The notes under the pieces were generated by a model, which saw nothing but the letters and a program-made list of their open reading frames with translations, made no database searches and had not been told where the DNA came from. DNA of 64,000 bases from a virus. The stretch lies in the IMG/VR virus record IMGVR_UViG_3300034095_000254, one strand, 5' to 3'. Below are positions 1-64,000 of the stretch, one piece after another (positions within the stretch are counted from its first letter, which is position 1; the number at the start of each line of letters is the position of its first letter). The position numbers were made by a program, and so were the translations under genes.

Positions 1-631
1 TAAATTCCCAATGCCAAAGATCTTTCTCGTATACTTCAATATACATCTCATATATTTTACTTAGGCGATATGGTTTGTCCTGTTCACCTGAAGCCATAGC
101 ATAATTCAATTTACATTGAACATCCATTTTCTTGGCTAACTCTACATGTTTAATTGCATGCTTCTCATTCTCTTCAGAGATAACTGCAATAAAACCTGGA
201 CGATAACCAATTTCTTTTAGGAATAAATCACTGACATTCCAAAAGTCTTTTTCAGTATAGACTCGGTTCTCGTTAATCTTACGACCAAATCCATATTGAA
301 AACTTGTGGTGACTCCGACTCTTGGATGTTTGAACAAAGGTGTCCACATCTCTGGTTTCTTATAGAATGCCCAGAGATTAGTAGTTAACCCTATTGTTGT
401 TTGGAGATTGTGTTCCTCAATATACTCCAGAATTGCAAAATAGTATTCTGGTTTTACCATCAATGGATCGCCACCATTGACGATAATTGTGTTTGTATTT
501 GGGAATCTTTTTAGAAAGTCAAAAACATGCTGAAGGTTAAGTGTACTTGCTTTGTCTTCTACGAGTTTAGTCGATGAACAAAACGAACACTTAAAGTTAC
601 ACAGTTCCGTGGGTTTGATTATAAGTTCCAT
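1..631 (-). CDS. Radical SAM enzyme no. 2 (3' end runs off the window; not in the ORF track)
   Basis: Manual translation from ATG 631: MELIIKPTELCNFKCSFCSS...IIVNGGDPLM...LTTNLW. Has CxxxCxxC and a GGDP motif; open to base 2. Confidence 0.9.
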   Translation of the reverse strand, partial: MELIIKPTELCNFKCSFCSSTKLVEDKASTLNLQHVFDFLKRFPNTNTIIVNGGDPLMVKPEYYFAILEYIEEHNLQTTIGLTTNLWAFYKKPEMWTPLFKHPRVGVTTSFQYGFGRKINENRVYTEKDFWNVSDLFLKEIGYRPGFIAVISEENEKHAIKHVELAKKMDVQCKLNYAMASGEQDKPYRLSKIYEMYIEVYEKDLWHWEF

Positions 632-1583
632 TTTTCACTTTATACTTATTAAGCCATGCTGTATTATTTTGGTTCTTTAGAATCGTGTTCCAGAAAATGG
701 GATTAACGGAATCAAAGTTAGAGTAGTTCGGGAATAATAATTGAAATTGTATAGCAATCTCAGGATTTAGTAAACGAGTTCTAATAAACTCAGTCTTAGT
801 CATGGTTAAAACAGGATCTAGAATATCTTGATATTCTTCACTATTATTAACTATTGTAAAAAAGTGTTTATGATAATCAAATCCAAATTTATCTTTAACT
901 ATTGGTACAACAGTATTTGGTAGAAACTCATCAACTTTAAACTGATTAAGATATTGCTCTAGATAAGCATCACTAGTCAAATGTTCTATGGTAAACTCTG
1001 AATCAGACATAATAGCTGGAAGAGATTGTTCAGCATACTTTACCCAAAAGCCTGGAGAGCCATCGTACATTTCGTTTACACGATCCGTACAAAAATCTAA
1101 TGCTTCTTCGTCACCTCTAACTGAGTTTGCAAAAGCAATTTCAACTCTGGTATATGTTAGCGTAGATGAAAATGTAGATGCAGTATCAGTAGTCTTTAAA
1201 GTTTTTGGTAATTCAACAAACTCAACATCTCTATTTGTGAATGTTCCAATTCTGTAATTTTCTTTTATTCTATCAAATGAATATAACTCTTTAACTGCAG
1301 TAGTTTCTAAAACACCATTAAAGAAGTATGAGTAAACATACATAAAATTATTGGTATCACAATAAATTACAGTTTTTGTATTCGAGTGATCTTGATGAAT
1401 CTCATTAAATAGTTCGTCAAGTTTAGTATCATCGATCGTTTCATATGAATGTAAAATATCATATGTAAGATGAACCATGGAATCGCTGGATAGTTTTGGG
1501 TGTGAACCTATCCAAACTTGTTTGCTCTTTTCAAGAATACTATTTGTAGTTGATAGGTAACAGTTGTCGAATAGGTATATCAT
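597..1583 (-). CDS. Hypothetical protein in rSAM cluster (paralogue of 1580-2461)
   Basis: 328-aa ORF overlapping both neighbours; motifs MIYLFDNCY and VIYCD. Confidence 0.75.
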   Translation of the reverse strand: MIYLFDNCYLSTTNSILEKSKQVWIGSHPKLSSDSMVHLTYDILHSYETIDDTKLDELFNEIHQDHSNTKTVIYCDTNNFMYVYSYFFNGVLETTAVKELYSFDRIKENYRIGTFTNRDVEFVELPKTLKTTDTASTFSSTLTYTRVEIAFANSVRGDEEALDFCTDRVNEMYDGSPGFWVKYAEQSLPAIMSDSEFTIEHLTSDAYLEQYLNQFKVDEFLPNTVVPIVKDKFGFDYHKHFFTIVNNSEEYQDILDPVLTMTKTEFIRTRLLNPEIAIQFQLLFPNYSNFDSVNPIFWNTILKNQNNTAWLNKYKVKNGTYNQTHGTV

Positions 1584-2461
1584 GCTATTAAACCCAAATT
1601 TGTAATTTTTGATTGTGGTAATTTAAGTAGCCATCTAAGCAACCAAGTGTCTACTTTATCACTGGATAGTAGTAATAAAAATTTTGGATCATTTATTAAT
1701 TCTTCAGTAACACCATTTTCAAAGAACTGCACAATTAAAGAATCTGTAAATATTGATCTATCTTTTCTCATTTCCATGTATAAATCTTTCATGGAAATAA
1801 CTGTTCTAAATTCTTGGTTAAATGGATCTGTTGCCCAACCATCTTCTTTTCTAGATAGGTAACATTGTCTTGCATCACCAAAAAATGAATATACATAACG
1901 ATTAATAAGTGATGTTAAAATACCATCATAGTTATTCGGAACACCACATTTTCTGTTGGCTATCTTCCATTCAATTCCTGCATTTTCCCAACTCCAATAC
2001 TCAGACATTGGAAATTTACCAACAGAAGCTGATGAGGTTAAAGCAATAAACTTATCGCCAAGATCGCTAATAATTTGTTTGTTAGTAGAATCAATTAGTT
2101 TTGATTTTATCTTTAAACGAACACCAAACAGTTTTGCAAATTCAAGAAACAAAGATTCGTCAAAATTAAAAATATGAGATTTAATTTTTGCAGTAAAAAA
2201 CTTGACTAGTGTTTCATCGTCACAGTAGATTATAAACTTCTCTTTATTACTGCAGACTGGTTCGACTAGATTACTTTTAATGAAATCTTCATAGGTAGCG
2301 AATCTCCCGAAGCACTGCTTAACTGATACATTATTATAGTAAAAACTATTTTCGACTTGAGTACCTAGAATAGCATGTTTCTGCCCAACCACGATATAAT
2401 CAATAGAAGGATCAAACATTGCGTCTGGGTAGACATAACAGGAATTATAGAGATGTAACAT
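1580..2461 (-). CDS. Hypothetical protein in rSAM cluster
   Basis: 293-aa ORF; motifs MLHLYNSCY and IIYCD. Confidence 0.75.
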   Translation of the reverse strand: MLHLYNSCYVYPDAMFDPSIDYIVVGQKHAILGTQVENSFYYNNVSVKQCFGRFATYEDFIKSNLVEPVCSNKEKFIIYCDDETLVKFFTAKIKSHIFNFDESLFLEFAKLFGVRLKIKSKLIDSTNKQIISDLGDKFIALTSSASVGKFPMSEYWSWENAGIEWKIANRKCGVPNNYDGILTSLINRYVYSFFGDARQCYLSRKEDGWATDPFNQEFRTVISMKDLYMEMRKDRSIFTDSLIVQFFENGVTEELINDPKFLLLLSSDKVDTWLLRWLLKLPQSKITNLGLIA

Positions 2462-3236
2462 TTGTCTCTTCGTAGATAGATTGAAATTGTTCAGTAGTCA
2501 ATGGTGTTTCTAACATAATTCTTAACAGCGGAAAAATAAAACAATTCGGGGATGTTATAAAGTTAATTAGAGTTTTACCTGAGTAAATCGGTCTATCAAA
2601 ATAGTGATCGAAATACTTTATGTTATCAAAAGATGGAACAGAACTGTAATAGTGGCAGTTGAATGTTATATTATCAAATAAATTTACAAATGTTTTTCCG
2701 ATGTCTTGTTTTTCAGTAACAACATTATTTGTAACAAAGTCACCGAGTTCTTCTTTGTATGCAGTTAGGTTTTTAATTGCATATAATAAAACACCATCTA
2801 ATATTTCAGACAACTGTTTAATTAAATCTGTGTTCTGTTCTACGAATTGTTTCACTTCATCGTTAGATAAAATACATTGTTCTAAAACTGCTTTATCATC
2901 TTCTGATTTATCAACTAAGGATAAATCATAATCTCGAAAATAAAACAAACATTTAATTACAGTTGCTTCTAATTGATTAATATGACAAGATGAGTTATGT
3001 TTAATAAACTCAGAAAGCAGTTCAGATTTTTCTTCAAAAGAAACCATAGACATATTAATATTTAAAGACTCATACTTTAAATTACTCAAATATGTAATAA
3101 AGTTTTTACCTTTAATTTTTGAATTATTATAGTCAATCTCAGGAGATTTAATATCTCCTGTTATAATACTTCTTAAAGTTTCAGAATCAAATGGTATAGT
3201 GTACATTAAATACTTCCGTGGCAAGACCCATGACAA
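2445..3236 (-). CDS. Hypothetical protein in rSAM cluster (true start probably ATG 3206, MYTIPF)
   Basis: Long ORF coupled to neighbours; no recognisable motif. Confidence 0.7.
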   Translation of the reverse strand: MSWVLPRKYLMYTIPFDSETLRSIITGDIKSPEIDYNNSKIKGKNFITYLSNLKYESLNINMSMVSFEEKSELLSEFIKHNSSCHINQLEATVIKCLFYFRDYDLSLVDKSEDDKAVLEQCILSNDEVKQFVEQNTDLIKQLSEILDGVLLYAIKNLTAYKEELGDFVTNNVVTEKQDIGKTFVNLFDNITFNCHYYSSVPSFDNIKYFDHYFDRPIYSGKTLINFITSPNCFIFPLLRIMLETPLTTEQFQSIYEETNVTSL

Positions 3237-3721
3237 TTACTATGGCAGTAAAATTCTTCAATTGTAACAGTATCTGTTCTATTATTATTAATTGCAGTTG
3301 ATAGAGCACTAACAAAATCATCTAAATCAGAAGCATCAATAATATTATCAGAAGCTGGTCCACCAGTCATATCTTTTTTATAACTATCTTGTAAATTAGT
3401 AATGTTTGTTTCGTTGTAATCTGTTCTTGCTCTAACATTACCTTGAATCTGATAATATTTTAATAATTTAACACTTCTAATTCTAGATAATAATACAGCA
3501 TATGCTCTAAAGTTTGTTGTAATGGTAGAAGCAGTAATATTGGTATCTGATATATCCGCTTCTAATGTTTGAGAATAACCACTAGCATTACCACCAGTAA
3601 TATCTGTTTGAAATGGTTGACTGTGAGTTCCCCACACAATACCAGTATTATATGTGCTCGACAACGCTGCCATTGAAGCAACGATGTTTGCTTTTGTTAT
3701 ACTATCGCCAGCTGTTGTCAT
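3206..3721 (-). CDS. Candidate rSAM substrate: T/S/N-rich protein with C-terminal YCHSNCHGSCHGS
   Basis: All three Cys lie in the last 13 residues; gene immediately follows the rSAM/SPASM gene. Confidence 0.7.
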   Translation of the reverse strand: MTTAGDSITKANIVASMAALSSTYNTGIVWGTHSQPFQTDITGGNASGYSQTLEADISDTNITASTITTNFRAYAVLLSRIRSVKLLKYYQIQGNVRARTDYNETNITNLQDSYKKDMTGGPASDNIIDASDLDDFVSALSTAINNNRTDTVTIEEFYCHSNCHGSCHGSI

Positions 3722-4781
3722 TCTTTAACCTTTGCATTAGTGTTTTCGGTGCTGCACAGATATCTCCTTGCCACTTTAATTGGTGACAATCGCTATTACA
3801 GATATCAAATACATCGCATGTATAGCAACGAGGGTCTCTTTCTATCTCGCATGTAATGTTATTTATTCTTCCTCTGGCGGAGAGTAGAGTTCTAATGGGC
3901 TGAGATATATCTCCAAAGCCATTACCAACTGCAGCATTTGGACATCCAGCCACAGTTCCATCGGCATTGATTGTGAAAATTTTCTGCTCACAATCTCTGC
4001 ATCTAACTCCACCATGTATCCCTTTAGTTATAGAGGAATACACACCCTCTAAGAGGACATCTTTATATTTAGGTTTTATTGTCTGATAGGTTTCATGCAT
4101 TCTAACGAACCAGTCATCTTGATCTTTATTTCTAGGAAAAATATGAGTGTTTTCCAGAGCCGAACCATCATGGGTTAGTCGTTCAAACTGTACCCAATTA
4201 ACACCCAGAGTATTGAGCCAGAGAACTAACTCTGTGGTATCCATTTCTAAGAGTTGTTTGTTTAGACTAATATTCAGTGTGATATTAAATCCAGCATCTA
4301 CTACAGTTTGTAGATTCTTTCGCCAGAGTTTTTCTTGTTTATCATTCTCAAAACGAATACCCTTATCCCATGAAGTGCAGAATCCATTCTTTAGAACAGT
4401 TCTGAAAAACTCCATGTGGTCTTCTGTTAGATTGAAGCAGAGATTAGTAGAACACGACCAGTTAAGATTTGGGAATAACTTAGATACTTTATCCCAAACA
4501 TAGTACATGTCATCTAGAGGAGCAAGGAATGGTTCTCCTCCATGAAATGTAATGTTCCCACCATTAAAAGTTGGGCATTCCTCGTGGAGTCGTTCAAACC
4601 ACTCTACAGTATTCTGGGGATTAAAGTATATCTTCTTGCCGTTGACACCATTAGTAAAACAGTGTTGGCAATTTAATTGGCAAGTCTCAGTGGTCTTAAG
4701 ATAGACCACTAAGTCTTTTGGGATTAGTATATCTGAAAGAGATACATTTGTCTTATGAAAGACGATTGGTTGAGATGTCAT
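3702..4781 (-). CDS. Radical SAM/SPASM-domain enzyme
   Basis: CQLNCQHC, FHGGEP, and Cys-rich C-terminus (INADGTVAGCP...CYTCDVFDICNSDC...C). Confidence 0.93.
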   Translation of the reverse strand: MTSQPIVFHKTNVSLSDILIPKDLVVYLKTTETCQLNCQHCFTNGVNGKKIYFNPQNTVEWFERLHEECPTFNGGNITFHGGEPFLAPLDDMYYVWDKVSKLFPNLNWSCSTNLCFNLTEDHMEFFRTVLKNGFCTSWDKGIRFENDKQEKLWRKNLQTVVDAGFNITLNISLNKQLLEMDTTELVLWLNTLGVNWVQFERLTHDGSALENTHIFPRNKDQDDWFVRMHETYQTIKPKYKDVLLEGVYSSITKGIHGGVRCRDCEQKIFTINADGTVAGCPNAAVGNGFGDISQPIRTLLSARGRINNITCEIERDPRCYTCDVFDICNSDCHQLKWQGDICAAPKTLMQRLKNDNSWR

Positions 4782-4787
4782 AAAGCA

Positions 4788-6002
4788 TTATAAAATCACA
4801 CATTCAACAAGTTTTACATTAGGATCTAAATTAGTTTCAAGAGCAATGGCAAAACTATTTGGATGATCTCCAGCAATGGCACGACCATCTTGATTTGCAA
4901 CAAGAGGTTGTCCTTTGTTGATCGGACCAGCAACTTTAACTGGAACACGACCACGAAGTGCCAATGCCTGTCCTTCTGCTTCATCATTCATAATAAATGC
5001 AGGTTTGGCAGAAACAACACCAAGAACTCTTTGAGCATATTTAAAAGAAGCAGTACCTTCTGCAGAAGAGTCTAACGATACTGTAATAACAGTTCCTGTT
5101 TCATATTCTTGATCAGTTGTATATTTTTCTGCCAAGTCAGCGTAGCGAGCAGAAGTGCTCGTACCGTAAATAACAGCGAATCTATTCGCAGATTGTCCAA
5201 TGTCACCAGATCCGTTAGCACCTTGTTTAACAATGTAATCTACAGTTGGAGTTGAAGACATGTTAATAGTTGGGTTTCCAGAAACTCCATCTCCATTACT
5301 AATAGACATATTAAATCCAGCTGCAATACTTCTTGTTAGTGCTGTACCTGCAGAATCTTTAACAAAGAAGCCATGAGTAGTTACTGCAGCGAGTGCTGTT
5401 AGATTATTAGAGAATGGTTGAATGTCAGAACCAATAACTAAACCTAAGTTTGTTCTTGCTTGTGTTGTCGATGTAGCTGCAGTACCACCAGAGGCAATTG
5501 CCAATGCAGTCGTTAGAGTTACAGATCCGCCAGTAATAGTAACATTATTTGCAGCTTGCGTAGCCATAGTTCCTAAACCGAGCGCAGTTCTAGCTGCAGA
5601 CTCAGTTGTAGCACCAGTACCACCATTATTAATTGCCACAACACCACTAACATTGGTTGCATTACCAGTAACAGTTCCAGTTAGGTTACCAGTAACATTA
5701 CCAGTAACAGCACCAACTAAATTGGCAGTAATAATATTTGCCGAAAAATTACCAGAAGATCTAATGACAACAGAATTTCCACTAGTATCATTGACACTAG
5801 TATTCAAACCATCCAGTAAGTCTGCATCTAAACCAGAACCTGTCCCATCAACTGTTTTAATTTTTGTAAGAACATCTGAAGCAGTATATGTAGCTGTTGC
5901 TAGTTTTGTTCCAACCTCAGTGTTCAAGTTATCAAAGTTAGCGTCTGCCTCTGCAATCGTTAGCGGACTGCCTTTTACACTGCGAAGTACGATTGTTGCC
6001 AT
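4788..6002 (-). CDS. Tail-fibre-like protein with C-terminal intramolecular-chaperone-like domain
   Basis: G/T/A-rich repeats (GGTGATT..AARTALGLG); C-terminal YADLAEKY...GVVS..PAFIMN...LRGRVPVKV. Confidence 0.75.
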   Translation of the reverse strand: MATIVLRSVKGSPLTIAEADANFDNLNTEVGTKLATATYTASDVLTKIKTVDGTGSGLDADLLDGLNTSVNDTSGNSVVIRSSGNFSANIITANLVGAVTGNVTGNLTGTVTGNATNVSGVVAINNGGTGATTESAARTALGLGTMATQAANNVTITGGSVTLTTALAIASGGTAATSTTQARTNLGLVIGSDIQPFSNNLTALAAVTTHGFFVKDSAGTALTRSIAAGFNMSISNGDGVSGNPTINMSSTPTVDYIVKQGANGSGDIGQSANRFAVIYGTSTSARYADLAEKYTTDQEYETGTVITVSLDSSAEGTASFKYAQRVLGVVSAKPAFIMNDEAEGQALALRGRVPVKVAGPINKGQPLVANQDGRAIAGDHPNSFAIALETNLDPNVKLVECVIL

Positions 6003-6232
6003 TATTGTTTACCCTTAATAAGCATTGCGAGCATCTCTTTTATCTCTGTTACATCTGACTCAATCTTTTCAATTTTATCAGCGTTTTGTTTAATTTGTTG
6101 ATTCAATTCTTTAGCTGCATTTCTTTTTTGCAAATAGTTTTCACGATCTGTTCTATTTGTATTTATCACTGCACCACTGGATAGATCTCTTATAAGACCA
6201 TCCTTGTTTTGTATTTTAACGAAACCTTCCAT
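6002..6232 (-). CDS. Small coiled-coil protein of the tail region
   Basis: 76 aa, GLIRDLSSGAVIN then heptads; coupled to both neighbours. Confidence 0.65.
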   Translation of the reverse strand: MEGFVKIQNKDGLIRDLSSGAVINTNRTDRENYLQKRNAAKELNQQIKQNADKIEKIESDVTEIKEMLAMLIKGKQ

Positions 6233-9200
6233 TATACGCAGGCAAGCACACGAAGATCTTTAATTCTTGGCACTTGAGAACTATTAGAAGATTTCATAAC
6301 AATCTTAATTTGCACAGCATCAAACGCAATCAAATCATCCAGTGAATAAGAAGCATCATAGAATTGATCTTCTTGATTAGATGAAGTTATAATAGGAGAA
6401 TCTATTGTCATTTGTGAATATGAAGCATTTCCGAATGGTACATTGGAACCAACAATATTAGTTTTGTACCAAACTTCAATAGAAGCATCAGCTGGAAGAT
6501 TAGCTGCAAATTTAACTCTTAGATAATTAGAGTGCGCTGCTAGATTAACTCTCTTAGTCACATATTTACTATATGTAGAACTTTCTGAAGGAGCATTTTC
6601 AGATGCAAATCTTTCTCTTTGAGTTATTGTTACATTACCAGTAACTGCTGTTGGTGCAGAGTCCAATGTGATAGAAGTACCATCTGCAGCAACCGCTGTA
6701 ATTAACTTAGTGCTTGTTCCAGAACTTGCGCCAGCGATAGTAAGATACTTACCAACAGTGGCAGTTTTAAATGCATCTTGCGCAGGAGCAATGTATGCGG
6801 TATATGTCAAGCCAGTAGGTGTACCAGAAGTAGTAACAATAGCAACATCAGCAGTAGTTTTTAAAGTAAACCCAGTCACAGAAGAACCGCTACCAGTAAT
6901 GGCAGAAACTTGATATTGTGTACCAGTTGCATAACCAGTAATAGTACCAGTACCACCTAGTGTACCAGTGATGGTAATTCTACTACCAACCACTAATGTA
7001 GTTGCAGTACAAGTAAATTGACCAGCAGTGCCAGAGATAGCAACACCAGATAAAGTCGCTGGCGAAGCAACTGCACTAGCTGCAGTTACAATAGTACTAC
7101 CACTAATGCTTATTGTAGGACTGTTACTTATTAATACATTGTAATCTAAAGAAGCCACATTGAGATTAGTCTCTGATGGATTATTAACTTTATTTCCAAT
7201 AGCAATCAAACTTGTTCTATGAGTATCAATAATTGGTGATAATGCGTCATTTGAACTGCTCATAACAATGTTAAATTTAACTGATTTATCACCACTTAAT
7301 CCAAATACAGCATCAGCTTCATTTTGTTCAGAAGCAATCATCTTCGGTATACCGAAATAGTTAGTCTCATTTGCTAACACACCACTATAAACAGTATCTT
7401 GAACATAAGCTACTTGTGAAGTTGAATCAACGGATTTACCAGTAACACCTTGAATTCCAAAACTAATTGGAGTTTCAGAGAAAGATTGTAGTTGAACTAA
7501 TGGTTGAACTGCATCATACTGAATGTGTCTTGTTGCCTTAACTACAGAACCACCACCATATCCAGATGCCGTTGCATTTGAAGCAAGTGTAATACAATAG
7601 CTGTCCAAATCAACATCACTAATTGTATGAGTTGTATTAAATCCTGCAAAAGCAATACCATTGACATCGGCAGAAACACCACTAATAGTTACATAAGAAC
7701 CAGATGGGATACCATGATTGTCTTGCCAGACACGAACTTTAGCAACTCCTGCTCGAGTTTCGAATGGATTAACACCTAATGTAACTTTTGATAAAGCATC
7801 ATTTGTGTACTCAATATTAGAATTAACACCAGTTTCGAACTGACAACGATAAATTGTAAACTTCAAATCTTGAGTTTGATCTGCTGTCCAAGTAGAAGCA
7901 TTTTGAGATTTAAACAATGATCCAAGATATGGTTGTTCAGAAATAGTACGAGCAGTTCCAGGCATTTGATCACCCACTTGAGAAATCCAAACTTTATAGT
8001 TGTTTGAATCTGACGCTAACACGATAGCGTACTCAGTATTTTCCTGAACATAAACTGGGCTAGGGAATGTGAATGTAGTTGGTGTATTATAAGAAGGTAT
8101 ATCTACACCATCTAATAATACTGTTGTCTCAGAAAGATTTATAGATTCTGGTTTTAATGTAACACGGGAGAACGGTAAAACTCGTTTTCCTGGATATCCA
8201 TTAACTACCTCACGAATTTCTAATGTAGCTGGGATTGCAGTATCTTTAGATGCAAAGAATACATCAACTTTAGATAAGAAGCAACCACCCTTTTGTTCGA
8301 TTAAGAATGTTTGTGCAAGAGGATCCCACCAACCAGTATCAGCAACAACTCGGTCAGAAGTTTGAGTAATAACTTGGTTATCCTCAAGTGGTTCTTGCGC
8401 TAGTTCTGCATTACGAACAGCATGCACTGTTCTTTGTTTAGTTTCAAGAATACCCTCTGCACGATAATTTGCTCTTGCACGAGAAGTAAACGCTCCAGTT
8501 GCAGTGGTTACATCTACCAGTTTTAATTCACGACTACCACAACGGAATCTTAATTGTTCATTATTTGGAATATTGAATAGTAAATTTAACTCGCCATTGA
8601 AGTTAGAGATTAAAGTGCTACCAAGTGCCTTAGTTGTAATTGTTCCAACTGTTCCAGATGCAGCAGTAGGATAACCTAATGGATTTGATGCAGTAATTGT
8701 TTCGCTAGCAGAGAATGTACCCTGAATATTAACTACGAATAATGCATATGTGCCAGCGTCTGGGTTGTATTCTTTACCAACAACAACAGCAGTTGCAGCA
8801 GAAGTTCCACCAGTAATAATATCACCACGATTTAAACAAACCTGTGAGTCGCCATCAACTCTTCGTGCAGCTGCAGTAGCATTGGAACCAACATTAGTAT
8901 CAGTATCAAATTTATTATGTGTTATTAATTTTGCTGCAGCAGTTGCTCCAGTAGGAGTATATGCAATCTTAGAAGCTGGTGTGCAATAAGCAGAAATATC
9001 AATACCATCAAAGAATGGATAGAAACGAGTGCTTGGTTTTAATTTTTGAATTTGAACAAGAATGTTTCTTGAACGAATATAAGGAATAGCTGCAGTTGAT
9101 AGAACACGATCGCCAACAACTTGTCTGTCAATTTTCTCAACTAGAGTAGTTTTGATACCTGTTCTGTTTTGTCCAACTTGAGTAGCAGTTTGTTCTACTG

Positions 9201-12200
9201 TAACTTGACGAGCATTATCATGACGCCCAACACCACCAAAACGAGCATTTATTTCAGCAACAGAAATTCTAACTTGTCCGTGTCCAGATGCCCAGTTAGT
9301 ACCTGCTGTATATACTACACGACCAGTGCTAACTGGTGCACCAGTCCACTGTGTTTGCCATGCATTCCATACAGTTCCAAGAACACCAGCTTTCTCAGCA
9401 ATGTTTTTGATTGTGTTAAAGTTTCCTTCAACATCAATCACTAAATCTGGACGACGATCTGTTTCAAACCAATCGTCAGAAGATGGATTAATTTTAACAT
9501 CACCAAGGAATGTAAATACAGCGAATGGATTAATGTTTTCTAAACGAGAAGCATACGCTTGTGTAATAATTGGTAGATGATTAACAACAGGTAATGTAAT
9601 AACATCACCATATAATTTGTAATTTGCATCACCACGATCACTATCAGAAGAGACAGCTTCAATTAAATTTACATTTTGCATTGTGTAGAATGGACGCAGT
9701 TCTGCTCGCTCCATGTCAATTGAATTTAAATAATCAGGCGATGTTGTGTCACCTGTATTATGTCCAGAAAAATTATCTACAATAAAGCCATTTTTAAATC
9801 TGTCTAAACCATTACTGTCTATAACATTTAAAGATTCTGTCTGTTGTTCTAGCAATGATAGTGATGTGTAGTATTCTAGGTTATCAATTCGTTTTTCTAG
9901 TTTACCGATATCACGCATAGTGTATCGTTTATTATCAATTCTATTTACTTGCACATTATTGTTTAATGTACCAAAAGTGTATGGCTCTAATGTTAGATTA
10001 TAGAGAACAAGACCAAGAGTTGGGTCTAATGGCTCTCCTGGATTTAAAGATGACACACCATTAATAGCAAAGAAGGTTCCACCAAAGTCTACAGCAATCT
10101 TAGTTTTTCTTGCTAGGTAGTATTCAAAATCAGTTGTAATATCAATACCACGCTTTGGTAGTAATGTCACAGAAGGATTTGTGCCAGTATATCCTGTCCC
10201 CTCGTCGTCAATCTTTGGTCTAAAGTCAATAACATCTCGTAAAGCAGTACCTTGGAAATAAGGTAGAGCACCATACTGAATAGATGCTGGGTATGAATCT
10301 TTAGTAAAATAATCACCAGTACCGTGAGTGAAATAATCAAATGTCACTTCAACAGGTGCTTCTGGTGGGGCATATGAATTCTTAAGAATTAATCTTGATT
10401 GATCATAGTGAGTAGATCGTTGTCCATCATCCCAGATAAAACGATCTGAAATATCGATAGAGTAAGTAGCACCTGGAGATGCAAATGTACCAGATTTCAT
10501 TTTAACAGAAATCAAACGATATCCATCACCCTTACCGAGTTTTAATTCAGTAACTTGTGCAGTCGCTGCATTGGTAAATGTTTTAGTAGCACTCGCAACT
10601 AATGTTTTTGTTTTTTGAGTTAGTGAAGCACCACTCTTATTAACTGCTGCAATAACAAAAACTGTTTTTGTGTTATATGCGGTATCAACAGGAATTGCTG
10701 CATTTGCAGTGCCAGAAGTAAATGTACCAGTAATTGGAATAATTGCGCCACCTGTGGTAGCATCGGTATCAATAACAGTATAATTGTCGTTATCTGCAGC
10801 AGAAGCAAATGTTCCTGAAGCGGTAGAAATAGAAATAGATCCAGCAGACACGCTACTAGTAAATGTTTCATATACAGTGTAAACTGTATCGCTTATGTCT
10901 TTAATTGCGTAATATGGGAATGGGAATAGTAAAGAAGTGTGCTCTGGCTCATATAATTGAGTTTCAACTCTATCGATAGTAACACCAGTTACTGAAATTG
11001 AAGCATCTACTGTTAAAGAAATCTGGGAGGCAATTGCAGTAACTCTTCGTAGAGCAGTTCCTAAGAAAACATAGTCACCAACTCTAAGATCTGTTTGGAA
11101 AGAAGTTCCAGCACCAGTAATTGTAGTCGATGCCGATGCTGTAGCAGAACCGATTAAACGAACTAATGTTCCAGGACCACCACCAACTGTAAGGATAGTT
11201 CTAGCAGTACTTTCAATATCAGCAGTAAAGTTTAAGTTAGCGTCTGCACTAGATCCAACATGATAAACTGATTTAACATCCCTATTAAAGTCATAGCCAG
11301 ATGCCATCTGGACATCAAACAAACCTAATTTATAGACAGCAGTTTGTGCACCAATAGTTCCATTATGATATTCCATAAAACGAACACGAGCAGTTCCAAC
11401 TGCAGTTCCACTAGTTGGAATTACTCCAACTGAAGATGTCACTCTATTGTACAGAGTGACTTGTTTTAATGTATTGATTCCTGGAACACCATTAACATTA
11501 GTGACTAAAAGATAGTTACCAACTGTGGTAGGAATAACTGCATTATCAACTGCGACAAAATCTCTGGCTTTTTGAACTGTTACATATTCAGTGGCAGGTT
11601 TTTCAATTTCATAACCTTGCACATACGCTTTTCCTGGTTCTAAACCAATTGCCAATTGTGCTTCATTACCCTGTTGTGTTCCAAGATTTTCTGAAGTACC
11701 TGGAGTATAAACACCACGATTGTAGTATGGAGTTTCGTTATATTCCCATTGAATACCTGAAGTACCAACACCTGCAACAGATCCGTCATAAACAAGACCA
11801 GCAGTATGAGTTGGTGGAGTGCTACTAGAAGAAGTACCATTATTCTTTGCGACATATATGTAACCACCATTGGTTACCACATCGCCATTTAAGTACACAC
11901 GACCTGTCGTCCAAGCACCACGATTATTATTTCTATACTCACGAACATCGATTTCAAAATTCTTAACTGTGTAGTTACCTGACTCATCATATGTTCTATG
12001 AGCAAATTCTTTTTCAAGATATGAATATTCTGATTTATCAACTACCTTTTGAGTTTGTCCAGCACTGACACGGAGTAATTCAATGAAATCTGTATCGCTT
12101 GTACTATCTGATGCAAGTTTAGTTAATACGGCATCGATGTAGTAACGATGAGCACCTGGAGCAGCATAGTTAAATGAGTTTTGTGCATTATCAAAAAGAG

Positions 12201-12882
12201 TTCCGTCTTCTTCTGCAGTAACGATATCTTCAGAAGTAACTAAACCAATTCTATAAGATGGAGTATTTGTAAATTTGTCAAGGATAATTGTTTGCTCTGG
12301 GACTAGAACAAAATGTCCTTTAATGTAGTAAACACCTTGTTGAATAGTAGCTAAAGAACCAGTTCCAGTAGCAGAAGATGTTGCAGCTTGAACTGTAAAT
12401 TGTCCTGCTGTAATTTCAGTACCAGCAGAGTTTGTGCCAGCAAGGTTTGTTAAAATGTCTGAATTTGAGAATGTTTTAGTGGTGTTATTATCACCAGAAT
12501 TTAAATAACGAACGAATAATGCTGCAGAATCAGCACCACCAGAAACAGTATAATAAAGTACCTGAGCCTGAACACCTGCTGCATTTTCAATGATTAAACC
12601 ATTAAATTTAGCCACAACAGTATCGGCAAGAACAGCACTATATGTTGCTTCTAATTTAACATACGCAATTTTAGTGTCAATACCGATAGCACCTGGAATA
12701 ACCATGGAGCCTTCTTTAAATACATGATCACCAAAACGAGAAATCTGATTTTGCAGAATGGTCTGCATTTGAGTTAACTCTCGTGCTTGGACAGCATATC
12801 CTGGGCGATAAAGAATCTTCAAGAATCTTTTTGATTCGTTGAAATCGTCGTAATACGGTTCGGTGTTAAAATCAATAGCCAT
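6232..12882 (-). CDS. Large virion structural protein, DUF4815/VrlC-like
   Basis: N-terminus PYYDDF...RPGYAVQARELTQMQ; APGAHRY; NKRYTMRDIGKLEKRI; DPLAQTF. Confidence 0.85.
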   Translation of the reverse strand: MAIDFNTEPYYDDFNESKRFLKILYRPGYAVQARELTQMQTILQNQISRFGDHVFKEGSMVIPGAIGIDTKIAYVKLEATYSAVLADTVVAKFNGLIIENAAGVQAQVLYYTVSGGADSAALFVRYLNSGDNNTTKTFSNSDILTNLAGTNSAGTEITAGQFTVQAATSSATGTGSLATIQQGVYYIKGHFVLVPEQTIILDKFTNTPSYRIGLVTSEDIVTAEEDGTLFDNAQNSFNYAAPGAHRYYIDAVLTKLASDSTSDTDFIELLRVSAGQTQKVVDKSEYSYLEKEFAHRTYDESGNYTVKNFEIDVREYRNNNRGAWTTGRVYLNGDVVTNGGYIYVAKNNGTSSSSTPPTHTAGLVYDGSVAGVGTSGIQWEYNETPYYNRGVYTPGTSENLGTQQGNEAQLAIGLEPGKAYVQGYEIEKPATEYVTVQKARDFVAVDNAVIPTTVGNYLLVTNVNGVPGINTLKQVTLYNRVTSSVGVIPTSGTAVGTARVRFMEYHNGTIGAQTAVYKLGLFDVQMASGYDFNRDVKSVYHVGSSADANLNFTADIESTARTILTVGGGPGTLVRLIGSATASASTTITGAGTSFQTDLRVGDYVFLGTALRRVTAIASQISLTVDASISVTGVTIDRVETQLYEPEHTSLLFPFPYYAIKDISDTVYTVYETFTSSVSAGSISISTASGTFASAADNDNYTVIDTDATTGGAIIPITGTFTSGTANAAIPVDTAYNTKTVFVIAAVNKSGASLTQKTKTLVASATKTFTNAATAQVTELKLGKGDGYRLISVKMKSGTFASPGATYSIDISDRFIWDDGQRSTHYDQSRLILKNSYAPPEAPVEVTFDYFTHGTGDYFTKDSYPASIQYGALPYFQGTALRDVIDFRPKIDDEGTGYTGTNPSVTLLPKRGIDITTDFEYYLARKTKIAVDFGGTFFAINGVSSLNPGEPLDPTLGLVLYNLTLEPYTFGTLNNNVQVNRIDNKRYTMRDIGKLEKRIDNLEYYTSLSLLEQQTESLNVIDSNGLDRFKNGFIVDNFSGHNTGDTTSPDYLNSIDMERAELRPFYTMQNVNLIEAVSSDSDRGDANYKLYGDVITLPVVNHLPIITQAYASRLENINPFAVFTFLGDVKINPSSDDWFETDRRPDLVIDVEGNFNTIKNIAEKAGVLGTVWNAWQTQWTGAPVSTGRVVYTAGTNWASGHGQVRISVAEINARFGGVGRHDNARQVTVEQTATQVGQNRTGIKTTLVEKIDRQVVGDRVLSTAAIPYIRSRNILVQIQKLKPSTRFYPFFDGIDISAYCTPASKIAYTPTGATAAAKLITHNKFDTDTNVGSNATAAARRVDGDSQVCLNRGDIITGGTSAATAVVVGKEYNPDAGTYALFVVNIQGTFSASETITASNPLGYPTAASGTVGTITTKALGSTLISNFNGELNLLFNIPNNEQLRFRCGSRELKLVDVTTATGAFTSRARANYRAEGILETKQRTVHAVRNAELAQEPLEDNQVITQTSDRVVADTGWWDPLAQTFLIEQKGGCFLSKVDVFFASKDTAIPATLEIREVVNGYPGKRVLPFSRVTLKPESINLSETTVLLDGVDIPSYNTPTTFTFPSPVYVQENTEYAIVLASDSNNYKVWISQVGDQMPGTARTISEQPYLGSLFKSQNASTWTADQTQDLKFTIYRCQFETGVNSNIEYTNDALSKVTLGVNPFETRAGVAKVRVWQDNHGIPSGSYVTISGVSADVNGIAFAGFNTTHTISDVDLDSYCITLASNATASGYGGGSVVKATRHIQYDAVQPLVQLQSFSETPISFGIQGVTGKSVDSTSQVAYVQDTVYSGVLANETNYFGIPKMIASEQNEADAVFGLSGDKSVKFNIVMSSSNDALSPIIDTHRTSLIAIGNKVNNPSETNLNVASLDYNVLISNSPTISISGSTIVTAASAVASPATLSGVAISGTAGQFTCTATTLVVGSRITITGTLGGTGTITGYATGTQYQVSAITGSGSSVTGFTLKTTADVAIVTTSGTPTGLTYTAYIAPAQDAFKTATVGKYLTIAGASSGTSTKLITAVAADGTSITLDSAPTAVTGNVTITQRERFASENAPSESSTYSKYVTKRVNLAAHSNYLRVKFAANLPADASIEVWYKTNIVGSNVPFGNASYSQMTIDSPIITSSNQEDQFYDASYSLDDLIAFDAVQIKIVMKSSNSSQVPRIKDLRVLACV

Positions 12883-12920
12883 TCGTAGTTTTCTCTTTAG
12901 TTGTTTCTAATCTATTTATG

Positions 12921-15900
12921 TTAGAATCTGATAACTGTTCTTAAAGTAACTGTTTCATCCGCTGAAGGTGTAAACCCAGCCTTGTTGTCAATAAACATTA
13001 ACTGACCAGAATATTTATCTATTGTTGGAGCACCCACTGATGTTATGATAAAAGTAGATCCAGCAGCATTTGAAAAAGTATCATTGACTAATGGTATATC
13101 GTTATCTAATGACTGCAGTAATGCACTAGTTGCAGAAGAAGCCACTACACGATATCTTCTATCAAAGGGATCTCCACCAACAGTTCTTGTAACTGTCACA
13201 TCAGTATCTCTTGGAAACTGAGTAGTATTAACTGTTGCTTGAACAATAAAACATCCTGAACCGATAGTTCCTTGGAATCTTTGGTCAGAGTTATATTGGT
13301 TTGGATTTTTAATAATACCTAACTGACGATAGTCGTTGTTTACAGAAACACCCTGATTTAAGTCAGTTGATACATTGCTGTAAAACATTAAAGTTTCAGC
13401 AAATAATTCATTTGGAGCATTTTTACCATGTCCACCAAAAGGAGGCATAATTGCTCTAAGGTTGGCACCATATCCGTTACCTGTTACAACAACATTGGCA
13501 AAGGAATAATTTTGTCCTGGATTTGTGATATTAATTTTAGTAATTTTTCCAGAGGCAGAATCAAGTGTACTCGTAGCTGTAGCACCTGTTCCGTCACCTT
13601 GTATTTCAATATCTGCCACACCGTAACCATATCCACCAGAAATAATTTTAATGGCATTGATAGTTCCAGGTGAAGTTAAAATTTCATTATTTGCCTGAAG
13701 AGATTGGATTGTTCCAATGTTAAGATCTGCCTTTAGTGCAGCATTAGTTCCGTCACCAGTAACTGCAATAGTTGCAGTTGAATATCCAATACCTGAATTC
13801 TCAACAATAACTGCGACTATTTGACCACCCTCAATTACTGGTAGCAATTTTGCTTCAGATTTTGCTGTTAGAAAAGATAATTCTGCTGCAGCAGTTCCTG
13901 CTCGACCAGCATCAGTGATAGCAATAGCAGGTGCTGCGGAATAGCCAGATCCAAATTTACGAGAAACTTCACCAGTCGCTGGGACACCTGCATATGTTAA
14001 TGCAGCTGGGACACCAAGATATAATAAATCAGCAGTTCCATTAGTTACAGTTCCAGTAGTATGTGACGGAACTGTGGAAGCATGCGTTGTACCTGCAGTT
14101 GTAACTTTATACAATCTACCAGAAACATGGACAGTGCTATTTAAAGCCAACGCAGTTGATGCTGCAAAAGCTGGAGAGTTTGTTGCTGTTCCAGATGTAT
14201 GAGATGGTGCTACTGAGCCAAAAAATCCAGCAGTAGATACAGTGTATAACCTACCAGACTGAAAATATTGTTCGCCAATTAATACTGCTGATAACGCACT
14301 CCACGCAGTACCAAAGGTTACTGTTGGATCAGTAGTATAATTATCACCCGCATTTGATACAGTACAATATAATATTGAACCAGAACTCATTTTTGCAGTG
14401 GCTACTGCCCCTGATCCACCACCACCAGAAAATGTTATTGCTGGAGCAGAGGTATATCCAGATCCAGCATTAATAATATTAACTTCTTTAACACCACCAA
14501 GTAATGTTATACCACTAATAGATTTAAAAGAAGCTGTACCAGATCCAGATCCAGCACCAGTAGCAGTGAAAGTTGCACCCACCACTGGCTGACCAGTTAT
14601 TGTAGTTGAGGATACTGTTTGTGACGCACTAACTGTATAGGTTCCAACTCCGCCAGTGCCAGTACCAAGAACAGTAATATTAGTTCCTGCAGTAACACCA
14701 GTTCCAGTGATATAAGTACCAACAGCTAATGTTCCAGAAGCCACTGCAGAAACAGTTAAAGTAGTTCCAGAAATTGCTCCAGTCACTACTGCACTTGCAG
14801 TTCCACCAATTGTGACAAAGTTAGTAGTTCCGAGAGAAACAATTGTATATTTTATACCAGTGGTAAATGAGCCAGCATTAACTTCGGTGCTAGATGTATT
14901 AACAGTTCCTTTAACTCTAGTTCCAAGATATTTTAGAGCAGCTGTATTATTCTGAACTGTACCTAATCTGTGTGTAGGTTCAGATGATGACATAGTTCCA
15001 GGAGTTACTACCTCATAGAAATCAAAAGCACTATTGTATAGTTTTTGTCCTAAAAATACTGCAGCAGATGAAATAAACGCAGTGGCATTTAGAGTAGGAT
15101 CACCGAATGTTACTGTTGGATTATCATAACCATTACCACCAGAAGCAACTGAAATGCTAGTTAAAAATGTTGGATCTTCTTCTCTGTATCCGTCACCAAC
15201 GACACTTATGGTCGCTGATGTATATCCAGTTCCTTTGTTATTGATAATAATGCTATCCATGGCACCATTAGAATAAAACTGATTAGATAAAGCAGAAACT
15301 ACTGGCATCTGATCTTCTGACAAAAACTTACTTCTTAAATTAATAGGAACATTATACATAAACTTCCAAACATAACCATCAGCTGCGGTTATTGGAGAAG
15401 TAGATGTACCCAATGGTTTATCAGTTGATCTAGCATTATTGTTATTATCTAAACATTTATAGACATTATAATCTTCTGTAAGAACATAATAATTACACTC
15501 TTCAAGTTTTTGTTCACCAGAAGGTGCAATGTTAAGAATTGCCTGTAGAATTGCACCTGTACCACCACCACCTGTAACAGTCACAGTTGGGGTAGAAGTA
15601 TATCCAGTTCCTCTTGAAGTATCAGATACTCCTACTACTTCAATATTAATAATCGAACCATCATAAACAATAGGGTAAAACTTAGCACCTGTTCCACCAC
15701 CACCTGTAACAGTGATAGTTGGTAGTGAAGTATAACCAGTTCCACCATTGACAATATTAATACCAAGAATCTCAGTAGAATATTCATCATCGTACATATC
15801 GTAAACTGTATTAGTAGTCCAATTTACACGAGGAATAACAAATGATACATCAGATGGTGTAATCGCTTTCATAGTGATAATATCACCACGAACTGCTCGT

Positions 15901-16070
15901 TCGTATGCATAACTATCCACTGGATATGGTGGTGCAGCCTCATCGCTCCATTGCAATGTTTTACCGAGGAAGTAGTAGTAATTACTACTTCTGGTTGTTA
16001 CATCCTTGTAAACACCCTCTGCAAGAGTTTTATGCAGGATTGTTTTAATTAGAGAAGATGATGTCGCCAT
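12921..16070 (-). CDS. Baseplate wedge protein gp8-like, with inserted repeat domains
   Basis: [47 protein letters not shown]. Confidence 0.85.
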
Positions 16071-16092
16071 TTAGCAGAACCTTAAACTTAAA

Positions 16093-16548
16093 TTAACTTA
16101 CTGTCACTACCCATGTCACAGCGATTGTGTCGCCAGATCCCTTTGTCACAACTGGGAATGTAGTACGGCAAAGCATAGTACCACCTGAAGAAGCGTTAAA
16201 AACAGCTGCCTCAGTAATAGCACCATCACCAGTACCAGCTGGGAATGAAGCAGTATATGTGATTGTGTTTGTAGAAACTGTATTACCTGATAGTGATACA
16301 CGACCAGTTTGAGTACCCAATGTAGTATCACTGGCACCTGGAGTAGAAGAACCAGTGCCAATACCCATGTGAGTCATTGCAGCTGGGCTGTTAGTTGTTG
16401 TTTTAATCATTGACGAAGCAATGAAGTTTTTACCTGATGTTACAACTAAGTTAGGCACTTCAAAATCTTGTGTTGTTACACCTTGTGCATTAGTTTTAAC
16501 GATGCGAACTTTACCTGTCGCTTTTAGGTTTTCATTTTGTTGAATCAT
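16093..16548 (-). CDS. Small tail/baseplate structural protein
   Basis: ATG 16548 with AAGGAG RBS; NLVVTSG..., HMGIGTG, GAITEAAVF. Confidence 0.7.
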   Translation of the reverse strand: MIQQNENLKATGKVRIVKTNAQGVTTQDFEVPNLVVTSGKNFIASSMIKTTTNSPAAMTHMGIGTGSSTPGASDTTLGTQTGRVSLSGNTVSTNTITYTASFPAGTGDGAITEAAVFNASSGGTMLCRTTFPVVTKGSGDTIAVTWVVTVS

Positions 16549-16567
16549 AGGGATCTCCTTGTTAATT

Positions 16568-18400
16568 TTATAGAGTGCTAAAAGTGGATTCTCTTGAACC
16601 CACTGAATATTCTTCATCGAATATGATGTAATCTTGCCCATAGTAAGAATTTAACTGCACATAACCTTCATGGTCTTGTGGAGGTAATAAATCAGGATCG
16701 GCTTCTGTATATAGATATTTATCTGTGCTTAAACCAAGAGTTTCAGTAATTACTGGAATATCTGCTAATACTTTGTCAGTATCAATGGAAGAAATAGAAT
16801 CAGACCAAGTTCCTACACTGGTGGTAGCCAATGCTTTACCAAGTGAAACAACAGGTGCATCATCTGACATTCCACTATATTCAGTGCTTAATGCTTTACC
16901 GAATAATTGTACAAAACTATCTGTTGGTGTATCTATTGAGTCATCTAGTGCTTTAGAAAAGACTTGTACAAAAAGACCATCATTTGGTGTACTGATAGAA
17001 TCTGATAAAACTTTTGTAAAACTTAATGTTATTGCTCCAGTATCTACTATAGCAAAAGTATCTTCAATACCAATACCAAGAGATTTAACTAACGATTCTA
17101 AAGCGACACTTAAATTGATATTATTGGTAATATTGTACTCACCAAACAGTGCCATACCAGCTGGATGAAGCATAGTTTTTACAGCTGATTTATATGAGTC
17201 TAATCTTTCATCAATTCTTACAACATACGAGAATGCTTGATAATATTTACTGTCTTGAATAAAAATAGAATCATCTAAGAAACCTGCATTAGAAGTGAAG
17301 TATCCAGGATACCGTACAAGAGCACCGAGATTAACTTCAATAATAGCTGGATCATCAGAAGCAACTTGAGCATTTCTAAAGTTTAATGAGAACTCACGAA
17401 TAATAGAACCTGCATATGTACCATCAACGAAATCAGTAGTAACATAGTCTCCAAGGTTCACATAACCTTGTTCGTCAAATCCTACAGTTCTATCACCGAT
17501 CGCTAAATTATCTCCAGATCTACTGGATGATGCACTAGACAATAATAATTGAGCAGCATTAACAGTGTTAGATGCTAATAAACTTACAGCGAAATCTGCA
17601 TTATATCCAATACCAAATTTAATAAATTCTGCATACTTAATACCATTGTTATCATCGGTTGCAGTTACTTTTAATAAAGCACCAGTTCCAGTTCCAGATT
17701 TAACTTCAAACACCTGACCAACACGGAAGTTTTTTCCTGCCTGTGTAATTTTTGGTGTTTGAGTTGCAGGTAAAATAGTAGCTTGAAATGTATCTTTATA
17801 TTTAATTTTATCTGTTGGTTTTAAAATACCAAAGAATTTTTTATCTAAAAAGAATTCATAGATGTTACCACCAAGAGCAACAATTCGATCTACTTCACCA
17901 ACTAGGTCTTCTTTTCTATCAACAAGAACTCTAATTAGTCTTGTTGCTGTTTGAATGTCTACTAGTTTACCAACAATATCTTGAGGTTGACCAAAATCAA
18001 CTTTAGCAAAAACAGAAATTTCTTGATTCCATCTACCATCAGAAGCACGAAGCATCTGAGTACCTGGATATGTTAATTCTACTTTTTTACCAAATAATAA
18101 TCTAAACAAAAGTTTATATGACGACTCAGAACCTTTTGCAAGATATTGATCTTTAATTTTAGTTAATATAAATCTTTCATCACCTTGAATCTGCGGAAGA
18201 TTGTGTGCTAGTTCTTTTTTAAATTCAACAATAAACTGTTCAAGGGTTTGATCGATATCTCTAACTGCTGTAAGATCTACTCCTTGATCTTGTAAATACT
18301 TATAGTATGCTTCTACAAAAGCAACAAATGTTGGGTAGTCTTCCCTGATGAACTCAGGGATCTGTCTAGATACAACAGATGATAATTTGGTTCTTGACAT
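16568..18400 (-). CDS. Baseplate wedge protein gp7-like
   Basis: QIPEFIREDYPTFVAFVEAYY, YLAKGSESSYKLLFR, IQDSKYYQAFSY, HPAG; follows gp6. Confidence 0.75.
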   Translation of the reverse strand: MSRTKLSSVVSRQIPEFIREDYPTFVAFVEAYYKYLQDQGVDLTAVRDIDQTLEQFIVEFKKELAHNLPQIQGDERFILTKIKDQYLAKGSESSYKLLFRLLFGKKVELTYPGTQMLRASDGRWNQEISVFAKVDFGQPQDIVGKLVDIQTATRLIRVLVDRKEDLVGEVDRIVALGGNIYEFFLDKKFFGILKPTDKIKYKDTFQATILPATQTPKITQAGKNFRVGQVFEVKSGTGTGALLKVTATDDNNGIKYAEFIKFGIGYNADFAVSLLASNTVNAAQLLLSSASSSRSGDNLAIGDRTVGFDEQGYVNLGDYVTTDFVDGTYAGSIIREFSLNFRNAQVASDDPAIIEVNLGALVRYPGYFTSNAGFLDDSIFIQDSKYYQAFSYVVRIDERLDSYKSAVKTMLHPAGMALFGEYNITNNINLSVALESLVKSLGIGIEDTFAIVDTGAITLSFTKVLSDSISTPNDGLFVQVFSKALDDSIDTPTDSFVQLFGKALSTEYSGMSDDAPVVSLGKALATTSVGTWSDSISSIDTDKVLADIPVITETLGLSTDKYLYTEADPDLLPPQDHEGYVQLNSYYGQDYIIFDEEYSVGSRESTFSTL

Positions 18401-20244
18401 TATGATCTAATTGAGTTGAACTGATAATTGTAGCCAGCACCGAGATCGCCATTTGCAGTATTATCTGCGATGGCAGTAACATCCAATAGGGTTGGATCGA
18501 TTTGTACAATTTGGTTTAGAGCAGAAACAATGTCATATGATTCTGGTTTAACTTGCCATTCAAAAAATGCACCTTCTAAAGATACAATATTTAAAGCACG
18601 AACTAATATTAAACCTAGTTCGTAGTTAATAGTTCCTTGTGTTCTATTCACAAATACTTTATCTAAATTTGAATTTAAATAGTATAAACGAATGTTACCC
18701 ACAGAATCATCATCAAGATAGTGAACTTGAGTGCTACCTGGAATATAGAATCCAGTGGAAGCAAAAACCTCACCTTGTTTACCACCATCTTGAGAAATAG
18801 GGTTAATTAAGTTAAGCACATATTGCGCATTAACACCATACTGTGGGGTATGTGGGTGACGAACCATTAAACGAGTAATGTTATTAACAATAGAAGGATC
18901 TGATTGATCAATAATGCCTGTTAGTTTAGTGTAACGAAGAACACCATCAAACTTTTGTAGTTCATTTGTGTCATAAGCAAGGATAGCATTCTTAACAATA
19001 GTTTCAATCTGTGATGCAGTTTTGCCAGTTTCTTTAGGATTATAGTGGACGAATGATGTTACCTTAATATTAAAATATTCTGGATCAACAATTTCTGGAG
19101 TTATAGAAACAACACTTCTTGGAGTAAGAATCTCATTCGCTATTGTTTCTTTTTGTTGATTAGTTAATTTGGTGGCATCTTTTGGTTTAATACAAATGTA
19201 TGTCTTACCATAAACTGGAGGATTATTATCTTCGCCACCCCAAACTGACACTGTTTGTGCAGCAGGGAATTTACTATAAATTAATGCTTTGTAGTCGTCA
19301 GGTGTAACAGCACGATTTTGTGCAGCGAATAATCTTGGTGCATTAAATTTAATTGAAGCAAGATCTTCTGAAGCAGAACCATTTATCGCAGGGCTAACAG
19401 TGGTAACTGAAAGATTACTACCCAATACAGATGATCCATTGTATGTAAAAATGTTTGCAGAATTCGGTTCTTCTAAACTAGAAACGAAATAATTGATTGT
19501 TACTACATTACCATTACTCAATGCAGTTCCAAGAACTCCATTACCAAAAGTTATCTCATAAAGACCATCATCAATTTCTTTTAAGAAATATACTTTTGTG
19601 GTTTCAGTGACTGCTGTTAAATCTTCTGATCTTGTGTATGTTTCATATATGTCTGAAGTTGAAGATGATTGAACTTGAATAGACAAAGTAGAAATATCAA
19701 TATTTGCATTTGGTATAATATAACGAACACCAGTTGCCACAGTATATTTAAATGATAGCGGAGTGCCTTCAACCAGTGTTAAGTTAGAAAAAGTGTAATT
19801 ACCAGCAGTGCTTCTTGCAGTGGTCACATCTTCTAAATTATAGAAAACATAAGACACACCATCAATAGAAGTTAAGAATGGTTGTTGCGCATTTAATGTT
19901 GCAACAGCTGGGCTAGAAGTTGGAGCAGTGATGCTTGCATTAACAATGGCTCTTGCACATACTGCAGATCTTGGAGTATAACCAAGCATTTTTGAAAGAG
20001 AAACTACAGACGCTCTCTTACTCGCTGAGTCAAGGAACATTTCATTTACAGCAAGGTTAGTATAAACACCATTATAGTGAGTGTTGTATGCCAGTAAATC
20101 TATAAGAACAGAAAGACCAGATCCCTCAAAGTCATAATCTGAAAATTCAGCTTGTGCCTTTAGGAATGTTTTAAGATTAGTTTTAATGGTATCAAAGTCT
20201 AACTCTGATACCTTCATTCTTTTACTGTTTGTTGTGATTGCCAT
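18400..20244 (-). CDS. Baseplate wedge subunit gp6
   Basis: LDFDTIK, DYDFEGSGLS, LAYNTHYN, QNRAVT..DY, VWGGE. Confidence 0.93.
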   Translation of the reverse strand: MAITTNSKRMKVSELDFDTIKTNLKTFLKAQAEFSDYDFEGSGLSVLIDLLAYNTHYNGVYTNLAVNEMFLDSASKRASVVSLSKMLGYTPRSAVCARAIVNASITAPTSSPAVATLNAQQPFLTSIDGVSYVFYNLEDVTTARSTAGNYTFSNLTLVEGTPLSFKYTVATGVRYIIPNANIDISTLSIQVQSSSTSDIYETYTRSEDLTAVTETTKVYFLKEIDDGLYEITFGNGVLGTALSNGNVVTINYFVSSLEEPNSANIFTYNGSSVLGSNLSVTTVSPAINGSASEDLASIKFNAPRLFAAQNRAVTPDDYKALIYSKFPAAQTVSVWGGEDNNPPVYGKTYICIKPKDATKLTNQQKETIANEILTPRSVVSITPEIVDPEYFNIKVTSFVHYNPKETGKTASQIETIVKNAILAYDTNELQKFDGVLRYTKLTGIIDQSDPSIVNNITRLMVRHPHTPQYGVNAQYVLNLINPISQDGGKQGEVFASTGFYIPGSTQVHYLDDDSVGNIRLYYLNSNLDKVFVNRTQGTINYELGLILVRALNIVSLEGAFFEWQVKPESYDIVSALNQIVQIDPTLLDVTAIADNTANGDLGAGYNYQFNSIRS

Positions 20245-20637
20245 TTATCGTGTTCTCTCTAACGCTAATTCGAGAGTTATTGGTCTCTCGGTGTTTACTA
20301 TTGTAAATTCTAAAGTTACATAAACTTCATTTGCATCGGAATAATCGTCCACTCTAACATCAATAATATTAACTCGTGGTTCAAAGTTATTAATCACATC
20401 GATGACTGCTCGCTGAAGCATAACATTAAACATTGGTCCAGGTAGATCGAACAGCAACTGTCTAATCGGAGAACCAATTTCACTATGGAATGGTCTCTCA
20501 AAATTTCGGGTCAATAACAAATTCTTGACGGACTGCTTAATAGCATCATCGTCATATCGGCGAGTTATATCCTTCGTCACTGGATGCTTAGTGAAGGTAA
20601 GGTCTAAATCCGAGAATATTCTTGTGTTTCGTGCCAT
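20245..20637 (-). CDS. Baseplate wedge subunit gp25
   Basis: AIKQSVKNLLLT...ERPF...NFEPRV. Confidence 0.93.
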   Translation of the reverse strand: MARNTRIFSDLDLTFTKHPVTKDITRRYDDDAIKQSVKNLLLTRNFERPFHSEIGSPIRQLLFDLPGPMFNVMLQRAVIDVINNFEPRVNIIDVRVDDYSDANEVYVTLEFTIVNTERPITLELALERTR

Positions 20638-20651
20638 ATCGTTTATTTAGG

Positions 20652-20954
20652 TTATTCTATGAAAGAGTTATTAGAACCTTGCGCTATTGCATCGCCACAT
20701 TGGATACTATCTCCAATTCTAGCTGCTTTTTTACCTTCAATATAAGTCTTACTCGCTCCACTGCTGGGAATACGGATATCAGAATTATGTGTAGTTATTC
20801 CACAAGAGTGTGCTGCAAATTTACAATTAGAATCTACAACCCCAGCCAATTTCCCATTGAAATAGGTTTTAGCCACTGGGGTAGTTATCAGTGCAGTAGG
20901 TGCAAAACACCCATGTCCTGTGCTTTTATCTCCGATTGTTGCTACAGCAGGCAT
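20652..20954 (-). CDS. PAAR spike-tip protein (gp5.4-like)
   Basis: GDKSTGHGCF...AARIGDSIQCG. Confidence 0.9.
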   Translation of the reverse strand: MPAVATIGDKSTGHGCFAPTALITTPVAKTYFNGKLAGVVDSNCKFAAHSCGITTHNSDIRIPSSGASKTYIEGKKAARIGDSIQCGDAIAQGSNNSFIE

Positions 20955-21421
20955 TATCTTCCTATCCTAGTTTGGGCGATAGCATTTATTAAAGCAGTCT
21001 TACCTGTGTCCCAGTTAAAAGTAGAAACAACAGTATAAGTCTGCTGAACATCTGGACCAATATTATTTTGATCTTCAGCAGTTACGGTATAACTATAAGT
21101 TACAGTTTGTACAGTCGGTGCAGTAAAAGAACAAATTTCATATGAGTTTGTAATGTCATTAAAATTAGTAACAGTATTGTATGTTTTATCTTTAGTCAAA
21201 TAGGTGATAATGCTTCCGCCATGGAATTCTGCGTCATACTGTCCAGAAATACTATTAGTACCTACAGTCATTAAAGCATTAGGTTTATCCGTAACGATTC
21301 CAGTAACTGCGTAATCAGTTAATGGATCTGGATCAACATAAGAAAATGACTGCGAATAGCTAGTATAAACAGGCAACTGATCTAAAGTCGTTAAAGCAGT
21401 AGTGGAAGGAGTCCAAGGCAT
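20954..21421 (-). CDS. Hypothetical structural protein between gp5 and PAAR
   Basis: 155-aa T/S/Y-rich ORF coupled to both neighbours. Confidence 0.6.
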   Translation of the reverse strand: MPWTPSTTALTTLDQLPVYTSYSQSFSYVDPDPLTDYAVTGIVTDKPNALMTVGTNSISGQYDAEFHGGSIITYLTKDKTYNTVTNFNDITNSYEICSFTAPTVQTVTYSYTVTAEDQNNIGPDVQQTYTVVSTFNWDTGKTALINAIAQTRIGR

Positions 21422-24400
21422 TACGCTGCTTTCGGAGGAATAGTGTCTAACAATACGAATCCAGAAGGAATACCCTTAGAATCTCGTTTATAAACTTTAT
21501 CATTTACCATAGTGAATGCTTGTTTTCTTCCACCCTTTGATTTAAAGGACACATGGATCCAACATGATTCTGGGAAACGATACTCTAAAATTAACTGGTC
21601 GTATGGAAGGATCTTTTCGAGTTGTTGAATAAACTCGTATGTTTTGCCATATTTGTCTGGAAGCATAATACCGATATCTAATGCTTGTCCTTTACAATGG
21701 TCTGATGTTGGCGACTCATTGGCAACAACACCCTTTAGACGATAACCTGAGTTAATCTTCCACTGTTTCTTATATCCACCAATACCACCTGGAAGAACAT
21801 TTACTGCTGGCTCAAGAAGATTCTGGCAGGTCAGGGCAAGATTACATACAATTTCCTGAGCAGTGTATAATCTTTCTGGTGCATCTTTACTATCTTTAAG
21901 CATTTGGTCAACAAGTTTATGTTTACCACCAACACCACCATCCATTAACATTCCAAGAGTAAAGTTCTGTGACATTCTAAAGTCATTTGTAAACTCTTTA
22001 GATGCGTAGATAATATCGCAACTAACTGGAACTGTCGTGGTAGAACCACCTGATGGTTTTGGTGCTTCTTCTGTGGCAATTGGTATTGGTGCACCAATAA
22101 CACCTTCTTTTCTACTAGTCTCTGCAGATGCTGCACGACCTTCTGGTGTATCAAAGTCATCTGGAGTTTCAGCAACAGTTTTTTCTTCGAACTGTCTTTC
22201 TGGTGGAATAGCAAAAGGAACAACTGGAGATATTGGATTACCCACTGGTGGTGGAGTTAAGTCTACCTCAGGTGTAACAATAGTTTCGCTACCAGCTGCA
22301 CCATTACCAAATTGACCTTCAGCATAATCTGCGGATAATGTTCCACCTGCAAGGATATCCATACTACCACTTGATTGAAGATTAACTGTGGCACCAAATA
22401 GATTAAATCCTTCATCTGCAGCAACTGAAACTGCAGAACCATTTATAGCATAATTAGTGTCTGCTCTTTGGTTAATATTTGCAGCTTGAATATCAATATC
22501 ACCAACTGCTTTAATGAGGATGTCGCCACCTGCAGACATGTAGATGTCATTGGCAACACCGATGTCTAGATTTTGTCCAACAGTAAGGGTAGCATTTTGT
22601 TCAACTTGAATATTGGCATCTGTTCGAGCATAGATGTTTGCATTGCCACTTACGGTAATGTTTAATTCACCAGCTACTGATAAACAACCATTTCTTTCCA
22701 TGACAACAAAGTTATCTCCAACAATGAAATTTACCTGTGTTCCGTTTGGATCAATTTCACTGAATGTTCCAGATCTATGGTAAGTGTTTATTCTTTCATA
22801 TCCTGGAGTATCATCAAATTCTTGTAGATGACCAGATTCTGTTTCAAGCACTTTGTTAAATGGATACTTTGCTCCATATGGTGCTTCTGGCTGATCCCAT
22901 GTTCCATTGTCAAGTGCTTTTGGTACACCCAACTTACGGATGGCATCTTTCTTCTTAATAACTGTGCCTTCAATAATACCACGAGCAAGACGATTTGTAT
23001 CTGGCTCTCCAATGTATTCTTTTAGAGGATACTTGTTATTTGGATCTCTAAATCCAGTTGTACCAGAACCACTGCTGATAGATTCAGGCGATGGTTGTGG
23101 TGTTGTAACAATACCTACTGGTGGTTTATCTGGAATCGGTGGATTTGCATCTTTCTCTGGAGCACCAACATCTGGTGACTGTCCGTAGAAGTATTCGTAG
23201 TATGATTTCTTTCTTGCTGAAATGTCAGGTGAGTTTACACCAACTGCTTGTTTCGCTGCAAGGAAATATCCAGGATGGTCATTAGTATTAACACCCTTTG
23301 GCACTCTGTCTTTAATATACAATGCAGCAACCAATGCTGATACATTAATGTCAGCATCAAGTGAGTCTGGATTATTGACAATGTCAAGATTCAATCCCAT
23401 GGCATTGGCGAGTTTTTGATATCTTGTGTAGTTTGATTTACCAGTTAGCTGAATAAATCCACGACCAAAATACTTACCACCATCTGCATCTGTTTGATTA
23501 CCAAGGAATCCTTTTCCTCGTTTTGTTGGACCATATGCCCATGAGAAAAATTCTGCTCTTGTTAATCCTCGTTTTTGAGCATTGGCATACTTAGCAATAT
23601 CTTCTGGAGTGGCAAATGAATAAATTGTTTTAAGACGAGCCTCAGAATAATTGTATGCTTCTAACTGAGGAATCCAAGTGCTCTCACCACCAGCAATACC
23701 AAGCAATGCACACTTCTGTTCTTTAGTGGTTAATCCAACTTTATCACAAGCTGCAATTAATGCTTTAATACCTTCTGATGATTTGTTTGGATTACTTGAG
23801 GACTTCGCTGGAGGTATAGTAGGGATTGATACATTACTAGCTGTAGCTTTTACAGGATTTGCACTAGTGCCTGTAACTACTGGAGTCCCATCGCTGGTAA
23901 CTAGATTAGTGACTCTACTTTCAGCAACAGCAGCAAGGTTTGTTGGTGCAGCTTGAAACTTTACAATATTCTCTTGATAGTTTACAACTGGATTACTTAC
24001 TGTAATTCTAGTTCCACTATCAACAGAAACAATAAAGGTATCAGATGGAAGACCAAATGCCAATACTTTCATATTGGCTCTTAAATCTTTGGTTAAAGTA
24101 GTTGATCCCGTATCTTTATCGTAGAAAGTTAATTGTGTTCCATTTGTTGGACCAGGAATAGTTCTTAGTTCTAGGTTTTCAATTTTACCACCAGAACCGA
24201 TAGGTGCGTCATCTTCTTGATCAATCGGTGCTGGCGCAGAAGGAATACCACCAACAGTACCAATCATAATTGGTTGTTGGTTATCGTCATCAGCAAATAT
24301 GATAATTACGGAAGTGCCTTCAACTGGACCAATCGGAGATGATCCAATACCATTCATTGCAGCAGAAGTAACTGACTGCATTGGGTGTGCCCATGGCAAA

Positions 24401-24516
24401 TCTGCAGTAGGAAGCTGTGATTTATCGTGAGTGTGTAATCCAACTACTCGGACTTGACAACGACCAAGTTTTAATGGATCACTTCTATTTTCTACGACAC
24501 CATAGTGAAAATTCAT
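21421..24516 (-). CDS. Central spike gp5 with GH19-like lysozyme insert and C-terminal peptidase M15-like domain
   Basis: GVVENRSDPLKLGRCQVRV (OB fold); GRGFIQLTGKSNY; ETESGHLQEFDDTPGYERI; INSGYR...SDHCKGQALDI...WIHVS. Confidence 0.88.
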   Translation of the reverse strand: MNFHYGVVENRSDPLKLGRCQVRVVGLHTHDKSQLPTADLPWAHPMQSVTSAAMNGIGSSPIGPVEGTSVIIIFADDDNQQPIMIGTVGGIPSAPAPIDQEDDAPIGSGGKIENLELRTIPGPTNGTQLTFYDKDTGSTTLTKDLRANMKVLAFGLPSDTFIVSVDSGTRITVSNPVVNYQENIVKFQAAPTNLAAVAESRVTNLVTSDGTPVVTGTSANPVKATASNVSIPTIPPAKSSSNPNKSSEGIKALIAACDKVGLTTKEQKCALLGIAGGESTWIPQLEAYNYSEARLKTIYSFATPEDIAKYANAQKRGLTRAEFFSWAYGPTKRGKGFLGNQTDADGGKYFGRGFIQLTGKSNYTRYQKLANAMGLNLDIVNNPDSLDADINVSALVAALYIKDRVPKGVNTNDHPGYFLAAKQAVGVNSPDISARKKSYYEYFYGQSPDVGAPEKDANPPIPDKPPVGIVTTPQPSPESISSGSGTTGFRDPNNKYPLKEYIGEPDTNRLARGIIEGTVIKKKDAIRKLGVPKALDNGTWDQPEAPYGAKYPFNKVLETESGHLQEFDDTPGYERINTYHRSGTFSEIDPNGTQVNFIVGDNFVVMERNGCLSVAGELNITVSGNANIYARTDANIQVEQNATLTVGQNLDIGVANDIYMSAGGDILIKAVGDIDIQAANINQRADTNYAINGSAVSVAADEGFNLFGATVNLQSSGSMDILAGGTLSADYAEGQFGNGAAGSETIVTPEVDLTPPPVGNPISPVVPFAIPPERQFEEKTVAETPDDFDTPEGRAASAETSRKEGVIGAPIPIATEEAPKPSGGSTTTVPVSCDIIYASKEFTNDFRMSQNFTLGMLMDGGVGGKHKLVDQMLKDSKDAPERLYTAQEIVCNLALTCQNLLEPAVNVLPGGIGGYKKQWKINSGYRLKGVVANESPTSDHCKGQALDIGIMLPDKYGKTYEFIQQLEKILPYDQLILEYRFPESCWIHVSFKSKGGRKQAFTMVNDKVYKRDSKGIPSGFVLLDTIPPKAA

Positions 24517-25793
24517 TATTTGTTCCTATTCATATCCATTTGCGATGATTCTTTAATTAGCTCCATATAACACTCATGCTTTTCTCTGTCTACATAATGA
24601 TTAATGGCAGCAATAATATAATACCCTGAAAACATTTTGTCAGTGATATCTTTATCTTTTGGAGATAGTGGTTCTATTCTATTTAATACCACACCAACTT
24701 TTTGTCCAACAGTGTAATCAGTTCTTCCTGGAACTGTAATACTAATTTTATTGGCTTCTGCCAATTTCATTAAAGATGCTCGTTCTTGAAAAGTCTTTGA
24801 GTTAGTGACATCTCCAAACCCATTAAAATTACCGTAGTCTTTAGGGTAATTAATAAGAGTGGAGTTTGATCTAAAGATTGCTTTATTGGAGTTGACTGGA
24901 TACTTGTTTAAATGTTTTTGTTGTTCAAATCTTTGGAACATGTTATAGTTTTTAACTGAATATGTTTTCTTTGTAACATCATACATAATCTGTCTTGATG
25001 ATAACATACCATTGCGGATTCTATCCATGTAATCGTATGCTACTGGAATACTGATATCTGTAATTCTTTTATAATCTTCATTCACATTTCTAACATCACC
25101 ACCATTGGGTAATTTATCACGACTATATTTGTCATATGTGAATTCTTGGAATGGTTTGGTCTGATATAGTGTCTCTAAACTTATAAAATAAAACCCATCT
25201 CTGTTCTCAAAGAAAACATAGTTCGGTGTCTTATTCATATTCACTGCTTGCTCACAAAGATACATAATGTTCTTAATGGGAGACCAGTAATTTGAAATGT
25301 ATTTTACATTGGAAAGAGTTGGTTCTATATGAACTTTCTTCTCACTCTCTAGACCAATAATTTTATCTTTAATAAATGGTGTGACTAATTCAGAAACTTT
25401 ATTACCGAACACACGACTAATCTTTTTATTAAGATCTGCAACTGCTTCAGTAGATACAAAATGTATCTGGTAAATAACAGAACGATCACCAAGCAGTTCT
25501 CTATCAGTTAATTTGTAAATATAATATTTACCTTTGATAGAACTACCCTTTAATGCAGGTGTGGTGATATCTATCTCAACATACTCTTCACCAATAAACG
25601 GAAACAGATTAATAAGATCCAATGATTCTTTTATAATGATACTACCAGTTATAAATGGTGAGAAAATATCTTCATAAAATTGAACAGTTAAAACTTGTCC
25701 AGTGATGTCTTGATAAAATCCCTTCGGGGTAATTATCTGAACTTTATTAATGCTGACATCGCCAGCAAACCTCAATTGTTGACTAGATTTCAT
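24516..25793 (-). CDS. Baseplate hub/tail protein (gp27-like position)
   Basis: YEDIFSPFITG, FFENRDGFYF, FSGYYIIAAINH; lies between gp53 and gp5. Confidence 0.7.
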   Translation of the reverse strand: MKSSQQLRFAGDVSINKVQIITPKGFYQDITGQVLTVQFYEDIFSPFITGSIIIKESLDLINLFPFIGEEYVEIDITTPALKGSSIKGKYYIYKLTDRELLGDRSVIYQIHFVSTEAVADLNKKISRVFGNKVSELVTPFIKDKIIGLESEKKVHIEPTLSNVKYISNYWSPIKNIMYLCEQAVNMNKTPNYVFFENRDGFYFISLETLYQTKPFQEFTYDKYSRDKLPNGGDVRNVNEDYKRITDISIPVAYDYMDRIRNGMLSSRQIMYDVTKKTYSVKNYNMFQRFEQQKHLNKYPVNSNKAIFRSNSTLINYPKDYGNFNGFGDVTNSKTFQERASLMKLAEANKISITVPGRTDYTVGQKVGVVLNRIEPLSPKDKDITDKMFSGYYIIAAINHYVDREKHECYMELIKESSQMDMNRNK

Positions 25794-26284
25794 TACAATA
25801 ATTCTTTATATTGTGTCAGTATAGTTGATATAACCTGTGGAGAAATTACTTTAATTCTTCTTTTTGATTCATTGAGTGCTCTCTCGAAATCATCATTTGA
25901 TACTGATACAGCACCAGTAGCAGTAGAGTTTACAACAAACCCTGCAGCGTTTACATAGTGGCGAATTGCATATCTCTGAGCACCATAAGTTGCTACGATA
26001 TGTTTTACCAGTGCTTGTTCTGATAAAGGAAAGTCAGAAATGTAATCGTGTTTCTGATTTGCCAACATAATAATCCAGTGATATTCTGGATCACCATATA
26101 TCTTTTCAGCAACAATTTCTGGAGTCTCTCCATCGACAATATCATACTCATCGAATAGAGTTACATTTTCTAATACTTCTTTACGGAAACGAACATTCCT
26201 AGTGATGTCAGTTACAACTGTAGTTTTAGTTGTGTTTCCGTATTTGAAGTCGTATAAAAACTGTGGGAATTCTTTAAAATACAT
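25793..26284 (-). CDS. Baseplate wedge gp53
   Basis: MYFKEFP, YDIVDGETPEIVAEKIYGDPEYHWIIMLAN. Confidence 0.9.
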   Translation of the reverse strand: MYFKEFPQFLYDFKYGNTTKTTVVTDITRNVRFRKEVLENVTLFDEYDIVDGETPEIVAEKIYGDPEYHWIIMLANQKHDYISDFPLSEQALVKHIVATYGAQRYAIRHYVNAAGFVVNSTATGAVSVSNDDFERALNESKRRIKVISPQVISTILTQYKELL

Positions 26285-27405
26285 TATAGACCATCCGCAA
26301 TTTTGTCTTTGGTTAGTAGAGCCAATTCTCTAAAGTTCATGGTAACATTAATCTGTGTTGGCATACCATTATCAAATGTAGTAAATGCACCATTCGGTGT
26401 ATAGTTTACATTCATCTCAGTTAATACGCATGAGGTATGGCGATGTAGATTTTGGTTTTCTTGACCATTTTGATAGTAGAAAATATCAAACTCAGATGGG
26501 TAGATATAAACAAAATTGTTATTATCTTTAAACTCTGGGTGCATATGGTATTTAAATGTTTTAATAATATTCAAAACATTGGCAGCTTCAGTGGAACTTC
26601 TTGGGAAGAATTGATAATCAAAAGCAAATGTTCTGAAATCTACACCCTTAAAGATTTGTTCCTTTTTAGGATTTGCAGCAAGACCAGTAGCTGCAGATAG
26701 TCCTGGACCTTTTGATAAAGCCAAATTAGTAATAATTGCTTTTCCTGGTTCTGATAAGTTTTTAGCATCTCCTTTACTAACAGCATTTATTAACTCTTGA
26801 GATGCAGATGTAGCCATTTGTAAAGCACCAGTATCTTCGTCACCCCACTGCATTCCATATCGAATGGATAATTGATTTGGCACATGCATGGCAATAGCAG
26901 TTTTTAATCTTTTTTGCGCACGAGTCGCAGATGCAGCCAGTGAAGCAGTAGCTGCTGCACCGATAGTTGCCAATGCTGCAGCTGAAGTGCTAAGTTCACC
27001 AACACCAAGTGCCTTACCTAAAACTGCACCACCAGCATTTAAAGCAGCAGAGCCAGCAAACAACTTTCCAGTTGTTAAGTTTTGTGCGATTAAATCTCCA
27101 CGATCTCTTGGAGTGATGTTAGCTACAAAATTATCTGAAGTTAAAGAATTTGCTAGTTTAGAATCTATTGCAATATTGATATAAAATATAACATAGTTAC
27201 CACCATACTTTCCACCAGCAGCAAGCAAATCCTCAGGATACATGTGTTGTTTAACCTCATAAGGAGACGCTTCGGCACTCCCTTTATGTAGTTCTGCTCC
27301 TCTAGTACTACCCATATTTGGTGGGCGACTAAGCGAAGTTGCTTTATTTTGAAGAGCCGAAGCAGCAGAAACTGCCTTATCTCTAATGTCTGAAAGGAGT
27401 GCCAT
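26284..27405 (-). CDS. Baseplate tail-tube cap gp48
   Basis: NPKKEQIFKGVDFRTFAFDYQFFPRS, CVLTEMNVNYTP. Confidence 0.85.
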   Translation of the reverse strand: MALLSDIRDKAVSAASALQNKATSLSRPPNMGSTRGAELHKGSAEASPYEVKQHMYPEDLLAAGGKYGGNYVIFYINIAIDSKLANSLTSDNFVANITPRDRGDLIAQNLTTGKLFAGSAALNAGGAVLGKALGVGELSTSAAALATIGAAATASLAASATRAQKRLKTAIAMHVPNQLSIRYGMQWGDEDTGALQMATSASQELINAVSKGDAKNLSEPGKAIITNLALSKGPGLSAATGLAANPKKEQIFKGVDFRTFAFDYQFFPRSSTEAANVLNIIKTFKYHMHPEFKDNNNFVYIYPSEFDIFYYQNGQENQNLHRHTSCVLTEMNVNYTPNGAFTTFDNGMPTQINVTMNFRELALLTKDKIADGL

Positions 27406-27419
27406 TTGTTGTCTTTACC

Positions 27420-27456
27420 CTAAATATGGTTATTATTATCCTAATTAGTTATTTAT
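27420..27456. promoter_or_regulatory. Divergent T4-type late promoters (TAAATA on both strands)
   Basis: CTAAATA (+) at 27420 and ATAAATA (-) at 27450-27456. The same motif precedes genes at 12913, 20644, 27879, 29244, 38348, 39753, 42901 and 59646. Confidence 0.65.
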
Positions 27457-27886
27457 GTTCCACAAGAGAAAGTATATTCCTATATTCCCAGAAAAATATA
27501 CAGGGGATCCTTCAAACATTATTATGAGATCCAGCTGGGAAACCAGATTCGCTTCTTGGTGCGATAAGAATCCTAGTGTATTGAAGTGGAATTCAGAAGA
27601 AACGATTATACCCTACAAGTGTCCAACGGATAATCGTATTCATCGTTATTTCGTGGATTTTAAGATTACCGTAACTACAGGTAAAACCTATCTGGTCGAA
27701 GTTAAACCAAAAACACAAACCCAACCACCTATTTATCCTGGAAAGAGAACCCAACGATACTTGCAAGAGTCTTTAGCGTTTATGAAGAACCAAGCAAAGT
27801 GGGAAGCAGCAAGCGAATTTGCCAAAGATAGAGGATGGGAGTTCAAAATTATAACTGAACACGAGTTGGGTCTAGCACCTAAATAA
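27455..27886 (+). CDS. Head completion nuclease gp4
   Basis: KYTGDP..IIMRSSWE, HRYFVDF, EVKPK, NQAKWEAA. Confidence 0.92.
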   Translation: MFHKRKYIPIFPEKYTGDPSNIIMRSSWETRFASWCDKNPSVLKWNSEETIIPYKCPTDNRIHRYFVDFKITVTTGKTYLVEVKPKTQTQPPIYPGKRTQRYLQESLAFMKNQAKWEAASEFAKDRGWEFKIITEHELGLAPK

Positions 27887-27890
27887 GAGT

Positions 27891-28493
27891 ATGGCTAAAA
27901 ATTCAACAATGCTCGATGTATTCGAACGAAACAAATATGACTTGGCAACCACTGTCAGAAAGTCTAAGGGATGGTTCGACCAACAAGTCACTCTGTTGAC
28001 TAAGCAACAACTTACCCCAGCAAGAGTGTTAAGTGGAAATACTGATGATTTGGTGACTAGAATCATGCCTGGAAGATTATACATGTATGGCTATGATCCT
28101 AAAGGTAAGAAAGATCTACCATACTATGACAGATTCCCTTTGGTGTTTCCATTCAGTAGGACTCCAGATGGGTTTATGGGATTAAATATGCATTACCTTC
28201 CATATCATTTAAGGATTAGACTCCTTGATGCTTTGTTGGTGTTTAAATCTAACAATCGTATGGACGAAACAACTAGGTTAAAATATTCATGGCAAGTTAT
28301 AGATGGTATTTCTAGGTTTGCAGCTGCACAACCTTGTGTTAAGCAATACTTAACTGGTCATGTAAGAACACAATTTAGACAAATCAATGCTGATGATTGG
28401 GCAACTGCTATGTTGCTTCCAGTTGAACGATTTGTCGGAGCATCTAAACAAGAAATATGGTCGGATTCGATCAAGAAAATGAGAAGGGTTTAA
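27891..28493 (+). CDS. DNA end protector gp2
   Basis: YDPKGKKDLPYYDRFPLV, GLNMHYLP, CVKQYL. Confidence 0.9.
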   Translation: MAKNSTMLDVFERNKYDLATTVRKSKGWFDQQVTLLTKQQLTPARVLSGNTDDLVTRIMPGRLYMYGYDPKGKKDLPYYDRFPLVFPFSRTPDGFMGLNMHYLPYHLRIRLLDALLVFKSNNRMDETTRLKYSWQVIDGISRFAAAQPCVKQYLTGHVRTQFRQINADDWATAMLLPVERFVGASKQEIWSDSIKKMRRV

Positions 28494-28494
28494 A

Positions 28495-29244
28495 ATGCCA
28501 CTTAATTTGCCATTCCTTACTAAAGACACTGCAAGGAAAGACGCTAAACAAAATAAAATCAACCAGTTTATTTCTGAAGTTAAAACTGGAGCACTAGCTC
28601 GATCTAATAGATTTGGAGTAGAGTTTAGTCCACCTGCTGGAATAAATCCAGGTAATCTTAGAAAAATTCTATTGTTTTGCGACACTGTTCAACTTCCAGG
28701 TATTAACTATTCAACTGTACAAAATAGAACCTTCGGTGAATTCCGTGAAGTGCCGTATGAAAAACTATATGAGCCAATCAATCTAACTTTCTATGTTGAT
28801 AATGACATGCAAGTTAAAAAGTTATTTGATGACTGGATGAGTTTAATCTCTGATCCCAACACAAGAACTTATAGTTACTATAACACTTATATTGCAACTA
28901 AATTTGTTATCGAGGTTCAAGACATTAATGATAAAACAAGATATCAAGTTGAATTGTTCGAAGCCTATCCTAAAAATGTGAATGCAGTTTCGTTGGATAA
29001 TGCTTCTAAAGATGTCATGAAACTAACTGTGAATATGCAGTACAAATATTGGACGGCAACTCCAGTAACACAACTGGCAGATGATCAAAAGATTCCTACT
29101 AGTTTCATTGATAAACTAACTAGAAATTTTACAGGATTCCAAGAAACATTGAATAGAACACTAGGTTCAACAGCTGGTAACTTTGTCACTGGTTCTGTTC
29201 TATCGTACGGAGTTACAAGACTTCCAGGATTATTGAAGTTCTAA
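28495..29244 (+). CDS. Tail tube initiator/tube-fold protein (gp54-like)
   Basis: LARSNRF, CDTVQLPG, LFEAYP..V. Confidence 0.75.
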   Translation: MPLNLPFLTKDTARKDAKQNKINQFISEVKTGALARSNRFGVEFSPPAGINPGNLRKILLFCDTVQLPGINYSTVQNRTFGEFREVPYEKLYEPINLTFYVDNDMQVKKLFDDWMSLISDPNTRTYSYYNTYIATKFVIEVQDINDKTRYQVELFEAYPKNVNAVSLDNASKDVMKLTVNMQYKYWTATPVTQLADDQKIPTSFIDKLTRNFTGFQETLNRTLGSTAGNFVTGSVLSYGVTRLPGLLKF

Positions 29245-29268
29245 TAAATACATCATTAAGGATTGCGA

Positions 29269-29682
29269 ATGAAGATTGATGACACATTATCTGCCGAGTT
29301 TGGTATACAACCAATGGGCAACACTGAAGTGATAACAAAGACTGGAGAAGTTATTAACGACTCTACAAATAGAATACAAGATGACTTCGATATCACTCGA
29401 AACAATCTTCGTATATTATTGCAACAGGGACAGGAAGCACTACAGAAGTCACTCGATGTGGCTATGCAGTCTGAGCATCCAAGAGCATTTGAAGTTGTTG
29501 GAAATCTAATGAAGCAGTTGGCTGATATAAACCAACAGTTATTGGATCTACATCAACAGAAGCAAAAGCTGGATACACCTAAAGAGGGATCCAGAAAAGA
29601 AGTGACGAATAACAATGTTATCTTTACAGGTAGCACTGCTGAATTGAATAAGTTAATTAAGAATATGTCTAAAGGAGAATAA
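29269..29682 (+). CDS. Terminase small subunit gp16
   Basis: SEHPRAFEVVGNLMK, NNVIFTGSTAEL. Confidence 0.88.
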   Translation: MKIDDTLSAEFGIQPMGNTEVITKTGEVINDSTNRIQDDFDITRNNLRILLQQGQEALQKSLDVAMQSEHPRAFEVVGNLMKQLADINQQLLDLHQQKQKLDTPKEGSRKEVTNNNVIFTGSTAELNKLIKNMSKGE

Positions 29683-29684
29683 TT

Positions 29685-30404
29685 ATGGCTTTGCCTATGA
29701 ATAGTACACCAATTTATAATTTGGTGGTTCCATCAACTAAGAAGTCTGTGACATACAGACCATTTTTAGTTAAGGATCAAAAAGCACTTTTGGTTGCACA
29801 ACAAAGTGCTGATCAAAGGGTAATGATTGATACATTGAAGGAAGTTATTAAATCATGTATTACAGAATCTATTGATGTTAGTAAACTAGCGATCTTTGAC
29901 ATTGAGTATATCTTTACTCAGTTAAGATCCAAGTCAGTCGGTGAGACTGTTGATATTATTTTATCGTGTGATGAAGATCACGGATCAGATAATGAAAAGG
30001 CTAAGATTAAACATACAGTGGATCTTTCTGAAATCAAAGTTCAGGAAAAAGAAGGACACACTGATAAAATCGCACTGTTTGGTGATGTTGGTGTAGTTAT
30101 GAAGTATCCTAATATCGATGATATTAAAAAGCTACAAGGTGGAGCAGTAACGAATGAAGACACCTTTAAATTAGTGGCTGCGTCAATTGATTACATCTAT
30201 GATAACGATGCTGTTTATCATTCAAAGGATCAGACTGAACAAGAGCTAATGGATTTTATTAATAATCTAACATCTGAACAATTTGGCAAGATACAATCCT
30301 TCTTTGATACTATGCCAAAGATGACTCATACGATTAATTACAATTGTCCAGTTTGTGACAAGGCACATAAGATTGTCTTGGAGGGCATGGAAAGTTTTTT
30401 TTAA
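29685..30404 (+). CDS. Baseplate hub assembly protein gp26
   Basis: MALP, YRPFLVK, FDIEYIFTQLRSKSVGE, terminal CPVC...LEGMESFF. Confidence 0.88.
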   Translation: MALPMNSTPIYNLVVPSTKKSVTYRPFLVKDQKALLVAQQSADQRVMIDTLKEVIKSCITESIDVSKLAIFDIEYIFTQLRSKSVGETVDIILSCDEDHGSDNEKAKIKHTVDLSEIKVQEKEGHTDKIALFGDVGVVMKYPNIDDIKKLQGGAVTNEDTFKLVAASIDYIYDNDAVYHSKDQTEQELMDFINNLTSEQFGKIQSFFDTMPKMTHTINYNCPVCDKAHKIVLEGMESFF

Positions 30405-30580
30405 TAAACCTTTGTCATGACACTTTGGTGAATCATTATAAAATGAATTTTGCCTTATTGCAGTACCACAAATATGCTTTATCAGATATTGATAACATGT
30501 TACCGTTCGAGCGAGAGGTCTATGTCTTTATGTTAAAAGAATACTTAGAAGAAGAAAAGAAACGACTAGAGAGCAAATAA
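30401..30580 (+). CDS. gp51-like hub assembly segment (-1 frame relative to gp26; first ATG at 30443)
   Basis: LINLCHDTLVNHYKMNFALLQYHKYALSDIDNMLPFEREVY...; not in the ORF track. Confidence 0.75.
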   Translation, partial: LINLCHDTLVNHYKMNFALLQYHKYALSDIDNMLPFEREVYVFMLKEYLEEEKKRLESK

Positions 30581-32401
30581 ATGGAACTCGTACTTCAAAA
30601 ACAATCTAACCAGCTAGCCCAATCAGGCAGTAAACCAATGTCATCTTATGGTGGTGGAGGTGGTGGCTCAGGTGCAGCTGGTGGAATGGGTAACTTGGCA
30701 CAAGAACTAATAACTTCTTTACAAGACTTAACATCTGGTATAAGAAAATTAGTTACTACTGTGCAGTTCAATACCAGAGCACTTAGCAATGTACCAGCTG
30801 CTAGTGGTGGCGATGGCAAAGGTTTAGAAACGGAAATTGAAGGTAATAGATCTAGAGATGCACAAACTGGATTGTTACTTAAGATCGAAGAAAACACTCG
30901 TGGTATGGGTGGTAAAAAAGACGATAAGAAAAAAGATAGTAAAGACGACAGTAGCTGGTTAGGAAGTATTGCTAAATTTGGTCTTGTTATTGCAGGAGCA
31001 CTTGGTGCTATTGCTGGGCTGTTTATGGCTCAGTTTAAAACAATGAAGTTCTTTGCATCTCTTCTTGCTGATGGTGCAGCCCAAGTAGGAAAAGCATTAA
31101 AGGGTCTGGCTAAGTTTCTAGGATTAGATGGATTTGGTGCTAGTATTGCAGAGAAGTTTAAGCAAGTCGTCACTTTCGTTGACGGTATCGTTGATACTAT
31201 TAAAAGTAAAATAACAAGAGTTGGTGGTGCGATAGCTTCATTCTTTGAAGAATCAGTGACTAAGTTTAAGAAGTATTTCTCTTTCTTCGAAGATTCTAAA
31301 ATCGGACAAACACTAAAAAGTATCGGCACATTCATTAGTGATGTTGTTGGTAAATTTGTTGCACCATTCAAAGATGCGTTCTCTGCATTAAGTGGTGATG
31401 GTGTTGTGATGAAAATTATTAAAAGTATTAAAGACTTCTTCGGTGGAATCGGTGAATACTTTGGTAAATTTGCAAAGGTATTTGGTGCTGTTTCTAAGAT
31501 TGTTTCAAAAATATTTGTGCCCATACAAATCATTATGGGTATATTTGATACTGTTAGTGGTGCAATAGATGGGTTTAAAAAGGAAGGTGTTCTTGGAGCA
31601 ATTCAAGGTGGTATCACTGGACTAATCAATGGTGTGTTCATGTCCTTCTTCGACTTAGTCAAAGATGGTATCTCTTGGATCTTAAGTGCAATCGGCTTCG
31701 ATGATGCAGCCAAGTTCTTAGACTCATTCTCATTCTCTGACTTGTTTGCTTCATTGATGGATAAGATCTTCCATCCAATCAGAACACTTCAAGAAGCATT
31801 TGATGGTTTAGATTTAAAAGCAATGATATTTGAACCAATGGCTAAAGCATGGGCATTTTTAAATGAATCTCTTGGTGGTATCCCACAGAAGATTGTTGAT
31901 AACATTGATTTGTATATCATACAACCACTAGCCAACATATTCGCTCCAGTCACTAATATGTTTAAGGAGATGGCTGCAAAAGTAATTGGATTCTTTAAGG
32001 ATTTTAGTATTCCTGGGGTTTCAATTAAGATTCCATTTAAGGATGATCCATTAAAGATTGGTCCATGGTATCCATTTAAAGGTGATACAAAATCTGAGAG
32101 TGGTGGTGATGCAGCTAAACCTGCAGCTGCAAGTGGTGACACTAAAGGTGCTACACCTGTTACAGCAAGTGAGACTAATAAAGTTTCTACTGTGGCTCCA
32201 ACAGAAGCATCGAATGTGACTGCTGCTTCTAAAAATAATGCAGATTCAGCTTTGGCAAGAGCACAAACTGTTGGTAATAGTACTAGTGTTGTTAATGCTC
32301 CAGTTATGACCAATAACAAAACAACTCAAATTATTAAACCACCTATCCGTAATACAGAACCTTCGGTAAATTCATACCTTAGAAGTAAAATGATTACATA
32401 A
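30581..32401 (+). CDS. Tape-measure-like protein (gp29 equivalent)
   Basis: 606 aa with amphipathic A/G/F/K-rich helical repeats; follows gp26/gp51. Confidence 0.65.
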   Translation: MELVLQKQSNQLAQSGSKPMSSYGGGGGGSGAAGGMGNLAQELITSLQDLTSGIRKLVTTVQFNTRALSNVPAASGGDGKGLETEIEGNRSRDAQTGLLLKIEENTRGMGGKKDDKKKDSKDDSSWLGSIAKFGLVIAGALGAIAGLFMAQFKTMKFFASLLADGAAQVGKALKGLAKFLGLDGFGASIAEKFKQVVTFVDGIVDTIKSKITRVGGAIASFFEESVTKFKKYFSFFEDSKIGQTLKSIGTFISDVVGKFVAPFKDAFSALSGDGVVMKIIKSIKDFFGGIGEYFGKFAKVFGAVSKIVSKIFVPIQIIMGIFDTVSGAIDGFKKEGVLGAIQGGITGLINGVFMSFFDLVKDGISWILSAIGFDDAAKFLDSFSFSDLFASLMDKIFHPIRTLQEAFDGLDLKAMIFEPMAKAWAFLNESLGGIPQKIVDNIDLYIIQPLANIFAPVTNMFKEMAAKVIGFFKDFSIPGVSIKIPFKDDPLKIGPWYPFKGDTKSESGGDAAKPAAASGDTKGATPVTASETNKVSTVAPTEASNVTAASKNNADSALARAQTVGNSTSVVNAPVMTNNKTTQIIKPPIRNTEPSVNSYLRSKMIT

Positions 32402-32427
32402 AAAAAGGGATCGAAAGATCCCTTTTT
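32400..32427. terminator. Bidirectional intrinsic terminator
   Basis: AAAAAAGGGATC-GAAA-GATCCCTTTTT between convergent genes. Confidence 0.9.
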
Positions 32428-32445
32428 AATTTCTACTCTAAAGAA

Positions 32446-33351
32446 TTAATCTTCTTTAGCAATCTTCTCGAAGTACGACATTACATCGTCATCATCTTCG
32501 TTCACTTCAGGCATCTTCGGTGCTGGTTTAGAAGCAATCTTAGGTGCTTGGGCTACAGGACGATCTTCATCTTCAGCGATCTGTGCAGCAGACTTGCTAG
32601 CAAAAGAATCACCAGATAAAACCTCATTAAGTTTCTTTTTCAACTCATCATAAGACTTAAAGTTCTTACGATCAGTAAACTCAGACAACTTAACCTGAGC
32701 AGAAGCGATCTTAACGATCTCGTCATCAGAACCAATTGCTGCTGGCTCCATGAATGCAGACTCATCATAGTTTGCGTAACCATCTTTCTTACGCATACGG
32801 AGTTTGAAGTTTGCACCTTCCCAGAAGTCGAACACATTGACTGGCTTCTCATCTTCAAAGGTTGGACGAGCCTTGTCCATAATCTTATCAAAGATTTTCT
32901 TACCAAACTTCCACAAGAACACTTTACCTTCATTCTCAGGATGCTTAGGATCAGACACAACCAAAACATTGGCAGTGAAACTTAGGCGACGCTTTTGTTT
33001 ACGAGCGATCTCTTTGTTTGCTTCAGAACCAGAGTTCCAAAGAGTGGTGTTCAACTCACCGACAGGATCGTTTTCACCAAGAGTTGTTAGGGAGTTTTCG
33101 ATATACCACTTCCCAGTTGGACCTTGGAAGCCATGTGAGAAGATACGAACCCATGGGAGTTCATCACCTTCTACACGAGGTAGAAATCGGAGTGTTGCTG
33201 TTCCGTTGCCAGCCTTGTCACCTTCGAGTCGCCAAAAGCGATCGTCTGTAAAAGACTTTTGTTCGGATTGTGGGTTTGCGACTTTTTCGAATGCAGAGCT
33301 AATTGCTCCAAAGTCAGAGTTACGCATTTTGCGTAGAGATTGAATGTCCAT
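32446..33351 (-). CDS. Single-stranded DNA-binding protein gp32
   Basis: DDRFW, GNGTATLRFLP, GKWYIENSLTTLG, FKLRMRK, acidic tail. Confidence 0.96.
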   Translation of the reverse strand: MDIQSLRKMRNSDFGAISSAFEKVANPQSEQKSFTDDRFWRLEGDKAGNGTATLRFLPRVEGDELPWVRIFSHGFQGPTGKWYIENSLTTLGENDPVGELNTTLWNSGSEANKEIARKQKRRLSFTANVLVVSDPKHPENEGKVFLWKFGKKIFDKIMDKARPTFEDEKPVNVFDFWEGANFKLRMRKKDGYANYDESAFMEPAAIGSDDEIVKIASAQVKLSEFTDRKNFKSYDELKKKLNEVLSGDSFASKSAAQIAEDEDRPVAQAPKIASKPAPKMPEVNEDDDDVMSYFEKIAKED

Positions 33352-33574
33352 CGTATTTCCTTTATATTAAAAGTATTAATTTGTATTATCGTTTTGTATA
33401 TGTTGAATCTGAATATCATCAGTTATTTCAATATCATCATCAAAGATGCCATCATCAAAATCAAGTTCTTCTTCAACATAACTATTTAGCGTTTTCATAC
33501 CACCACCTTTTCCAGAACGCTTTCCAGAAAATTCGTTATCAGTTTTTTGTTTATTGTATGTCTTACCCATTGTA

Positions 33575-34186
33575 TCACTCTGCAAGTTCTTCTTTAAAAT
33601 GCTCGAAGATTTTACCTATCTTAATTCTATCGTATTTAACGAACCCAGTCAACTTTTTAATTCTTCGCAACTCGTCTTCCCATATGTATCTTACAGAAGC
33701 ATGGGTTGCCCATTCATCAAGTATGTCTATCTGGTCGTTTATGATATTTAGAGTTTCTATCGCAATTTTACCTCCAACAAATAAGTTTAGTGCCACGGGA
33801 TATTCGTTTTCTGTAAACTGAAATATTGCAGTTGGTTTTAACTTGTTCACTTCAGCATAGGTTAATAGAGTTGCTAAGTCATCAACGAAAATCTTAGTCA
33901 TAGACTGCTTTCGTTTCTGCCATTGCAAGTAATTATCATCTGCTTCTTGACCAGCATAAATGGCTTGGTCGTTACCATACGCAAAGTTCGCCACAAAGAA
34001 CTGGATGATGTCTTTATCATCTTGTCGTTTGCTTGCTAACTTCTCGAATATGTATCTGTCATTCCGAGCATTAAATGCTTCACGAGTACCACGAACATTA
34101 CCTCTGTTCTCGAAGACATTGAATCTGTCGGTGGTGAAGTGAAGTTTAATTGCTAGGTAATAACGATATGCCTTAAATCCATCCAT
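33575..34186 (-). CDS. Helicase loader gp59
   Basis: YRYYLAIKLHF, RNDRYIFEKLA; T4 synteny 33-59-32. Confidence 0.88.
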   Translation of the reverse strand: MDGFKAYRYYLAIKLHFTTDRFNVFENRGNVRGTREAFNARNDRYIFEKLASKRQDDKDIIQFFVANFAYGNDQAIYAGQEADDNYLQWQKRKQSMTKIFVDDLATLLTYAEVNKLKPTAIFQFTENEYPVALNLFVGGKIAIETLNIINDQIDILDEWATHASVRYIWEDELRRIKKLTGFVKYDRIKIGKIFEHFKEELAE

Positions 34187-34401
34187 TACACATCCAGTTG
34201 TGCTTGCTTTGGTAAGTAGTTCAAATCACGAAAATTCATTTCAATCTTATCTTTCAGAGATCTATTAATCAGCTTCGATACATCTTCTGGTTCAAGATAG
34301 TTTTCTTTACAATATTCAAGAACAGCATCCATATATGTCATTTTACTATTACGAACCATTTCTTCTATATGAAGAGAAAATTCATTTGCAGTTTTAAACA
34401 T
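34186..34401 (-). CDS. Late transcription coactivator gp33
   Basis: FSLHIEEMV...YMDAVLEYC...LKDKIE; synteny. Confidence 0.85.
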   Translation of the reverse strand: MFKTANEFSLHIEEMVRNSKMTYMDAVLEYCKENYLEPEDVSKLINRSLKDKIEMNFRDLNYLPKQAQLDV

Positions 34402-34402
34402 A

Positions 34403-34612
34403 TCATTCTTTGCTAATCCAGTACTGAGTTGTTCTAAGTTCATGGTTTACCTTTTCGTATTCTTTGAGTTTATTTTTATAAAGTTTCCATACAGGGGTAT
34501 CTGTTCTATCAGGATCCATCTGTCGTTCAAACTTCTCAAGGAACATAGAGAAGAATTTATCTAATTTCATTTTTTGGACTTGTAAGTCACTATACTTCTC
34601 AATCAGTGTCAT
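34403..34612 (-). CDS. Hypothetical protein (probably leaderless)
   Basis: 69-aa ORF; TTGTCT-17-TATAAT ends 5 nt before ATG. Confidence 0.65.
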   Translation of the reverse strand: MTLIEKYSDLQVQKMKLDKFFSMFLEKFERQMDPDRTDTPVWKLYKNKLKEYEKVNHELRTTQYWISKE

Positions 34613-35045
34613 AATATATTATACCTTATTTGTTATTGCAAGACAAGTTAATTAAATTGCCACCATAGAATGCAACATCCATGATGAGTGCGTCATTTTC
34701 ATTTCGCAACTTGTCAATCTGCGCTTTCAATGTTTCTATTTCTTCATAGTGTCGTTTACGAAGAAGTTCAATCTGTCCTTCTTTTTCAGAACACTTAACG
34801 CAAAATTCGAACATCACAATCCCCTAATATGATCAATTACCATTTTGGCATCTTTGTAGCCTGATGCTTCAACAGCTTGTTCAAGATAGTCTGATGCAAT
34901 TTCAGTTAGTCGTTTTGATTGCATCTTAATTAACATCTCATTAGATAACTCAGCGAATTCTTGATCAGACGAACCATCATCATAAACATTTTCCCATGTT
35001 CCGTCTTTGCGTAGTCTAATTTTCATTATGTGTTTCATTACTCAT

Positions 35046-35393
35046 TTATCCTCTCCTCATAGTGGCGATATCTCTTGCTTGTTCATCAGAGAAGACTGGA
35101 ATTGCATTAGACTTGTGCATCGTACCAATACCCTTAATGGCAGAGCCTGTATAAACAGGGTTAGGTTTCTTGTAACAAGGTGCACCAGTAAATGGAAGAC
35201 TCGGATGCTTAGGTGTCTCACGACAAGCAGATTTTCCGAGTGAGTATACCTCACTGAGTTGTTGCTTTGGTTTAGCAACAGTCTTTGTGGGATACTTCTT
35301 TAACATGGCTTCCCATGATGCTTTCAACTGTCGTTGCTTTGCAGTCGGTTTCTTCTTCTTAGATTTTCCAAGTGATGTATGTAGCATTTGCAT
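35046..35393 (-). CDS. Basic hypothetical protein (probably leaderless)
   Basis: YTGSAIKGIGTMHKSNAIPV; promoter at 35401-35429. Confidence 0.7.
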   Translation of the reverse strand: MQMLHTSLGKSKKKKPTAKQRQLKASWEAMLKKYPTKTVAKPKQQLSEVYSLGKSACRETPKHPSLPFTGAPCYKKPNPVYTGSAIKGIGTMHKSNAIPVFSDEQARDIATMRRG

Positions 35394-35631
35394 AAGATCT
35401 ATTATACCTCAAATAAAGTTGCAAGTCAATGGTTATTTTTCACCATATCAATAATCTGGTCTGCAGTCACAGTATTCAAATCAATAGTCATATTCTTAGA
35501 TCTGACCCAGTCAGCTACACCAGCAATTATTAAAGCAAAAAACTTTTCCTGTGGTTCTAATTCATACTTTCGTTCATTCCAAACTACTTTATCGTGAACA
35601 CCCATTTCGTTAATTGGTATAGGACATTTCA

Positions 35632-36327
35632 TCATACAACGAATCCTGTGGTATCTTTCTTTGCTTTACCCTTTGCTTTCAATCCAACAATAACACCCTT
35701 TGGATCTAAGAAGCGGAGATCTGTCTCGTCGCCATTGATAACTGTACGACCGAGATATGTATCTGGCACTTTGTGAAATACAGCTGCAACATTCATGCCA
35801 TTTGATAACGCAAGACGAACATCCATATCATTACCATCTGCCTTAGAGAAAGTCAGGTGATAGTTAGGAATGTGCTTTACTTTGCGATTGTTAATTTTAG
35901 TGTAGTCGTAAAATTGGACTTCTGGGAACATTTGGAAAATGTTCTTGCCGTTTGCAACTTCATACTTCTCCCATGAGAGATCTGAAGTACCATTCAAACG
36001 AAAGACTGGAATCAGTCCTTGCTTTTCTGCTTTGGTTTTTGTTTTGATAATCTCAACAGTCAACTCATTGAGGAATGCTTGACGATTTTCGAAGAATGCT
36101 TTGGTCTTACGAATTCGTGCTTGCTGAATCACATTAGTGGACTCACCTTTCTTGAAGATGCCACCACGACCAGCAGTATTTAAACATGCCATCGTGCAAC
36201 CAGCTGTTCGTTTAGGGCACACTTCTTTACCTGATAAAGTTGCAGGTGCAAAGTGTAACACTGAAGACAAGTAACCCTTCTTCTGACCCTTTAACAACTT
36301 TGGGTTGCCAACTGTAAGTAAACTCAT
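35632..36327 (-). CDS. Gene-product-88-like Cys-containing protein
   Basis: CPKRTAGCTMACL, FRLNGTSD, QFYDYTK, NYHLTFS, DETDLRFLD. Confidence 0.65.
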   Translation of the reverse strand: MSLLTVGNPKLLKGQKKGYLSSVLHFAPATLSGKEVCPKRTAGCTMACLNTAGRGGIFKKGESTNVIQQARIRKTKAFFENRQAFLNELTVEIIKTKTKAEKQGLIPVFRLNGTSDLSWEKYEVANGKNIFQMFPEVQFYDYTKINNRKVKHIPNYHLTFSKADGNDMDVRLALSNGMNVAAVFHKVPDTYLGRTVINGDETDLRFLDPKGVIVGLKAKGKAKKDTTGFVV

Positions 36328-36863
36328 AATTAAGACTCCATTTCAACGATATAATAGAGATATTATACGCTAATTCGGAATTAAAGACAACCCTCTAGAA
36401 CACCTGTATCCTAGAGGGTTGGTTTGGTAAGTAACTACTTACTTGGAGGATTTCGGGGTTGAAATCCCTTGCTGATGAGAAGCTGCATAGGCTACACAGA
36501 CCACATCTGACTGGTTTGCATAGGCACAACGAACTGCAACGGGATCAATCCCCTTTACAATCGCTGATTCTACATTTCTCTCGACAGACTTCAACTCACT
36601 ATACTGATAGAAAGTAATCGATCCAATAAGTGTCACTATTGCAAGAGTAACACAACTAACAAAAACATTATCATTCATAATCATCCCCTTTAATTTACCA
36701 AGAACCATCATCTAAGACAGCCCTGACCCAAAATGGTCCAAAATATACAGCTAACAAATATCCGTTTGGATCTGTATCGTTTGGTCCAGTTTTTTCTACT
36801 CGAAATTCCCAGTGGTAAGGATTTAAAACAAATCCAATCCAGATACCAGAGAATTTTACATAA

Positions 36864-37427
36864 TTAAGTAAGTTCTTTAACTTCATCGCATAATCCTAAT
36901 TTTTTGGCTTCAGAGGGACTTAACCAAATATCCTGTGGTGGCAATAGAACCTCACGGATCTTTGCATCAGATAATCCAGAACACTTTTTATAGTGATGGA
37001 TCATTTTCTTGGTAGTTAAGTCGAACTCTTTTACCGTTGCGAATAATTCGTGTTCCTTACCAAAAGCACCCCAAGAATACTGGTGTGACAGTATAGATGT
37101 GTTTGGTGTAAGAATACGATGCCCTTTGTCACCAGCGATAAAAATCATGAGTCCAGCTGATGCGATCTGTCCTAAGCCAATCGTGCGAATAGGAATTGCT
37201 GAACCCTTCATAGTGTCAATCACTGCAAACGCTGCATTTAAATCACCACCTGGAGAACAGATGATGAGATTCAATAAGTCTGGTCGCTCTTCAGCGAAGT
37301 TTGCTTCAAAAATCCATTCAACTAATTGCTTTGCTGACTGTAATGTTACTTCTTCCATCAAAAGGTAAAACGAGTGCGCAGAATCGTCACCACTATCTTT
37401 GAGTTGAATGTTTAGTTTGTTCATCAT
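36864..37427 (-). CDS. clpP: ClpP-like protease subunit
   Basis: ICSPGG, GLGQIASAG (catalytic Ser), ILSHQ (His), DIWLSPSEAKKLGLCD. Confidence 0.85.
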   Translation of the reverse strand: MMNKLNIQLKDSGDDSAHSFYLLMEEVTLQSAKQLVEWIFEANFAEERPDLLNLIICSPGGDLNAAFAVIDTMKGSAIPIRTIGLGQIASAGLMIFIAGDKGHRILTPNTSILSHQYSWGAFGKEHELFATVKEFDLTTKKMIHHYKKCSGLSDAKIREVLLPPQDIWLSPSEAKKLGLCDEVKELT

Positions 37428-37937
37428 TTAGATACTATCTCTCTGTTTATAAAAAATGTGTCTGCCGATTACTGCAGTTCGTTCAAGTTTCCATCGTGGA
37501 TTAACATAATCCGCATGGTAGAATAATGCACCTCTTGTCATGTCATGCATCTTTTCATAGTTAGCATACACAAGCAGTGCAATGTCTCTTGCTTGTAAAT
37601 ATGCTGAAGTGTTCTGTGTCTTTTTATGCTCACAGAACCAAGTGAACTGACATGTAGATCTTGTCCTTTGTTTCACTACAGAGCAAATATCTTTTGGGAA
37701 TTGTGGGTCTTGCACCCTATTCAATGTTACCATCGCAACTGCGATCTTTCCATCTCGTGGTTCATAACCTGCTTCATAATAAATGTTTTCTGCCAAGCAA
37801 TCAACTTGCGTTTTGGCTTCTGCTGTTAATTGGGTATATGCTACACCAATAATTCTTTCTTGTGAAAAACCTGTACATACTAATAATGTTGCACTTATTA
37901 AAAATATTGCTGCTAAACTGTATAGTCGTTTATGCAT
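37428..37937 (-). CDS. SleB/Hydrolase_2 cell-wall hydrolase with N-terminal signal
   Basis: CLAENIYYEA, VTLNRV, CQFTWFC, GALFYHADYV.PRW, IGRHIFY. Confidence 0.9.
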   Translation of the reverse strand: MHKRLYSLAAIFLISATLLVCTGFSQERIIGVAYTQLTAEAKTQVDCLAENIYYEAGYEPRDGKIAVAMVTLNRVQDPQFPKDICSVVKQRTRSTCQFTWFCEHKKTQNTSAYLQARDIALLVYANYEKMHDMTRGALFYHADYVNPRWKLERTAVIGRHIFYKQRDSI

Positions 37938-37999
37938 AGTTATCTCCTTAAAACAGTTAAGGATTGCAGAGTGTGTGAACCCTGCAATCCAATTCCCTA

Positions 38000-38272
38000 T
38001 CAGGTGGACTTTTTGCTAGTCTTTGTATCTAGTGGGATGTTTGAAACAAAACCATTTAGGGTCTGAGCCTTTGCAATGATTTCAGTCTCGGATGGATAAG
38101 CTGGAAACCCTGGATGAACAGGCATCTCACCACCATTGATTTTAGCAACTTCTACTTTCGTAGACCATTCATTGCTAATTACTTCACGCTTACCGTAGTA
38201 TTCATCGCTAAGCATTTCTTTCGCCATTTTTAAAAGTTCTAGGCGAATCTCGAACGGAGTCATGTTACTCAT
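38000..38272 (-). CDS. Hypothetical protein
   Basis: MSNMTPFEIRLELLKMA with AAGGA RBS. Confidence 0.7.
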   Translation of the reverse strand: MSNMTPFEIRLELLKMAKEMLSDEYYGKREVISNEWSTKVEVAKINGGEMPVHPGFPAYPSETEIIAKAQTLNGFVSNIPLDTKTSKKST

Positions 38273-38358
38273 ATTATTTCCTTTGTGTGTTAATGAGTTG
38301 TGTGTAATGAAGGTTTTATTGGGATCCTTCAACCCACTGTGTACAATTATTTAGGATC

Positions 38359-38922
38359 TTACCAAACCCAAGAAACGAAAGTGTATCGTGTACCTTCAAA
38401 AATTTCTGTAACCTTATGTGGATATAAAAAATTTGATGGGAATACCATAATTTGACCAGCTTTGATTTCGATTTCCATATCATCAAACATAATAAATTTA
38501 CCACCAGTGTAGTCATTATTTAAACTACCAAGAGCAGTTAAGGTTGGTATACCTTTCATCTGACCATCAAACATACTATGAATATGATCACAATGAACAC
38601 TCATAATTTGGTCTTTTCTATAACGATTAAATCTTACTCTAGTGTAACCATTCCAACCACGATACCAACCAAAATTTAATTCTGTAAGATACTTAACTAA
38701 ACTCTCATGCACATTTTGCATAAGAGTATCTTTTGTTGTTATCTCATCCCAAGAATTATTTAACTCTTTATCTCCATTTTTTGGATTTGATTCCTGTGTT
38801 GATGGATTATGATATGTATGTTGATGCCAATTAACATTTTGCAATTCTTGTATGGAAAGATCACATATTGGTTTAGGGATTGCATCATAAACTTTTATGT
38901 AATCTTCTAATCGCATTTGCAT
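38359..38922 (-). CDS. 2OG-Fe(II) oxygenase
   Basis: HCD, LNNDYTGG, FPSNFLYPHKV, GTRYTFVSW. Confidence 0.9.
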   Translation of the reverse strand: MQMRLEDYIKVYDAIPKPICDLSIQELQNVNWHQHTYHNPSTQESNPKNGDKELNNSWDEITTKDTLMQNVHESLVKYLTELNFGWYRGWNGYTRVRFNRYRKDQIMSVHCDHIHSMFDGQMKGIPTLTALGSLNNDYTGGKFIMFDDMEIEIKAGQIMVFPSNFLYPHKVTEIFEGTRYTFVSWVW

Positions 38923-38924
38923 GA

Positions 38925-39122
38925 TTATTTCTTTGCTTCTTCTTTCTTTTCTACTTTCTTAGGAGTAGGTTTTTCACCCTTTGGTGCTGGAGGACAGTTA
39001 CCTTTCTTATCCTTCGTCACGCAATTCACTTCTTCTTTCTTTGGTTCTTCTTTCTTTACATGATCTGCTGAAAATGCTACAGAAGAAAAAGCCAATACTA
39101 ACAATGCAATAAATGATTTCAT
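38925..39122 (-). CDS. Small secreted K/E-rich protein
   Basis: Signal peptide MKSFIALLVLAFSSVAFSA; two Cys. Confidence 0.65.
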   Translation of the reverse strand: MKSFIALLVLAFSSVAFSADHVKKEEPKKEEVNCVTKDKKGNCPPAPKGEKPTPKKVEKKEEAKK

Positions 39123-39137
39123 TTAATTTCCTTTAAA

Positions 39138-39404
39138 TTATTTTTCGAAAACTGCAATGATAAACTCTTCTTTAATCATTGCTCTTTGTACATCACCAAT
39201 TTTCACTGGAGATGCTTTAGCCCAATCTATCAAAACAACATCATCAATTTTAACATCAGTTACATCTGGACCAACTGCAAGAACAGTTGCCTTTGCTGTA
39301 TTTAAAGGACTGCGAATACCTTCAATAATAATACCAGATTCAGTTTTATCTTCTTTTTTATTCTCTGCGACCAGTACCTGCGTCTTCAATGGCAATACAT
39401 TCAT
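39138..39404 (-). CDS. groES: Co-chaperonin GroES-like (gp31 analogue)
   Basis: PLKTQVLV, KTESGIII, VLAVGPDV. Confidence 0.88.
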   Translation of the reverse strand: MNVLPLKTQVLVAENKKEDKTESGIIIEGIRSPLNTAKATVLAVGPDVTDVKIDDVVLIDWAKASPVKIGDVQRAMIKEEFIIAVFEK

Positions 39405-39427
39405 TATTAAATCCCTATGTTATAAAA

Positions 39428-39736
39428 TTAGTGGATGGTTATTCTGTTACGAGGAAACCATCCGAAACCCTAAGCAGTGTTTAGGCTGCTAATGCGAACT
39501 GTGCGTCGTTTGCGTTTACGGTTTTTTACTTTTTACGACTCTCTGTGTCGTGCTGTCCACTCATTTACTTATTGCCCTGTCGAAACCTAGTCACCCCCAT
39601 CAAAAGTATTTTAGTATGCACTTAATCCAGAGGTGCAACTTTAACGCACATTGGCTGACTAAAATACTTTTGGTGGAGGTGGGGAGAATCGAACTCCCGT
39701 CCAGAACACCTTTCTCTTTGCTTCATACAGCAATAA
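39428..39736 (-). ncRNA. ssrA: Circularly permuted (two-piece) tmRNA; tag (A)ANDAQFALAA
   Basis: Acceptor piece with T-arm and CACCTCCACCA ends at 39671; coding piece starts GGGGGTG at 39598; G3:U70 pair; tag frame 39513-39481. Outer ends approximate. Confidence 0.92.
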
Positions 39737-39741
39737 CCTAC

Positions 39742-39770
39742 ATTATACATTATATTTAGTTACAAGTCAA
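39742..39770 (-). promoter_or_regulatory. Sigma70 promoter with embedded late promoter for tmRNA
   Basis: TTGACT-17-TATAAT with CTAAATA inside the spacer. Confidence 0.75.
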
Positions 39771-40483
39771 ATGTTTTTCAAATTCTTATAATCTAATCTT
39801 AATTTCTTAAAGCCACCAATCCAGTTGTCTCGTTTCTCGATAAACCATCTTGGATCATCACTATCAACTGCCATAATAATCACAAGCCTACCAATAGGTA
39901 TTCCTGTTCGTTCTTCAAATGCTACTGCATATGCTGCAGTTTGCATGAAGTAGTTATGAATGTCATCTCTGTCTTTTGGTTTGCTGGATGTCTTAAAATC
40001 TATGACAGACAGTTTACCTTGGAACTCTGCGATACAGTCAACTGTTCCTGCGACTTGTAAATGGTCAGACCATAACGGAGTCTCCAAGCAGTGGATGTTG
40101 TCGATTTGGTCGAGGAGTGGTCTGATTGAGTTGAACATCTCTGCATCAAACATATCTGGCTCAACATGCTCTCCAAGGAGAAAGTCTTCGCAGTGTTGGT
40201 GAATTCTTGTGCCTCTTGCACTGGCTCTTCCAGAGATTCGGTTGGCTTCTGCTTCTCCGACTCTTTTTCGCCATTCCATGATTCCCTTCGCTGAGTGCAA
40301 TCCTGTAACTGTCGTAACGGAGGGATAGGATTTACCCGATGGGGTTTTGTATAACCTTGTACCATCAGGTTTCGTGTCTCGTTCAAGTTTACCGAAATCA
40401 TGGCGAATAAAGTTTCTTACTTTAGACTGAGAAACTGCTTCCACATCCGCAGGTTGATTTGGCATTTGGGTTTGATATAACAA
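39767..40483 (-). CDS. PD-(D/E)XK exonuclease (start uncertain)
   Basis: YPSVTTV, RGTRIH, AGTVDC, VIDFKTS, YFMQTAAYA. Confidence 0.88.
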   Translation of the reverse strand: MLYQTQMPNQPADVEAVSQSKVRNFIRHDFGKLERDTKPDGTRLYKTPSGKSYPSVTTVTGLHSAKGIMEWRKRVGEAEANRISGRASARGTRIHQHCEDFLLGEHVEPDMFDAEMFNSIRPLLDQIDNIHCLETPLWSDHLQVAGTVDCIAEFQGKLSVIDFKTSSKPKDRDDIHNYFMQTAAYAVAFEERTGIPIGRLVIIMAVDSDDPRWFIEKRDNWIGGFKKLRLDYKNLKNI

Positions 40484-40733
40484 ATTGAGATCCTTTTAAT
40501 TTATCACTAGTAAAATCTATAGTAGCGTTTTCAAAATACTGCATACTCATTACATCCACTACAAGATTGTCAATAACGAAGTCATCTTCTTCTTTGTTCT
40601 CTTCAATAGTAAATCCATAATTAAAACCAGAGCATCCACCTCCAGAGATAAATGCTCTTACATATTTTCCATTCGGTTCATCCATTAGGATCTCATCGAG
40701 TTGTTTCTTTGCTGTTTCTGTTACGGTAATCAT
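40422..40733 (-). CDS. A-type Fe-S carrier (IscA/ErpA)
   Basis: GGGCSGFNY, NPNAKSTCGCGSSF. Confidence 0.93.
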   Translation of the reverse strand: MITVTETAKKQLDEILMDEPNGKYVRAFISGGGCSGFNYGFTIEENKEEDDFVIDNLVVDVMSMQYFENATIDFTSDKLKGSQFVISNPNAKSTCGCGSSFSV

Positions 40734-41113
40734 GAGCATGAACACTTTAGTTGATAGTCGTGGATTGCTGCACGAATTGCATCTTCTGCAAGTATGGAGC
40801 AGTGAATTTTAACTGGTGGTAGAGCAAGTTCTTCTGCAATGGCAGAATTTTTAATCTCCATTGCTTGATCCAAAGTTTTACCTTTGACCCATTCAGTGAC
40901 AAGTGAACTAGAAGCAATTGCTGAGCCACATCCGTATGTTTTAAATTTTGCATCGGTGATTATTCCATCTTCAACTTTAATTTGAAGTTTCATCACATCA
41001 CCGCATGCAGGTGCACCAACCATTCCAGTACCGACTGTTAGATCGTTTTTATCTAAAGAACCCACATTTCTTGGATTCTCGTAGTGATCAAGAACTTTGT
41101 CGGAGTAAGCCAT
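40730..41113 (-). CDS. iscU: Fe-S scaffold IscU
   Basis: YSDKVLDHYENPRNVG, GAPACGDVM, YGCGSAIASSS, LPPVKIHCS. Confidence 0.96.
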   Translation of the reverse strand: MAYSDKVLDHYENPRNVGSLDKNDLTVGTGMVGAPACGDVMKLQIKVEDGIITDAKFKTYGCGSAIASSSLVTEWVKGKTLDQAMEIKNSAIAEELALPPVKIHCSILAEDAIRAAIHDYQLKCSCS

Positions 41114-41229
41114 TACTTTTTAGCGATCAGTGTTTGAATTTTTTCTTGTATAATCTTAGCCCAGAAAGGTTGTGGAAAATTCCATCCAACAAATGCACCA
41201 AGTGCCACCCAAAATAGAGTATCTAACAT
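41113..41229 (-). CDS. 38-aa single-TM protein downstream of lysin
   Basis: MLDTLFWVALGAFVGWNFPQPFWAKIIQEKIQTLIAKK; AGGAG RBS; not in the ORF track. Confidence 0.7.
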   Translation of the reverse strand: MLDTLFWVALGAFVGWNFPQPFWAKIIQEKIQTLIAKK

Positions 41230-41244
41230 TTTAATTTCTCCTAG

Positions 41245-41865
41245 TTATGTGAGTAAATGTATTGCTTCATTATAATGTTTAATTCTGTCTTCAAGACCAA
41301 TATAACCACCATTGATTTTCTTGGTCATTAGTTTAATGTCACCAGCGTCTGCTTGAACATTTAACTTGTTTTTATTCCAGAACCAAATTGCTGACATCAA
41401 TGCGAAGTCACGATCGCTCGTAACCCAATCTGGATTATCAAATAGATTTTCCCAGTCTTCAAACATGTCTTTCGCAAATGCTCTGTAATTATCTTTTCCA
41501 GTCAACTGGATTGGTCCACGACCACGATACTTATATCCGTCACCTGATGATTCTGGTCCATTACCCATGCGACCACCATACACTTTATTGGCAATCATCT
41601 CTGGCTTGCGTGCGTAAGGTTGTGCTGATTCAAGTGTAGGGAAATACTTCTTGAAGATACCATTTAATCCCTGTGCGGAATAGTTTAGGTTTTCTTCGAA
41701 TACTGTCCAACCACCAGACTCATGACCACATTGAGCAAGGAATGCTGCAATACGATGTGGTGTGTTGATATCATATGTTGGGAATACATTATTCATCGAC
41801 TCTACCCAAGATGCTGGATCTTGCGCACGAGGAAATAAATGTTTAAATTGTTCTGCTGTAATCAT
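41245..41865 (-). CDS. Glycoside hydrolase family 19 endolysin
   Basis: FLAQCGHESGG, ENLNYS, DGYKYRGRGPIQLTGKDNY, TKKINGG. Confidence 0.93.
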   Translation of the reverse strand: MITAEQFKHLFPRAQDPASWVESMNNVFPTYDINTPHRIAAFLAQCGHESGGWTVFEENLNYSAQGLNGIFKKYFPTLESAQPYARKPEMIANKVYGGRMGNGPESSGDGYKYRGRGPIQLTGKDNYRAFAKDMFEDWENLFDNPDWVTSDRDFALMSAIWFWNKNKLNVQADAGDIKLMTKKINGGYIGLEDRIKHYNEAIHLLT

Positions 41866-42629
41866 TTGTTCTCCATATCTTCTATCTTTAATTTGGCAAG
41901 AATATAATCCTTAACCAAAGATGATCGAACGATATCGTCAGGAGTGAATTCAATCTTAGTGAAAGCACCCATATGCATAGCAATATCAAAGAATTTCAGA
42001 ATGCCAGACATATCGTTTCTTTTCTTATTTAGATCAGTCTGACGGTAATCTCCGCACCAGATGATCTTTGACATATGACCAACACGAGTCATAACTGTGT
42101 CAATTTCTTCGAATGTTAAATTCTGCATTTCATCAACGAGGATGATTGCATTATCAAAAGACATACCACGAATAAACGAAGTAGAGATAAACTCAATGTG
42201 GTGCTGTTCTGCTAATCTATCCCATGCGTCTTTGCGACCAAACAAAGTCTCGCAGATTTGACGATATGGTTGCTGATAGATTTCCATCTTCTCATTTACA
42301 TCTCCTGGAAGATGACCAATTTCACGAGATTGAACTGCAGAGCGAACTACAATAATCTTGCTGAATGGATTATTTTTATCAAGCACTTCTTCAATTGCTT
42401 TATAGAGAGCAATGAATGTCTTACCTGTTCCAGCGACACCATGAAGTGCCACAAAATAATCACCACGCTTGTATGCGTCAAAGAATTTCTTCTGATTGTC
42501 TGTTAGTGGCTGGAATGTCTTTAAGTTATCTAGTCTAATTCTTAATTGATTACTGGCAATGGGTTTCGTGTCACGCTCTTCATTATGATTAATGTCTATT
42601 ACTTTTTTAGCAGCTGATGTGCGAGCCAT
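41862..42629 (-). CDS. phoH: PhoH-family ATPase
   Basis: GVAGTGKT, IGHLPG, FIRGMSF, VDEMQN, GDYRQTD, DIVRS. Confidence 0.95.
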   Translation of the reverse strand: MARTSAAKKVIDINHNEERDTKPIASNQLRIRLDNLKTFQPLTDNQKKFFDAYKRGDYFVALHGVAGTGKTFIALYKAIEEVLDKNNPFSKIIVVRSAVQSREIGHLPGDVNEKMEIYQQPYRQICETLFGRKDAWDRLAEQHHIEFISTSFIRGMSFDNAIILVDEMQNLTFEEIDTVMTRVGHMSKIIWCGDYRQTDLNKKRNDMSGILKFFDIAMHMGAFTKIEFTPDDIVRSSLVKDYILAKLKIEDMENK

Positions 42630-42639
42630 TGATGATTCC

Positions 42640-42882
42640 TTAAATTTGGGATGATGTTTTATCTAATTGACTTCCTGGAGTTAGAGAATGAATTCTTTGT
42701 AGTACCTCCTTAAAACCTGTATCTTTTTTAAGAGTGATATGATCCCCAGCAAATGCAGGTGCACTTGTGATAATAGATTCTAATTGGGGATTGTCTAGTA
42801 GATATTGCTCTCGAGCAGCAATGCGCATGATCTCATCGTGTATTTCGCCTGTTTCTCTATTTCTAAAACTATATGTTGGCAT
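42640..42882 (-). CDS. FmdB-like small protein
   Basis: MPTYSF N-terminus, GFKEVLQRI; next to phoH. Confidence 0.6.
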   Translation of the reverse strand: MPTYSFRNRETGEIHDEIMRIAAREQYLLDNPQLESIITSAPAFAGDHITLKKDTGFKEVLQRIHSLTPGSQLDKTSSQI

Positions 42883-42899
42883 AATTTCTCCTCACAACT

Positions 42900-43547
42900 C
42901 TATTTAGTGGCAGATTTCTTTCTATTACAGTAAATATTGCCTGCAACGGAGATTCTGTATTCGTCAGATGTAAAAAATGGATAAACACAGTGCATTAACT
43001 TGGATGGGAACAACATTAATGTGTTTTCGTAACTTTCGTCAACTGGAACATAGTGATTACTGATGCCACCAAGAATTCCAGTGTAAGAAAACTGGAAATG
43101 ACCTGGAACATTGTTATTTGAGTTGATTCCTGGAGATGCAGCCAACTCATCTCTCATTTTAAATGGAACTTTCGTGTAAATAACAAAAGACATGAACCCA
43201 TCATGGTTATGTAGTGGATTAAATTCATTCTTTGCTTGAAAATTGACCCAGAGAGAGTTTAAACTGAAATCTACTTCTTCTCTTGTAAGAAATGAGTCTT
43301 TAAGGAAGTTAAAAAACTCAACATAATCTTCAACATGTGGTAAAATCAGCTTTTCTGCGTGTGCCATTGATTTTGGCAGTGCAAATTCTCTTTTTAGATT
43401 GCCACTGAGACGAGTATTCCACTGTTGTGGTTGATGCATGTCAAAATCTGCTTGAATTTCATCAATCTCATCACGAATTGGTTGTAATTCTTTGTTCGTA
43501 AAGACATGCTCGATAAATCCGTAGTTATTAAATGTATTTAAACTCAT
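42900..43547 (-). CDS. Putative 2OG-Fe(II) oxygenase
   Basis: WVNFQAKNEFNPLHNH, FPSKLMHCVYPF, RISVAGN. Confidence 0.85.
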   Translation of the reverse strand: MSLNTFNNYGFIEHVFTNKELQPIRDEIDEIQADFDMHQPQQWNTRLSGNLKREFALPKSMAHAEKLILPHVEDYVEFFNFLKDSFLTREEVDFSLNSLWVNFQAKNEFNPLHNHDGFMSFVIYTKVPFKMRDELAASPGINSNNNVPGHFQFSYTGILGGISNHYVPVDESYENTLMLFPSKLMHCVYPFFTSDEYRISVAGNIYCNRKKSATK

Positions 43548-44158
43548 TATGCTGGAACCATCCTAAATTTTATTCTATCGTTTTGTTTTTGATACACTGC
43601 TTTGTGGTTTCTATCTTTCCACTCACAAACATACCACTCTGGAATTGGTCTATTCGTCCAAACAGCAAATGGTTGCTTATCATTAATGTAATAATTGTGA
43701 TATGCTTGAATAGAATTCGTTGGAACTTTATAATCTTCAGGCATACACTGTGGCATTGGAGTCATATCTCCATTTTTTATATTAGTTGGTAAAATATCAA
43801 GGAAAGGAATTAATCTTTCCGCAACATGATGCTTACCATAACGAAAAGTATATTCTTGCATGAGATCTCGCCAGAGAGAATATAACCACATGTAGTTGGC
43901 AGATGTCTCACGACACCAGATACCAGATGGATGTTTCATGTGTGATGCAAGATACAAATTATCTTCACGATCATCATCTAATTTCCATCTCATGGCTTTG
44001 CGACCTGAAATAGACTTACCTTCATACTCATAGCCATCGAGTAAACGATGAGCAGTGGAAAGAAGTTGTGCATATTCTAGAATCATCTTAACGACATGTT
44101 TGTCAAGATGTTGCCTTGCACATTCTGTAGTATTTTCGTGAAGATAAAAGATATTCAT
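43547..44158 (-). CDS. Pyrimidine-dimer glycosylase (DenV)-like family protein
   Basis: MNIFYL...DKHVVKMILEYAQLLSTAH, HPS.IW, EYTFRYGKHH. Confidence 0.7.
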   Translation of the reverse strand: MNIFYLHENTTECARQHLDKHVVKMILEYAQLLSTAHRLLDGYEYEGKSISGRKAMRWKLDDDREDNLYLASHMKHPSGIWCRETSANYMWLYSLWRDLMQEYTFRYGKHHVAERLIPFLDILPTNIKNGDMTPMPQCMPEDYKVPTNSIQAYHNYYINDKQPFAVWTNRPIPEWYVCEWKDRNHKAVYQKQNDRIKFRMVPA

Positions 44159-44901
44159 ATTTTATATTGTCTAACTCTTTCAAGAGCAGGAATGGATACA
44201 GAATCAACACTATCTACAAAATATACTAATGTGAGTCGAGAACCTGTTCCAGTTTGGAAATTATTTGCAGCATGCCATTCATTAGCGTCAAAAGAAATTA
44301 ATCTATTATAAATGTTTTTAACATGAACAGTTTCATCAAACTGAGAATTAAATTCATTTAATCTTTTGCTATAATATTCTAAATCAATTTGTTTATCATT
44401 ATATAAATCTTCTTTGGCATCTTGTTTATTAGACGAATATGTTTTCTTGTCGTTTTTATAAAAGTCAATTCTTTCAGATTGTTCATCTAGTAGTAGTGCA
44501 GTTTCAATTTCTGCTGTTTTTGGTTTAAACAAAGATGTTCCAGTATCAGGATCTGCATCGGGTGTTAGATAAAGAATTCCAGCTAAAAGTTTATTATGGT
44601 CTGTGTGAATCCATCCACGATTAAAAGTGTGTTGTTTATCGTCATCAAATGGTTCTATTAACTGAAAATGCGCAGTTAGTTTCCATTCAACTCTATTTAA
44701 AAAATCATAGTGTAAAGAGAAAAACTTTTTACACAAATATTCAAATAACTCTGGATCACATTGATTCAATGACAATGTTCTTTTTCCTGGCCATGTGCCA
44801 TCGGTTGGATGAAAGTCTAACTTTAGTGCTCTATTACGAACATAATCTGGACTTTCCAGAAAATTATCAACTACTATCGTTGGGAATAATTTAACTATCA
44901 T
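44155..44901 (-). CDS. 2OG-Fe(II) oxygenase-like protein
   Basis: VVDNF, WPGKRT, WIHTD, LYLTP, NRLISFD...WHAA, RLTLVYF. Confidence 0.8.
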   Translation of the reverse strand: MIVKLFPTIVVDNFLESPDYVRNRALKLDFHPTDGTWPGKRTLSLNQCDPELFEYLCKKFFSLHYDFLNRVEWKLTAHFQLIEPFDDDKQHTFNRGWIHTDHNKLLAGILYLTPDADPDTGTSLFKPKTAEIETALLLDEQSERIDFYKNDKKTYSSNKQDAKEDLYNDKQIDLEYYSKRLNEFNSQFDETVHVKNIYNRLISFDANEWHAANNFQTGTGSRLTLVYFVDSVDSVSIPALERVRQYKI

Positions 44902-45185
44902 ATAATCATCCTTATCAATCCAAAGGTGTCTATAGCAGTGAGCAAGATGTAGTTAGCCAACATGCCAAATGATTTCCGAGTATAACTAGCCCAAGCATAA
45001 AGAGCACAGCCACTAATCCAGACAGGATATAGTAGAAGTAGAGGAGGATTGGGAACTGTGACTGCCATCGTAATACTACAACCAATAGAAATAGCCCAAG
45101 CGAGCAACTCAATAGCAAACCTAAAGGGATTAGAATTCCAGTCATCTTTTATCCATTGTAATGTTGGTCCAAAAATGTCAAGCAT
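44898..45185 (-). CDS. Small multi-TM membrane protein
   Basis: Three hydrophobic segments. Confidence 0.65.
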   Translation of the reverse strand: MLDIFGPTLQWIKDDWNSNPFRFAIELLAWAISIGCSITMAVTVPNPPLLLLYPVWISGCALYAWASYTRKSFGMLANYILLTAIDTFGLIRMII

Positions 45186-45702
45186 AAGAACCCATAGAAT
45201 CCCATCCAAATTTTAATGCGTGCAATCCATTGATACCACGAATGGTATCATGAATTTGTTGGATAGACTCAGTAGATTTTGTGTGAAGGATACCATGTCC
45301 ACCTTTAACATTGAATGGGTTGATGCATCCTGGAGAATCATCAACTAAAATTGCTCTATCATGAGCAAATTTTGATTTTTCTTCTTTGGAACGAACAAAA
45401 TTGGCTTTGTATGGAATGTTCCACTTGTCTAACCACTTTTGTTTTTGTGATTTTGCTGCATTTCCTTGCTGAACATCAAAAGTACCCATTGAAGTCAGAA
45501 TTTCAATGTTGATTTTATCAAGTTTACTGACATAAGTCAACAATTCTTGCGTATCTGGCATAAATTCCAGATCTTCGAAGATGTGATAGTCCATAACAGC
45601 TGCACGGAATCGTTTTCCGTCAGTTGCATGTGTGCGTAAAGAGCGATATGCCTTGTCAAAATTGCAAAGCACACCATCCATATCTAAGTATAATGTAATC
45701 AT
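45178..45702 (-). CDS. HAD-family 5'(3')-deoxyribonucleotidase (probably leaderless)
   Basis: YLDMDGVLCNF, ILTS, LVDD; ATG 6 nt after TATAAT. Confidence 0.85.
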   Translation of the reverse strand: MITLYLDMDGVLCNFDKAYRSLRTHATDGKRFRAAVMDYHIFEDLEFMPDTQELLTYVSKLDKINIEILTSMGTFDVQQGNAAKSQKQKWLDKWNIPYKANFVRSKEEKSKFAHDRAILVDDSPGCINPFNVKGGHGILHTKSTESIQQIHDTIRGINGLHALKFGWDSMGSYA

Positions 45703-45728
45703 AATGTAATTATACCTCAAAACTCAAT

Positions 45729-46094
45729 TTAAGGCAACTTCTTTTTTGTAAATTTGGATAAATCAGGCTCTTTCCAACCTTCAGGCTTCAAAATCTTGCC
45801 ATCTTCTCGTCTTGTAACCTTGCGAGTAACTGGATCAACCTTCGCCATGTTGCTTCGAAGCACTTCATCCCATGCACCTTGCACATCATAACCCTTCATG
45901 TGACAAAACCCAAGCGTAACCCAGATTAAATCCATGCATCCATCAAGCATTTCGGTCTCATCACGATTCCAATGAGCATCAATGAACTCTTTGAACTCTT
46001 CTTCCATGAGAGATTTGTATAATGCAGCATTTTCAGGTGATGGTTTCTGATCACATGCTTGTTGAAACATTAAAACATCAAGTGGCATTCCCAT
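45729..46094 (-). CDS. MazG-like NTP pyrophosphohydrolase
   Basis: EEFKE..., DGCMDLIWV, EVLRSNMAK, DGKILKP. Confidence 0.85.
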   Translation of the reverse strand: MGMPLDVLMFQQACDQKPSPENAALYKSLMEEEFKEFIDAHWNRDETEMLDGCMDLIWVTLGFCHMKGYDVQGAWDEVLRSNMAKVDPVTRKVTRREDGKILKPEGWKEPDLSKFTKKKLP

Positions 46095-46501
46095 TATTTG
46101 TTCCTTTCGGTGTCGAAGTAGTGGTGTGATTTACCAATGGGTAAATCTTGTGCTTCATATAACTCTGGATAATCTTCCATAGTAGAACCACCACCATGGT
46201 CAGAATATTCTTCAACAACATAATCTAATGTCCCTGGAGGTGGCATGTAACCACAACCACGAATAAACAAGTCAGCGTGTTCCAGAATATCGTTCATACT
46301 ATCAACTTGAAACTCATATGTTACTTTAGTACCATCTGGTTTTCCGTAAAGATTCGTGTGTTCTCCAATAAAGGTAAATTTTGGCATTAGTCTTGCTCCT
46401 GTATTGACCATTTTAATTGTTTAATTTCTTCTTTTAAATTTGAGTTTTCATACTCAAGATCGTTGACTCTTTGAATTAAGGTAAGAATTGCTTCTTCCTT
46501 A

Positions 46502-46702
46502 TCATTCAGTGGGATTAGTTGATGGTTCATTTTCTTTTTTCTTTATTGACCAAGTGCCATTTTTATTATCTATCCACTCGAGTGTATCGCCAATCTTCCA
46601 ACCAGCACTCTCCATGATTTCATCTGTAAGAGGAAGAACTAAATCTCCACTCCCATCATCTGCTGTTTCAACTGTAATTGTCCAGTGTGTGGGTTTACTC
46701 AT
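46502..46702 (-). CDS. AbrB/MazE-like small DNA-binding protein
   Basis: DLVLPLTDEIMESAGWKIGDTLEW. Confidence 0.6.
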   Translation of the reverse strand: MSKPTHWTITVETADDGSGDLVLPLTDEIMESAGWKIGDTLEWIDNKNGTWSIKKKENEPSTNPTE

Positions 46703-47031
46703 AGTTAATCTCCAACCAGTTAGTTTCTTCTGGTAATACTTCAATTGTAATATTATTGGCAAGTGCTTTGGTTACCATATTCTCAAGAACACCATAACCA
46801 TAACTGCTTGCACCATAAGATGCTTTATGACAAGCATAGGTAGAGCCACTGCTTCCGTCAAACATGAAGCAATGACTCTCTTCATATGCTCTTGTAATGC
46901 CACTATTGAGTTTCCAAGAATCTGAACCAAGATAACCACCATACCAACAAGCAAACACTTTATGGACTGGTGGAGTATCTGGTCCAGTGATCTTAACAAT
47001 CAACCATTTGTCTGGATTGTAATCACTCATA

Positions 47032-47940
47032 CTAAACCTCTACGAATTTAAGTTCGAAACGATCTGCTCGATCTTCGTAGTTGATGTAGCCACGAGGATT
47101 ACAAACAACACGACAACTAACAAGCATGTAGTCGAAGTCTTCATGAGTGTGACCATGAGTCCAGAGTTTAATTCCTGGACGATCCATAATGAATTGATCC
47201 AAACGAGAATTGTATGCACCATTCATCAGTTGATCATGCTTGTAACGAGGATGCTCGGAATTCTTGCTTGGAGCATGATGTCCAACAACAACAGTCGTCA
47301 TCCATGGAGGAGTAGCTTCATAGGTATCCTCGATAAACTTTAACATTGCTTTGTGGTCTTCCACTGCATCCTGCGGAGACAAATATGCTTCACGAGTCTT
47401 GAAGACGGCATGATACATACCAGCACCATTTTCATGTTTCTTATGTTCACCATTCTCATCAAGAGTTGGTTCCTCTGTTCTGAAGTTTACAGTCCGTAGA
47501 CTATTCTTGCAGATCTGAAAGTCATTCATCCGACGAGAAACATGATTCATGGTCATCTCATCTTCACCATTCATATCAGTCCAAAGAGTGCCACCGATAA
47601 AACGATGATCACCATGATCCCAAACTTCCTTGTCAAGAACATGAATGTTCTCTAGGTGCTTTAGTGCATCTTTCAGATAGCCGATAGAAGTAGCATAGTC
47701 ACCATGGTAATGCTCGTGATTACCCATAACATAAACCACATGAGGAAAGTTACGAGAGCAAGCAGTAAAAAACTCAAGATACCTATCAGTTTTAGCAGAA
47801 GATAAAATACTGTCGGTAACACGAAGGTCAACAGCAGTACAAATATCACCAGATAAAATAAGGACTTCAGCATTCTGTGTGTTCTGTAGATCCAGTTGTC
47901 CGAATTCTAGATGGACATCTGAGCATATTGCGATTTTCAT
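47032..47940 (-). CDS. Calcineurin-like metallophosphoesterase
   Basis: SDVHLE, LSGDI, GNHEHY, HHAP, HGHTH, NPRGY. Confidence 0.92.
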   Translation of the reverse strand: MKIAICSDVHLEFGQLDLQNTQNAEVLILSGDICTAVDLRVTDSILSSAKTDRYLEFFTACSRNFPHVVYVMGNHEHYHGDYATSIGYLKDALKHLENIHVLDKEVWDHGDHRFIGGTLWTDMNGEDEMTMNHVSRRMNDFQICKNSLRTVNFRTEEPTLDENGEHKKHENGAGMYHAVFKTREAYLSPQDAVEDHKAMLKFIEDTYEATPPWMTTVVVGHHAPSKNSEHPRYKHDQLMNGAYNSRLDQFIMDRPGIKLWTHGHTHEDFDYMLVSCRVVCNPRGYINYEDRADRFELKFVEV

Positions 47941-48166
47941 TAGTGTACCTTTTCATTTTTCTGCATCGGAGGATCTCGACTAATACTACTGAGTAGTTTT
48001 AAAAAGTCTTCAGTGGATCCTGCTTCTTTGTTTAGAACCATTGCTCGAGCCATCAAAATTGCAGCAAGAGATAATGGAGTTATTTCGTATCTTGATAAGA
48101 GTGTTGTTATGTAGCTGTCAACACCTCGTGATATTTCAATTAGGTTTTCATCTGTCATTTATTTTC

Positions 48167-48757
48167 TCACTTAAATGGTGTTCCGTTAATCCAGCCCACC
48201 AATGAGTGGCGAGTTCCTTTGGTAACTTCTGTTACTCTGTGTAATGTATAACTTGGAAATACCAGCAATGTACCTTGTGTTCTAGATAACTTTGTTGGGA
48301 ATTCACTATCAATAATTTCAAAGTCTCCACCTTCATAAGAAGATGGATCGCTTAACTGAACAACAATGGATAACTTACGAATCACTCCACCGCTAATCTG
48401 ATCAATGTGTGCATTGTATTTTCCACTTGGTGCTTTGTATTCTGTGAACTGTAAAGATTCTCCAAAAGCAAACAAATCAAATTTAAAGAATTCGGCATTT
48501 ACATTATTAACATAGTCAGTTAGTTTCTGGTATACCCATCTCATTGAGTCATTTGGTTTCATAAAGAAAATATTTGAATTTCTATATTCTTTATCCAAAG
48601 TATTTACAGTTCCACTGAAAAATTCATCCCTATGTTTTTCTGTAATGTTCTTTATGATGTAATCACACTCGGATACACTAAATGCATTTTCAATAAAGGC
48701 ATATCTGTTTACATGGTCTGTTTGTAATGCCCAAGATGAACTAAATTCTTCGTTCAT
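48167..48757 (-). CDS. 2OG-Fe(II) oxygenase (PKHD type)
   Basis: HID, RKLSIVVQLSDP..YEGG, FPSYTLHRV..VTKGTRHSLVGW. Confidence 0.92.
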   Translation of the reverse strand: MNEEFSSSWALQTDHVNRYAFIENAFSVSECDYIIKNITEKHRDEFFSGTVNTLDKEYRNSNIFFMKPNDSMRWVYQKLTDYVNNVNAEFFKFDLFAFGESLQFTEYKAPSGKYNAHIDQISGGVIRKLSIVVQLSDPSSYEGGDFEIIDSEFPTKLSRTQGTLLVFPSYTLHRVTEVTKGTRHSLVGWINGTPFK

Positions 48758-48970
48758 TGGTTTTCCTTTTTATAGGGATTGTCTGGATTCCTTGCTTGAA
48801 ACTTTGGAATCTCAGTCATACAGTACTGCTCACCTCGTAGACCAATATAGAACTTACAGGGATTACCGATAAGATTATTGGAAGCACTATTATCAATGTA
48901 GACATTCTCAACCTTCGTGAAGTGTCCACACCCTGTTATGCTTAGTCCCACTATTATGGGGATCCAAAAT

Positions 48971-49222
48971 TTAGCCACCGTAATATCCAATCAATAAATT
49001 CATTGCACGGATTAGTGTTCCGTTATTCACGACATCATCAGGATGCATCCAATAACCATCTGGATTCAACTCATCCTTGGGATTCTCATTCCACTGGTCC
49101 AACTCGCTCTGGAGATAATCTCTAGAGTCAATTAAAGATGCCAGTGTAATGCCATGCCCAACTTCATAGGGAATAGTCAATCCACCAGTAGGATACAAAT
49201 GTTCATTTTCAGTTTTTATCAT
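48971..49222 (-). CDS. Hypothetical protein (probably leaderless)
   Basis: ATG 6 nt after TATAAT of TTGTCT-17-TATAAT. Confidence 0.6.
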   Translation of the reverse strand: MIKTENEHLYPTGGLTIPYEVGHGITLASLIDSRDYLQSELDQWNENPKDELNPDGYWMHPDDVVNNGTLIRAMNLLIGYYGG

Positions 49223-49325
49223 AATACTATTATACTCCAATCAATCTTGCAAGACAAGCATTAATATGCAAGATGTATAAACACTAAAACAATCAATAAC
49301 ACTATTACAATTGCATCTGCAGTTC

Positions 49326-49667
49326 TCATCGACTTACCCTCAGTTCTGCTTCTGGATTCGTTAGACAAGCATTATAGTATTGTTTCACAAATTCCACGAG
49401 ACCATCATATTCACCCCATCCGTTCTCTGGATTATATCTCTTATATTCCTCGGGAGAGCAAATTAACTTAACCATCCCTTCATGCAGTAACGAAGCAATA
49501 TCGCTGGCAGTGTAATAACCATGCTCGTCTGGTCGCCATAGAACCTCATAGAGAGTCTTACCATTCTCTAGTTTAACTGCTCCAGCCATCTTCCCAAGAT
49601 TGTGAGTGATATTCATAGAGAAGATACTCGTGGGTTGTATAACCATTAAATCAACATCAAGACTCAT
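49326..49667 (-). CDS. Hypothetical phage protein
   Basis: NITHNLGKMA, YNPENGWG.Y. Confidence 0.7.
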   Translation of the reverse strand: MSLDVDLMVIQPTSIFSMNITHNLGKMAGAVKLENGKTLYEVLWRPDEHGYYTASDIASLLHEGMVKLICSPEEYKRYNPENGWGEYDGLVEFVKQYYNACLTNPEAELRVSR

Positions 49668-50406
49668 TTTTAATATCTTTCTTCTGTGCCTGTCGTTCAG
49701 ACTTCCAAAACACTCTCTTCCAATCTCTTAGATGTTTCCACCATTGGGGAGGAGATGTAAGATTACCCTTCTTTACATTGGCCATACTAACTCCATGATA
49801 ATAATTATTGCCATTGCAATTAGACTAGTCATTCTTCTTCCTGTAGGTCAGAGTACAACCATTCCAAATACATGAGTGCTTTCTCTAGATAGTGTCGCTG
49901 GTCTTCGGATCCATTCGTTTCAATGGCTTCCTTAATGTCGTATAGACAGTTCTCGCAGTGACCAACAGTTGTAGCCATTTCGTTTGATTTAATCATTTTG
50001 TGAATTGTTTCATCCATGCTGTTAGTATATCTCTGGCTTCTACCTTAGAGAGATCAAATCGATCCTGCAGATAAGCACCAGCCCCATACATGTTAGTCAC
50101 ACCTGATTCTCTAAGTGCGTCTAGATACTGATAATATTCGTTCATAGATTTTCCTTTGCTACCACTAGCCATAACAATCAATTCTTGTCCAATACACATG
50201 CCGTTCATATGCAACCTTTCATAGTGAAATTTTTCTCGGGAATTTTTTTGCAGCAATCTGATTTCCAACACTGCAACCCTATAGAGATTATACCCTAATA
50301 TCGAATTAAAGACAAGGATGTAATTATGATGTGCCTAAACCCTCCGCATAGCCCATCGGGTAGGAGTCCCTGTGTTATATTTTATGTCCCCTAATCCCTC
50401 TACAGA

Positions 50407-50556
50407 TTACAACTGTTTCATCTTCTCAGATCCAAAGTACATCAGTGCCAGTCCTACTGCTGCTATACCCATTAGTGCCAACAGTGAATTCTCTGGCTCT
50501 TCCATACCACCAACTGCACCCATTACTATTACTAGTCCCACGATAAATCTAATCAT
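50407..50556 (-). CDS. 49-aa two-TM protein
   Basis: MIRFIVGLVIVMGAVGGMEEPENSLLALMGIAAVGLALMYFG...; AAGGA RBS. Confidence 0.6.
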   Translation of the reverse strand: MIRFIVGLVIVMGAVGGMEEPENSLLALMGIAAVGLALMYFGSEKMKQL

Positions 50557-50856
50557 TTTCAAGTCCTTTAAATTATTTGCAAGAAATTAACAGAGTTTTG
50601 AATTGAAGTTGCTCGCTGCCGTCTGGATGGCGAATGACTACACATCGTTCGGCACCAGCAGCACCATTGCGAAGGATTTTAACACGATTACCAGTTATTT
50701 TGTCAATAGCGAACATTTTATATCCCTTTATTGTTGTAAGCTGCAATCATTGTTGTCAACGATTCTTTTACTATTACTACTAACTCTGCCAGTAGATGCC
50801 CCACCTCAGTAGGGAATGCTACTACTATTACTGCCACGAGTATCCACTTTAACATA

Positions 50857-51747
50857 TTAAGCAGTCAACATGTAAGTAGCAAGGTCTTTCCACTCTTTGT
50901 TGCTGGCACGAATCTTTGCAACAGCAATAAGGGTACGGAGGGAGATCTCGGAACACTCGTTCTTGATGGTACGAATCAGACCAAGAGCATCACTCTTAAT
51001 AGTAGCATCGTACTCTGGGAGGAACTCATCACTCTTTGCAATAAACTCCATGCGGTCGATCTTCTGGTCTAGAGACATGCTTAGATCGATCATCATAGAG
51101 CGACTACGGATGGCTTGGTCGATCTTGTCCTGTACCATGTTAGAGATGAAAATCACACGACCAGTAAAGTCGAAACTGCGTGGAAGGTCATCATCCTTCA
51201 TGTCAGCATTCCAGCTAATGATTCTTTTACCGTAAGAGTCCAAAGCACCTTTAAGCAAGTTTAATGCAACAGGGTCACGAAGAACAGCATCACAGTCATC
51301 AAACACGATGATGGATTTGTTGTTTTCGAAGAGAGTACGATACAAACCCTTGGCAGTAGAGTAACCCTTAACCATGGTGAAACACTTGCGTGTATTAATC
51401 ACCGAACCAACTTGGAATTCAGCCAAATCAGAAATGTCTTTGTAGCCATGCGCTTCCAGCGTCTTAGTGACTGTATAAGTCTTGCCCAAACCACCTTCAC
51501 CAGTAATAACAGCACTAGGCTGAACACCAGTAGCAACCATCGTGACCAATTTCTCAACGAAACCGAAACGAGTGTTAATGTCATATTTGGATTGTTTTTC
51601 AGCAACAGCAGCGATATGGACTTCCATGTCACCCACCATTGCTTGCACCTTGCGCTCCACATATTTCTTAGAGTAAGATTTGATAGTCTTAGAACCCACT
51701 TTAGCGATGTAGTTGGTTCCGTCGAAGGTGATATTTGCTGTAGTCAT
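50857..51747 (-). CDS. P-loop (AAA-like) ATPase
   Basis: Walker A GEGGLGKT, Walker B IVFDDCD, IFISN, AIRSR. Confidence 0.88.
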   Translation of the reverse strand: MTTANITFDGTNYIAKVGSKTIKSYSKKYVERKVQAMVGDMEVHIAAVAEKQSKYDINTRFGFVEKLVTMVATGVQPSAVITGEGGLGKTYTVTKTLEAHGYKDISDLAEFQVGSVINTRKCFTMVKGYSTAKGLYRTLFENNKSIIVFDDCDAVLRDPVALNLLKGALDSYGKRIISWNADMKDDDLPRSFDFTGRVIFISNMVQDKIDQAIRSRSMMIDLSMSLDQKIDRMEFIAKSDEFLPEYDATIKSDALGLIRTIKNECSEISLRTLIAVAKIRASNKEWKDLATYMLTA

Positions 51748-51990
51748 AATTAAGTCCTTTTCTCGATTCAATAAGAGAATTATCCCCTAAATCGGAATTA
51801 ACGACAACAACTTTATGGAATACCCTTACAGACTAAAGGGTTATTACCCAGACTCGTCGTCTCTCGAATAACCCTTAGTTAGTGTTTACTTACTTGTCTC
51901 TCTGTCTCTATCTCTACTCTCGATCAACCCTAACACCGTAAGTATACCGCATCGTCAAGTATAAATCAAATCTAAATTGCAAGTTGCAAA

Positions 51991-52284
51991 CTAGACTTCT
52001 TCCCACAGGTCGCCATCCTGAACAAACCGACCAGTACCCATATTATCCCTAATAGGTGCGACAGGGTCAGGTGTCTTATTAGCACCGAGACTAGTGAAGG
52101 AATGGACTTGTGCTTCTGCTTTCTCATCACCACTAGTGAGCCATGCCGACTTAGCATCACCGATTTTCTTCTTGGTTTCTGGAGTATGTTTCTTCTGGTT
52201 GCCACACGAGCGACTACAGAACTCACCACGCTTGTTGTGCACAGCGTTACACTTAGGACATGTTTTTGATTTGTATCCCATCAC
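51991..52284 (-). CDS. Zn-finger/NUMOD3-like small protein
   Basis: CPKC...FCSRSC, KHTPETKKKIG. Confidence 0.65.
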   Translation of the reverse strand: MMGYKSKTCPKCNAVHNKRGEFCSRSCGNQKKHTPETKKKIGDAKSAWLTSGDEKAEAQVHSFTSLGANKTPDPVAPIRDNMGTGRFVQDGDLWEEV

Positions 52285-53891
52285 TCGCCTTTGTATTCAC
52301 TGAAACTGTGTATTTCTGGAATATCTGTCCACCATGCATCATTCACTCACTGGCATCTTACTCATTAGTGTAGCCAGCATCTCCATGGCTTTCTCTAACT
52401 GGTCATCCGAGTGTTTCAGTCTCTCTTCTAGAAACTTAATGTATTCTTCTTGGTTCATACAATATCCTTAGTTGGCTTCCATTCATCCCATGGGCATCTC
52501 TCTGTATACTCATAGTTTCGTTTCTTATCGAATTCCTCTGCTTCTTCCAGTGTAGCGAGTTCATAGCCCTTTTCATCCCAATACTCACACTCACATACAT
52601 AACGACCTGCATTATGAGAGGCATTTCTTAGAAAGCCATGTGGAGCCATTGGATGAGGATTACATTCTTTCTCTACCATGACGACTCATCCACGATTACC
52701 AGTAATTAGATCTTGGTCACTAGGAACAAAGTCACAGTGCCCACCAAGTTTATTGATGAAGTCATCGTGTAATTCCTCTGGAAGCCAAAAACGAGTACGA
52801 TTTAGATGTGGCTCAAAGGTTAGATTATTCTCTTTGATATAGTTGATCACAGAGCCAAAGTGAGGTGATTTAGTGAGTATTGCGTAGTGATGGGTTACCA
52901 TGATGATTCGTCCACGATTTGTTTGATTATGATTACTGGATCTTCGTTGATCACAGTGCGGATTGATGCTGAGACTAAAATTCCGATTCCCGAGGAAGAA
53001 TCACAAGAGACAGTAATATAGTCGGAGTCGGGATATTTGTTTGCGAACTCAAGAATTGCGTTGAGGTCGTCTTTATGGAGGATTACTTCTTGTGTCATTG
53101 TAGTTCGTTTATCATTGCTCGTTGATTGGCGATTACTGTCTCTAGTTCAGTGACTCGTTTAGTTAGTCGAGCGATTTCTGTCTCATAGGTTGCTAGTTTC
53201 TCTCCCATTGCTAGGATTGCTTTTGTTTCTTTGGCTTCATTTGTTTCCATATTTCCATTCCTTTGCTGTGGTTTCATCGTCAAAATAAGGTGATACAACT
53301 CGACCATCGATAGTCCAGAAGTATGTATAGGTATTCATTCCTGCATCTCTGTAGCGAATGAGTTTAGGTTCACTTGGAGTCTTTGTCATCTTTCTCACCT
53401 GCAGCCATGGGAATATCGATCAATACGAACTTGAAGAATTGAACAATTATACTAATCGGAAGCACTATGAATATAGTAAATATCCCCGATAACCACTGCA
53501 TTATAGCACTGCCAGTTTTCTCTTGCATTCTTCTATCTCATCCTTTAGTTTCAGCTTCTTTTTCTTTAGATTATGACACTCGATTGATTCATCATAGAGA
53601 CAGTCGAGTTCCCAGATTTCCTTATCCAATATATCGTGTTTCTCTTGGAGATGTTTGATATGGTTTTCTAGTTTCTCTTTTGTAATCATCGTAGTAGCCA
53701 GTTTCCGTTAAGATTGTCACAGTACTCCGCATATTCCCTTTGGAGCATCTCATCGAATTCTTTCTTATAGTCTACATTATGCAGACGATCGAATGCCTTT
53801 AGTTTTTCTCCCTGATATTGTGGAGCAATATTACCCTTCCATTCCTCGAATGATAGTGGTTTCTTTGGCTCCATCTGATAGTCTTTAATGT

Positions 53892-54293
53892 TCATCGTGC
53901 TCTCTCCCCTAGTTCTTTATATCCTGCCCATGATGGGTGGATATTATCTTTCTGCATACGATCTGTTCTTAGGATAATATCATTATGCTCATTCGCCACA
54001 TGCCAGACTGCTGACTGTGCCTTTGGAAACTTATCGCTTGGCATGATCCAATAGACTCGTTGTGCACTGGTTAGTTTACGAATAGTTCGTAGTTCTTCCT
54101 CAGTGTCCTTGACGAACGCATCGTTTGAACCAAGAGAGATGATGACATGATCCGCAATGAGTGGTGTATTCTGAATGTTTTTGTTTATCCACTGGTGCGA
54201 GTTAATTCCACCCTTAACGAAGGCAACGCATTCTTTTCTTACATTGGCGATTCCCACTCCAATTGAATCACCTGCTATGATACATTCAAACAT
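53892..54293 (-). CDS. SGNH/GDSL hydrolase-like protein
   Basis: GDSIG, SLGSND, DNIHP. Confidence 0.85.
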   Translation of the reverse strand: MFECIIAGDSIGVGIANVRKECVAFVKGGINSHQWINKNIQNTPLIADHVIISLGSNDAFVKDTEEELRTIRKLTSAQRVYWIMPSDKFPKAQSAVWHVANEHNDIILRTDRMQKDNIHPSWAGYKELGERAR

Positions 54294-54308
54294 ATTATCC
54301 TTAATGTG

Positions 54309-54331
54309 AAAAATCCCACATAAGTGGGATT
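54309..54331 (-). terminator. Intrinsic terminator after the tRNA region
   Basis: AATCCCAC-TTAT-GTGGGATT followed by T run on the minus strand. Confidence 0.65.
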
Positions 54332-54555
54332 GAGTTTATCTACCTCGACCAGCAGACTTTTTCATGGGCTTCTGTGCCAGATTAGTCACTGCCTTATTGA
54401 CTGCCTTACCAGCTTCTCTACGACCAAATCCTTGGCTTTGCAGAGTATGCTTGGCTTTCTTCTTGGCTCGTTTAAGTAGTTTCTTTTGTTCCCACTGCTC
54501 TTTAAAGGTTAGTGGTACTGGTGTAATTTGTTCTGTCATAATATCTCCATATTGT

Positions 54556-54631
54556 TGGAGCGGGATATCAGGTTCGAACTGACGACCTTAACTTTGGCAA
54601 AGTTACGCTCTACCAACTGAGCTAATCCCGC
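54556..54631 (-). tRNA. tRNA-Gly(GCC)
   Basis: Cloverleaf, loop TTGCCAA, CCA encoded; own TTGACA-17-TATAAT promoter at 54645-54673. Confidence 0.95.
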
Positions 54632-54674
54632 ACTCTTACTACTTATTATACAATAATAAACCCTGCATGTCAAA

Positions 54675-55151
54675 TTATGCTGCACGCATGTAAGACTTGT
54701 ATCTGTCTGCAGCGTAGGATGCTGCAAATGCGTTTGGCTTTACGAATGGAACTACATTGCACATACCTTTAATGTAACCAACTGCTTCGTTGATTACGCA
54801 AGATGAACCATGCATTTCGTCTGGGTTAATATCCAGATGCACTTGGACTTCTCTGTCCTCTAACACATCATGCAGTTTTAGGTATAGGTCTGCAATCTTA
54901 TAAACCTCATTCATCAATCGCATTCTTGGCTTATCTTTCTTCTGGTCGTAGCATCTCTCACGAGAGACTTCACCGAAGATTTTACAACCATTATTACCAT
55001 TGATATGAACAACAATCACTAAGATGTAATCAGCGTAGAATTCATTTCCGATATTAAATCGTTCAGAGTCACCACCGATATAAATCTTTGATTCAGGACT
55101 CTGTGCCATGATAAAGTCTTTCACTTCATCAATGTCAATATCTTTACGCAT
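54675..55151 (-). CDS. RNase H-like YkuK-family protein
   Basis: IYIGGDS, RMRLMNEV, VHLDIN, KPNAFAASYAAD. Confidence 0.8.
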   Translation of the reverse strand: MRKDIDIDEVKDFIMAQSPESKIYIGGDSERFNIGNEFYADYILVIVVHINGNNGCKIFGEVSRERCYDQKKDKPRMRLMNEVYKIADLYLKLHDVLEDREVQVHLDINPDEMHGSSCVINEAVGYIKGMCNVVPFVKPNAFAASYAADRYKSYMRAA

Positions 55152-55170
55152 TATACACCTCTATCTTAAA

Positions 55171-55244
55171 TGGAGCGGAGTGAGAGAATCGAACTCTCAA
55201 CGGAAGATTGGAAATCTACAGTTTTACCATTAAACTAACCCCGC
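55171..55244 (-). tRNA. tRNA-Gly(TCC)
   Basis: Loop TTTCCAA, U73, CCA. Confidence 0.93.
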
Positions 55245-55247
55245 ACT

Positions 55248-55321
55248 TGGCGTCCCGATAGGGACTCGAACCCCAACCAATGGTTTTGGAGACCATTATG
55301 CTGCCATTACACCATCGAGAC
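55248..55321 (-). tRNA. tRNA-Trp(CCA)
   Basis: Loop CTCCAAA, G73. Confidence 0.93.
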
Positions 55322-55322
55322 A

Positions 55323-55529
55323 TTATCTTTCTATACCCAACGCTTTATCAATAGCGTCACACATTTCCTTTGGTGCTGCTCTACACGAACACCAACTGAA
55401 TTTTCTACCACATACATCACAGAATGTTCGCTTCTCTCCAAAGATTGTATCAAACTTATCATCGAATTCATTCTTTGGTATAGCGAATGGTCTAGGACTA
55501 CTACCTTTACCACCATCACTCATTGCCAT
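55323..55529 (-). CDS. Small hypothetical protein within the tRNA array
   Basis: AGGAG RBS; SDGGKGSSPRP, CDVC..CSC. Confidence 0.7.
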   Translation of the reverse strand: MAMSDGGKGSSPRPFAIPKNEFDDKFDTIFGEKRTFCDVCGRKFSWCSCRAAPKEMCDAIDKALGIER

Positions 55530-55544
55530 TACTAACTCCTAATT

Positions 55545-55618
55545 TGGTGCTCCGTGAGAGAATCGAACTCCCAATTGATGATTACTAATCAACTGTTATA
55601 CCATTTAACTAACAGAGC
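55545..55618 (-). tRNA. tRNA-Thr(AGT)
   Basis: Loop TTAGTAA; G1-C72 and C2-G71. Confidence 0.88.
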
Positions 55619-55620
55619 AT

Positions 55621-55695
55621 TGGTGGAGGATGGGAGGATCGAACTCCCACTTCATGCTTGCAAAGCACATGTGCTCCCATTATCACTAATCCCCC
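55621..55695 (-). tRNA. tRNA-Ala(TGC)
   Basis: Loop TTTGCAA; G3:U70. Confidence 0.95.
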
Positions 55696-55700
55696 AATAC

Positions 55701-55776
55701 TGGCTCCACAGGGTGGGCTCGAACCACCGACCAAATGATTAACAGTCATCTACTCTACCGACTGAGCTACTGCGGA
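55701..55776 (-). tRNA. tRNA-Asn(GTT)
   Basis: Loop CTGTTAA; G73. Confidence 0.95.
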
Positions 55777-55782
55777 ATAATC

Positions 55783-56019
55783 TTAATACAATCTATCAGG
55801 CATTGACTGCTGTGCTAGTTTCTTCTTCCAGCGTTTCTTTGCAGCACTCTTTGCCATTTTTCTTTTCGTGGTTGGTTTAATGTATGCTTGTCTTTCTCTG
55901 ATATCCATTAACAATCCACTTTCTTCTATGTTCTTTTTGAATTGTCTGAATGCTTTCTCAAACTTACCTTCTTCAACCACAACAACACTACCAAATTCTT
56001 TAACTTTCTTACCTTTCAT
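55783..56019 (-). CDS. rpsU: Ribosomal protein bS21 (start ATG 56019 or TTG 56028)
   Basis: FEKAFRQFKK..EESGLLMDIRERQAYIKPTTKRKMAKSAAKKR. Confidence 0.88.
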   Translation of the reverse strand: MKGKKVKEFGSVVVVEEGKFEKAFRQFKKNIEESGLLMDIRERQAYIKPTTKRKMAKSAAKKRWKKKLAQQSMPDRLY

Positions 56020-56052
56020 GTTTCTCAACAGTTGTCTCCTAGTTATTTTATC

Positions 56053-56126
56053 TGGTGCCCCATGACAGAATCGAACTGCCATTACCTGATTACAAAACAG
56101 GTGTTCTACCATTTAACTAATAGGGC
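56053..56126 (-). tRNA. tRNA-Thr(TGT)
   Basis: Loop TTTGTAA; CCA. Confidence 0.93.
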
Positions 56127-56766
56127 ATAACTCATTTACAAAATCTAATAACAATGTATGATGTCTTCCATCATTCCAATGTTTGTTTATGTATTGCCAT
56201 GGTTTCTCATACCAATACAAAGGTGCTTCTGGATGGCAACCTATCAATCCTATTCTTCCTTGTATGATTGCCATTGGATCACCATTGGCATATCGTGCGA
56301 TTGTTTTGAATTTATCTTCTTCACCAATTAGTGCACAACCATCATAAAAGTACATTTGTTCTTTTGTGTCATTCCATTCTATCTCAGTCACTGTTCCATA
56401 ACTTCTACGAACAGTGGCATTTGGTCTCTTTATGTACTGAACTGGACTGACATCAGTAAGTATATCGAAATACCTGCTTCCAGCCCAATAAGCACCCATG
56501 CAGATGCCAAGATAGTGACCACCACCATCCAAGAATCTGGCGATTCGATTCGCTCTTGTTCTAGTGAAGAAATTAGGATAACTGTCGCTATCACCAATAC
56601 CACCAGGAAAAGCAATAATGTCAATATTGTCAAAGAAATTATCATCATCTAATTCCTTCTCAGTAAAAATTCTTATCTGATACTCTGACGATAACGAATG
56701 TACCATCGCAAATGCACAGTCTTCTGAGCACTCAGGATGATGCAAGTATAATGCCATTCGTTTCAT
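56113..56766 (-). CDS. BPL_N/class I glutamine amidotransferase-like protein
   Basis: FPGG, YLGICMGAY, GCHPE. Confidence 0.85.
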   Translation of the reverse strand: MKRMALYLHHPECSEDCAFAMVHSLSSEYQIRIFTEKELDDDNFFDNIDIIAFPGGIGDSDSYPNFFTRTRANRIARFLDGGGHYLGICMGAYWAGSRYFDILTDVSPVQYIKRPNATVRRSYGTVTEIEWNDTKEQMYFYDGCALIGEEDKFKTIARYANGDPMAIIQGRIGLIGCHPEAPLYWYEKPWQYINKHWNDGRHHTLLLDFVNELCPIS

Positions 56767-56782
56767 ACATTTCTACTTATCT

Positions 56783-56856
56783 TGGTCTCGAGTGGAAGAA
56801 TCGAACTTCCGACACATGCTCCCAAAGCACGAATTTTACCATTAAACTAACCCGAG
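56783..56856 (-). tRNA. tRNA-Pro(TGG)
   Basis: Loop TTTGGGA; C1-G72. Confidence 0.93.
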
Positions 56857-56863
56857 AAAACTT

Positions 56864-56938
56864 TGGTGGTGATGAGTGGAATCGAGCCACTAACCTACTC
56901 CGTATGAAGGAGTTGCACTACCGTTGTGCTACATCACC
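56864..56938 (-). tRNA. tRNA-Met(CAT), probably elongator
   Basis: Loop TTCATAC; G1-C72; variant T-loop (CTCGATT). Confidence 0.8.
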
Positions 56939-56940
56939 AT

Positions 56941-57024
56941 TGGTGCGCAAGGAGAGACTCGAACTCTCAATCCTTTCGGCACGAGTTTCTAAGACTCGCA
57001 TGTATACCATTCCACCACTTGCGC
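56941..57024 (-). tRNA. tRNA-Leu(TAG)
   Basis: Loop CTTAGAA; long variable arm. Confidence 0.95.
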
Positions 57025-57027
57025 ATT

Positions 57028-57104
57028 TGGTTGCAGTGGTTGGATTCGAACCAACGATTTCATGGCTTATGAGACCAGACGGATGACCACTTCCATACAC
57101 TGCG
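57028..57104 (-). tRNA. Initiator-type tRNA-fMet(CAT)
   Basis: C1.A72 mismatch; loop CTCATAA. Confidence 0.82.
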
Positions 57105-57189
57105 ATAATAAATTTGTGGCAGGTGAGGTATCTAGTCAGGATGCACCCCAACTTGCCCATTCTCCTTTTGCTTTCCTTACCACAAAACT

Positions 57190-57264
57190 TGGCGACTCGT
57201 GGGAGAATCGAACTCCCATAAGCGGATAGACAATCCGCTGTAATGACCATTATACTAACGAGCC
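57190..57264 (-). tRNA. tRNA-Asp(GTC)
   Basis: Loop TTGTCTA; G73. Confidence 0.92.
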
Positions 57265-57271
57265 TAAAAAC

Positions 57272-57364
57272 TGGTGGAGCAACTTGGAGTCGAACCAAGA
57301 TTGTTTACCCAGAGGGATCAGATTTACAGTCTGAGGATGCACACGCCATAGCATCAATTGCTCC
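57272..57364 (-). tRNA. tRNA-Tyr(GTA)
   Basis: Loop CTGTAAA; long variable arm; enlarged D-arm. Confidence 0.9.
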
Positions 57365-57369
57365 AATGA

Positions 57370-57516
57370 TATTAGTTTAGTGTTATCGTGCCAATTTGTC
57401 AACAATGTAGCTAGCACTGACAAGCGAATAACAGTTATATCAGACAGTGTCGGTCGCACCCTTACTGTCGAGTAGTGATTGATCAGACCACATACCTTGA
57501 TAACACTAAACTAATA
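57370..57516 (-). ncRNA. Putative structured ncRNA A
   Basis: Perfect 18-bp terminal inverted repeat; fills the gap next to tRNA-Tyr. Confidence 0.55.
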
Positions 57517-57520
57517 CCAC

Positions 57521-57747
57521 ATTTAATTACACTGGGTGTTTGACAGAATAAACAGTTTTGAACCTGCCCTACCATGCCGTCCATGGACTTGTCTGTCGCA
57601 CACATTACATTCCAAGTTGTTCCAGCGTGACTACTGATCGAAGCCTATGCTGATTTCCATCTTTCGTGTAACTCAGAAGTGCCAGTCCGTCAACTGGTTA
57701 CTCACTATCTGAATTACCTACTGGCTTGGTAACCAATGTAATTAAAT
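57521..57747 (-). ncRNA. Putative structured ncRNA B
   Basis: 15-bp terminal helix with one G.U pair on the minus strand; internal T-arm-like GCAGGTTCAAAACTGT. Confidence 0.55.
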
Positions 57748-57748
57748 C

Positions 57749-57823
57749 TGGTACACTGTAGGAGAATCGAACTCCTCTTATGCGGATGAAAACCGCATGT
57801 CCTAACCGATAGACGAACAGTGC
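57749..57823 (-). tRNA. tRNA-Glu(TTC)
   Basis: Loop TTTTCAT. Confidence 0.93.
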
Positions 57824-57957
57824 ATAGTGGTAGTTTTTATCAAGAACTACCAAACTTGCTTGCATGGGAGATTGTAGGCGAGTTGCAACAATCAAGCCAT
57901 CCCTGCCACACACTGCGTATTTACCGCAGATTTAGAGTGGACTTTTGAAGAACAACT

Positions 57958-57986
57958 ATTATACATCAAAACTTCTTACAAGTCAA
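57958..57986 (-). promoter_or_regulatory. Internal sigma70 promoter of the tRNA array
   Basis: TTGACT-17-TATAAT followed by boxA-like TGTTCTTCAAAA; a near-identical promoter is at 58248-58276. Confidence 0.8.
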
Positions 57987-57994
57987 CAACTATC

Positions 57995-58068
57995 TGGAGT
58001 AGGTGGTGAGAATCGAACTCACTTCCATGGGGTTGCAATCCAGTGCCTGTCCAACTGGCTCCACCTAC
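57995..58068 (-). tRNA. tRNA-Cys(GCA)
   Basis: Loop TTGCAAC; U73. Confidence 0.88.
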
Positions 58069-58077
58069 ATTTATCTC

Positions 58078-58152
58078 TGGCACGGCATGGAGGAATCGAA
58101 CCACCATTCTGGCTTTAGAAGAACCATGTCCTATCCGTTGAACGAATGCCGT
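58078..58152 (-). tRNA. tRNA-Arg(TCT)
   Basis: Loop CTTCTAA. Confidence 0.93.
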
Positions 58153-58154
58153 AT

Positions 58155-58238
58155 TGGTACGAGTGGAGGGACTTGAACCCTCAATCAATTAAGCGTCAGA
58201 TTTTAAGTCTGATGTGTATACCATTCCACCACACTCGC
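58155..58238 (-). tRNA. tRNA-Leu(TAA)
   Basis: Loop CTTAAAA; variable arm. Confidence 0.95.
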
Positions 58239-58276
58239 AATAACTCTATTATACATCAAACAATCTTGCAAGTCAA

Positions 58277-58351
58277 TGGTGGGCTGACTGTGAATTGAAC
58301 ACAGACTCAATGAATTATGAGTTCACTGCTTTACCATTAAGCTACCAGCCC
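58277..58351 (-). tRNA. tRNA(CAT), probably Ile2 (lysidine)
   Basis: GGGC start and ACTCATAAT arm typical of Ile2; third CAT tRNA in the array. Confidence 0.75.
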
Positions 58352-58356
58352 ATGTT

Positions 58357-58443
58357 TGGCGGAAGATACAGGAATCGAACCTGTCAGCCCATTTCTGAAC
58401 GGAAGTTTAGCAAACTTCTGTCGCACCTTGCAACGCATCTTCC
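58357..58443 (-). tRNA. tRNA-Ser(GCT)
   Basis: Loop TTGCTAA; variable arm; G73. Confidence 0.9.
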
Positions 58444-58580
58444 AATTCTTTAATCCTATTTGCTGCTTCTTCTAGCAAATCCGATATTCTATCAGGCTTA
58501 CCTTCTTGAACAGATTTTCTACTTTGTATTTGTCTACGAATTTCAGCACGCTTTTGTAAACGATAAACTAAATCATCCAT
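58407..58580 (-). CDS. 57-aa hypothetical protein whose 3' end overlaps tRNA-Ser(GCT)
   Basis: AAGGAG RBS; MDDLVYRLQKRAEIRRQI...DLLEEAA. Confidence 0.7.
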   Translation of the reverse strand: MDDLVYRLQKRAEIRRQIQSRKSVQEGKPDRISDLLEEAANRIKELEDALQGATEVC

Positions 58581-58598
58581 AACATTCTCCTTATATTT

Positions 58599-58673
58599 TG
58601 GTGCGCCATGATGGAATCGAACCACCATCCTGAGTTTCGAAGACTCTAATTCTATCCGTTGAACTAATGACGC
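58599..58673 (-). tRNA. tRNA-Arg(TCG)
   Basis: Loop CTTCGAA. Confidence 0.9.
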
Positions 58674-58679
58674 AAAACT

Positions 58680-58754
58680 TGGTACCTCGTGACAGATTCG
58701 AACTGCCGACCTTCTCCGTGTAAAGGAGACATTCTACCACTGAAATAACGAGGC
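58680..58754 (-). tRNA. tRNA-Val(TAC)
   Basis: Loop TTTACAC. Confidence 0.94.
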
Positions 58755-58762
58755 ACATAATA

Positions 58763-58854
58763 TGGCGGAAGACAGAGGAGTCGAACCCCATCCGATTTCT
58801 CAGAACCCAGTTTTCAAGGCTGGTCGCAGGACCAACCCCGCTGCATTATCTTCC
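58763..58854 (-). tRNA. tRNA-Ser(TGA)
   Basis: Loop CTTGAAA; variable arm; enlarged D-arm. Confidence 0.88.
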
Positions 58855-58861
58855 ATAACTT

Positions 58862-58936
58862 TGGTTGCCAATAGTGGTAACGATCCACTCACCTATCGCT
58901 TATCAAGCGATTGCTCTACCTCTGAGCTAATTGGCA
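58862..58936 (-). tRNA. tRNA-Ile(GAT)
   Basis: Loop TTGATAA; variant T-loop ATCGTTA. Confidence 0.88.
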
Positions 58937-58943
58937 ATAATCT

Positions 58944-59019
58944 TGGTGCTGCCTAGTAGAATCGAACTACTTTCCGAGGATCTTCAATCCCCTGCTATGA
59001 CCACATCAGCTAAAGCAGC
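58944..59019 (-). tRNA. tRNA-Phe(GAA)
   Basis: Loop TTGAAGA. Confidence 0.92.
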
Positions 59020-59029
59020 AAGTATTCTT

Positions 59030-59104
59030 TGGGGTGTCGTATGAGAATTGAACTCATGATGACGGAATCACAATCCGTAGTTTTACCACTAAACTAACAA
59101 CACC
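59030..59104 (-). tRNA. tRNA-His(GTG)
   Basis: Loop TTGTGAT; G-1:C73. Confidence 0.93.
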
Positions 59105-59109
59105 ATAAT

Positions 59110-59183
59110 TGGTAGGAGCACAGAGAATTGAACTCTGGTTAATAGGTTAAAAGCCTACTACTTTACCACTAAGTTATACTCCC
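59110..59183 (-). tRNA. tRNA-Lys(TTT)
   Basis: Loop CTTTTAA. Confidence 0.93.
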
Positions 59184-59249
59184 AAACAGATGCGCACTAC
59201 ATGGACATGAGCCCACTAGTCACCTTTTGAGTTAGAGTGCGCATTTGTT

Positions 59250-59323
59250 TGGCAGGGGATACAAGAATCGAACTTGTAATCTCGGAATCAAAATCCGATG
59301 TTATACCACTTAACTAATCCCCA
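59250..59323 (-). tRNA. tRNA-Gln(TTG)
   Basis: Loop TTTTGAT; U1-A72, G73. Confidence 0.93.
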
Positions 59324-59336
59324 ACAGAATCCCGAA

Positions 59337-59349
59337 TTGTAAAAGAACA
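59337..59349 (-). promoter_or_regulatory. boxA-like antitermination element
   Basis: TGTTCTTTTACAA compared with rrn boxA TGCTCTTTAACAA; 13 nt before the first tRNA. Confidence 0.6.
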
Positions 59350-59371
59350 ATATTACTAGCACGATGGCTAT

Positions 59372-59410
59372 AAAACAAAAAACCCTCTGGACTTTCATCT
59401 CAGAGGGTTT
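59372..59410 (-). terminator. Intrinsic terminator (attenuator) in the tRNA operon leader
   Basis: AAACCCTCTG-11 nt-CAGAGGGTTTTTTGTTTT. Confidence 0.85.
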
Positions 59411-59431
59411 GGGTAAGTAGACTGGTGTCAG

Positions 59432-59557
59432 TTACTTCTTATCCAAACCCTCGGCATCCTCAATCGCATTATATCCAAATGATGTGCGTGAGCATGTCCA
59501 GCCACTTAATAGCGGGAGATGTCTTTGCATTTGTTTGGATATCATTTTCGATTTCAT
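59432..59557 (-). CDS. Putative attenuator leader peptide (41 aa)
   Basis: MKSKMISKQMQRHLPLLSGWTCSRTSFGYNAIEDAEGLDKK*; ATG at predicted +1; last codons overlap the antiterminator strand. Confidence 0.72.
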   Translation of the reverse strand: MKSKMISKQMQRHLPLLSGWTCSRTSFGYNAIEDAEGLDKK

Positions 59558-59563
59558 GATTGA

Positions 59564-59592
59564 ATTATACTACACCTTTGATTATTTGTCAA
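59564..59592 (-). promoter_or_regulatory. Consensus sigma70 promoter for the leader and tRNA operon
   Basis: TTGACA-17-TATAAT. Confidence 0.88.
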
Positions 59593-59660
59593 GCACTATC
59601 TGAAATAACCTTACATCTTGTAGGGTTTTCTTTCAGACAGTAATCTATTTAGTCACTATT

Positions 59661-60110
59661 TTAGTTCACTATTGAATTAAAGTCAACTTTTTCAACATTT
59701 ATTTTACATTTTTGCAAGAAAGATACACCATCCTCGTCTCTGTAAGAGTGACGATAGTAAACTTTATCTATACCTGCACCATGAATTAACTTAGCACAAT
59801 GAATGCAAGGAGCATGAGTGCAGAATAAACTGGAGCCATTGCCTGATTCACCATCACGAGCCAATTTGATAATTGCGTTTGCCTCTGCATGTATAACCTC
59901 ATCTTTTGTTACTGTTGTAATTGTGTCATCTGAATGTTGCACGATGTTCTCACATTCGTTTGTCCATCCAGCTGGCATACCATTGTATCCGATTGAAATG
60001 ATACGATTGTCTTTTACGACAACCGCACCAACCTGCAATCGCTTTGCACTGGACAACTGGGCGAATCTCTCCGCAGTGTCCATGAATGCATCAATCCATT
60101 TTTGTTTCAT
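59661..60110 (-). CDS. dCMP deaminase
   Basis: VGAVVV, GYNG, HAEANA, PCIHC. Confidence 0.95.
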   Translation of the reverse strand: MKQKWIDAFMDTAERFAQLSSAKRLQVGAVVVKDNRIISIGYNGMPAGWTNECENIVQHSDDTITTVTKDEVIHAEANAIIKLARDGESGNGSSLFCTHAPCIHCAKLIHGAGIDKVYYRHSYRDEDGVSFLQKCKINVEKVDFNSIVN

Positions 60111-60760
60111 CGTACTACTGCTTGTCCTACGACTGCTCCAGGTTTCTGTAATGCTTCATCACGCTTGCGTTTATATTCTTCATTGTCCACTTGCATCAAC
60201 TGCATTGTATTTGGCGCAACTGCAGATACCTTTGGTTCATCTTCCAACTCTTTGAACTTGTCTTCACGATTCTTGTTAGCGTTAGCTGGTTGTGTCAATC
60301 GTTTAGCATCTTCTGTTGCAATCTTAAACTGCACATATGCACGATACACATCACCCTCTTTGAACACAGCGATGTTCTCTCGTTTGAACATGCCAAGTGC
60401 TTGCTTCACACGAACCTTTGATACACGATCGATCTCTCGTTCAACAGCAGAACCAGATCCAGCAGTTTCAATTGTGGACTCACGAGTAACAGAATCAACA
60501 TCGGTCTTTAGTCGTGCTGCAAGTTGAATCTTGGCATTGAGTGTTGCCTTGTCAATTGCAAACTGCATATCTTTCGATACATCAGTCGCAGTGACCACGA
60601 TAAACTTCGTGTCATCTGGATCTTTTGCAAGATACCATTGAGGAATGTTATCGAGTTTGTTGGCTGGAATCTCAACTGTTTTGTTGGGGTCTGCCTTAAA
60701 GGTTGAACATCCTGATAAGGCTATCACAGATGCCATTGTACAAATCATAATATATTTCAT
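60107..60760 (-). CDS. Lipoprotein (LPP20-like)
   Basis: Lipobox LSGC; IPQWYL; AIDKATLNAKIQLA. Confidence 0.75.
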   Translation of the reverse strand: MKYIMICTMASVIALSGCSTFKADPNKTVEIPANKLDNIPQWYLAKDPDDTKFIVVTATDVSKDMQFAIDKATLNAKIQLAARLKTDVDSVTRESTIETAGSGSAVEREIDRVSKVRVKQALGMFKRENIAVFKEGDVYRAYVQFKIATEDAKRLTQPANANKNREDKFKELEDEPKVSAVAPNTMQLMQVDNEEYKRKRDEALQKPGAVVGQAVVR

Positions 60761-60761
60761 T

Positions 60762-61481
60762 TCAAATTCTCCGTTTAATCACAAAATTGTGGTACACTAC
60801 TCGCCTAGCATTGATAGGCAATGACGAAATCTGTCGATAAATCTCATCTCTCGTCATACTGCTTCTAAAAGTAATCTTAACTTTGGAAAATATTGCCATC
60901 AGTGTATCTTTGCTTTGTGGATCATTAGACATAATGTCTGCGTTCCACCAGATACCATTTGGTAATACTAACTTCCCATCAATAAGATTGCTCTTAATTC
61001 CATCATAAGGATACATTTGATGCATCTTGTCTCCGTAAACACTGAACAAGTATACATACAATGGCTCTTTAGTAATAACATCAAACTTGTATCGTTCTCC
61101 ATTGACTGCAATGTTACTGGCATTCTCAATGTCTCCTGCCAGTTGTCTGCTTGGTTCAATCTCAACCTTAACTTCAACAACACATGTATCTACAAATTTA
61201 CTTTTCTTCGGTTTAATCTTTTCTGTTATAACTCTCTTCAGAGTACCAGCAGATTCAACCTCAGTCTTCTTAATATATTCGCAGTCAACACCTTCTGCAT
61301 TTCTTTCTCTGCAAATCTGTTGCTTCTTTACTTCAAACTCTTTCTCAGCGTATCGTTCGATCGCATCACTGACTGCAAATGCTTTTGCTAACTCACAGTC
61401 AGGTGCTTCACCAGTTCCAAACGAAACATCTGCGTAGGCATTGGCACAAAGCACCAACCATAATATAGCAAACTTCTTCAC
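60762..61481 (-). CDS. Secreted/periplasmic protein
   Basis: Signal peptide ending AYA; four Cys in the mature N-terminal domain. Confidence 0.7.
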   Translation of the reverse strand: MKKFAILWLVLCANAYADVSFGTGEAPDCELAKAFAVSDAIERYAEKEFEVKKQQICRERNAEGVDCEYIKKTEVESAGTLKRVITEKIKPKKSKFVDTCVVEVKVEIEPSRQLAGDIENASNIAVNGERYKFDVITKEPLYVYLFSVYGDKMHQMYPYDGIKSNLIDGKLVLPNGIWWNADIMSNDPQSKDTLMAIFSKVKITFRSSMTRDEIYRQISSLPINARRVVYHNFVIKRRI

Positions 61482-61482
61482 A

Positions 61483-62196
61483 TTATGCCTTTGAATCCTC
61501 GATGATTTTATCTAATGCTGCAGCTGCATCCCAGTGCTCTTCAATGAGACCTCGCCACTTAACCACTTCAACTTCGTCACCATCCCAACGACTCCAAGTC
61601 GTACCATCCCAATTACAATACTGTGGATGTTCGTACTGCGTAGTTGTTACTTCATAGCGACCAACTTTGTCTGGATTAGTTGCAACACCATACCAGTCTG
61701 TTCGTTCCAAGGCATTGAGTTCTTGTTCGAACTCTTCCTCTTCGTATCGTTCTAACTCTTCAATAGCATTGGTAAAGTCAAGAATGTCCTCAGGTAATTC
61801 TTCAATCGAAGCACGATCTGTCCAATCCATTTCAAAGTCTTCGTTAAAGCCATCTTCGAAACGACCTGCAAATCCCATTCCAGGTTCATGATACAATGCA
61901 CGAACAGACCAACCTTCTGTCTCTAAGTGTTCATACAAAGCAATTGGAGGAGACCAAGCAGAATCAAAGTGCATGAGGATGGTGTTATCACCATCTCGTT
62001 CCCAATCCATCATGGAAACATCCCACTTACAACCCCAATTCTCACAAGACCAACCATAGTCCCACTCACCAGTAGGACTTGGTCGCAAATAGTTAAATGG
62101 TTGAGCATCTTCCTTTAAAAGTTCTTGCTCAAGACCATCAATCACTTCTTTACTATCGTGGTGCAATGTTGCACTGTTATAACACCAATTCGGCAT
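61483..62196 (-). CDS. DUF1281/YubB ferredoxin-like family protein
   Basis: MPNWCYN, WSCENWGCKWD, FDSAWSPP, YHEPGMGFAG. Confidence 0.75.
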   Translation of the reverse strand: MPNWCYNSATLHHDSKEVIDGLEQELLKEDAQPFNYLRPSPTGEWDYGWSCENWGCKWDVSMMDWERDGDNTILMHFDSAWSPPIALYEHLETEGWSVRALYHEPGMGFAGRFEDGFNEDFEMDWTDRASIEELPEDILDFTNAIEELERYEEEEFEQELNALERTDWYGVATNPDKVGRYEVTTTQYEHPQYCNWDGTTWSRWDGDEVEVVKWRGLIEEHWDAAAALDKIIEDSKA

Positions 62197-62263
62197 AATT
62201 CACTCCATTCATAATGTGTTCAGTTAATATAATTATACTACAAACAGTCTTGCATGTCAAGCG

Positions 62264-62695
62264 TTATTTTGTTGCAGTCTTTTCTTTCCATTGAGCAATT
62301 GCAGGAATGATACCTGCATCTGATACAAGTTTCCATGTAATCTTTGGATACAGTTTCTGCAACTTCTGATCTTTAACTGCAATAAGAATTGCAGCTTCAG
62401 TAGGATGGATACCTTCCAACAGACCAATAAACAATCCTTCTCGTTTAACTGGCTTCAAATCCTGACGGATAAACACATACATTTTCTTTGCTTCAAGAAA
62501 TAAGTTTGTGTCGCACATTCCAACTGGTTGATCAGCAGGTTTAAATGGTGGCTCACCTTCAGGTAATAGCATCTTGTGCGATGGCAAGAAGTTGTGAGCA
62601 AACAATACCTTTAGCAGAAATTCATTCTTGTGCTTCTCAAGTGTCTTTGGATCGTCATTGATCTCTTTAAGCATTTCGGTCACATATTGTTTCAT
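62264..62695 (-). CDS. Conserved T4-like hypothetical protein
   Basis: LPEGEPPFKP, KREGLFIGLLEGIHPTEA; adjacent to rnh. Confidence 0.7.
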   Translation of the reverse strand: MKQYVTEMLKEINDDPKTLEKHKNEFLLKVLFAHNFLPSHKMLLPEGEPPFKPADQPVGMCDTNLFLEAKKMYVFIRQDLKPVKREGLFIGLLEGIHPTEAAILIAVKDQKLQKLYPKITWKLVSDAGIIPAIAQWKEKTATK

Positions 62696-63588
62696 TAAAA
62701 ATCCTCTAGTTCGTCTAATAGTAAACGGCAACGATGCTCAATCAAATAATTCATGATAGTCATCTTATCACCACTCGGTTGTGTATTTATGTATGCTTTA
62801 ATAATGTCTTCAGAAACATCAGGCGGAATGTGATCAAAGTCAACCAGTACACTATTGCGTTGCCAATTGCGTCGTTCTTCATCAGTTTTACACGCAATGA
62901 ATCCATTGTCAAAGAACTCTTGCAGTCGTTTGGCACTCATTGGCTTTTGTCGTTCACCCTTCATGAATACATCGTCTTTACTCAGGATGTTTGGAACTCC
63001 GTCACCTGTATCACCCTTAACGATATGCTCAATCTTATGCTCAATGATTTCTTTCTGAGTTGCAGTAATGTATTTCTTCTGCATCGGAGACCACTGCTTC
63101 ACATTGTTGAACAACTGCAACTGCTTGAAGTCTTTATCAGAGGACAGAATCAATACCTTCTGTGGCTCTTCAACCAATCCTTGTACTACTAGGAGATTCT
63201 CTTGCATATACTTTACCAGTACTGCAATGATGTCGTCTGCTTCTGCACGATCCACATGCAATACACGATAAGGAAAGTGTGTTGCAAGGTCAGTACGCAT
63301 CTCTGATAGTGTATCAAAGATCAACTTCCAATCCAGATCTGATTTATCTCGATTGCTCTTACGCATACCTTTATAGAACTCAAAGTATTCCTTGCGCCAG
63401 TACTTACGACCATCGCAACAGATGACTAACTCTCCGTAATCTTTACCATACTTCTTCTTGTATGACTTGAGAGTGGACAGAGTCACATGACGAATAAGAT
63501 TCTTCACCTCTGCTTCACTACCCTTCAACTCACGCTGGAAGGTTAGGATGGCTGCAAGTGCCACCTGACTATAATCAACTAATATCAT
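62695..63588 (-). CDS. rnh: T4-type RNase H (5'-3' exonuclease)
   Basis: MILVDYSQ, YWRK...YK..R, EADDIIA, SSDKDFKQL, KGDTGDGVPN. Confidence 0.94.
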   Translation of the reverse strand: MILVDYSQVALAAILTFQRELKGSEAEVKNLIRHVTLSTLKSYKKKYGKDYGELVICCDGRKYWRKEYFEFYKGMRKSNRDKSDLDWKLIFDTLSEMRTDLATHFPYRVLHVDRAEADDIIAVLVKYMQENLLVVQGLVEEPQKVLILSSDKDFKQLQLFNNVKQWSPMQKKYITATQKEIIEHKIEHIVKGDTGDGVPNILSKDDVFMKGERQKPMSAKRLQEFFDNGFIACKTDEERRNWQRNSVLVDFDHIPPDVSEDIIKAYINTQPSGDKMTIMNYLIEHRCRLLLDELEDF

Positions 63589-63589
63589 A

Positions 63590-64000
63590 TTAAAATGCTC
63601 CCAGCAAAATACATTCTTCATTGACACGACCATTCGGTACAGTTACCGTAGTGGTTAATGGTTTCATTGCACCATTCAATGGTCGCTTACCCAGTACTAA
63701 TCCCTTAAAGAATACATCTGGCTTGCGTAACATCTGTGTTTTGGATTCTTTAACATCGAATCCGATAATTGTAGTACCCTTAACTGTGAGCACATCATTG
63801 ATTGCTTTGTAAACAGTTACCTTACGATATTTCGTGTTGTATACCCATACTTCAGACGATCCAACAATCGTCTCTGGTTTGATTGACTTAAGATTCAAGT
63901 CAGTAAATTCTTTCATGTACTTCATCTTGGCAACCACTTTACTTGGTGGTTGTGCTTTACGCTTTCGTGGGGCACGATTCGCTTTGGCAGTCTGTACTTG
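63590..64000 (-). CDS. Hypothetical protein, 5' part outside the window
   Basis: Open frame to the window edge; VWVYNTKYRK, LRKP, NGRVNE. Confidence 0.7.
   Translation of the reverse strand, partial: QVQTAKANRAPRKRKAQPPSKVVAKMKYMKEFTDLNLKSIKPETIVGSSEVWVYNTKYRKVTVYKAINDVLTVKGTTIIGFDVKESKTQMLRKPDVFFKGLVLGKRPLNGAMKPLTTTVTVPNGRVNEECILLGAF

Follow-up and report, generated by a model that had tools for sequence, protein, structure and literature searches.

The baseplate and fibre operon of a marine T4-like phage is closed by a cassette in which two radical SAM (rSAM) enzymes are encoded together with a 171-aa protein bearing a Cys- and His-rich tail. With a probability of roughly 0.6, this late-operon cassette is believed to mature the 171-aa protein, a particle protein of the fibre/baseplate module, by means of its rSAM enzymes. 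The genes are associated across genomes, the tail is invariant, and one distant counterpart of the tailed protein is present in virions without the enzymes. From these observations, we infer that the tail is the rSAM substrate, together with the chemistry and role that its modification would have. The cassette probably marks an enzymatic finishing step for a host-contact protein.

Gene layout and proteins of the cassette

According to the open reading frames of the window, that is, the whole 64-kb stretch of DNA analysed here, all cassette genes lie on the minus strand in the order fibre, rSAM1, 171-aa tailed protein, 253-aa, 293-aa and 328-aa proteins, and rSAM2 (Table 1). Neighbouring genes abut or overlap at their junctions: a gap of 6 nt separates the fibre gene from rSAM1, the rSAM1 and tailed genes share a 20-nt overlap, and a TAATG stop/start overlap joins the tailed gene to the 253-aa gene. 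Gene order and residues confirm the claim of the earlier note that an rSAM cluster with a (CHxx)3-tailed protein directly follows the fibre gene. The order of its gene series is also borne out, although for the third gene the most likely start is the ATG at 3206 (253 aa) and not the TTG at 3236 (263 aa). A promoter and terminator scan of positions 1–7000 gave results at or near chance level. The window's form of the cassette is without the usual RxRR end and without a leading cupin.

Table 1. Features of the cassette and the preceding fibre gene
Feature	Position	Strand	Basis
Tail-fibre protein, 404 aa	4788..6002	-	PHROG tail-fibre families
rSAM1, radical SAM/SPASM enzyme, 359 aa	3702..4781	-	Motifs, Pfam, phrog_1802
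Tailed protein, 171 aa: alpha/beta body (residues 1-158) and flexible tail	3206..3721	-	Alignment, AF2 model
Tail CHSN-CHGS-CHGS-I, residues 159-171, candidate modification site	3209..3247	-	Sequence and conservation
253-aa conserved cassette protein, phrog_20767	2445..3206	-	PHROG match
293-aa cassette protein	1580..2461	-	No Pfam, NCBIfam or PHROG match
328-aa cassette protein	597..1583	-	No Pfam, NCBIfam or PHROG match
rSAM2, N-terminal 210 aa, rest beyond window edge	2..631	-	Pfam Radical_SAM, CxxxCxxC

Judged by their motifs and profile matches, both enzymes belong to the radical SAM superfamily, and rSAM1 belongs to its SPASM subgroup. The latter carries CxxxCxxC at residues 34–41 (CQLNCQHC at 34) and a full seven-Cys SPASM pattern (C-x9-15-G-x4-C ... 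C-x2-C-x5-C-x3-C ... C) that was read directly at 261–342. It scores above the cut-off of Pfam Fer4_12 (26.1 bits), below that of PF04055 (23.3 bits versus 29.5) and just under that of TIGR04085 (23.2 bits versus 27), matches phrog_1802 at E 2.6e-56, and is 39–49 % identical to jumbo-phage enzymes encoded directly before their own tailed proteins; its homologue at locus L050 passes PF13186. A PDB sequence search with rSAM1 returned nothing informative. The second enzyme, with CxxxCxxC at residue 11 (CNFKCSFC), exceeds the cut-off of Pfam Radical_SAM PF04055 (40.6 bits) and is 49–58 % identical to RSL2 gp075, Atu gp165 and DT01 gene 60; a full-length marine orthologue contains a SPASM domain (TIGR04085, 24.2 bits, just under the cut-off of 27). 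The best NCBIfam matches, aligned over nearly the whole length, are DarE for rSAM1 (33.4 bits versus a cut-off of 650) and DynA for rSAM2, the marine orthologue likewise matching DynA best (52.3 bits versus 450). Since these scores lie far below the family cut-offs, the chemistry of the known maturases is not transferable to the window enzymes. In close relatives, a cobalamin-type rSAM C-methyltransferase is encoded just past the window, followed by one further protein.

The C-terminal ~135 residues of the 404-aa fibre (about 4788–5195) form a conserved domain that stands before the cassette in ~40 related loci (tblastn, alignment), match coverage in tblastn being concentrated at residues 270–404, and the Atu_ph07 counterpart of this fibre, gp176, is a virion protein. 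For the 253-aa protein, whose Atu_ph07 homologue is gp169, a confident model was obtained (pLDDT 83.5), and the fold search with it gave no match (best Z 3.4). The 293-aa and 328-aa proteins are syntenic in marine relatives, and the former weakly matches DT01 gene 63. BLASTP found no significant similarity between the two (E 0.68), so their suggested paralogy is unsupported at BLASTP sensitivity. Atlas feature searches with the 263-aa form of the third gene product and with the 293-aa protein yielded nothing usable. These three conserved cassette proteins are left unexplained by the maturation model.

The conserved tail and its pairing with rSAM genes

The 171-aa protein contains exactly three Cys residues (159, 163 and 167), each followed by His, and the DNA motif for its tail occurs once in 64 kb versus 0 occurrences in 100 shuffles. 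The protein belongs to one family of about 840 cluster representatives (838), whose bodies diverge to 17–30 % identity, with (CHxx)3 kept in 145 of the best 149 representatives. In the family alignment, C159, H160, C163, H164, S166, C167 and H168 are invariant; Cys, His and Ser/Asn are invariant or nearly so across 36 diverse members, and the tail is near-invariant among 120 homologues of 67–99 % identity. The Ser/Asn at the fourth position is conserved as strongly as the Cys and His residues, and two variants without the middle Cys still hold three H-x-S/N units.

The AF2 model of the protein has a pLDDT of 79, falling to 40–56 in the tail. Searches with this model gave no PDB match in Foldseek at E <= 0.001, no known fold in a wide VIA-align search (best Z 4.5), family members only in BFVD and TM < 0.5 in the ESM Atlas, and the homotrimer prediction scored 0.02, which speaks neither for nor against a trimer. 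Pfam recognizes no domain in the protein or its unannotated neighbours, and the Peptidase_S74 domain is absent from the window's protein. At locus L044 (2486–3433), the family body and CH repeats are followed immediately by a Peptidase_S74 chaperone (PF13884, E 1.5e-11), so that the motif is internal, and in P0155 a Gly_rich_2 domain is fused to the family body. These fusions to a chaperone or glycine-rich domain suggest a protein of the fibre type, and with S74 as the partner, assembly as a trimer is implied, and so is the release of a C-terminus near the repeats. The protein at L050 might end in a Hint/intein-like domain, a candidate put forward as a guess; a PDB sequence search with it returned nothing informative.

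The co-occurrence of motif proteins and rSAM genes in other genomes, on which the earlier note had staked its reading, proved to be strong. A scan of IMG/VR with a 14-base pattern, which covers tails that have a TCN codon (not AGY) at its Ser, identified 117 loci, 63 of which are family members, 61 with a C-terminal tail and two with an internal one (L044 and L050). Homologues of the window's rSAM enzymes are present in the fetched locus in 54 of the 61 C-terminal-tail loci. Where enough upstream DNA was available (48 loci), an rSAM1 homologue directly precedes the tailed gene in 36, the remaining 12 having rSAM genes 1–2 kb away or elsewhere on the contig. Among the other 56 motif loci, rSAM matches were obtained solely at the family members L044 and L050. 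Furthermore, the enzyme occurs in 15 phage isolate records (RSL2 group, DT01, Atu_ph07 and Phosso), and each of them encodes an adjoining tailed protein. In genome_contigs, the raw motif scan gave no family members (ORFs >= 90 aa) among the 120 loci listed, and a profile-guided scan found 10. As far as genome comparison can tell, the pairing of the tailed protein with rSAM enzymes is beyond chance.

The virion evidence comes from one distant counterpart, Atu_ph07 gp170, which is related to the window family with an hhalign probability of 98.5 %, its homology to the window protein being secure over the C-terminal 73 residues only. In purified virions, 8 peptides covering 35 % of this protein were detected, while gp165, gp168, gp169, gp171 and gp172 are missing from the virion list (PMC6102473 Table S5). 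It is most abundant in gel band 1, the top slice, whereas other ~30-kDa Atu_ph07 proteins mostly peak in bands 7–8 (PMC6102473 Table S5). The computed mass of gp170 (31.89 kDa) equals the table entry. Instead of a covalent link, aggregation or an oligomer that withstands SDS could underlie its band-1 peak.

Proposed maturation and competing explanations

Maturases of the rSAM type have been described in the making of peptide antibiotics, cofactors and a few enzymes, and one antiphage effector was added to these in 2026. That effector belongs to HXS, an antiphage system of HxsA with HxsB/HxsC/HxsD (Li et al., Nat Commun 2026, PMC13128918), in which two rSAM enzymes mature HxsA, a His-x-Ser-repeat protein, and neither the His nor the Ser of the modified unit is dispensable (PMC13128918). 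The cassette resembles HXS in its two rSAM enzymes, a folded protein rather than a small peptide and repeated His-x-Ser units. However, HXS is a bacterial defence with a periplasmic effector carrying a peptidoglycan-binding domain, whereas the cassette described here belongs to a phage late operon and concerns a virion protein; the HXS repeat is also without Cys, while the window's H-x-S/N units are interleaved with it. The window enzymes reach 34.4 bits against HxsC (cut-off 267.9) and 18.8 bits against HxsB (cut-off 370), and no HxsD-like partner was identified among the window genes.

Triceptide maturases such as HtkB, HaaB and YhhB are rSAM/SPASM enzymes whose targets are omega-x-x motifs, frequently in several copies, in which His C2 becomes bonded to the beta-carbon of the second residue after it (PMC11499958). 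The tail offers three such H-x-S/N units (Omega1-X2-X3: HSN, HGS and HGS), with S/N at X3 conserved family-wide, but triceptide substrates are short bacterial leader-core peptides in which the window's invariant Cys residues have no counterpart, and the matches to YhhB (18.7 bits versus 445) and XyeB (18.4 bits versus 450) are negligible. DarE and DynA make aromatic-to-C-beta crosslinks, including one from His, although the window scores lie far below the equivalog cut-offs and their products are secreted antibiotics of 7–10 residues. The anaerobic sulfatase-maturating enzyme (anSME) and QhpD, both SPASM enzymes without an RRE, act on Cys/Ser of a folded or folding protein. They resemble the proposed system in that the modification is kept by the protein as part of its function, and differ in their targets and products (C/S-x-P-x-R; Cys-to-Asp/Glu thioethers); the window match to anSME is 21 bits versus 349. 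With regard to fibres, His-metal sites and His repeats in T4 gp37 and gp12 stabilise the tips, and we know of no fibre that needs dedicated rSAM enzymes. Among S74 fibre and spike proteins, the comparison extends to the family member at L044, while the window protein is without S74.

In the proposed model, the 171-aa protein would be a particle component of the fibre/baseplate module, with a folded body and a free 13-residue (Cys-His-x-Ser/Asn)x3 tail. The putative maturase rSAM1, encoded immediately upstream and translationally coupled to the tailed protein, and the DynA-like rSAM2 probably act on the tail in the infected cell before assembly, while the cobalamin-type rSAM C-methyltransferase of relatives would bring a further modification. 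The most likely chemistry would be radical crosslinking, either as three-residue rings closed between the His side-chain ring and the beta-carbon of the second residue after it, Ser/Asn, comparable to triceptide omega-x-x motifs, or as thioethers formed by the Cys residues; the tail may in addition be methylated or hydroxylated. Such chemistry would give a host-contact protein an end that is rigid, resists proteases and might bind metal or be covalently locked, and the enzymes would stay in the cell, outside the particle.

The foremost competing explanation, which is nevertheless unlikely, is that the tail serves solely as a metal site, in which Cys/His of a single chain or of three chains coordinate, for example, Zn, Fe or Cu, and that the rSAM enzymes have a different target, such as the fibre, one of the other cassette proteins or a small molecule. 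The invariant Cys and His residues are classic metal ligands, the trimer implied by the S74 fusion would bring together nine Cys and nine His, and the three further cassette proteins could be the real substrates. Such a site does not account for a fourth-position Ser/Asn conserved like the ligands, nor for variants that lose a Cys and retain H-x-S/N. Moreover, two unrelated genes would hardly be expected to show the arrangement observed: rSAM1 overlaps the tailed gene in the window, and directly precedes it in three-quarters of the suitable loci, which come from very distant phages. It is much less probable still that the enzymes use the tailed protein as a helper (a carrier for an Fe-S cluster or metal, or a scaffold) and not as their substrate; the C-x3-C-x3-C spacing could ligate a cluster and the gene is co-translated with rSAM1, but virions contain the counterpart and not the enzymes, and the fusion partners are fibre-type rather than redox domains.

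A classical RiPP is considered improbable, marginally less so than the helper role. In that case the 158 residues of the body would act as an extended leader, and cleavage of the tail would release a small modified peptide (a toxin, signal or counter-defence agent). This reading would fit the proteusin-like arrangement of a conserved C-terminal core beside SPASM maturases, with a B12-rSAM methyltransferase and oxygenases in related cassettes. On the other hand, sactipeptide and ranthipeptide features were not found: RumMC and PapB models score 17–20 bits, and the candidate substrate is a folded 171-aa protein, not a short precursor. The cluster motif of rSAM1 begins at residue 34 and thus leaves no room for an N-terminal RRE; an RRE domain and a short precursor are absent from the cassette, and no leader peptidase (or other protease) or exporter domain was detected in the six window genes or the relatives' extended cassette. 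The counterpart gp170 is a virion protein, the motif is internal in some members with a fibre chaperone domain after it, the family body also occurs in fusion with a glycine-rich fibre-type domain, and the usual RiPP pattern of a conserved leader is reversed in this family, its core being invariant and its bodies divergent. The absence of classical RiPP features argues for protein maturation rather than peptide natural-product synthesis. Of the RiPP-like modification of a virion protein suggested by the earlier note, the virion part is backed by gp170 proteomics and the fibre-type fusions; a thioether, His crosslink or metal site, a placement at the tip and a role in adsorption or stability would be hypothetical features of it.

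Significance for phage biology

In the literature searched, no paper was found on the cassette of rSAM enzymes and tailed protein, nor any description of a pathway dedicated to maturing a structural protein of virus particles. Jumbo-phage papers list rSAM, cupin and 2OG genes without assigned function, and no paper linking these genes to the tailed protein was found in the same search. Up to 12 rSAM genes have been reported in one marine T4-like genome (PMC5332604).

It is tentatively proposed, at somewhat less than even odds, that in large phages and Bdellovibrio-like predators a dedicated set of rSAM enzymes and oxygenases crosslinks a fibre-module protein covalently within its C-terminal (Cys-His-x-Ser)x3 tail and perhaps also creates a metal site there. 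This would be the first radical-enzyme posttranslational modification of a virus-particle protein and would serve prey-cell contact. If true, maturation of the tailed protein would constitute a new layer in phage assembly and host recognition, could help to explain the many Fe-S enzymes in marine and jumbo phages, and would tie phage fitness to the host's supply of iron, sulphur and cobalamin. The short, invariant and enzyme-addressable tag might also find use in protein engineering, and, as Bdellovibrio-like predators have the same kit, they and the phages may share a way of gripping Gram-negative prey.

Organization of the cassette in the window

Positions 1-12882 of the window are occupied by a single minus-strand gene string, in which structural genes are followed by a cassette containing two radical SAM enzymes (rSAM1 and rSAM2) and a 171-aa protein with a C-terminal CH-repeat tail, referred to here as the tailed protein. 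T4-type baseplate genes (gp6, gp7-like and gp8-like) are located upstream of the string, with the gp6 product being closest among isolates to those of pelagimyophages and Methylophilales phages (41-43% identity).

Features of the minus-strand gene string and the cassette
Feature	Position	Strand	Remarks
DUF4815 structural protein, 2216 aa	within 1-12882	minus	
Virion protein, 76 aa	within 1-12882	minus	
Fibre, 404 aa	6002-4788	minus	
rSAM1	4781-3702	minus	CxxxCxxC and complete SPASM Cys pattern
Tailed protein, 171 aa	3721-3206	minus	
253-aa protein	3206-2445	minus	
293-aa protein	2461-1580	minus	
328-aa protein	1583-597	minus	
rSAM2	631-2	minus	CxxxCxxC and Radical_SAM domain; cut by window edge

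The cassette genes overlap or abut at their junctions, the overlap between the genes of rSAM1 and the tailed protein being 20 nt. The stop codon of the latter shares one base with the following ATG (TAATG), and since this overlap fixes the start of the next gene, its product is 253 aa in length. In about 40 loci, the cassette is preceded by the domain that the C-terminal approximately 135 residues of the fibre constitute. The GC content of the cassette (0.32 in positions 1-4000) was observed to be lower than that of the adjoining structural genes (0.36-0.41), which would fit a module moving between phages. The T4 late-promoter consensus TATAAATA had no occurrence in the 64-kb window, as compared to 5.5 expected from shuffles.

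Among the remaining cassette proteins, the 253-aa protein yielded a confident model (pLDDT 83.5) for which a fold search gave no match, and comparison of its first approximately 135 residues with partial rSAM barrels (ChlB, SuiB, TokK and Cfr) reached only chance-level scores (Z 2.5-3.3). The 293-aa and 328-aa proteins (together 597-2461) have similar N-termini, M-x-x-L-(F/Y)-(D/N)-x-C-Y, and a common IYCD motif; their paralogy is unproven because the BLASTP similarity is not significant (E 0.68).

Conservation of the tail and its association with radical SAM genes

The tailed protein contains only three Cys residues (159, 163 and 167), each followed by His, which form the C-terminal CHSN-CHGS-CHGS-I; the corresponding DNA motif occurs once in the window and in none of 100 shuffles. 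Gene calls, Cys patterns and the uniqueness of this motif confirmed the cluster of rSAM-SPASM and CH-tailed protein genes described in the earlier note. When 1.84 billion cluster representatives were searched with a profile, 838 family members were recovered, and (CHxx)3 is kept in 145 of the best 149 representatives, with the fourth place of every repeat being Ser or Asn. Most family representatives end in R-x-R-R, while an Ile or Leu end characterizes a marine clade that includes the window; the tail hardly varies in a set of 120 closely related marine homologues (67-99% identity), where Cys is found nowhere else. Variant tails are present in the cluster representatives P0177, P0217 and P0240. 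The middle Cys is gone in two variant tails that still hold three H-x-S/N units, CHSNH(A/S)NTCH(T/S)S having two Cys only, and the variant CHNSCHANGGGG has two units. A LacI-type Peripla_BP_3 domain fragment is joined to the C-terminal half of the tailed protein in one 276-aa representative (P0257), which could result from chimeric gene calling or misassembly.

The earlier note made its reading depend on the co-occurrence of such tails with rSAM genes in other genomes, and this co-occurrence was found. A protein search revealed rSAM1 homologues (39-49% identity) in 15 phage isolate records representing four lineages (the RSL2 group, pPa_SNUABM_DT01, Atu_ph07 and Phosso), and in all 15 it is immediately followed by a gene whose product terminates in CH-x-S-CH-x-S-CH-x-x plus R-x-R-R. 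Synteny in these isolates extends to the genes of the 253-aa protein and rSAM2, of additional rSAM paralogues and of cupin/2OG oxygenases. When IMG/VR was searched with a degenerate DNA pattern of the tail motif, 117 loci were obtained, 61 of which encode a 125-300-aa protein with the motif 13-17 residues before the stop; two more carry it internally. An rSAM1 homologue lies directly upstream in 36 of the 48 loci having at least 1.2 kb of upstream DNA, and the remaining 12 have either an intervening gene, for a second rSAM or a glycine-rich protein, or rSAM genes elsewhere on the contig. The other 56 IMG/VR loci showed rSAM matches only at L044 and L050, both of which are family members with an internal tail.

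The association also extends to bacterial assemblies. When 185,579 species genomes were scanned with guidance from the profile, ten loci were recovered, of which seven belong to Bdellovibrio-like MAGs, the contigs being as long as 110 kb. In three of the four inspected (L248, L253 and L255), an rSAM gene is followed by a protein ending CH-x-S-CH-x-S-CH-G-A-RGRR and then by more rSAM genes; the fourth (L247) has rSAM genes and a profile match and contains no tailed ORF of at least 100 aa. No phage structural domain was seen in the genes flanking the L255 locus.

The tailed protein as a probable component of particles and fibre modules

In the AlphaFold2 model built with the family alignment, the alpha/beta body is predicted confidently (pLDDT 79) and the tail is disordered; structure-library searches with this model returned no meaningful match. 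Three lines of evidence, namely the virion presence of a counterpart, fusion to an S74 chaperone and association with Gly_rich_2 domains, suggest that the tailed protein belongs to the particle and the fibre module. The counterpart in phage Atu_ph07, gp170, was detected in purified virions by ESI-MS/MS with 8 unique peptides and 35% coverage, and the mass computed here equals the listed 31.89 kDa (PMC6102473 Table S5). Homology between gp170 and the window family is well established for the 73 C-terminal residues (hhalign probability 98.5%). The abundance of gp170 was highest in gel band 1, the top slice (PMC6102473 Table S5), while most others near 30 kDa have their maximum in bands 7-8 and proteins of 87-139 kDa in bands 1-2 (PMC6102473); the position of gp170 after SDS heating is consistent with a covalently linked or highly stable form of high mass, without proving it. 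The virion list includes gp176, a fibre with the conserved C-terminal domain, and lacks the rSAM proteins gp165, gp168 and gp171, the 253-aa homologue gp169 and the cupin gp172 (PMC6102473).

At L044 (2486-3433, minus), where a 2OG-FeII_Oxy_3 gene lies ahead of rSAM1, four CH repeats are followed after about 10 residues by a Peptidase_S74 chaperone (E 1.5e-11) with an SDERLK motif. Such modules are borne by trimeric fibres and spikes and are freed by self-cleavage, so the CH repeats of this protein would lie near the mature C-terminus. In P0155 the tailed protein bears an N-terminal Gly_rich_2 domain, and at L007 and L086 a glycine-rich protein of 308 aa has its own gene, located after rSAM1 and before the gene of a short tailed protein (140 aa); L241:8001-9362 was grouped with these in the Gly_rich_2 observation.

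The family member at L050 (1642-2865, minus) contains six CH repeats, a Pro/Thr linker and a domain of about 150 residues that starts with GGGGGGC and ends with HHN. By its sequence, this domain looks like a self-splicing Hint-type module, for which no confirming Pfam or PDB match was found. In close relatives, beyond the window start, rSAM2, a B12-rSAM and a 233-aa protein are followed by a 302-aa Peptidase_S74 protein (L244:16700-17608 in a marine relative), which is a second fibre-type gene.

Possible maturation of the tail and alternative explanations

The best named match of rSAM1 is DarE, that of full-length marine rSAM2, in which a SPASM domain is present, is DynA, and the next gene in close relatives resembles the cobalamin rSAM C-methyltransferase KedN5; all scores are far below the cut-offs, and none of the three therefore belongs to these families. 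The cassette enzymes are predicted to be of the peptide- or protein-crosslinking kind. Enzymes of the rSAM superfamily can join C2 of His to the beta-carbon of the residue two positions further in HTK, HAA and HNR motifs (PMC11499958), and HxsB with HxsC matures an HxS-repeat protein in which SHRSS, whose His and Ser are indispensable, shows a shift of +8 Da (PMC13128918). Since the tail carries three H-x-S/N units, a number retained by the two variants that lack the middle Cys, these precedents favour its enzymatic modification. The rSAM enzymes would act on the tail before assembly, and the candidate products are His-to-C-beta rings, Cys thioethers or both, together with methylation or hydroxylation. 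We assign a probability of about 0.6 to the tail being a substrate of the enzymes.

A pure metal site to which the enzymes are unrelated is made less likely by the conserved Ser/Asn positions and by the near-constant adjacency of an rSAM gene. Release of a peptide from the tailed protein as a RiPP precursor is likewise weakened, as the counterpart gp170 is present in virions, the motif is internal in S74-bearing members, and a protease, an exporter and an RRE are all missing from the cassette. The notion that the tailed protein is a helper of the enzymes has also lost ground, given that gp170 is packaged without them. In the earlier note, a RiPP-like system was proposed to modify the tip of a virion protein, possibly for adsorption or stability; its gene association has held and the particle-protein part has gained gp170 and the fusions; we infer the modification as well as its chemistry and purpose.

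A small cupin (JmjC_2/Cupin_2-like, homologous to RSL2 gp066) directly precedes rSAM1 in 27 of 29 R-x-R-R-ending IMG/VR loci (L004-L120) and in none of 10 marine Ile/Leu-ending loci, a correlation that amounts to about one event because the marine loci form one clade. In the latter, the fibre abuts rSAM1, as at window positions 4781-4788; the marine form of the window has neither the R-x-R-R terminus nor the cupin with which the cassette begins in other loci. The Arg residues are a possible target of the cupin.

Genes for rSAM, cupin and 2OG proteins have been listed without function in jumbo-phage papers, and a marine virome study noted as many as 12 rSAM genes in T4-like genomes (PMC5332604); our literature search gave no publication that treats the tailed protein or connects it to the enzymes. 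The cassette probably represents a previously undescribed form of rSAM protein maturation that is tied to a phage particle protein.

Follow-up and report, generated by a model that had tools for sequence, protein, structure and literature searches.

The window analyzed here is a stretch of 64,000 nucleotides from the IMG/VR virus record IMGVR_UViG_3300034095_000254. It belongs to a T4-like freshwater phage (gp5 OB domain, T4 RNase H), and includes a permuted tmRNA of the betaproteobacterial type and 26 tRNAs. No close cultured relative of the window was revealed by DNA search. The reason why phages carry large tRNA arrays is still debated, and the regulation of these arrays is, to our knowledge, essentially unknown. 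The first of the 26 tRNAs is tRNA-Gln (59323-59250), encoded on the minus strand, as are all the features described below. It heads a group of nine tRNA genes (58277..59323) corresponding to Gln, Lys, His, Phe, Ile, Val, Arg, Ser, and Met-type CAU. The first internal promoter of the array (58276-58248), an 11/12 match, follows this group, and a second one is located at 57986-57958. The original prediction, made from the sequence alone, had placed internal promoters at 58248 and 57958, and both were borne out. The tRNAs past the first internal promoter are independent of the upstream promoter P1, and the number of tRNAs ahead of it is nine, not ten as had been proposed for the strictly dependent ones.

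P1 (59564..59592) is a sigma-70 promoter, TTGACA-17-TATAAT, with 12/12 matches, and is conserved in relatives. It is one of two 12/12 matches found in the positions 54000-61000. An inverted repeat (59604..59630) forming a CCCTAC..GTAAGG hairpin lies 11 nt 5' of the -35 element of P1, and it may be the terminator of the dCMP deaminase gene, or else an operator. Hairpins of this type precede the P1 and P2 promoters in relatives. The perfect promoter and an ATG at 59557 had been predicted together, and both were confirmed in the sequence. The ATG is only 6 nt past the -10 element, and therefore the transcript should be leaderless. The corresponding spacing, from the -10 end to the ATG, is 6-7 nt in relatives, with 10 nt in three variants. 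In some relatives an AGGA is present 11-12 nt from the ATG, and was considered as a Shine-Dalgarno sequence that would prove translation. It was dropped, as it overlaps a -10-like element, AATAAT, which stands 6 nt 5' of the ATG.

The ATG opens a leader ORF of 41 codons (59432..59557), terminated by TAA at 59434-59432. Its codons 36-40 constitute the 5' arm (region 2, 59438..59452) of a predicted antiterminator hairpin, whose 3' arm (region 3, 59403..59417) lies beyond the stop codon. The two arms (59452-59438 and 59417-59403) pair at 14 of the 15 positions, the sole mismatch being A.C, and an apical stem, ACTG/CAGT (59421..59432), begins at the last base of the stop codon. The intrinsic terminator (59372..59410) is composed of a 10-bp stem with the arms 59410-59401 and 59389-59380, a 3-bp inner helix, a GAAA loop of the GNRA type, and a U6-G-U4 tract that ends at 59372. 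A simple terminator scan missed it because the loop limit of the scan was 8 nt. The terminator 5' arm and region 3 have eight bases (59410-59403) in common, and thus the antiterminator and the terminator are mutually exclusive. The 14/15 pairing and the exclusiveness of the hairpins had both been claimed for the window; they were verified, and both hairpins fold in 30/30 sequences.

Downstream from the terminator, a boxB-like short hairpin, TAGC-6 nt-GCTA (59357..59370), was read from the sequence, and it is followed by a boxA-like element, TGTTCTTTTACAA (59349-59337). This element shares 10 of the 12 bases of the E. coli rrnB boxA consensus core, GCTCTTTAACAA, and stands ahead of tRNA-Gln at 59323, in the order that had been predicted. 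TGTTCTTTTACAA is present once in the window, where the motif count is not above chance by itself. At least 17 variants have retained a boxA-like element ahead of tRNA-Gln. It cannot act on the attenuator terminator because it is located downstream of the attenuator, and from its position it appears to be an accessory part, not the switch.

Relatives were collected via the neighbouring dCMP deaminase, which gave 80 IMG/VR loci. The module was detected with nhmmer in 41 of the 80, and four further divergent contigs with the module were found by exact peptide, resulting in a total of about 45 metagenomic phage loci. A peptide profile search of 5.8 billion proteins revealed about 50 clusters, all unnamed and none with a Pfam domain; neither a Pfam family nor a name for the leader peptide was found in any source searched. 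The module is located 28-282 nt before the tRNA-Gln(UUG) heading the array, and once before tRNA-Glu, so the expected conservation of the ORF position ahead of tRNA arrays was confirmed in the related loci. The ORF and the antiterminator were found wherever the terminator is present across the relatives; their absence from relatives keeping the terminator would have spoken against the original prediction. The gene 5' of the module varies among contigs (dCMP deaminase, fatty-acid desaturase, AhpC, or unknown), which indicates that the module moves with the head of the array and not with its upstream neighbour. The module was not found in cultured phages by DNA search or peptide tblastn. A pattern scan of bacterial genomes yielded two chance matches, along with a phage-like contig of 2 kb that had been binned into a Saccharibacteria MAG, and since only chance matches and a mis-binned contig were obtained, the module is not considered a host feature. 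No Rfam family, the Trp, His, Leu, and Thr leaders included, matched the module at the gathering score; the best score was 20.7 bits for L10_leader (cut-off 44), and His_leader scored 14.1 bits against the cut-off of 49, on the wrong strand.

That the leader gates the tRNA array, as had been proposed, could hold for part of the relatives. In the window's clade, no promoter-like site is present between the terminator and tRNA-Gln, and a scan of the window found no promoter with at least 10/12 matches from the terminator to the internal promoter at 58276-58248. The nine leading tRNAs of the window thus depend on readthrough from P1, because no promoter-like site separates them from the terminator, and the claim can apply to these nine tRNAs. 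It does not apply to the approximately half of the variants in which the terminator is followed by one or two strong consensus promoters, ahead of boxA and tRNA-Gln; there, the switch could only add to a constitutive supply of tRNA transcripts and would not gate it.

The predicted RNA structures were compared among the relatives. In 30/30 distinct sequences folded singly, the antiterminator was formed with energies of -19.9 to -26.8 kcal/mol, and the terminator sharing a strand with it was formed with -15.1 to -21.0 kcal/mol. The antiterminator is more stable than the overlapping terminator in every one of the 30 sequences, and the minimum-energy fold of the full-length transcript includes it in most sequences. 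Covariation was scored on a MAFFT alignment built without reference to structure. In the antiterminator, 90.7% of the cells are paired and one compensatory pair (U-A/G-C) is observed; its covariation score was reached by 0/500 shuffles and exceeds all slid controls. The terminator is 97.3% paired and has 4 compensatory pairs among the 30 sequences. Covarying hairpins had been expected in related phages, and these compensatory pairs, one in the antiterminator and four in the terminator, agree with the expectation. The U-run of region 2 and the A-run of region 3 co-vary in length (T3/A3 versus T4/A4). Where an A of the shared strand is replaced by G, a G.U pair results in each of the two alternative helices. 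The apical stem is variable in sequence and always formed. The proposed attenuator layout, in which the 3' end of the leader is an antiterminator overlapping the terminator, is therefore conserved in relatives.

A conserved upstream partner of region 2, the equivalent of a 1:2 protector or pause hairpin, was not found among the relatives. A candidate for a trp-like 1:2 pairing in the window, in which ATATCCAAAC pairs with either region 2 or the Phe-Gly-Tyr codons, was rejected, as it is not conserved. A small hairpin designated H1 (59502..59515), with 5 bp and a 4-nt loop, spans the Pro-Leu-Leu-Ser-Gly codons. Compensatory changes were seen within it in one clade; another clade lacks it, and due to its absence from the K-Q-L-P-Q clade it was rejected as a universal pause hairpin; that H1 acts as a pause hairpin where it is present is a guess.

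The leader ORF is retained in 32/32 distinct DNA variants, with lengths of 37-46 codons. Its ATG is invariant, insertions and deletions preserve the frame, and the stop never falls outside the hairpin. The pooled dN/dS is 0.6-0.75, compared with about 1.1 in shifted frames; this signal is weak because many positions tolerate amino acid changes and because the synonymous sites are unusually constrained. When the amino acid is the same, the codon is also the same in 77% of cases in the leader versus 45% in the adjacent deaminase gene at equal divergence, and synonymous drift is limited to the Leu-Pro-Leu codons. In some conserved triplets, bases 2 and 3 are kept while the amino acid varies, as in NCA-CGC-NCA, an indication that the constraint lies in the nucleotides or codons. 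The leader ORF is presumably translated. A non-coding small RNA of about 186 nt, in which the ORF is incidental, would fit the stable fold of the transcript (z = -4.1) and the strong conservation of the third codon positions. It is nevertheless extremely improbable, since it leaves without explanation the retention of the ORF, the ATG, and the stop position in every variant despite many indels, all in frame, as well as the synonymous variation at the Leu-Pro-Leu codons. The amino acid pangram described below is seen in the leader frame only, and the lack of any Rfam family match also speaks against this interpretation.

Six residues of the leader peptide (M1, L14, P15, W20, D34, and G37) are invariant, and R24 is nearly so. 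The original prediction of no peptide conservation was thus not supported. These residues count against a pure composition sensor, because such a sensor needs none of them. They may have a second function, such as a trans-acting peptide similar to peTrpL, an arrest motif, or an RNA or DNA signal. As an arrest motif, they would form a nascent-peptide arrest element of the TnaC/SecM type, and a stall triggered by a small molecule or a factor would set the choice between the terminator and the antiterminator. The invariance of L-P, W, R, D, and G is compatible with this, as is the position of Trp about 12-14 residues before a conserved A-I-E-x-D stretch, a spacing which we take to be reminiscent of the distance from Trp to the P site in TnaC and SecM. 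The arrest element is very unlikely, however, as no sequence similarity of the peptide to known arrest peptides or Pfam families was found, the effect of a stall near codons 32-34, on the border of the antiterminator arm, would be ambiguous, and the pangram would have no explanation.

The invariant residues and a motif conserved over 68 members could also be expected of a conventional gene for a small phage protein, served by an early promoter and a terminator of its own. Its peptide would act in trans, with a host factor or tRNA metabolism as possible targets, the hairpin at the stop codon would serve mRNA stability or control of translation termination, and the position before the tRNAs would be a matter of conserved gene order. 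Leader peptides acting in trans do exist, for example peTrpL (PMC7298713), and separate tRNA promoters past the terminator are present in many relatives. Against such a gene, AlphaFold on the peptide alignment gave no confident fold (pLDDT 58.8) and no secondary structure, the dN/dS is only 0.6-0.75, and the synonymous sites are tighter than those of the neighbouring gene, with several triplets keeping bases 2 and 3 despite amino acid changes. It is odd for a plain gene end that the antiterminator always outcompetes the terminator in stability, and the nine tRNAs of the window's clade have no other promoter. The pangram and the compensatory relocation of residues shown below have no obvious meaning for a folded or binding peptide. 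An ordinary small protein gene is therefore considered unlikely.

The composition of the leader is its most characteristic feature. The window leader contains 19 of the 20 amino acids, Val being absent, with 31 distinct codons and 27 of the 32 half-box decoding classes. The recount of its 41 codons agreed with the original prediction in these amino acid and codon numbers, in the listed Ser, Leu, Gly, Arg, and Ile codons, and in codons 12-24 being all first occurrences. Among 41-codon windows of the long ORFs of the same DNA, the probability of at least 19 amino acids is 0.038 and that of at least 31 codons, the comparison that had been suggested as a check, is 0.012. With the initial Met forced and the phage's own genes as the null, the mean is 15.9 +/- 1.75 amino acids, with probabilities of 0.05 for at least 19 and 0.006 for 20. 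The window leader alone is thus moderately unusual, and its composition is significant because all relatives share it. Of the 68 distinct family peptides (37-47 aa), 49 contain the complete set of 20 amino acids and the other 19 contain 19; none has fewer. Val is absent in the window's clade and Cys in 11 members, and a divergent member of 32 codons has 19 amino acids. More distant relatives, whose arrays start with tRNA-Thr, have a different head without a pangram ORF.

Shuffling of residues within alignment columns gave 10.9 complete sets against 49 observed (0/2000), although independence is overstated here, as the sequences are related. With 16 representatives of <65% identity, 2.1 complete sets were obtained by shuffling against 11 observed (0/3000). 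The pangram is not accounted for by inheritance from a complete ancestor. It is retained because the rare residues relocate when lost from their usual column. Cys, His, and Tyr each occur about once per leader. In counts uncorrected for phylogeny, His is found elsewhere in 2/38 members when present at the usual column and in 30/30 when missing there; the corresponding counts, likewise uncorrected, are 0/43 and 25/25 for Tyr, and 0/36 and 21/32 for Cys. The relocated Cys is at six or more different positions, and the many different relocation solutions argue for many independent events.

The codons are diverse beyond what the amino acids demand. Each member has 25-29 of the 32 half-box classes, against a null of 20.2 +/- 2.1 (99th percentile 25), and 30-38 distinct codons, against a null of 24.8 (99th percentile 31). 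Given the peptide and the phage codon usage, the codon diversity of the 16 representatives is 525 versus 473 +/- 7, with 16/16 at or above the null mean. Nearly all members have codons of three Ser classes and of both Arg families, together with three or four Gly codons. The window leader favours rarer synonymous codons (P = 0.0008). The idea of a leader that samples the amino acids completely, with a wide choice of codons, thus extends from the window to the family, with 19-20 amino acids in 68/68 members and codon diversity at or above the 99th percentile, and selection for complete amino acid coverage and high codon coverage is shown by these comparisons. Tuning of the leader codons to the phage's own 26 tRNAs was rejected, as 17 cognate codons were observed versus 20.9 expected. 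Without enrichment for phage-cognate codons, the leader is taken to sample the whole tRNA pool and not the phage's own contribution.

With the exclusive hairpins and the selected composition of the ORF, the locus is probably a ribosome-dependent transcription attenuator with a pangram leader, heading the phage tRNA array. Host sigma-70 RNA polymerase would initiate at or next to the ATG, and a ribosome would load once the 5' end emerges. The last five or six codons and the stop would be the 5' arm of the long hairpin, whose 3' arm doubles as the 5' arm of the strong intrinsic terminator. If the end of the ORF is free of the ribosome, the antiterminator would form and the polymerase would pass the boxA-like element into tRNA-Gln and the later tRNAs. 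If the first ribosome keeps pace and arrives at the last codons or the stop, it would cover the arm, allowing the terminator to form and releasing an RNA of about 186 nt. The default without a ribosome would be readthrough, because the antiterminator is made first and is more stable, and because region 2 has no conserved upstream partner. With a near-minimal pangram that often uses rare codons, almost any shortage of charged tRNA or any slow translation would delay the ribosome and increase tRNA transcription, while ample translation capacity would shut it down. The direction of regulation, from stall to readthrough, is suggested by the arrangement of these elements, and the composition of the leader suggests the physiological signal that the switch would read. 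The Asp codon always, and the Glu codon mostly, are located 3-12 nt before the antiterminator arm in family members. A ribosome whose leading edge lies at about +11 relative to the P site could still sense these codons; an edge at +15 or +16 would put them out of reach.

Within this attenuator, the input could be the supply of charged tRNAs as a whole. In that case, the phage would have a universal sensor that induces replacement tRNAs upon any shortage of host tRNAs and is off when translation is smooth. The shortage could arise from starvation, from the mismatch of codon usage early in infection, or from host defence nucleases that cleave tRNAs, and the pangram would let a single ribosome, in one passage, test essentially every amino acid along with many isoacceptors. 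Switching off under smooth translation would mean autoregulation of the viral tRNA pool. A universal sensor of this kind is a serious possibility, at somewhat less than an even chance, and its link to anticodon-nuclease defence is a speculation.

The switch might instead sense general ribosome coupling or availability, with host shut-off, ribosome-targeting toxins, antibiotics, or the efficiency of leaderless initiation as examples of the input, and the composition of the leader would then merely average the elongation speed. The exclusive covarying helices fit such a switch equally, and without a conserved 1:2 protector, any failure of translation would lead to readthrough. The leader codons are not matched to the phage tRNAs, and vmlR-like attenuators answer general translation inhibition (PMC9226507). 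It leaves unexplained, however, why rare amino acids are kept exactly once and relocate when lost, and why the identity and diversity of synonymous codons are selected. For these reasons, sensing of general coupling instead of individual charged tRNAs is regarded as improbable.

In full-text literature searches, neither a leader peptide with the full set of amino acids nor, for phages or bacteria, an attenuator acting on tRNA genes was found described. Within the scope of these searches, the phage module would be the first attenuator of tRNA genes, and its peptide the first leader peptide selected for all amino acids and not for one. If the proposed mechanism is true, a virus gauges its overall decoding capacity with one small ORF, and when the phage tRNAs are needed becomes a directly testable question. 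The module has about 190 nt with a consensus sigma-70 promoter and an intrinsic terminator, and therefore should function in reporters carried by E. coli as well as in purified translation systems. It would then represent a compact natural design for a general reporter of translation stress or tRNA depletion. Rare residues occurring exactly once are a new comparative signature, usable to seek similar sensors elsewhere.

The closest known systems are attenuators with translated leaders. The phage module resembles the trp, his, leu, thr, ilv, and pheA attenuators in the short and presumably translated leader, the terminator, and the alternative hairpin sharing a strand with the terminator. In the phage module, as in those attenuators, the position of the first ribosome would decide the outcome, and a ribosome at the end of the leader would favour termination. 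The leaders of amino acid operons are enriched for one amino acid, whereas the phage leader has all 20 about once. Their 1:2 protector or pause hairpin is not conserved in the phage module, so the absence of translation should give readthrough and not termination. The phage module differs further in its leaderless start, in being phage-borne, and in its output, which is tRNAs instead of biosynthetic enzymes. With a terminator and a strand-sharing antiterminator over the end of the ORF, the module as read from its sequence has the structure of a leader-peptide attenuator. It departs from the trp/his type in two respects, the enrichment for a single amino acid and the 1:2 hairpin.

Attenuators that sense translation inhibition include those of ermC, cat, and bmrB. 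Another of these is vmlR of B. subtilis (PMC9226507). The vmlR-type attenuators are similar to the proposed phage switch in that a stall in a short upstream ORF turns a terminator into an antiterminator, and they can sense general slowing. What they detect is a ribosome with bound drug in a particular peptide context, and the genes under their control confer resistance, whereas the composition of the phage leader suggests the supply of charged tRNA as the input, and the output is tRNAs.

The E. coli rrnB boxA belongs to an antitermination leader of the rrn type (PMC2176067). The rrn-type leaders likewise have a boxA-like sequence just before untranslated stable-RNA genes, with a small hairpin on its 5' side, but in the phage module the boxA-like element is downstream of the attenuator terminator. 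T-box riboswitches are alike in logic, as a shortage of charged tRNA turns on genes for translation supply through a terminator and an antiterminator. They directly recognize a particular uncharged tRNA, lack an ORF, and regulate synthetase or amino acid genes; the phage module shows no T-box features. Phage tRNA sets have also been discussed in relation to tRNA-targeting defence, in papers which, as far as their accessible parts go, treat the tRNAs themselves (PMC10264068, PMC11555353). Common to these papers and the present proposal is a large set of phage tRNAs that could take the place of depleted host tRNAs (PMC10264068, PMC11555353). By this analogy, tRNA-targeting defence is a plausible biological setting for the switch.

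The terminator of the module carries a segment that could take part in a further pairing. This conserved segment of the loop, GAGAUGAAAG, and the invariant U-tract UUUUUGUUUU are complementary by A-U and G.U pairing (59372-59400 on the minus strand of the window), and the complementarity extends to the single G of the tract. The two are paired in the fold of minimum energy that contains the antiterminator. This predicted pairing may represent a third conformation, or it may be due to chance. Within the leader ORF, a perfect TATAAT is seen in the clade of the window (59472-59477, minus strand); it lies in Tyr-Asn codons and arises from an extra Asn codon. TGGACA is located 21 nt upstream, a distance beyond the standard promoter spacing. 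The TATAAT may act as a pause element that depends on sigma-70, or it may have arisen by chance.

At 59604-59630 on the minus strand, ~11 nt upstream of the -35 element of the module promoter P1, there is an inverted repeat of CCCTAC-N4-6-GTAGGG type. The same type of repeat is present just upstream of P2, the additional promoters after the terminator, in five related loci (L042, L043, L056, L058, and L060), with two tandem copies in L056. The repeat could constitute a terminator-promoter cassette; alternatively, a phage regulator could use it as an operator.

L026 and L027 carry a degenerate copy of the module, ~220-60 nt upstream of tRNA-Met (4916). Its ORF has 30 codons and uses just 16 amino acids; both antiterminator and terminator are retained. 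Downstream of this copy, Trp and Gln are supplied by a mini-ORF of 15 codons that has a Shine-Dalgarno site. A typical member of the module, with 43 codons and 20 of 20 amino acids, was found on the 2154-bp contig CAZDRR010000111.1 (L087). This contig is binned in a Candidatus Saccharibacteria MAG, most likely through mis-binning of a phage fragment.

The array head differs in nine more distant relatives (L059, L062, L065, L066, L068, L071, L076, L079, and L080), in which the pangram ORF is absent. The head of these loci is located ~300 nt upstream of the first tRNA, tRNA-Thr, and consists of a consensus promoter, a structured RNA, and a basic ORF of ~54 aa, in this order. The structured RNA is conserved, ~90 nt long, and has tRNA-like ends (5' GCGGT and 3' CCACCGCTCCA); its comparison with Rfam gave no match.

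The tRNA array of the window includes two protein genes, at 54675-55151 and 56113-56766, both on the minus strand. One is RNase H-like (PF04308), and the other has a biotin-ligase-N/class I glutamine amidotransferase-like domain. The window also encodes a two-piece (permuted) tmRNA at 39390-39784 on the minus strand, with the tag ANDAQFALAA. The tmRNA is betaproteobacterial in type (Rfam beta_tmRNA, 140 bits; tmRNA_permuted, 134 bits), which hints at a betaproteobacterial host.
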